Origin: Escherichia coli | Lineage (GTDB): Bacteria; Pseudomonadota; Gammaproteobacteria; Enterobacterales; Enterobacteriaceae | NCBI RefSeq assembly: GCF_003334385.1 | Contig: NZ_QOWN01000224.1 | Direction: 5' to 3' (one strand) | Length of the DNA: 239 bases | In this document: positions 1 to 239 of the stretch, one piece after another | Position numbering within the stretch: the stretch's first letter is position 1 | Layout: each line of letters starts with the position of its first letter | Translations under genes and position numbers: made by a program | The notes under the pieces: model-generated | The model's database searches: none | Seen by the model: the letters and a program-made list of their open reading frames with translations, nothing else | Told to the model about the DNA's origin: nothing

Positions 1-41
1 GCAATAATGTATGTTCCGATGCTGTAAATTTCCCCGGGTAC
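1..41 (-). other. Start of non-collagenous C-terminal region ([13 protein letters not shown]...), continuing beyond the window
   Basis: Gly periodicity is lost after GRL. Residues become hydrophobic/aromatic (V, I, Y) and codons shift to AT-rich (GAA ATT TAC AGC ATC GGA ACA TAC ATT ATT). No stop codon before the window edge. Confidence 0.6.
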
Positions 42-239
42 CAGCCTTCCGGTTGGCCCTTGTGGTCCCTGTGGTCCCTGTGGTCCGGTTTTACCATCCA
101 ACCCGGGCGGTCCCATCGGCCCTCGCCCTCCGGCAGGGCCCCGTGGCCCCGGAACACCCTGCGCCCCCGCTGGTCCCCTTTCACCTCGTGGCCCTGCCGG
201 ACCTGCCTTACCTTCCGCTCCGGCGGTACCATCCTTTCC
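1..239 (-). CDS. Collagen-like triple-helix repeat protein, internal fragment (partial at both ends; N-terminal side beyond position 239, C-terminal side beyond position 1)
   Basis: Reverse complement read in the frame whose first codon is complement(237..239) translates without stops as [79 protein letters not shown] (79 codons plus 2 bases). Gly occupies every third position for 22 consecutive triplets, which is the defining collagen signature. The plus-strand open frame is a low-complexity shadow of this. Confidence 0.8.
42..239 (-). other. Collagenous (Gly-X-Y)n domain: 22 uninterrupted triplets, 66 codons
   Basis: Codons 1-66 of the minus-strand frame. Pro is at X in 11 of 22 triplets and at Y in only 2 (GVP, GPP). 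Charged residues K, D, E, R are frequent. No interruption of Gly periodicity. Confidence 0.8.
60..86 (-). repeat. 9-bp tandem repeat, 3 copies, encoding (Gly-Pro-Gln)3
   Basis: Plus strand reads ttgtggtcc / ctgtggtcc / ctgtggtcc at 60-68, 69-77, 78-86. On the coding strand these are GGACCACAG, GGACCACAG, GGACCACAA; the only difference is a synonymous third-position change (CAG vs CAA). The adjacent unit at 51-59 (GGGCCAACC, GPT) is a diverged fourth copy. Confidence 0.85.

Follow-up and report, generated by a model that had tools for sequence, protein, structure and literature searches.

A collagen-like domain in an Escherichia coli prophage gene gives way to what is probably the tip of a side tail fibre with its own downstream chaperone

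Several described fibre systems offer a frame for the end of a collagen-like stalk in a phage protein. In the E. coli prophage proteins EPclA and EPclB (ECs2717, Stx2-phage Sp5 ORF67 / phi24B gp61), an N-terminal anchor, PfN or another, and a collagen stalk are followed by a small globular, trimerising C-terminal head, the PfC domain (PF06820); a trimer with a collagen triple helix has been shown biophysically only for these two, and for EPclA, a trimer, refolding of the triple helix driven by the C-terminal domain was demonstrated (PMC3368898). Sp5 ORF67 has also been placed at the tail end by immuno-EM. For a further class, EPclC (ECED1_1681 of E. coli ED1a and ORF-401 of P-EibA), the C-terminus was described only as being without PfC homology (Ghosh et al. 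2012, PLoS One 7:e37872, PMC3368898). Proteins with a DUF4376 domain are known as required fibre chaperones from Alteromonas phage V22 and the Campylobacter CJIE1 prophage (PMC7289586, PMC7882524, PMC10579305), the requirement for active fibre production having been demonstrated in two cases only, V22 gp27 and the CJIE1 gene, and a link between TfaMu and DUF4376 has been asserted (PMC7882524). In Pseudomonas phage PE1, a fibre mutation improved adsorption and the recognition of truncated LPS (PMC12635225).

The window analysed here is a stretch of 239 bases in which frame 1 of the minus strand gives a stop-free translation of 22 Gly-X-Y triplets, all perfect, followed by 13 residues without such periodicity (Table 1). 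An earlier note, made from the letters of the window, had placed an abrupt end of the collagen domain at positions 1-41 with only about 13 residues visible beyond it; translation makes the placement exact, with the non-periodic codons at 3-41 and bases 1-2 opening an Ala codon, and gives precisely 13 residues. The window was matched exactly in two prophage contigs, and the full gene, which encodes 493 residues, lies on the minus strand of one of them (L010 3302..4783), with 79 further tip residues past the window end. Gly periodicity does not resume past GRL anywhere in the full gene, the glycines of the tip being irregularly placed (404, 410, 418, 425, 431, 436, 450 and onward), and the stop falls 92 residues past GRL, so the region is not a short tail; the true domain boundary that the note had claimed was thus borne out.

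Table 1 Features of the window (positions count from the first base of the stretch; residue numbers are those of the full-length fibre protein)
Feature	Position	Strand	Details and basis
Second collagen-like (Gly-X-Y) domain, distal part	42..239	-	22 of 34 triplets, residues 336-401 of 493; translation, PF01391
Perfect 9-bp tandem repeat, 2.9 copies, coding GPQGPQGPQ	61..86	-	TRF
Tip domain, first 13 residues V402-I414 of 92 aa	3..41	-	Translation, full gene
Conserved block 1 of the tip family, initial part (IGTYIIAAL, residues 409-417; window stops at I414)	3..20	-	MAFFT, hhalign
Bases one and two of the A415 codon	1..2	-	Exact window match and ORF in L009/L010

The visible stretch had also been called AT-rich and hydrophobic, a description that is correct for the 13 residues themselves (GC content 0.44 in window 1-41 vs 0.70 in 42-239; mean Kyte-Doolittle hydropathy +0.94) but fails for the domain as a whole, which has 49% GC, the usual E. 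coli value, and a mean hydropathy of -0.23. The highest 19-residue hydropathy window of the tip domain reaches 1.18, under the level of a membrane segment. GC3 is near equal on the two sides of the boundary, at 0.47-0.50 in the collagen and 0.53 in the C-terminal domain, and the shift in GC arises because the amino-acid composition differs, the collagen being built from GGN and CCN codons. Taken by themselves, the AT-richness and hydrophobicity of the visible stretch are biologically uninformative. An intron or foreign DNA behind the AT-rich shift was considered and rejected, as GC3 is unchanged and the ORF continuous.

The gene is annotated as a tail fiber in phage and RefSeq records, and its product consists, in order, of PfN, collagen, Pf2, collagen and the 92-residue non-collagen C-terminus that ends at the stop. 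In Pfam searches, PfN (PF08400, phage_tail_N) covered residues 1-134 at full model length (E 2.2e-42), Pf2 (PF03406, Phage_fiber_2) residues 248-289 (E 8e-16), and Collagen (PF01391) residues 299-352 and 342-399; the Gly-X-Y runs extend over 136-192, 194-241 and 300-401, the first beginning directly past PfN. The ORF upstream encodes a lambda-type gpJ (NCBIfam lambda_TipJ, 2127.8 bits; cutoff 1950). The setting is that of a prophage, represented by IMG/VR prophage contigs and also by the isolated phages PhiR5 and PhiR12; a literature search found no paper on these two phages or their receptors.

From this order of domains we identify the protein as the side tail fibre of a lambdoid E. coli prophage with the architecture that Ghosh et al. 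(2012) termed EPclC. Members of that class have the same succession of PfN, collagen, Pf2, collagen and a non-PfC C-terminus, with no PCoil, and ECED1_1681 has the same length of 493 residues and the same collagen lengths of 106 and 102. There is no structural difference from the EPclC class; what we add is an assignment for the C-terminus and the identity of the chaperone. Relative to EPclA and EPclB, the plan of anchor, stalk and head is shared, whereas the tip is not PfC. The locus also resembles lambda Stf/Tfa in its place after gpJ, in its PfN and Pf2 domains and in the presence of a downstream assembly gene. In its overall organization it is ordinary modular phage tail-fibre biology, not a new kind of system.

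Across the 13 loci with a complete tip, its length is constant and its identity 92% or higher. Residues 400-493 matched no Pfam family even at E<=10, and membership in PfC (PF06820, Phage_fiber_C) was rejected at this threshold; the alternative tip of L016, which shares the scaffold, gave a weak PfC score (E 0.008). With the 93-aa tip as query, NCBIfam returned no match, phmmer against the PDB gave only a chance match to a chlorophyll-binding protein (E 0.1), and a word-indexed search of 5.8 billion proteins recovered only near relatives from E. coli, with identities of 91% or more. A phmmer search of 1.84 billion representatives ended in the same picture, with none of the Aeromonas and Pseudomonas tips discussed below among its matches, and the word-indexed search yielded no candidates when an Aeromonas tip served as query. 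Weak phmmer matches in multiple stretches (P0015-P0020), considered as a sign of a beta-sandwich of Ig-like or Cna-B-like type, perhaps in circular permutation, proved to be unrelated repeat families, and a bacterial Ig-like (Big/invasin-type) repeat was rejected at a probability of 8.3% in hhalign against the P0019 repeat profile, the best of them.

A permissive tblastn search with the tip matched the last ~85 residues of Aeromonas phage fibres. A pairwise BLASTP comparison gave an E of 3e-9 at 29% identity across 84 aa, and hhalign between the E. coli and non-E. coli tip profiles gave a probability of 96.5% (E 9.4e-10), with query 2-92 aligned to template 5-81 of 82. The family profile matched the Pa193 gp47 'Tail fiber' at residues 879-962 of 962 (E 6e-20), and the family is present in 265 phage records. 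It has no Pfam name and falls in the region of phrog_17472 and phrog_4900, the first of which the E. coli tip matched weakly at profile positions 793-859 of 872. Its carriers include Aeromonas P2-like and Chaseviridae phages and Pseudomonas Pbunaviruses, where it occupies the extreme C-terminus of the fibre; the domain closes the protein in the E. coli gene and in nine of the nine non-E. coli loci examined. Conserved blocks of the family are GTYxxAA, PGxxVxGSxL, a Cys, PG(T/S)WxC and Lx(Q/I/F)Rxx-stop, and in the MAFFT alignment the first block corresponds to VGTYMFAAL (Aeromonas phage 32) and VGSYAILAV (Pseudomonas phage PE1). Judged by shallow-profile hhalign and synteny, the E. coli tip is to be assigned as a divergent member of this phage fibre-tip family of ~80-90 aa.

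The tips of Pbunaviruses (Pa193 gp47, PE1 gp78, LBL3 ORF44) and of Aeromonas phages (phage 32, phiO18P, the pAh6-C group) share blocks with the E. coli tip, lie at the extreme C-terminus, and are followed by a small gene with a homologous N-domain, as in E. coli. Against these likenesses, the E. coli tip is only ~29% identical to them, has Asn for the conserved Gly past WxC, and bears an insertion of ~12 residues, IKDENGNYMKANT (~445-457); it also stands after a collagen triple helix, whereas theirs follow a beta-structured shaft. Because Asn replaces the conserved Gly after WxC and the insertion is present, the mode of binding of the E. coli tip may differ from that of the family. AlphaFold2 models contained strands only and were of low confidence, both for the monomer built from a 9-sequence alignment (pLDDT 42) and for a pseudo-trimer joined by (GGGGS)6 linkers and extended by the last collagen triplets (pLDDT 28). 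The sole PDB entry with a family member, 9B45, models fibre residues 1-340/350 only.

The downstream gene follows the fibre closely: it lies 10-20 nt past the fibre stop in all 11 loci with enough DNA. The C-terminus of the ~195-aa product is DUF4376 (PF14301) at residues 75-185 (E 3.5e-19), with which the RefSeq product name accords, and we refer to the protein as the chaperone. Its N-terminus is 37-48% identical to the products of the small genes after the Aeromonas and Pseudomonas fibres (BLASTP over 58-69 aa; E 6e-16, 3e-17 and 4e-14) and matches phrog_1795 (E 6e-18) and phrog_1141; the WP1 record places its own downstream gene in phrog 1795. We consider the N-terminal domain of ~60 aa to be specific for the tip family. 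The Aeromonas and Pseudomonas proteins, of 132-147 aa, do not align with the E. coli chaperone past the first ~65 residues, and the E. coli protein has DUF4376 in addition. DUF4376 chaperones elsewhere (V22 gp27, A5 gp9 and the gene downstream of the CJIE1 H-fibre) have the same position, a length of ~195 aa and the domain at the C-terminus; the N-domain here differs from theirs and belongs to the phrog_1795 family common to Aeromonas and Pseudomonas phages. Nor is it of the classical lambda Tfa type, matching phrog_1141 and phrog_1795 only, whereas phrog_136, 'tail fiber assembly protein', is the family matched by the chaperones that go with the alternative tips in E. coli. A PDB sequence search with the chaperone matched no chain at E<=1, TfaMu included.

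We consider the best explanation of window positions 1-41, with a probability of roughly three in four, to be that they hold the start of the tip (residues 402-493) of a prophage side tail fibre, and that this tip belongs, as a divergent member, to the fibre-tip family and has its own downstream chaperone. PfN would anchor the fibre to the tail and be followed by a collagen-like stalk, Pf2, a second collagen-like stalk and the tip. During assembly, the N-domain of the chaperone would keep three tip chains in register, and the trimerised tip would then seed folding of the collagen triple helix, presumably in the C- to N-terminal direction. Once part of the virion, the tip would touch a receptor on the host surface, LPS or another carbohydrate in the likeliest case, with the loop just past the conserved GTYxxAA strand and the E. 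coli-specific insertion as candidate contact sites.

Variation within the tip is consistent with a role in binding. Across 10 distinct, closely related sequences, 10 of the 14 variable tip codons are nonsynonymous (pN/pS ~1.2), and the variable residues cluster at 417/418/421 and at 463 (N/I/R/K). The PE1 mutation changes codon 901 from ACC to ATC, and T901 aligns with Y420 of the E. coli tip, flanked by the variable positions 418 and 421; this is loop sequence, in which the alignment may be off by 1-2 residues. These patterns suggest that the tip probably binds the host cell surface and that its receptor is most likely LPS or another carbohydrate. The lambdoid side fibre is accessory to gpJ, and the tip may therefore tune the rate of adsorption and not decide host range.

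An alternative scenario that must be weighed is that the tip serves only as a docking or trimerisation platform, and that the DUF4376 protein stays on the virion as an adhesin or protective cap, for which gp38-type adhesins and the 'transient caps' postulated in Alteromonas phages provide models. The annotations lean this way: PHROGs names the downstream families phrog_1141 and phrog_1795 'tail fiber protein', PE1 gp79 is annotated 'tail fiber protein', and LBL3 ORF45 is a 'putative structural protein'; moreover, TfaMu stays bound to the Mu fibre (PMC7882524), and chaperone trimers have been proposed as caps at the fibre tip (PMC10579305). The mutation that altered LPS recognition in PE1, however, is located in the fibre tip rather than in the gene that follows it, the E. 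coli variants differ by substitutions that concentrate in the tip, and the C-domain of the chaperone is kept across unrelated tips, which fits assembly better than receptor binding. We regard this scenario as unlikely.

The remaining alternatives concern the nature of the C-terminal region itself. The earlier note had expected a functional or trimerising head there, and of the options it named the phage-fibre tip was sustained, the region being a 92-aa domain on a prophage side tail fibre homologous to phage tips. The other option, a jelly-roll head of C1q/TNF type like those of BclA and the C1q family of collagen-like proteins, would suit a region that directly follows a collagen triple helix and for which the low-confidence model predicts all-beta secondary structure, but hmmscan over residues 400-493 found no match to PF00386 or any other Pfam family at E<=10, and the PDB sequence search was likewise without a match. 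C1q heads have ~130 aa, longer than the tip, and the relatives of the tip are fibre tips behind non-collagen shafts; a head of this type is very unlikely. An intramolecular chaperone cleaved after assembly, like the Peptidase_S74 domain of T5 pb1 or of the K1F endosialidase, seems scarcely probable: such domains sit where this one does, at the far C-terminal end of a trimeric fibre (PMC10579305), but Peptidase_S74 was among the families that gave no Pfam match, known examples have alpha-helical cores (PMC10579305) while the low-confidence models here contain strands only, a separate and tightly linked chaperone gene exists, and the PE1 host-range mutation falls within the homologous domain. 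Finally, the window alone is compatible with a change of composition that marks a mere collagen interruption, a short tail, a membrane anchor or a eukaryotic exon-intron junction (CTG|GTA), with GTA directly after GRL and the drop in GC from 0.70 to 0.44. This can be virtually dismissed given the exact match to E. coli prophage contigs, the ORF that continues for 92 residues to its stop, the lack of any later GXY run, the constant GC3, the low maximum of hydropathy and the conservation of the region as protein.

The exchange of tips can be followed across loci. The same PfN scaffold, at 100% identity, bears unrelated tips in other E. coli prophages (23-27% identity), no similarity being detected between our tip and these alternatives. 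The N-domains of the chaperones paired with them are unrelated as well (17-28%), and the C-domain is kept at 82-95%; compared in this way, the E. coli tip and chaperone N-domain swap together. The pair of tip and chaperone also occurs on a fibre of P2 gpH type (PF12571, 2e-51). One may tentatively postulate, at somewhat less than even odds, that tip and chaperone N-domain constitute a host-range cassette of two genes which is portable and has passed between very different virions, namely those with lambdoid siphovirus side fibres or P2-type myovirus fibres, Pseudomonas Pbunaviruses and Aeromonas Chaseviridae. Two recombination handles would flank the E. coli cassette: 5′ of it the repeats that encode the collagen, and 3′ of it the conserved stretch that encodes DUF4376, a region shared by roughly 140 E. 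coli genomes. Tips would therefore be exchangeable with the rest of the fibre undisturbed. Should this be true, and should the fold prove new to the PDB, the tip would represent a new small, chaperone-dependent trimerisation and nucleation domain for collagen triple helices.

The assignment ties the EPclC C-terminus, which had been without one since 2012, to a fibre-tip family that has therapeutic Pseudomonas phages among its carriers and in which a point mutation in the corresponding loop alters LPS recognition. Residues 418, 421 and 463, the insertion at ~445-457 and the matched chaperone are candidate handles for fibre retargeting, and a small C-terminal domain that registers a bacterial collagen triple helix could aid the design of recombinant collagen. 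The stalk itself also varies: among loci with the same tip, the last GXY run ahead of it comprises between 20 and 50 triplets, and the 9-bp repeat is likely a site of slippage or recombination behind this length polymorphism.

Translation of the minus strand, which is open in frame 1 across the entire window, bears out both the position (1–41) and the sequence description that the earlier note gave for the end of the collagen domain. The coding strand's final 50 bases have an exact match in 13 IMG/VR viral contigs, two of which (L009 and L010, prophage contigs of IMG genome 643348545) contain the complete 239-base window with zero mismatches. In the full gene the last triplet, GRL, forms residues 399–401 and is followed by 92 more residues and then a stop, with glycines at irregular positions (404, 410, 418, 425, 431, 436, 450 and onward); neither Gly periodicity resuming past position 1 nor a stop within a few codons, either of which the note had named as speaking against a domain boundary, is present. 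The ORF upstream encodes a lambda-type tail tip protein J (score above the NCBIfam curated cutoff), and phage and RefSeq records label the gene itself 'tail fiber protein' or 'prophage tail fiber N-terminal domain-containing protein'. The window crosses the boundary where the distal collagen stalk of a prophage side tail fibre gives way to the fibre tip.

Features of the window, the fibre gene and the genes downstream
Feature	Location	Strand	Basis or detail
22 unbroken Gly-X-Y triplets, GKD GTA ... GPT GRL	window 42–239	minus	translation
13 residues without Gly periodicity	window 3–41	minus	translation
Start of following codon	window 1–2	minus	translation
Perfect 9-bp tandem repeat, codes GPQGPQGPQ	window 61–86	minus	
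Fibre ORF	L010 3302..4783	minus	493 aa
phage_tail_N (PfN, PF08400)	fibre residues 1–134		Pfam, E 2e-42
Collagen	fibre residues 135–239		Pfam
Phage_fiber_2 (Pf2, PF03406)	fibre residues 248–289		Pfam, E 8e-16
Collagen	fibre residues 299–399		Pfam
DUF4376 (PF14301)	chaperone residues 75–185		E 3.5e-19
Trimeric autotransporter after chaperone gene, YadA-type C-terminal anchor	L010 832..2022	minus	
Same autotransporter gene, further loci	L016 3314–4438; L017 3447–4140; L014 5475–6968		

The fibre has the architecture of the EPclC class of E. coli prophage collagen-like fibres (Ghosh et al. 2012, PMC3368898), and its total length and both collagen lengths are identical to those of ECED1_1681 from E. 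coli ED1a (493 aa, collagen lengths 106 + 102; Table 3 of that paper). The C-termini of EPclC and EPclD were stated there only to be without homology to the PfC domain (PF06820) of the common EPclA type, which is a trimer with a true triple helix and whose C-terminal domain trimerises and permits quick helix refolding. Among the heads that the earlier note had entertained, the phage-fibre tip is the one the full gene supports, as it encodes a prophage tail fibre with a 92-residue C-terminal tip; the C1q/TNF-like head fell away, with PF00386 not matched at residues 400–493. Pfam gave no match to these residues even with E≤10, and a PfC domain was rejected on the same profiles. The full ORF also refutes an intron or a membrane anchor at the boundary, as well as readings of it as a brief break in the repeat or a short tail.

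GC content is 0.44 at window positions 1–41 versus 0.70 at 42–239, a jump that arises because Gly (GGN) and Pro (CCN) codons drop out, with no change of DNA origin; third-position GC is similar on both sides, at 0.47–0.50 for collagen and 0.53 for the C-terminal domain. The region's description as AT-rich and hydrophobic holds for the visible part, the hydrophobicity being moderate (Kyte–Doolittle +0.94 over 13 residues), but not for the complete domain (49% GC; mean hydropathy −0.23). With a top 19-residue hydropathy window of 1.18 and this mean, a membrane segment is ruled out. Frame 3 of the window's plus strand is also open throughout, and ORFs of up to 376 aa, with many Pro, Gly, Leu and Val residues, lie antisense or out of frame in the collagen-coding DNA (L010 3550..4680 and 3798..4490, plus; 3532..3849, minus); these look like a by-product of stop-poor GGN/CCN-rich repeats and not like genes.

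Direct searches with the 93-residue C-terminus returned few relatives. NCBIfam gave no match, a PDB sequence search one chance match only, and PHROGs a single faint match to the C-terminal end of phrog_17472 ('tail protein', 872-position profile; E 3e-4). In a word-indexed protein search and phmmer (1.84 billion representatives), all true relatives were at least 91% identical; weak multi-stretch matches to long repeat proteins were found besides, and an Ig-like reading of the tip was rejected, these being unrelated repeat families and the profile–profile comparison with the best of them giving 8% probability. At E≤0.01 the domain occurs in 8 of 50,697 phage records, all PhiR5_x or PhiR12_x with E. 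coli C, K-12 MG1655 or ECOR13 as recorded hosts. It is present in 28 of 5,426 complete E. coli genomes, mostly in several prophages each (median 3 places, maximum 8), which suggests exchange among co-resident prophages. IMG genome 643348545 has four prophage contigs with the tip (L007, L008, L009 and L010).

Permissive tblastn (E≤10) revealed weak, almost full-length matches in three Aeromonas phages; each match lies in a tail gene and corresponds to the last ~85 residues of a fibre in the P2 gpH position, followed by a small 'tail fibers' gene. The Aeromonas phage 32 tip shares 29% identity with the E. coli tip over 84 residues (pairwise E 3e-9), and the small downstream proteins share 37–42% identity with the N-terminal ~65 residues of the chaperone encoded directly 3′ of the E. 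coli fibre (E 6e-16 and 3e-17). Using the Aeromonas tip as a bridge, tblastn recovered 265 phage records, of which 230 are from Pseudomonas phages (mostly PB1-like Pbunaviruses) and 24 from Aeromonas phages, the others coming from phages of Klebsiella, Hafnia and Stenotrophomonas. The match ends the fibre gene and is followed by a small gene in all seven further loci fetched; this gene encodes 132–147 aa where intact (it is fragmented in WP1) and is labelled a tail fibre assembly protein in two records and phrog 1795 in the WP1 record. The family alignment has common blocks (GTYxxAA, PGxxVxGSxL, one Cys, PG(T/S)WxC and, at the C-terminus, Lx(Q/I/F)Rxx), and the E. coli tip carries a mid-domain insertion of ~12 residues. 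hhalign aligned the E. coli profile over nearly the whole domain with a non-E. coli profile built solely from the eight Aeromonas and Pseudomonas tips (96.5% probability, E 9.4e-10). Given this identity, the likeness of the downstream proteins, the synteny, the shared blocks and the hhalign result, the homology is real, and the E. coli tip is a member of a widespread fibre-tip family. In Pseudomonas phage Pa193 the family profile also matches residues 879–962 of the 962-residue 'gp47 Tail fiber' (PDB 9B45 chain 2, E 6e-20); only residues 1–340/350 of gp47 were built (PMC11042391), which leaves the tip without an experimental structure. Outside the window, C442 and C474 are invariant across E. 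coli variants; MAFFT aligns C474 to the Cys of the family W-x-C motif and puts the second conserved Cys two columns past C442, on the border of the E. coli insertion.

An ORF of 191–195 aa begins 10–20 nt past the fibre stop in all 11 loci with enough DNA. Experiments in Alteromonas phage V22 and a Campylobacter CJIE1 prophage showed that DUF4376 proteins encoded directly 3′ of fibre genes are chaperones which the fibre requires; for Alteromonas phages, models place them as trimeric caps at the tip of the fibre (PMC7289586, PMC7882524, PMC10579305). In two other E. coli prophages (L016 and L017) the PfN domain is 100% identical and the collagen–Pf2–collagen scaffold is the same, whereas the C-terminal tips (23–27% identity) and the N-terminal parts of the chaperones (17–28%) are unrelated to those here; the DUF4376 part is still 82–95% identical. 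The N-domains of these alternative chaperones belong to the classical Tfa type (phrog_136, E 1e-35), and the one here matches phrog_1141 and phrog_1795 only. Conversely, this tip with its chaperone occurs on three N-terminal anchors (lambdoid PfN; a longer PfN-like anchor, phrog_366; and a P2 gpH type, PF12571, E 2e-51), and the final collagen run ahead of the tip has between 20 and 50 triplets. The tip is always paired with a chaperone gene whose N-domain comes from a matching family, and in E. coli the two are exchanged en bloc between conserved collagen and DUF4376 flanks.

Functional evidence for the family comes from Pbunavirus PE1: mutants adapted to biofilm have a Thr replaced by Ile in fibre gp78 (genome position 47791), at a site described as the tip of the C-terminal loop, and show improved adsorption as well as recognition of truncated LPS (PMC12635225). 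In the GenBank record (PP848306), nt 47791 is the second base of gp78 codon 901 (C to T, ACC to ATC); the published 'T896I' is Thr901 in the numbering of that CDS, an offset of five residues. The context, ...GSYAILAVFD(T)SAP..., is the loop directly after conserved block 1, and T901 aligns with E. coli Y420, which lies between residues 418 and 421. Differences among the E. coli variants fall at 417, 418, 421 and 463 (N/I/R/K), and 10 of 14 variable tip codons are nonsynonymous (pN/pS about 1.2); with a small sample of closely related sequences, this pattern is no more than suggestive. In PE1, the protein encoded downstream of the fibre (gp79) shares 48% identity with the chaperone N-terminus here (E 4e-14).

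The most likely scenario is that the chaperone N-domain would bind three nascent tip chains and fix their register, that the trimerised tip would start the triple helix at its C-terminal end, like the PfC head in EPclA, and that the mature tip may touch a surface carbohydrate such as LPS by way of the loop after block 1 together with the insertion specific to E. coli. Because lambdoid phages, as known from lambda and its Stf, use gpJ for the primary receptor (a point Ghosh et al. also cite), the side fibre probably speeds or broadens adsorption without being strictly needed. One may postulate instead that the chaperone is itself the adhesin or a permanent cap, as its database label of tail fibre protein would fit; we consider this improbable, however, given that both the mutation in PE1 and the variation in E. 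coli sit in the tip and that the conserved half of the chaperone is common to unrelated tips. That the C-terminal region is a self-cleaving intramolecular chaperone is likewise unlikely, as a separate chaperone gene exists and no Peptidase_S74 match was found. AlphaFold2 gave a pLDDT of 42 for the tip monomer and 28 for a linker-joined pseudo-trimer; a cryo-EM preprint on phi24B describes the same difficulty in predicting the small head at the C-terminus of that phage's collagen-like fibre.

The fibre class has been on record since 2012, and it is textbook knowledge that phage tips are modular and have cognate chaperones. In the searchable literature, two points are apparently unstated: that the EPclC C-terminus belongs to the Pbunavirus/Aeromonas tip family, and that the chaperone is a hybrid of a phrog_1795-type N-domain with DUF4376. 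The finding is useful for annotation and fibre engineering, if unsurprising.

The windows and 493-aa fibres of L009 and L010 are byte-identical, whereas their chaperone starts differ (MNMNVEKISN... versus MWKKISN...), with a gap to the fibre of 10 or 19–20 nt. The mechanical chaperone ORF in L010 (2704..3411, minus) has 40 extra upstream codons and overlaps the fibre 3′ end; homologues and phage annotations favour the shorter start at L010 3291 (MNMNVEK...). The fibre–chaperone gap is 63 nt in L017 versus 10–20 nt at the locus studied, and in L016 (E. coli LZSFT34) it is 350 nt (1930..2278), contains no annotated gene and may be a cassette-exchange scar. The autotransporter encoded after the chaperone matches NCBIfam YadA_autotrans (E 1e-19, far under the curated cutoff) and is labelled 'YadA-like family protein' in RefSeq and 'putative adhesin/invasin' in PhiR12_3. 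Since Ghosh et al. (PMC3368898) place an EPclC fibre in prophage P-EibA, these autotransporters may be Eib-type immunoglobulin-binding morons adjoining the fibre module.

Follow-up and report, generated by a model that had tools for sequence, protein, structure and literature searches.

A family of EHEC prophage collagen-like proteins, EPclA to EPclD, was defined by Ghosh et al. in 2012 (PLoS One 7:e37872, PMC3368898). In these proteins proline occupies 48% of the X positions and 7% of the Y positions of the Gly-X-Y triplets, with aspartate and glutamate found at X and lysine, arginine, alanine, glutamine and threonine at Y; the family carries many charged residues, and E. coli is without prolyl hydroxylase (PMC3368898). 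Recombinant EPclA is a trimer in the form of a dumbbell with a hinged stalk, and its collagen domain gives a triple-helix circular-dichroism signal with a Tm of 42 C without hydroxyproline (PMC3368898). The biophysics of that study covers EPclA and, in part, EPclB only. The C-terminal region of EPclC was noted there as unrelated to PfC, and the PCoil segment is often missing in EPclC. Table 3 of the same paper lists ECED1_1681 of E. coli ED1a as an EPclC of 493 aa with collagen stretches of 106 and 102 aa, and a GDPGGPPG break in the collagen is also described (PMC3368898).

A second described system is the side tail fibre of phage lambda (Ur-lambda). On the tail, the collar domain of its fibre protein gpStf is in contact with gpV and gpM, and a flexible link joins this domain to a trimeric shaft (PMC12617516). 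The gpStf paper mentions no collagen repeat (PMC12617516).

Here we analyse a stretch of E. coli DNA of 239 nucleotides (contig NZ_QOWN01000224.1 of assembly GCF_003334385.1), called the window throughout, which a preliminary description made from the letters alone had taken for a collagen of prokaryotic or viral rather than vertebrate origin. That assignment holds, as the window matches an ED1a prophage exactly and belongs to a bacterial ORF in a tail module. It is very probably an internal piece of the side-tail-fibre gene, in the stf position, of a lambda-like prophage of E. coli ED1a; the identity of the gene, its location, its domain order and its composition are direct observations. The encoded protein appears to be ECED1_1681, judged by strain, length and collagen lengths; a search for its exact sequence among protein clusters returned no entry. 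The window's protein is already described, and the paper of 2012 set out the family, its unusual composition and its stability without hydroxyproline; as the ED1a protein appears already in Table 3 of PMC3368898, no discovery of weight is reported.

Reading frame and composition of the window

All reading frames run off both ends of the window, so that it holds no complete ORF, and translation showed frame 0 of the minus strand to be open from end to end. On this strand, window 48-239 encodes 21 collagen-like Gly-X-Y triplets and a closing glycine (residues 336-399 of a 493-aa tail-fibre protein), which is the distal two thirds of the second collagen block of that protein (Col2, residues 300-401). 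The non-collagen tip domain at the C-terminus opens in window 1-47, also on the minus strand, which holds its first 15 residues (400-414) and 2 nt of the codon after them. Glycine recurs at every third codon in a run of 22, against a maximum of 7 in 5000 dinucleotide-preserving shuffles read in all six frames.

The triplet statistics bear out what the preliminary description had said of them. Proline is mostly at X (11/21) and rarely at Y (2/21, in GVP and GPP, the latter occurring once), and triplets with a charged residue (D, E, K or R) are frequent at nine out of 21, with GKD, GER, GPR, GLD and GAE all present. Stabilisation independent of hydroxyproline, which had been proposed on this basis, is the published interpretation of the EPcl family (Tm 42 C, no hydroxyproline; PMC3368898).

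A perfect 9-bp tandem repeat of 2.9 copies was found with Tandem Repeats Finder at window 61-86 (minus strand), the unit being TGTGGTCCC on the plus strand and GGACCACAG on the coding strand, and encodes GPQ-GPQ-GPQ. The number of GPQ copies differs among close relatives, with three in the window and two in Escherichia phage PhiR12_5, a difference that slippage or unequal crossover without loss of the triplet register could account for. Glycine codons at window 48-239 are mostly GGA (9) and GGG (7), with a single GGC, and proline is mostly CCA (7). A preference for GGA and GGG glycine codons and for CCA proline codons is atypical for highly expressed E. coli genes, and the codon usage of the window fits horizontally moving phage DNA. 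An ATG-initiated antisense ORF of 376 aa was also considered as an alternative gene (plus strand, window 11-239, start codon at window 11; L012:3550-4680). It was rejected, since all domain homology lies on the other strand; its translation is of low complexity and rich in proline, valine, alanine and leucine, and the ORF most likely arises from the GGN-CCN periodicity, which is poor in stop codons.

Base composition required some correction of the preliminary description. Its hand count of about 18 CpG dinucleotides is exact, but the abundance that it read into this number, and the placement of CpG in the codons CCG, GCG, CGA and CGG, were overstated. The ratio of observed to expected CpG is 0.74 in the window and 0.60-0.74 in the collagen blocks of the gene, compared with 0.93-1.0 in the surrounding prophage DNA, so that the window is better called not depleted to the vertebrate level than CpG-abundant. 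The named codons account for 10 of the 18 (CCG 4, GCG 3, CGA 2, CGG 1), while the other 8 span codon boundaries, 7 of these being a codon ending in C before a GGN glycine codon. The contrast in GC content stands, at 70.3% in the repeat vs 46.8% in the flank, but the 47-nt flank is hardly AT-rich at this value and is coding sequence for the C-terminal domain, not intergenic DNA. GC at codon positions 1, 2 and 3 of the repeat is 0.86, 0.78 and 0.47, and the 21.5-kb locus as a whole has a GC content of 51-52%; the local 70% is therefore imposed by glycine, proline and alanine codons, as had been proposed. As a matter of calibration, triplet composition together with codon-position GC sufficed to class a collagen-like fragment as phage or bacterial.

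Chromosomal location and relatives

The window matches the chromosome of E. coli ED1a (CU928162.2) exactly at two sites, which lie in two near-identical lambdoid prophages, and corresponds to nucleotides 1006-1244 of the gene and residues 336-414 of the 493-aa ORF. An exact-protein match placed this ORF near 1.67 and 2.44 Mb of CU928162.2 and at the same coordinates in a second assembly, presumably of the same strain. An exact-pattern scan of viral contigs returned 13 loci, and the whole window is held exactly by two of them, L011 and L012, both from one IMG genome.

In both ED1a prophages the gene order up to the fibre is M, (porin), L, (ClpP, Arc, antirepressor), K, I, J and the 493-aa ORF. 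The ORF is uninterrupted and lies directly downstream of the tail-tip gene J, whose product scores 2127 bits against the NCBIfam model lambda_TipJ (cut-off 1950). It is followed by the gene for a 192-aa DUF4376 protein, a YadA-anchor protein, two small ORFs, a 1341-aa serine-protease autotransporter and DinI. The DUF4376 protein carries the PHROGs label 'tail fiber protein' and may be no chaperone but a distal subunit of the fibre. No prolyl 4-hydroxylase family was found among the Pfam families of genes in the approximately 20 kb flanking the fibre gene.

At L016:549-4676 genes other than tail genes break up the lambda-like tail operon: a 387-aa porin lies between M and L, and a protease resembling ClpP, two repressors of the Arc family and a Bro-N/P22 antirepressor lie between L and K. 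Surface-protein cargo was also observed just downstream of the fibre genes in both ED1a prophages (L016:12763-18804, L017:12762-18809). It comprises a YadA-anchor trimeric autotransporter of 394-396 aa, possibly an Eib-like immunoglobulin-binding protein, and the 1341-aa serine-protease autotransporter (Peptidase_S6).

BLASTN against phage records gave Escherichia phage PhiR12_5 (recorded host E. coli C) as the best match, with 95.8% identity over the whole window, and seven other PhiR phages with weaker full-length matches. The genes hit carry annotations as a tail fibre or a hypothetical protein, and in PhiR12_5 the homologue comes after the tail genes K, I and J. A search of one literature library found no publication on the PhiR phage series. 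Among 5426 complete E. coli genomes a match to the window was found in 38, all chromosomal and annotated 'tail fiber protein' or 'prophage tail fiber N-terminal domain-containing protein'; the best reached 98.8% in BLAST with a 36-nt insertion, and none reached 100%. In the homologue of E. coli G1/2 (L002:8001-8275) one Col2 glycine is replaced (GPV-SPA-GPA), giving a single break of the Gly-X-Y register.

E. coli genomes hold many defective lambdoid prophages, and frame-disrupted EPcl copies are on record (PMC3368898), so the window could in principle belong to a remnant decaying in cryptic prophages, its ORF intact in appearance but no longer serving a function. This is improbable given that the ORF is intact and identical in both ED1a prophages and has near-identical counterparts in eight sequenced phages whose hosts are on record. 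Furthermore, the length differences in Col2 seen when homologues were aligned are always whole triplets (3, 6, 12 or 18 aa), and this constant keeping of the register argues for continuing selection on it. The tip domain recurs at 94-100% identity in the eight PhiR phages, for which E. coli C, K-12 MG1655 or ECOR13 is recorded as host, and this argues that the fibre tip functions in virions.

Domain architecture of the fibre protein

The 493-aa protein consists, in order, of a prophage-tail-fibre N-terminal domain (PfN), a collagen block, a phage-fibre repeat (Pf2), the second collagen block and the 94-aa tip. The Gly-X-Y runs in the ED1a ORF span residues 136-241 (106 aa, with one GDPGGPPG break) and 300-401 (102 aa). 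Over the whole gene proline is found at 34/69 X positions and 10/69 Y positions, and the commonest triplets are GPA, GPQ and GPK.

Pfam was run on the 517-aa PhiR12_5 homologue, whose N-terminal approximately 150 residues and tip are identical to those of the ED1a protein. On this homologue phage_tail_N (PF08400) matched residues 1-134 (E 2.4e-42), collagen (PF01391) matched five times, including 323-378 and 369-423, and Phage_fiber_2 (PF03406) matched residues 272-313 (E 8.6e-16); the Pf2 segment SVASVPDASTSQKGVVQLSS... is present in the ED1a ORF too, between the two collagen domains. No match to PF06820 (PfC) was returned for the homologue, and its last approximately 94 residues matched no Pfam family. 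Only about 30 helical residues lie between the PfN core and the first collagen block. Among PHROGs families the top match is phrog_366, 'tail fiber protein' (E 9e-126). When Protein Data Bank chains were searched, residues 1-91 matched the collar domain of the lambda side fibre (9E7M, chain Ta, and 9MGH; E 4.5e-29), and matches to the tail-fibre protein S of phage Mu were limited to the Pf2 repeat, 265-313.

An alternative use for such a protein would be as a collagen-like adhesin of the Scl1/Scl2, Lcl or BclA type, displayed on the surface of the lysogen and absent from the virion. The neighbouring prophage cargo does consist of surface proteins (the YadA-anchor protein and the serine-protease autotransporter), BclA is among the Protein Data Bank matches (E 1.6e-7), and the NCBIfam models SclB, Lcl and SclA match at E 1e-37 to 1e-26. 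Their bit scores are nevertheless far below the curated cut-offs (129 vs 325, 94 vs 500 and 94 vs 400) and cover the repeat only. As the C-terminus (...GLFQRAY) is without an LPXTG motif or an autotransporter anchor, the N-terminus is the virion-docking collar domain of lambda gpStf and the gene sits in the stf position after J, an adhesin is highly improbable.

Collagen alpha-2(I) and alpha-1(I) head the phmmer matches of the full protein in the Protein Data Bank (E 1e-72 and 3e-67), and the EPclA collagen domain is 56% identical to a Nematostella sequence (PMC3368898), yet an exon of an animal collagen, vertebrate or other metazoan, or of a C1q-family gene can be dismissed as next to impossible because the window has an exact place on a bacterial chromosome, in a continuous ORF of a phage tail module. 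The collagen matches span the Gly-X-Y regions only and reflect composition, Pfam found no C1q or fibrillar NC1 domain on the PhiR12_5 homologue, and proline at Y is confined to 2/21 triplets in the window and 10/69 in the gene. The preliminary description had named introns or splice sites, a eukaryotic gene context and best hits to animal collagen or C1q-family genes as signs against it. None of the first two was found, the ORF being continuous and bacterial and lacking a C1q domain. Best hits to animal collagen were literally obtained (Protein Data Bank, E 1e-72), yet these are compositional and restricted to the repeat, while the non-collagen domains are phage-specific; a naive test by best hit to animal collagen would mislead.

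Tip domain and exchange of collagen segments

The tip domain of 94 aa (L016:11198-11479) was found only in E. coli and its phages, with at most 7/94 differences among all relatives found. In the terms of Ghosh et al. (2012) it is the EPclC-type C-terminal region, apparently 'PfC2'. A word-indexed homologue search and an exhaustive search of representative proteins returned only near-identical E. coli sequences, bar six weak, repeat-like matches; these apart, the 1.84 billion representatives yielded no relative of less than about 90% identity. The six (E 2e-8 to 9e-4) were rejected as homologues, being long proteins with 6-9 matched stretches each; the two that were inspected, P0015 and P0018, are highly repetitive. 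We treat them as motif-level resemblance (IKDxNGN...GxDGN), not homology. A phmmer search of Protein Data Bank chains with E up to 10 found no relative of the tip, a match to water-soluble chlorophyll protein at E 0.11 being set aside as due to chance. An AlphaFold2 model of the tip, built on an alignment of 7 sequences at least 93% identical, was unusable, with a mean pLDDT of 46 and a pTM of 0.34.

Two scaffolds carry this tip, namely the lambda-type siphophage Stf and a P2-type myophage tail-collar fibre. The N-terminus of the latter, a P2-like fibre, is Phage_tail_fib (PF12571), and upstream of it lie baseplate genes; a comparison of the P2-like and lambda-type fibres (L013 vs L015) showed only the last approximately 95 nt of the collagen and the tip to be in common. 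The homology begins abruptly at GPRGLQGE, inside the collagen block. The same fibre tip was also seen in E. coli G1/2 (L002), where the phage background differs and includes a major capsid protein of the N4-gp56 family.

Exchange within the repeat was observed in the window itself. Pairwise nucleotide alignment of L011 with L009, another ED1a prophage copy, delimits an exchangeable collagen cassette at window 60-144 (minus strand), which in L009 is replaced by a divergent or unrelated cassette 27 nt longer; the two are about 100% identical on both sides of it. Shorter fibres of 287 aa (P0012) and 426 aa (P0014) have identical N- and C-termini and have lost internal collagen or Pf2 segments, as though the two collagen blocks had recombined with each other. 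A tip without distant relatives, its two scaffold types and the junctions inside the repeat together suggest, as a tentative and on balance unlikely reading, that the collagen-coding repeat serves as a register-tolerant recombination linker that moves an orphan, E. coli-restricted tip of 94 aa between unrelated fibre scaffolds, in which case the tip may also be a new receptor-binding fold. The fold and the receptor of the EPclC tip are a modest question for phage host-range engineering.

Discussion

Taken as a side tail fibre, the 493-aa EPclC-type protein is probably a homotrimer. From the biophysics of EPclA and EPclB we infer that trimer formation and hydroxyproline-free triple-helix behaviour extend to it. 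The N-terminal collar, as the counterpart of the gpStf collar domain, would dock on the tail tube, and two collagen-like triple helices would form a thin, stiff shaft, with the phage-fibre (Pf2) repeat as a hinge and a short helical segment between them. The helix would be stable without hydroxyproline by virtue of about 50% proline at X, charged residues and a terminal trimerisation domain. The C-terminal domain of 94 aa would cap the shaft and, by analogy with the unrelated PfC, most likely acts as the nucleus for trimerisation and either bears the receptor-binding activity or recruits it, possibly jointly with the downstream DUF4376 protein.

The comparable systems include Scl1/Scl2 of S. 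pyogenes and BclA of B. anthracis, which combine hydroxyproline-free Gly-X-Y triple helices with a globular trimerisation cap. They differ in having less proline and more threonine and glutamine at Y, in their cell-wall or exosporium anchoring and in the lack of phage tail domains.

Lambda (Ur-lambda) gpStf has a homologous collar domain, a Pf2 repeat and a gene downstream of J. It is presumed to be a homotrimeric side fibre that speeds adsorption (PMC12617516), and the same is presumed here. Its shaft is modelled as a coiled-coil, and its distal domain, said to resemble T4 gp37, binds OmpC (PMC12617516). The present fibre has instead a collagen-like shaft, an unrelated 94-aa tip and, downstream, a DUF4376 gene rather than a member of the classical lambda chaperone family Tfa, with whose help the lambda fibre is assembled. 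Of the gpStf features, the collar domain is found at this locus (E 4.5e-29), and a gpStf-like distal region and a Tfa gene are not.

EPclA and EPclB of E. coli O157:H7 (ECs2717, Z1483) share the PfN domain, the collagen shaft and the prophage tail-fibre context. They differ from the present protein in their long Ala/Ser-rich PCoil (about 110 aa) and their C-terminal PfC (PF06820), whereas here PfN is followed by a short helical stretch. EPclC matches in every respect compared. Its domain order of PfN, Col, Pf2, Col and a non-PfC C-terminus is the order found here, and so is its X/Y preference, with proline at about 50% of X and rare at Y, and alanine, glutamine, threonine, lysine and arginine at Y. 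The sequence and gene-order features of EPclC were found at this locus, namely the PF01391 collagen, PF08400, PF03406 between the collagens, the lack of PF06820 and a tail module with the gene after J. ECED1_1681 comes from the same strain, has the same 493 aa and the same collagen lengths of 106 and 102 aa, and shows no detectable difference from the protein to which the window belongs.

Follow-up and report, generated by a model that had tools for sequence, protein, structure and literature searches.

Which kind of protein carries an uninterrupted collagen-like repeat in Escherichia coli, and in which structure would such a repeat be used? This question is raised by the stretch of 239 nucleotides analysed here (in the following the window), and our analysis indicates that the window is, with high confidence, part of the collagen rod of a virion side tail fibre encoded by a lambda-like prophage. 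Translation of the minus strand from base 239 yields 22 consecutive Gly-X-Y triplets (198 nt, window positions 239..42) with neither a stop nor a frameshift across them, in exact agreement with the count and the coordinates of the collagen-like run described by the sequence-only reading. Its judgement that such a run is unlikely by chance was borne out as well, since the longest Gly-X-Y run in 5000 mononucleotide shuffles comprised 7 triplets in any of the six frames, compared with the 22 observed, and the remaining five frames of the real window hold runs of at most five. Moreover, the Pfam Collagen model (PF01391), which had been proposed as a check, matches the 79-aa fragment encoded by the window at E = 6e-9. 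No Rfam family matched the window at E-values up to 1.

The collagen block ends within the window at base 42. Positions 42..239 on the minus strand, delimited by translation, triplet count and the Pfam Collagen match, hold the last 22 of the 34 Gly-X-Y triplets of the second collagen block of a larger protein (residues 336-401), while positions 3..41 on the same strand represent the first 13 codons of its C-terminal domain (residues 402-414) and bases 1-2 the start of codon 415, both placed by the open reading frame found in a matching prophage locus (L014, 3302..4783). The sequence-only reading had expected the repeat to continue past position 239, and in the full gene 12 further triplets indeed lie upstream, giving the total of 34 (residues 300-401). 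In addition, Tandem Repeats Finder located a 9-bp tandem repeat, TGTGGTCCC, in 2.9 copies at positions 61..86, coding for GPQ-GPQ-GPQ on the minus strand. Comparison of the loci showed two or three GPQ copies at this repeat depending on the homologue, which is consistent with slippage or unequal recombination and with a rod length that would change by one triplet per event.

The genomic origin of the window was traced by an exact search with 28 bases from its non-repetitive end, which identified 14 IMG/VR prophage contigs. The whole window is 100% identical in two of these loci, L013 and L014, both from one IMG genome, and likewise in L017. It corresponds to the reverse complement of positions 1668473-1668711 of CU928162.2 (assembly GCA_000026305.1) at 100% identity, the place represented by L013, and an exact-protein look-up with a neighbouring gene product, the downstream DUF4376 protein, led to a locus on the same record. 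CU928162.2 is the chromosome of E. coli ED1a. L014 represents a second prophage tail region of the same genome, 99.9% identical over about 5 kb and with identical fibre-gene DNA; altogether four loci of the ED1a genome matched the junction sequence, two of them with identical stf DNA. Downstream, the tail regions of L013/L017 and L014 diverge. Further loci of this genome, L011 and L012, encode related fibres of 517 and 502 aa with other triplet numbers. In the complete E. coli genome collection the best matches are 95-99% identical and differ by triplet indels, because the ED1a record is absent from that collection, and the 493-aa protein itself has no exact entry in a collection of 15 billion proteins. 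Homologues are labelled in RefSeq and GenBank as 'tail fiber protein' or 'prophage tail fiber N-terminal domain-containing protein'.

In the full locus the window codes for residues 336-414 of the 493-aa ORF on the minus strand. The protein begins with a prophage tail fibre N-terminal domain (PfN, PF08400; residues 1-134, E = 2.2e-42), followed by collagen block 1 (residues 136-241; 106 aa with one GDPGGPPG break), a phage tail fibre repeat 2 (Pf2, PF03406; residues 248-289, E = 8e-16) with a short Ala/Glu/Lys-rich segment next to it, collagen block 2 (residues 300-401; 102 aa, 34 triplets) and a C-terminal domain of 92 aa (residues 402-493) with no Pfam match. The full protein gives four Pfam Collagen matches (E-values from 3.5e-8 to 3.6e-7), and among the PHROGs it matches phrog_366, 'tail fiber protein', best (E = 2e-126). 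Furthermore, residues 1-91 align to residues 1-91 of PDB 9E7M chain Ta, a 94-residue 'Tail fiber protein' (E = 4.3e-29). This chain is the N-terminal collar domain of gpStf, the side tail fibre of Ur-lambda, 12 copies of which form a collar at the junction of tail tube and tail tip, from which four trimeric fibres arise (PMC12617516).

The neighbouring genes agree with this assignment. Upstream and on the same strand lies a lambda-type tail-tip J gene (TipJ, L014 4968..8498), scoring 2127.8 with NCBIfam model NF049904 against a cut-off of 1950, and downstream a gene whose 192-aa product has a match to phrog_1141, 'tail fiber protein'; DUF4376 is the sole domain found in this product, which is not of the classical Tfa chaperone family. 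With J upstream and a DUF4376 tail-fibre gene downstream, the gene therefore fills the stf slot of a lambdoid tail module. Among the carriers that the sequence-only reading had left side by side, the phage tail fibre was the correct one once PF08400, PF03406 and the site downstream of J are taken into account.

The protein is already known. Ghosh et al. 2012 (PLoS One 7:e37872, PMC3368898) catalogued 'EHEC prophage collagen-like proteins', EPclA to EPclD, and Table 3 of that study lists ECED1_1681 of E. coli O81 ED1a as an EPclC protein of 493 aa with collagen blocks of 106 and 102. The ORF described here has the same length and the same block lengths and comes from the same genome, and its coordinate near 1.67 Mb fits the locus-tag number; judged by lengths, genome and coordinate rather than by locus tag, it appears to match ECED1_1681. 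The EPclC order PfN - Col - Pf2 - Col - non-PfC C-terminus is found here too, with PfN, two collagen blocks around Pf2, no PF06820 match and a location in a prophage tail module. ED1a entries other than ECED1_1681 are given in the same table with 520 and 566 aa, from which the 517 and 502 aa of L011 and L012 differ.

The biochemistry in PMC3368898 concerns EPclA and EPclB, and our literature search found no experiment on ECED1_1681 or any EPclC-type protein. EPclA and EPclB (O157:H7 ECs2717 and Z1483) have the PfN domain, the collagen shaft, the prophage side-tail-fibre position and the Pro-rich X position in common with the protein described here, and EPclB likewise has two collagen blocks split by a Pf2 repeat. 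In contrast, both carry a 109-116-aa PCoil coiled coil and a terminal PfC domain (PF06820), whereas the present protein has neither a separate long PCoil nor PF06820. Produced recombinantly, EPclA forms trimers whose CD spectrum is that of collagen and which melt cooperatively at 42 C. PfC serves EPclA as a trimerisation module from which the helix can nucleate anew, and the whole molecule has the shape of a dumbbell whose stalk is hinged (PMC3368898). The same authors regard the EPclPs as probable side tail fibre components in adhesion to E. coli (PMC3368898). In the window, Pro occupies 50% of X and 9% of Y positions, close to the EPclP average of 48% and 7% (PMC3368898), while Lys/Arg at X (18% of triplets) and Asp/Glu at Y (14% of triplets; GKD, GKA, GKT, GLD, GAE) contrast with EPclP averages of 0.3% and 0.1% (PMC3368898). 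Charge placement at window positions 42-239 is thus partly reversed relative to the published EPclP pattern, and collagen block 1 of the same protein shows the usual pattern.

Comparison with lambda Stf (Ur-lambda; PDB 9E7M / 9MGH; PMC12617516) reveals a homologous collar domain, a Pf2 repeat, the same place after J and the same trimeric fibre logic. The shafts differ: lambda Stf, which binds OmpC, has a shaft of coiled-coil and T4 gp37-like segments, whereas here it consists of two collagen blocks. The distal domains are unrelated, and the downstream gene encodes a DUF4376 protein rather than a recognised Tfa; neither a gp37-like distal shaft and receptor-binding domain nor the Tfa gene of the lambda Stf type was found at this locus. 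The protein thus shares with lambda Stf the N-terminal domain and the gene position and not the distal part. In lambda, the side fibres touch the cell before the central fibre and speed adsorption (PMC12617516).

From this architecture we propose that the fibre is a homotrimer whose PfN domains would dock on the tail as a collar in the manner of lambda Stf, and in which the Gly-X-Y repeats of three chains would be wound around one another as a collagen triple helix. The shaft would be jointed and made up of the two collagen blocks, with the Pf2 repeat and its short helical segment between them as the joint. At 0.286 nm per residue, block 2 would be a thin, rigid distal rod of about 29 nm, of which the window accounts for about 19 nm, and block 1 would measure roughly 30 nm. 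Trimer assembly probably starts at the C-terminal domain, from where the helix would zip up in the N-terminal direction; the same domain probably makes contact with the host surface, and the downstream DUF4376 protein may assist it. The functions of both the C-terminal domain and the DUF4376 protein, proposed by analogy, are much less certain than the assignment of the rod. The repeat DNA would make rod length evolvable, as homologues differ by whole triplets. As a discovery the finding carries little weight, given that the protein class was catalogued and partly characterised in 2012. Nevertheless, it would illustrate cleanly how a phage can employ a collagen triple helix that lacks hydroxylation as a spacer of adjustable length within the fibre that recognises the host, a point of relevance for host-range engineering and for prophage-mediated gene spread in E. 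coli.

Whether such a fibre is still built is a separate issue. The gene might be an intact-looking relic in defective prophages that build no particle now, a fate suggested by the several related copies in ED1a and by O157 prophages with frame-broken EPclA copies (PMC3368898). Set against this, the ORF is full length and unbroken in both same-genome copies, and near-identical genes occur in cultured plaque-forming Escherichia phages, where DNA identity across the window is 95.8% and the C-terminal domain is identical throughout (100%). Moreover, when variable sites among seven full-length homologues were assigned to minus-frame codon positions, positions 1/2/3 received 9/9/24 sites in the window (binomial p = 0.0013) and 37/38/96 over the gene (p = 8e-10), a third-position excess that is consistent with purifying selection. 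We consider relic status unlikely, and it would leave the encoded product unchanged.

A second alternative retains the prophage location and assigns the product to the lysogen instead of the virion, namely as a collagen-like surface adhesin, comparable to Scl, Lcl or BclA, that the prophage would carry as cargo. These proteins (streptococcal Scl1/Scl2, Legionella Lcl, Bacillus BclA) likewise join an unhydroxylated Gly-X-Y repeat to a globular trimerising domain, the NCBIfam SclB, Lcl and SclA models as well as BclA in the PDB give significant E-values via the collagen repeats, the genes just downstream encode true surface adhesins, one an Eib-like trimeric autotransporter and the other a Peptidase_S6 autotransporter, and a host-side role of EPclPs was left possible by the authors who described them (PMC3368898). 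The scores of the adhesin models are far below their curated cut-offs, though, with 129.3 against 325 for NF038329, 93.6 against 400 for NF038330 and 94.4 against 500 for NF046116. Inspection of the sequence further reveals a polar N-terminus (MTVRISGVLKDGTGKPVPG...) with no hydrophobic signal peptide and a C-terminus (...GIGLFQRAY) with neither LPXTG nor a beta-barrel anchor. The N-terminal domain is the tail-collar domain of lambda Stf, and the gene takes the place of stf, with J on one side and a tail-fibre gene on the other. Whereas Scl1/Scl2, Lcl and BclA are cell-surface proteins, the protein described here, having no signal peptide and no wall anchor, would be structural to the virion, and an adhesin serving the lysogen is very improbable.

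Less probable still, to the point of being negligible, is that the true gene lies on the plus strand as a 376-aa proline-rich ORF over the window, with the minus-strand collagen reading being incidental. Plus frames 2 and 3 of the window are nearly or wholly open, plus-strand ORFs of 376, 230 and 223 aa run across the collagen blocks in the full locus, and one of these, lying outside the window, has a match to phrog_26766, whose function is unknown. But open antisense frames of this kind are to be expected, because in repeats of the form GGN-CCN-NNN stops can arise solely opposite the Y codon, and the antisense of such repeats is, by inference from the code, stop-poor by nature. The plus-strand frames over positions 1..239 are parts of the 376-aa and 145-aa ORFs of the full locus and represent shadow frames antisense to the collagen repeat, not genes. 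The 376-aa ORF has no PHROG match, whereas the minus-strand ORF bears PF08400 and PF03406 outside the repeats. Variation sits mostly at minus-frame third positions, and every indel keeps the Gly register of the minus frame: the segments equivalent to the window in eight homologous loci measure 230, 239, 266 or 275 nt, differing by multiples of 9, and Gly occupies every third residue in all of them but one, the exception being a single Gly-to-Ser change. The sequence-only reading had placed the coding frame on the minus strand and named a break of the frame or a gene on the plus strand as what would overturn this; both were looked for, and neither was found.

Two observations attach to the antisense frames and to the deviating homologue. 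The match to phrog_26766 (97 positions) falls on an antisense shadow ORF just past base 239 (L014 3798..4487, plus strand; E = 7e-38), and phrog_26766 itself looks like an annotation artefact, its members being antisense ORFs wrongly called in collagen tail-fibre genes. The homologue with Ser for Gly (GPVSPAGPAG), which implies one break of the triple-helix register, is located at L016 8001-8275 in E. coli G1/2 (NZ_CP060083.1). The L016 prophage is of a different type, with an N4-gp56 family major capsid protein and DUF6682, and its fibre does not follow a lambda J gene. The collagen and C-terminal module thus appears to be present in unrelated phage backbones.

The top PDB matches of the full protein by score are vertebrate collagens, purely via Gly-X-Y composition, and a fragment of a eukaryotic or giant-virus collagen or C1q-type protein is discounted altogether, as the window matches both an E. 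coli chromosome and IMG/VR prophage contigs at 100% identity and the distribution of Pro follows the reported non-hydroxylating phage and bacterial pattern, while human collagens have 33-42% Pro at Y. As carriers of the repeat, Scl, Lcl, BclA, giant-virus and eukaryotic proteins were all excluded by the 100% identity to E. coli prophages and by failed family thresholds.

The 92-aa domain at the C-terminus, which starts at position 41 of the window, matches no Pfam family and none of the PADLOC defence models, and a permissive PDB sequence search with it returned nothing better than E = 0.1. A word-indexed homologue search found E. coli fragments only, and HMMER, run exhaustively against 1.84 billion representatives, recovered relatives with at least 91% identity and, beyond these, only weak matches in several stretches. 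The domain is thus at least 91% identical in all strong relatives. The weak matches (P0018-P0023) each comprise 6-9 stretches in proteins of 758-3688 aa, at E = 1e-8 to 8e-4 and 28-38% identity, and P0018 showed no significant Pfam domain. We regard these multi-stretch matches as compositional, a shared beta-sandwich fold being the alternative. The repeats in P0018-P0023 resemble tandem beta-rich modules of surface proteins, e.g., TIKDANGNVIGSGTVGADGNFQ. An AlphaFold2 monomer prediction of the domain from a shallow alignment reached a mean pLDDT of 35.9, too low for the model to be of use.

While block 2 spans 30 to 50 triplets among the loci, the C-terminal domain is nearly invariant. Eight Escherichia phages in culture, from the PhiR5 and PhiR12 series and with E. 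coli C, K-12 MG1655 and ECOR13 as hosts, bear the domain at 93-100% identity, and it is therefore a module used by viable phages; a literature search for the PhiR5 and PhiR12 phages gave no relevant paper. Additionally, L004, L005 and L008 have the last collagen triplets and the C-terminal domain joined to another N-terminal part (MTQKYKTIITTE...) of about 385 aa with two Pf2-like repeats, whose best PHROGs are 988 and 381 (tail protein/tail fiber protein). This N-terminal part presumably resembles the N-terminus of the P2 gpH tail fibre. The comparison of these sequences points to module exchange with a joint that would lie inside the collagen repeat. By analogy, the C-terminal domain is presumed to be a trimerisation and receptor-binding tip. 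Going further, it might represent a new fold, an unusually conserved and portable tip for receptor binding and trimerisation that is swapped together with the last triplets among lambda-type (PfN), P2 gpH-type and other scaffolds, the collagen repeat serving both as recombination joint and as length adjuster; we put this forward as a tentative possibility, and in its entirety rather an improbable one.

The surroundings of the fibre gene hold further genes for surface proteins. Two genes downstream lies a gene for a YadA-type trimeric autotransporter of 394-396 aa (L014 832..2022, minus strand; L017 5261..6445), which matches the immunoglobulin-binding protein EibD (PDB 2XQH, E = 2e-31; 2XZR, E = 6e-27) and, on these matches, encodes an Eib-like surface protein carried as prophage cargo. 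Another example of the EPclC type, ORF-401, comes from prophage P-EibA of ECOR-9 (PMC3368898), which suggests that EPclC-type fibre genes and eib genes travel together. Also in ED1a, L017 7277..8579 contains an autotransporter gene of the Peptidase_S6 (SPATE-type) kind, 1341 codons long and a few genes past the fibre gene, and this end of the prophage is flanked by, or carries, several genes of the surface or secreted virulence type.

Follow-up and report, generated by a model that had tools for sequence, protein, structure and literature searches.

Does the short array of near-identical 9-bp units at the end of a collagen-like coding sequence of Escherichia coli change in copy number among strains, and if so, by what process and with what consequence for the encoded protein? 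The question was raised by an earlier note on a 239-nt stretch of E. coli DNA (hereafter the window, i.e., the whole stretch that was analysed), which pointed to this array as a likely site of copy-number variation. We approached it by identifying the gene to which the array belongs, by counting the units in related loci, and by weighing the mechanisms and functional meanings that could be ascribed to the differences found.

The repeat tract and the gene that carries it

The near-identical units reported in the earlier note at positions 51-86 of the window (three GPQ units and a diverged GPT unit) are present at exactly these coordinates. In frame 1 of the minus strand, the reverse complement of this region reads GGACCACAG GGACCACAG GGACCACAA GGGCCAACC. 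The polymorphic GPQ GPQ GPQ tract occupies positions 60-86 of the minus strand, where the first two units (GGACCACAG, positions 86-78 and 77-69) are the same in sequence, and the third one (GGACCACAA, positions 68-60) differs from them by a single synonymous base (CAG to CAA). It is followed by the diverged fourth unit, GPT (GGGCCAACC, positions 51-59, minus strand), in which four of nine bases differ from those of the GPQ unit, and is preceded by the triplet GKT (GGTAAAACC, positions 87-95, minus strand), which represents one of four upstream backgrounds found in related loci. Tandem Repeats Finder detected the array at positions 61-86 (period 9, 2.9 copies, 100% matches, score 52), and a separate repeat search recovered the same 9-bp family. 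The perfect period-9 tract is 26 nt long, with 17 consecutive positions at which s[i]=s[i+9]. A run of this length was reached in 0.46% of shuffles in which the 22 nine-base G-X-Y units of the window were permuted, and in 0.026% of those in which codons were permuted inside the G, X, and Y classes. Hence, the tract exceeds what the collagen composition yields and is unlikely to have arisen by chance (P of about 0.005 to 0.0003).

The window is open from end to end, so no complete ORF is contained in it. Its minus strand encodes in frame 1 an unbroken series of 22 G-X-Y triplets followed by non-collagen sequence. The triplets (positions 42-239, minus strand, from GKD to GRL) are matched by the Pfam Collagen family (PF01391) and constitute the 3' part of Col2, the second collagen-like (G-X-Y)n domain of the protein, while positions 1-41 of the same strand encode the start of a non-collagen C-terminal domain and include the conserved sequence that served as the anchor of our census. 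The gene was assigned to the minus strand because phage and genome annotations place it there. Two other readings of the window were dropped: frame 1 of the plus strand is open from base 28, which is a usual antisense by-product of G-X-Y coding, and an Rfam search of both strands gave no match at E<=1, which leaves no ground for an RNA reading. An inverted repeat with 18-nt arms (TCCGGCAGGGCCCCGTGG / CCTCGTGGCCCTGCCGGA, positions 129-146 and 184-201, 37 nt apart, 89% complementary) is also present in the window and is probably a by-product of the nearly self-complementary GGN-CCN collagen codons, which we regard as a candidate reading.

Comparison of the window with the genomes of E. coli temperate phages indicated PhiR12_5 as its nearest phage relative (95.8%), with other phages at 77-86%. 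Matches were also found in prophage genes of complete E. coli genomes, and the matched genes are annotated as encoding a 'tail fiber protein' or a 'prophage tail fiber N-terminal domain-containing protein'. A search of a plasmid collection with the window gave no match, and a survey of the literature on PhiR5/PhiR12 phages returned nothing relevant. The exact window is present in two IMG/VR prophage contigs (L023 and L024) of one genome (IMG taxon 643348545), which is probably that of E. coli ED1a, and the full ORF that contains it encodes a protein of 493 aa.

The N-terminal part of this protein is the PfN domain (phage_tail_N, PF08400, residues 1-134, E=2.2e-42). Four Pfam Collagen matches cover residues 135-239 and 299-399, and between the two collagen domains lies a Pf2 repeat (Phage_fiber_2, PF03406, residues 248-289, E=8e-16). 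The first collagen region (residues 136-241, 106 residues) consists of G-X-Y runs at residues 136-192 and 194-241, which are broken by GDPGGPPG, an interruption of the G-X-P-G-G-P-X-G form, and the second one, Col2, comprises residues 300-401 (102 residues). The GPQ tract corresponds to residues 387-395 and forms the final section of the stalk ahead of the GPT-GRL-VPG junction. The C-terminal domain proper begins with EIYSIG and has 89 residues (about 405-493). The PfC domain (PF06820) was not matched in the 493-aa ORF, nothing from Pfam was matched past residue 399, and a PDB sequence search with the C-terminal domain revealed no relative at E<0.1. The best PHROG match of the protein is PHROG 366 'tail fiber protein' (E=1.8e-126). 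As judged from its sequence, the protein is of the EPclC type (PfN, collagen, Pf2, collagen, and a non-PfC C-terminal domain), an architecture defined by Ghosh et al. 2012 (PMC3368898).

The genomic context is that of a tail module. In the 15 loci that were fetched (L001-L015), a gene encoding gpJ or a DUF6682 adaptor is located upstream of the fibre gene, and a DUF4376 or tail-fibre-assembly gene is located downstream of it, except for L004, where the downstream ORF is truncated by an IS. In L024, the fibre gene is preceded by an ORF of 1176 aa. Thus, what the minus strand of the window encodes is the distal end of a collagen stalk, which belongs to the side tail fibre of a lambdoid prophage. 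Two features of the neighbourhood are worth recording. In phage PhiR12_1 (L004), only a 126-bp ORF is left of the tail-fibre assembly gene, and genes encoding a transposase and its ATP-binding helper follow it; therefore, an IS element was inserted right behind the fibre gene. In most of these prophages (L002 and L005-L015), a gene encoding a protein with a YadA C-terminal domain, i.e., a YadA-like adhesin (trimeric autotransporter), is located about 0.4-0.9 kb past the DUF4376 gene, and it may be cargo (a 'moron') or a further fibre component.

Copy number of the GPQ unit in related loci

The census anchor was the sequence that immediately follows the tract and does not vary among the first 15 loci, and its exact matches were taken. 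They amounted to 92 loci, comprising the 15 fetched ones (L001-L015), 14 from IMG/VR, 61 from metagenome contigs (mostly of human gut), and two from complete genomes, which both have three copies, while the anchor was not found in GTDB species-representative genomes. The anchor and the C-terminal domain type associated with it are rare, as they occur in 28 of 5,426 complete E. coli genomes. To determine copy number, we counted the intact GGNCCNCAR units that immediately precede GPT, so that a few loci with a substituted unit (GPH or GPR) are counted among the 1-copy alleles.

The tract contains one unit in 15 loci, two in 63, three in 11, and four in two; in the remaining locus, L015, a substitution leaves no intact unit adjoining GPT (GPQ GLQ). 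When the units are described by the third base of their glutamine codon, six alleles can be distinguished: GA (63 loci), A (13), GGA (11), G (2), GGGA (1), and GAGA (1). In DNA alignments the alleles are separated by clean 9-bp gaps at the tract with the flanks otherwise unchanged, and PhiR12_5, for instance, differs from the window in this region by one unit and one substitution. The adjoining GPT unit is retained in its position and is encoded in all 92 loci, while its DNA sequence is not fully invariant (GGGCCAACA in L012). Each of the two 4-copy alleles comes from a single metagenome contig, one of which (L088) has a coverage of only about 2.7x.

Length differences occur within every one of the four upstream backgrounds. 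Two and three units were found where GKT follows GPP (...GPPGLDGKT), two, three, and four where GKT follows GLP (...GLPGLDGKT), and one, two, and three both in the GET background (...GPTGET) and in the GEP background (...GPTGEP). If each background started with one state, this distribution would imply at least eight independent length changes, a count that could be inflated by recombination spreading tract alleles across backgrounds. The differences are also seen between loci that are otherwise identical over long distances. L002 (GGA) and L008 (GA) match completely over the 246 nt that precede the tract and the 255 nt that follow it, and L005 (GA) and L021 (G) are identical over 253 and 221 nt of their flanks. 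Among loci grouped by identity of 100 nt on one side and 250 nt on the other, the tract is polymorphic in six of 12 groups, and 19 of 52 pairs differ in it. Because loci with identical flanks so often differ in the tract, its length would appear to shift at least as readily as the approximately 350 flanking bases gain one substitution, an estimate that recombination may exaggerate.

Close relatives have equal copy numbers, as exemplified by strains G1/2, G6/7, and G8, by three SW0716 strains, and by L023 and L024, so the tract is not visibly hypermutable. The variation is a population-level polymorphism. The expectation of the earlier note that strains would differ by multiples of 9 bp is therefore borne out by the comparison of the 92 loci, in which copy number ranges from one to four and is not uniform across isolates.

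The earlier note had named collapse or expansion of the repeat during assembly as a possible source of such differences, and a sequencing error would be another. Most of the census consists of contigs assembled from short metagenomic reads, some of them of low coverage, and the 4-copy alleles are singletons, which is what an artefact might look like. However, the tract of 9-36 bp is far shorter than a read, so that an assembler cannot collapse it; the 1-, 2-, and 3-copy alleles are each found in complete or closed genomes or phage genomes as well as in several independent assemblies; and every allele is in frame. We therefore consider an artefactual origin of the polymorphism extremely improbable.

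Replication slippage and recombination

The alleles have a structure that fits stepwise slippage. Expanded alleles carry CAG units added beside the terminal CAA unit (GGA and GGGA), and the GAGA allele has the form of a two-unit (18-bp) duplication. Single-unit alleles are of two kinds, with either the CAG unit (G) or the CAA unit (A) retained, from which it follows that contraction has occurred at least twice. The proposal that near-identity of the units reflects a recent duplication stood in part: it agrees with these data, because two copies are the commonest state and the extra units are CAG copies, but its age is undatable.

According to the account that we favour, the short array of 9-bp GGACCACAR units encoding GPQ right before the C-terminal domain would act as an in-frame VNTR. 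During replication the nascent strand would realign by one unit, or rarely by two, resulting in a gain or loss of 9 or 18 bp. As each change would involve a whole G-X-Y triplet, the reading frame and the register of the triple helix would be kept and the fibre would stay functional, and alleles of one to four units could therefore persist in the prophage population in a nearly neutral manner. We assign this account, in which the mechanism is inferred from allele structures, a probability of about 0.75.

Its main rival is unequal recombination or gene conversion among paralogous prophage tail-fibre genes, taking place within a cell or at co-infection and catalysed by RecA or by phage Rad52-like recombinases. 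Opportunities for such exchange are ample. Carriers of this C-terminal domain type contain it in a median of three places per genome and in up to eight, and in IMG taxon 643348545 four copies of the fibre gene (L021, L022, L023, and L024) have one, two, three, and three units, respectively. The two prophages of this genome that contain the exact window, L023 and L024, show no difference over at least 4.1 kb, a stretch that includes the end of the gpJ gene and the fibre gene, as conversion or duplication would predict, and this identity suggests a recent event of either kind between the prophages. The collagen domain is a mosaic, and the locus L071 from a metagenome contig is a hybrid that unites two alternative upstream families of collagen modules; therefore, recombination has occurred inside the collagen repeats. 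Moreover, relaxed homologous recombination is known to exchange tail-fibre regions among temperate phages (PMC3945230). Thus, recombination certainly shuffles the flanks of the tract. As a source of the unit number itself, it meets two difficulties. Once the register is shifted by 9 bp, no more than 17 bp within the tract remain identical, or 8 bp if the allele is the prevalent one of two copies, and the flanks are then out of register. According to published values of the minimal efficient pairing segment, RecA needs 31-34 bp and Red-beta 23-27 bp (PMC3945230), which disfavours unequal homologous exchange. In addition, pairs of loci that share several hundred identical bases on each side differ in the tract alone and show no imported patch. 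We consider it rather unlikely that recombination rather than slippage generated the length alleles.

The GPQ tract is the site of Col2 with the greatest number of length states, and it is not special in kind. Col2 has at least seven sites of in-frame indels, i.e., the tract and at least six others of 3, 6, 12, 12-15, and 18 residues, in addition to larger module replacements, and those of the other indels whose bounding sequences were checked are located between short direct repeats and are in frame. One of them lies inside the window, at positions 141-149 of the minus strand, where the window and L001 (PhiR12_5) lack, by a 36-bp in-frame deletion, the codons for VGPAGPAGKTGP that are present in most relatives (L002-L015 were compared). 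In undeleted alleles, a copy of the 7-bp direct repeat CGGGGCC is found at each end of the VGPAGPAGKTGP segment, and the deletion can be read as a second slippage-type indel of the window. At its junction, the window has CGG (Arg) in place of the CAG (Gln) of its relatives.

The collagen domains of individual loci have also undergone changes of other types. In L011 (E. coli SCU-104), a CAG codon of the collagen domain about 60 nt upstream of the tract has been changed to the stop codon TAG (GP*GPT), and the fibre gene is represented in RefSeq by two pseudogene fragments. In L041, from a metagenome contig, an unrelated sequence (KTEIQEYPRSGR...) takes the place of the collagen domain in its upstream part, which suggests a truncation or an insertion.

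Functional meaning of copy number and relation to known systems

As a collagen helix rises by 0.286 nm per residue, one GPQ unit corresponds to about 0.86 nm of the approximately 29 nm of Col2, i.e., to about 3% of the domain. Copy number shows no association with the haplotype of the C-terminal domain, and the commonest haplotypes each hold alleles of one to three or of two to four copies. On these two grounds, namely, the small contribution of one unit to the length of Col2 and the lack of a link to the C-terminal haplotype, the variation in copy number is probably nearly neutral. A role of the tract as a phase-variable contingency locus was rejected, as the unit is of 9 bp, none of the 92 alleles is out of frame, and every Col2 length is divisible by three, and we see no sign of a regulatory or switching role for it.

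The alternative to near-neutrality is that the number of GPQ units is tuned by selection. For example, the tract could be a proline-rich segment that nucleates folding or starts the zipper beside a C-terminal domain for trimerisation and receptor binding, and in this way set the stability of the triple helix or determine how far the distal knob reaches and how it is oriented, with different copy numbers suiting different hosts. The position of the tract, which in all cases immediately precedes the C-terminal domain, with a conserved GPT GRL junction after it, is in agreement with this possibility. Animal fibrillar collagens contain C-terminal Gly-Pro-Hyp runs, and by analogy with them a GPQ run could nucleate folding. 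Furthermore, GPQ is favoured in proteins of this family, being among their commonest triplets (12%), and the C-terminal domain of the related EPclA is described as a trimerisation module (PMC3368898). Against this stand the independence of copy number from the C-terminal haplotype, the predominance of two copies on every background, and the change of only about 3% of Col2 per unit. We thus regard tuning of copy number by selection as improbable. Its boldest version, according to which (GPQ)n would be a selected tunable element that plays, without hydroxyproline, the part of the C-terminal Gly-Pro-Hyp nucleation run in animal collagens, seems to us very doubtful. If it were true, copy number would set the nucleation of folding, the stability of the stalk, or the reach of the receptor-binding knob, and slippage would supply prophage populations with standing variation in fibre geometry.

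The 89-residue C-terminal domain (e.g., L006:2740-3013) is highly conserved save for a handful of freely recombining positions: A/G-P-Y-T/I, V-Q/S-G, CA-I/L-IKD-AS/EN/TS, DG-N/R/I/K-L, and N/H-DNE-G/S, one of which has four states. These positions resemble a limited group of residues that determine specificity in a putative receptor-binding tip.

The length polymorphism of the tract is confirmed and, at the same time, ordinary, as it is expected for genes of this kind. Both the gene family and the variation of its Col domains, whose lengths within each EPcl architecture typically differ by multiples of three residues, are already known (PMC3368898). That study gives no map of the sites of length differences, and what is new here is only the allelic series at the level of a single site (one to four GPQ units, six alleles, four backgrounds) and its recurrence on several backgrounds and between identical flanks. 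Beyond a good annotation, which allows the window to be named as the end of the stalk of an EPclC-type prophage side tail fibre, the significance of these results is slight. They provide a small documented example of the tolerance of collagen-coding repeats in phage fibres to in-frame slippage, and the tract might find minor use as a marker in typing the prophages concerned.

Among the characterised members of the family, the closest counterpart of the window's protein is ECED1_1681 of E. coli O81 ED1a, an EPclC protein of 493 aa with collagen domains of 106 and 102 residues (PMC3368898, Table 3). The two share the architecture, the total length, the lengths of both collagen domains, and the context of a prophage side tail fibre. 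From the length of the protein, the sizes of its domains, and its IMG genome of origin, and not from an accession match, we infer that the window derives from ECED1_1681 or from an identical paralogue; an exact look-up of the 493-aa protein in a collection of 15 billion proteins did not find it. A trimeric collagen triple helix has been shown experimentally only for EPclA and EPclB, and collagen-like sequences of this family are absent from the laboratory strain K-12 (PMC3368898).

The side tail fibres Stf of phage lambda and StfR of the Rac prophage resemble the window's protein in the presence of the PfN (PF08400) and Pf2 (PF03406) domains and in the position of their genes after the gpJ gene and before a gene of assembly type. 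Unlike them, the window's protein contains a pair of collagen domains, and its C-terminal domain is of another kind.

Membership in the Scl/Lcl adhesin families was considered and rejected, as the scores for NF038329, NF046116, and NF038330 were 129, 94, and 94 bits, respectively, versus cut-offs of 325, 500, and 400 bits, and these NCBIfam matches cover only the collagen composition. The likeness to these and similar proteins concerns the behaviour of the repeats. BclA of Bacillus anthracis/cereus and Scl1/Scl2 of Streptococcus pyogenes have length-polymorphic collagen-like regions, where, as in the GPQ tract, in-frame gain or loss of G-X-Y triplets between strains alters a trimeric stalk that bears a C- or N-terminal globular domain. 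However, BclA and Scl1/Scl2 are bacterial surface proteins with long arrays (tens of triplets and larger blocks) and large length ranges, while the array described here comprises only one to four units and belongs to a phage tail fibre. In the case of Lcl, the collagen-like adhesin of Legionella pneumophila, VNTR polymorphism among isolates has been described (PMC6460258). The number of tandem repeats varies in a collagen-like coding region, as it does here, whereas the protein family and the host are different, and the repeat number of Lcl has been linked to phenotype. Taken together, the GPQ repeat of these prophage side tail fibres behaves like the repeats of BclA, Scl, and Lcl, at a much smaller scale.

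Follow-up and report, generated by a model that had tools for sequence, protein, structure and literature searches.

The window, by which we mean the whole 239-nt stretch of Escherichia coli DNA analyzed here, has its coding sequence on the minus strand. A regular protein is obtained only from the minus-strand frame that begins at position 239; its translation is an unbroken run of Gly-X-Y triplets from position 239 to position 42 that then passes into non-collagen sequence. The preliminary description of the window had not named the coding strand; the CDS lies on the minus strand in every annotated homologue. The features discussed below are as follows, with coordinates counted along the given strand.

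42..239, minus strand: collagen-like (Gly-X-Y) coding sequence with which the second collagen region ends; the translation comprises 66 residues, or 22 triplets (written (Gly-X-Y)x66 in the feature list), and the region corresponds to Pfam Collagen (PF01391) on the homologue L001.
1..41, minus strand: beginning of the C-terminal domain, which is on the receptor-binding side and is not collagen-like; 13 protein letters.
58..87, minus strand: 9-nt tandem repeat, (Gly-Pro-Gln)x3, detected by the repeat finder, of which relatives have 1-3 copies.
190..201, minus strand: 5' arm of the inverted repeat in the mRNA (UCCGGCAGGGCC), overlapping Gly-Pro-Ala-Gly-Pro (codons GGT CCG GCA GGG CCA, 203-189), with a 2-nt offset from the codon frame.
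141..189, minus strand: 49-nt loop, coding, 17 protein letters.
129..140, minus strand: 3' arm in the mRNA (GGCCCUGCCGGA), consisting exactly of the codons GGC CCT GCC GGA for Gly-Pro-Ala-Gly (codons 140-129).

As judged from its sequence, the gene to which the window belongs encodes a side tail fiber with a collagen-like stalk from a lambdoid prophage of E. coli. In BLAST searches of phage records and complete E. coli genomes, the window matches tail-fiber genes of lambdoid phages and prophages, and 18 phage and E. coli records carry an annotated tail-fiber CDS on the same strand, described either as "tail fiber protein" or as "prophage tail fiber N-terminal domain-containing protein". The homologous genes follow gpJ, and sometimes lom, and are followed by a DUF4376 tail-fiber assembly gene. 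Only 38 of 5,426 complete E. coli genomes contain a match to the window, at 106 places in all. It is 100% identical to segments of two IMG/VR prophage contigs from a single genome (L101:1044-1282 and L102:3540-3778), both of which have an identical 1,482-nt ORF, encoding 493 aa, between gpJ and the DUF4376 gene; the whole fiber gene is present twice, in identical form, on two different prophage contigs of this IMG genome (643348545). The 493-aa protein matches the tail fiber protein family PHROG 366 (E = 1.8e-126) and has the same N-terminus as L001, in which Pfam identifies, in order, the prophage tail fiber N-terminal domain PF08400 (PfN, E = 2.4e-42), collagen PF01391 at residues 135-264, the phage tail fiber repeat 2 PF03406 (Pf2, residues 272-313, E = 8.6e-16), and again collagen PF01391 at residues 323-423. 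PfN and the first collagen region are no more than about 30 residues apart, and Pfam gives no match to PF06820 (PfC) on L001. Along the protein, PfN is followed by collagen, the Pf2 repeat, collagen again, and the C-terminal domain. Long ORFs are also present on the opposite strand, at 28-239 of the window and at 1054-2184 of L101 (376, 230, and 223 aa), but these are probably not genes; they are to be expected because the reverse complement of DNA encoding Gly-Pro-X is likewise poor in stop codons and rich in Pro and Gly.

Related collagen-like proteins of EHEC and other E. coli prophages (EPclPs) have been described as trimeric, collagen-stalked, and similar to side tail fibers (Ghosh et al. 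2012, PMC3368898). The gene resembles the EPclC type in having PfN (PF08400), two Gly-X-Y regions separated by Pf2 (PF03406), and no PfC (PF06820), in a length that for this type is about 480–520 aa with relatives differing by multiples of three residues, and in the short stretch of about 30 residues between PfN and collagen, where the PCoil region is often missing in EPclC proteins (PMC3368898). That work is concerned with proteins, and nucleotide-level inverted repeats are not mentioned in it (PMC3368898). The putative assignment to EPclC rather than EPclD is made by domain order only. A similar arrangement is found in phage lambda, where stf comes after J (and lom) and is followed by the tail-fiber assembly gene tfa. 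The C-terminal domain of lambda Stf is nevertheless unlike that of the window gene, and Stf is not known to have long collagen-like regions. Both proteins have the domains PfN and Pf2 (PMC3368898). Outside phages, Streptococcus Scl1/Scl2 and Legionella Lcl are likewise encoded by Gly-X-Y repeats that gain or lose copies through slippage. These are unrelated proteins, however, and the sub-threshold matches to the NCBIfam models SclA, SclB, and Lcl (129 bits against a curated cut-off of 325) reflect composition only.

Within this coding sequence, window positions 129-140 (TCCGGCAGGGCC) are the exact reverse complement of positions 190-201 (GGCCCTGCCGGA), with a spacer of 49 nt, which bears out the perfect 12-bp inverted repeat reported in the preliminary description, its coordinates, and its sequences. 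The repeat finder extends the match imperfectly to 18 nt (arms 129-146 and 184-201), of which 16 positions (89%) are complementary. It had further been proposed that both arms encode Gly-Pro-Ala-Gly. This holds exactly for 129-140, whereas the arm at 190-201 is shifted by 2 nt from the GPAG codons: the second motif, GGT CCG GCA GGG, occupies 203-192, and the arm reads T-CCG-GCA-GGG-CC, i.e. (G)PAG(P). The idea that GGN-CCN-GCN-GGN is intrinsically near-palindromic proved sound. Since CC is the complement of GG, and GC is complementary to itself, the reverse complement of this string is N-CCN-GCN-GGN-CC, and therefore 8 of the 12 positions are complementary in any such pair of motifs, forced by the amino acids, with the four wobble bases opposed to each other. 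In the extended arms, where the peptide GPAGPRG stands opposite PRGPAG, the non-wobble positions all pair, as do 4 of the 6 wobble positions.

These properties account for the repeat in a simple way. The mRNA encodes G-P-A-G-P-R-G and then, 20 codons further on, P-R-G-P-A-G. Gly codons (GGN) are complementary to Pro codons (CCN), and in Ala (GCN) as well as Arg (CGN) codons the first two bases form a self-complementary pair. If GGN-CCN-GCN-GGN is reverse-complemented and read with a shift of one base, the result is therefore again Pro-Ala-Gly-Pro. In both motifs, codon positions one and two thus pair automatically and wobble opposes wobble, and with the four central wobble pairs that match in the window lineage (T-A, G-C, A-T, and G-C) there are 12 perfect pairs. 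About one in four wobble pairs matches by chance, and the gene offers about 124 motif pairings, so that one perfect case is a chance expectation.

How unusual the repeat appears depends on the scale at which it is judged. Per 239-nt window, the probability that the longest perfect inverted repeat reaches at least 12 nt is 0.0028 in dinucleotide shuffles and 0.0026 under synonymous-codon permutation, and it rises to 0.14 when whole Gly-X-Y triplets are permuted. Among 154 collagen-like 239-nt windows from unrelated phage contigs a single one reaches 12, likewise through a GPAGP/GPAGP pair, and 7 of 546 non-collagen control windows do so; the collagen-like background consists of the unrelated proteins retrieved by a peptide search of IMG/VR, after its only true homologues, L019 and L020, had been set aside. 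The relevant scale is, however, that of the gene, because the repeat would have been flagged anywhere in it. When the 1,482-nt gene of the window itself is permuted synonymously, 17% of the permutations give a perfect repeat of 12 nt or longer (5% with a loop of at most 100 nt), and for the longer homologues L001 and L002 the corresponding figures are 35% and 60%. The same gene contains 124 register-compatible pairs, defined as 12-nt pairs in which the non-wobble positions are all complementary. Zero, one, two, three, and four wobble matches occur in 45, 47, 24, 7, and 1 of them, compared to a binomial expectation of 41, 52, 25, 5.3, and 0.42 at the observed match rate of 0.242. For L001, the counts are 112, 118, 54, 12, and 1, with 0.75 perfect pairs expected and one seen. 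Nor is there any enrichment of inverted repeats over the synonymous null in the gene, as examined for L001 (k = 12, 1 against a null mean of 0.70) and L002 (2 against 1.72). The repeat is thus rare per window, yet it is expected somewhere in such a gene, and repeatedly in a genome scan. Indeed, repeats of this sort are recurrent in these genes, as two further perfect ones of 11–12 nt illustrate: one lies at gene positions 722-732 / 756-766 of L001 (CGGGGCCGGTT/AACCGGCCCCG, 23-nt loop) and another at gene positions 1340-1351 / 1642-1653 of L002 (CAACCCGGGCAG/CTGCCCGGGTTG, 290-nt loop).

The predicted folding gives a similar picture. When the 73 nt are cut out precisely at the arms, the RNA is predicted to fold at −46.8 kcal/mol, with z = −4.8 relative to shuffles and z = −3.0 relative to synonymous recodings, and the single-stranded DNA is predicted to form a hairpin of −21.5 kcal/mol (z = −4.05). 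These z-scores are inflated, because the ends of the segment were picked after the arms had been seen. For the mRNA of the whole window, the minimum free energy (MFE) of −96.9 kcal/mol is practically the mean of the synonymous permutations (−96.5 kcal/mol, z = −0.08), and z is −1.68 relative to dinucleotide shuffles; the MFE fold of the window keeps the predicted stem. GC-rich collagen-coding mRNA therefore folds about equally well whatever its wobble bases, and in the structure prediction that had been recommended as a check only the segment cut at the arms stands out. The stem is also predicted for L004, which has an 85-nt loop (z = −3.45), and the equivalent segment of phage PhiR12_1, which is without the 3' arm, folds no better than its shuffles (z = −0.64). 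Two further candidates were rejected at this level. An intrinsic (Rho-independent) terminator would be a short GC-rich hairpin with a T/U run behind it, whereas the loop here is 49 nt and neither arm is followed by a T run, and a scan of the window found no promoter-like site and, on both strands, no terminator-like site. A stimulator of −1 frameshifting would need a slippery heptamer (X XXY YYZ), and none is present in the mRNA upstream of the 5' arm, which reads ...GCG GAA GGT AAG GCA GG.

To see how the repeat is distributed among relatives, 25 homologous loci were compared, of which 18 come from phages in GenBank or E. coli in RefSeq and 7 from IMG/VR. The 5' arm is found in all 25, with C instead of T as its first base (a synonymous change from GGT to GGC) in L008, L011, L016, and L017, and the 3' arm in only 13, with a loop of 49 nt in 4 of these and 85 nt in 9. 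A perfect repeat with the 49-nt loop occurs in 4 of the 25 loci (L001, L099, L101, and L102), a perfect repeat with the 85-nt loop in 8, and an 11-bp version in 1, namely L008, where the change from GGT to GGC in the 5' arm is uncompensated although the partner arm is present. In the remaining 12 loci, the 3' arm has been replaced by a different Gly-X-Y module (GPRGLQGETGRQ..., GPRGLQGETGRQGPTG...) or removed by deletion. The isolated phages PhiR12_1 and PhiR5_1 belong to this group; PhiR12_2 and PhiR12_4 have the same blast profile as PhiR12_1 and were grouped with it by that profile alone. The repeat is carried by, among others, phage PhiR12_5. We found no relevant literature on the PhiR12 and PhiR5 phages, the nearest relatives in GenBank. 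In loci with both modules the arms do not differ, except for the T-to-C change in L008, and the DNA around them is nearly identical as well. A degenerate-codon search of IMG/VR and of 100,044 species genomes returned no diverged copies of the 3'-arm module: the 5 viral contigs found in IMG/VR have identical arms, so that they hold no synonymous variation from which covariation could be read, and the 3 matches among the species genomes come from the unrelated taxa Actinomadura, Glassbacteria, and Planctomycetaceae and presumably reflect chance. The comparison with homologues that had been proposed as a check accordingly favors a by-product of coding, in that the motif pair is dispensable, with the 3' arm absent from 12 of 25 loci, and the spacing varies freely.

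The difference in spacing belongs to a wider pattern of length and module variation in the collagen-like region. The window lineage, which also includes L001, L099, L101, and L102, has a 36-nt in-frame deletion of 12 aa (VGPAGPAGKTGP) that are present in most relatives. With its junction at window positions 141-155, this deletion shortens the loop from 85 to 49 nt, and it is bounded by the 7-nt direct repeat CGGGGCC (GGCCCCG on the plus strand, where the remaining copy is at 145-151). A direct repeat of this kind in DNA with a 9-nt period is an ordinary and typical substrate for replication slippage. The 9-nt (Gly-Pro-Gln) repeat at 58-87 varies likewise, with one copy in L015 and L016, two in L001 and L004, and three in L002 and L003. 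A mosaic module at about 88-146 (22 residues) has given way, in roughly every second relative, to a Gly-X-Y module of unrelated sequence (GPRGLQGETGRQGPTGPQGPTGEP) between nearly identical flanks, a pattern that indicates recombination within the collagen-like region. Finally, window position 142 differs non-synonymously from L001 and L099, with CGG (Arg) in the window and CAG (Gln) in the other two, and the change from Gln to Arg adds one pair to the extended imperfect stem.

Taken together, we consider it highly probable that the protein sequence gave rise to the inverted repeat as a by-product and that the repeat has no function of its own. The geometry of the codons, the number of repeats expected by chance, and the missing conservation are read directly from the data. 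For the predicted stem, we infer that it would have no effect in vivo, since translating ribosomes unwind such structures, recodings fold equally well, and phages without the arm have been isolated. The preliminary description had called a coding by-product the most economical explanation, and the wobble statistics, the missing 3' arms, and the window z of −0.08 relative to recodings all support this; its suggestion that the stem could influence recombination or translation gained no support.

A functional mRNA structure, which might slow the ribosome for co-translational registration of the trimer or protect the transcript, would have in its favor the strength of the predicted stem in the excised segment, its retention in the MFE fold of the window, and its formation across the longer loop of L004. 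We nevertheless think such a role very unlikely, in view of its absence from 12 of 25 loci, isolated phage genomes included, the two alternative spacings of 49 and 85 nt, the uncompensated change in L008, and a whole-window stability no greater than that of synonymous recodings; Rfam gives no match at E <= 1 on either strand, and frameshift stimulation is excluded by the lack of a slippery heptamer 5–9 nt upstream. Functional RNA stem-loops in coding regions, such as frameshift stimulators and cis-acting regulatory hairpins, share with the window a stable predicted stem within an ORF, but the window repeat has none of the conservation, slippery site, or Rfam match, and its arms, identical except in L008, show no covariation. 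It is just as improbable, in our estimate, that the repeat acts as DNA, with a hairpin or cruciform promoting slippage, deletion, or module exchange and so diversifying the fiber. The predicted single-stranded DNA hairpin would fit such a role, as would the 36-nt deletion inside the loop that sets the window lineage apart and the alternative-module boundary that adjoins the 3' arm. Short direct repeats in a 9-nt periodic sequence are sufficient, however, for the deletion and for the copy changes of Gly-Pro-Gln, inverted repeats are no more frequent in the gene than under the synonymous null, and cruciforms are poorly extruded from arms of 12 bp with a spacer of 49–85 nt. These collagen domains, moreover, generally vary in length by multiples of three residues, even where this repeat is lacking (PMC3368898).

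An origin of the arms by inverted duplication, or a role for them as sites of invertase crossover, is scarcely credible, even though the extended arms are complementary at 16 of 18 positions. Inverted repeats flank switchable tail-fiber segments in Mu, P1, and e14, so invertible tail-fiber segments do have precedents in other E. coli phages. Yet the loop has the same orientation in all 25 loci, the non-wobble complementarity is fully explained by the amino-acid motifs, and inverting the 73 nt, as assessed by eye from the sequence, would keep the frame open and destroy the Gly-X-Y periodicity. No invertase gene is annotated in the fetched neighborhoods, which contain J, Lom, the fiber gene, DUF4376, and YadA-like genes, with the pair of transposases inserted in PhiR12_1 (L005) as the sole exception in gene content. 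An invertible segment of the Gin/Cin/Pin type was rejected on account of the single orientation, the missing invertase, and the loss of Gly-X-Y that inversion would bring.

Some observations count against a by-product of coding: the probability of about 0.003 for such a repeat in a 239-nt window, the (inflated) z-scores of −4.8 and −3.0 for the 73 nt cut at the arms, the gain of one extended-stem pair through the Gln-to-Arg change at position 142, and the near lack of synonymous variation in loci with both modules, which leaves a small probability for a role restricted to one lineage. In the sub-lineage with the two modules, the stem (its loop shortened to 49 nt by the 36-nt deletion, its pairing extended by the Gln-to-Arg change) might form in mRNA or single-stranded DNA and modulate translation speed along the collagen-like stalk or the rate of slippage and deletion there, but we give this very little credence. 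If true, it would mean a lineage-specific effect on fiber length variation, and any role of the stem would be that of a minor lineage-specific modulator in one prophage tail-fiber variant. With a by-product of coding as the preferred reading, codon geometry and four chance wobble matches would explain all of a striking perfect inverted repeat in collagen-like coding DNA. For inverted repeats in Gly-Pro-Ala/Arg-rich coding sequences, the appropriate yardstick is thus a null of synonymous recodings of the whole gene, and when a segment is cut at the arms, the z-score of its fold overstates significance.

Some further observations were made in the course of the comparison. An unrelated phage collagen-like gene, L068, has near position 723 a 15-nt inverted repeat on GPAGP motifs (AGGACCTGCAGGTCC / GGACCTGCAGGTCCT), each copy of which is palindromic. 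In L010 (NZ_CP053284.1) and L013 (NZ_CP196679.1), the tail-fiber gene is annotated as a broken pseudogene, and L010 has an in-frame TAG within the Gly-X-Y run (GP*GP). Just downstream of the fiber-assembly gene, L002 (253-1368), L003, L007, L011, L013, L015, L016, and L017 carry genes for YadA-like proteins or proteins with a YadA C-terminal domain, and in this they resemble the Eib-carrying prophages (P-EibA) listed by Ghosh et al. for an EPclC protein (PMC3368898).
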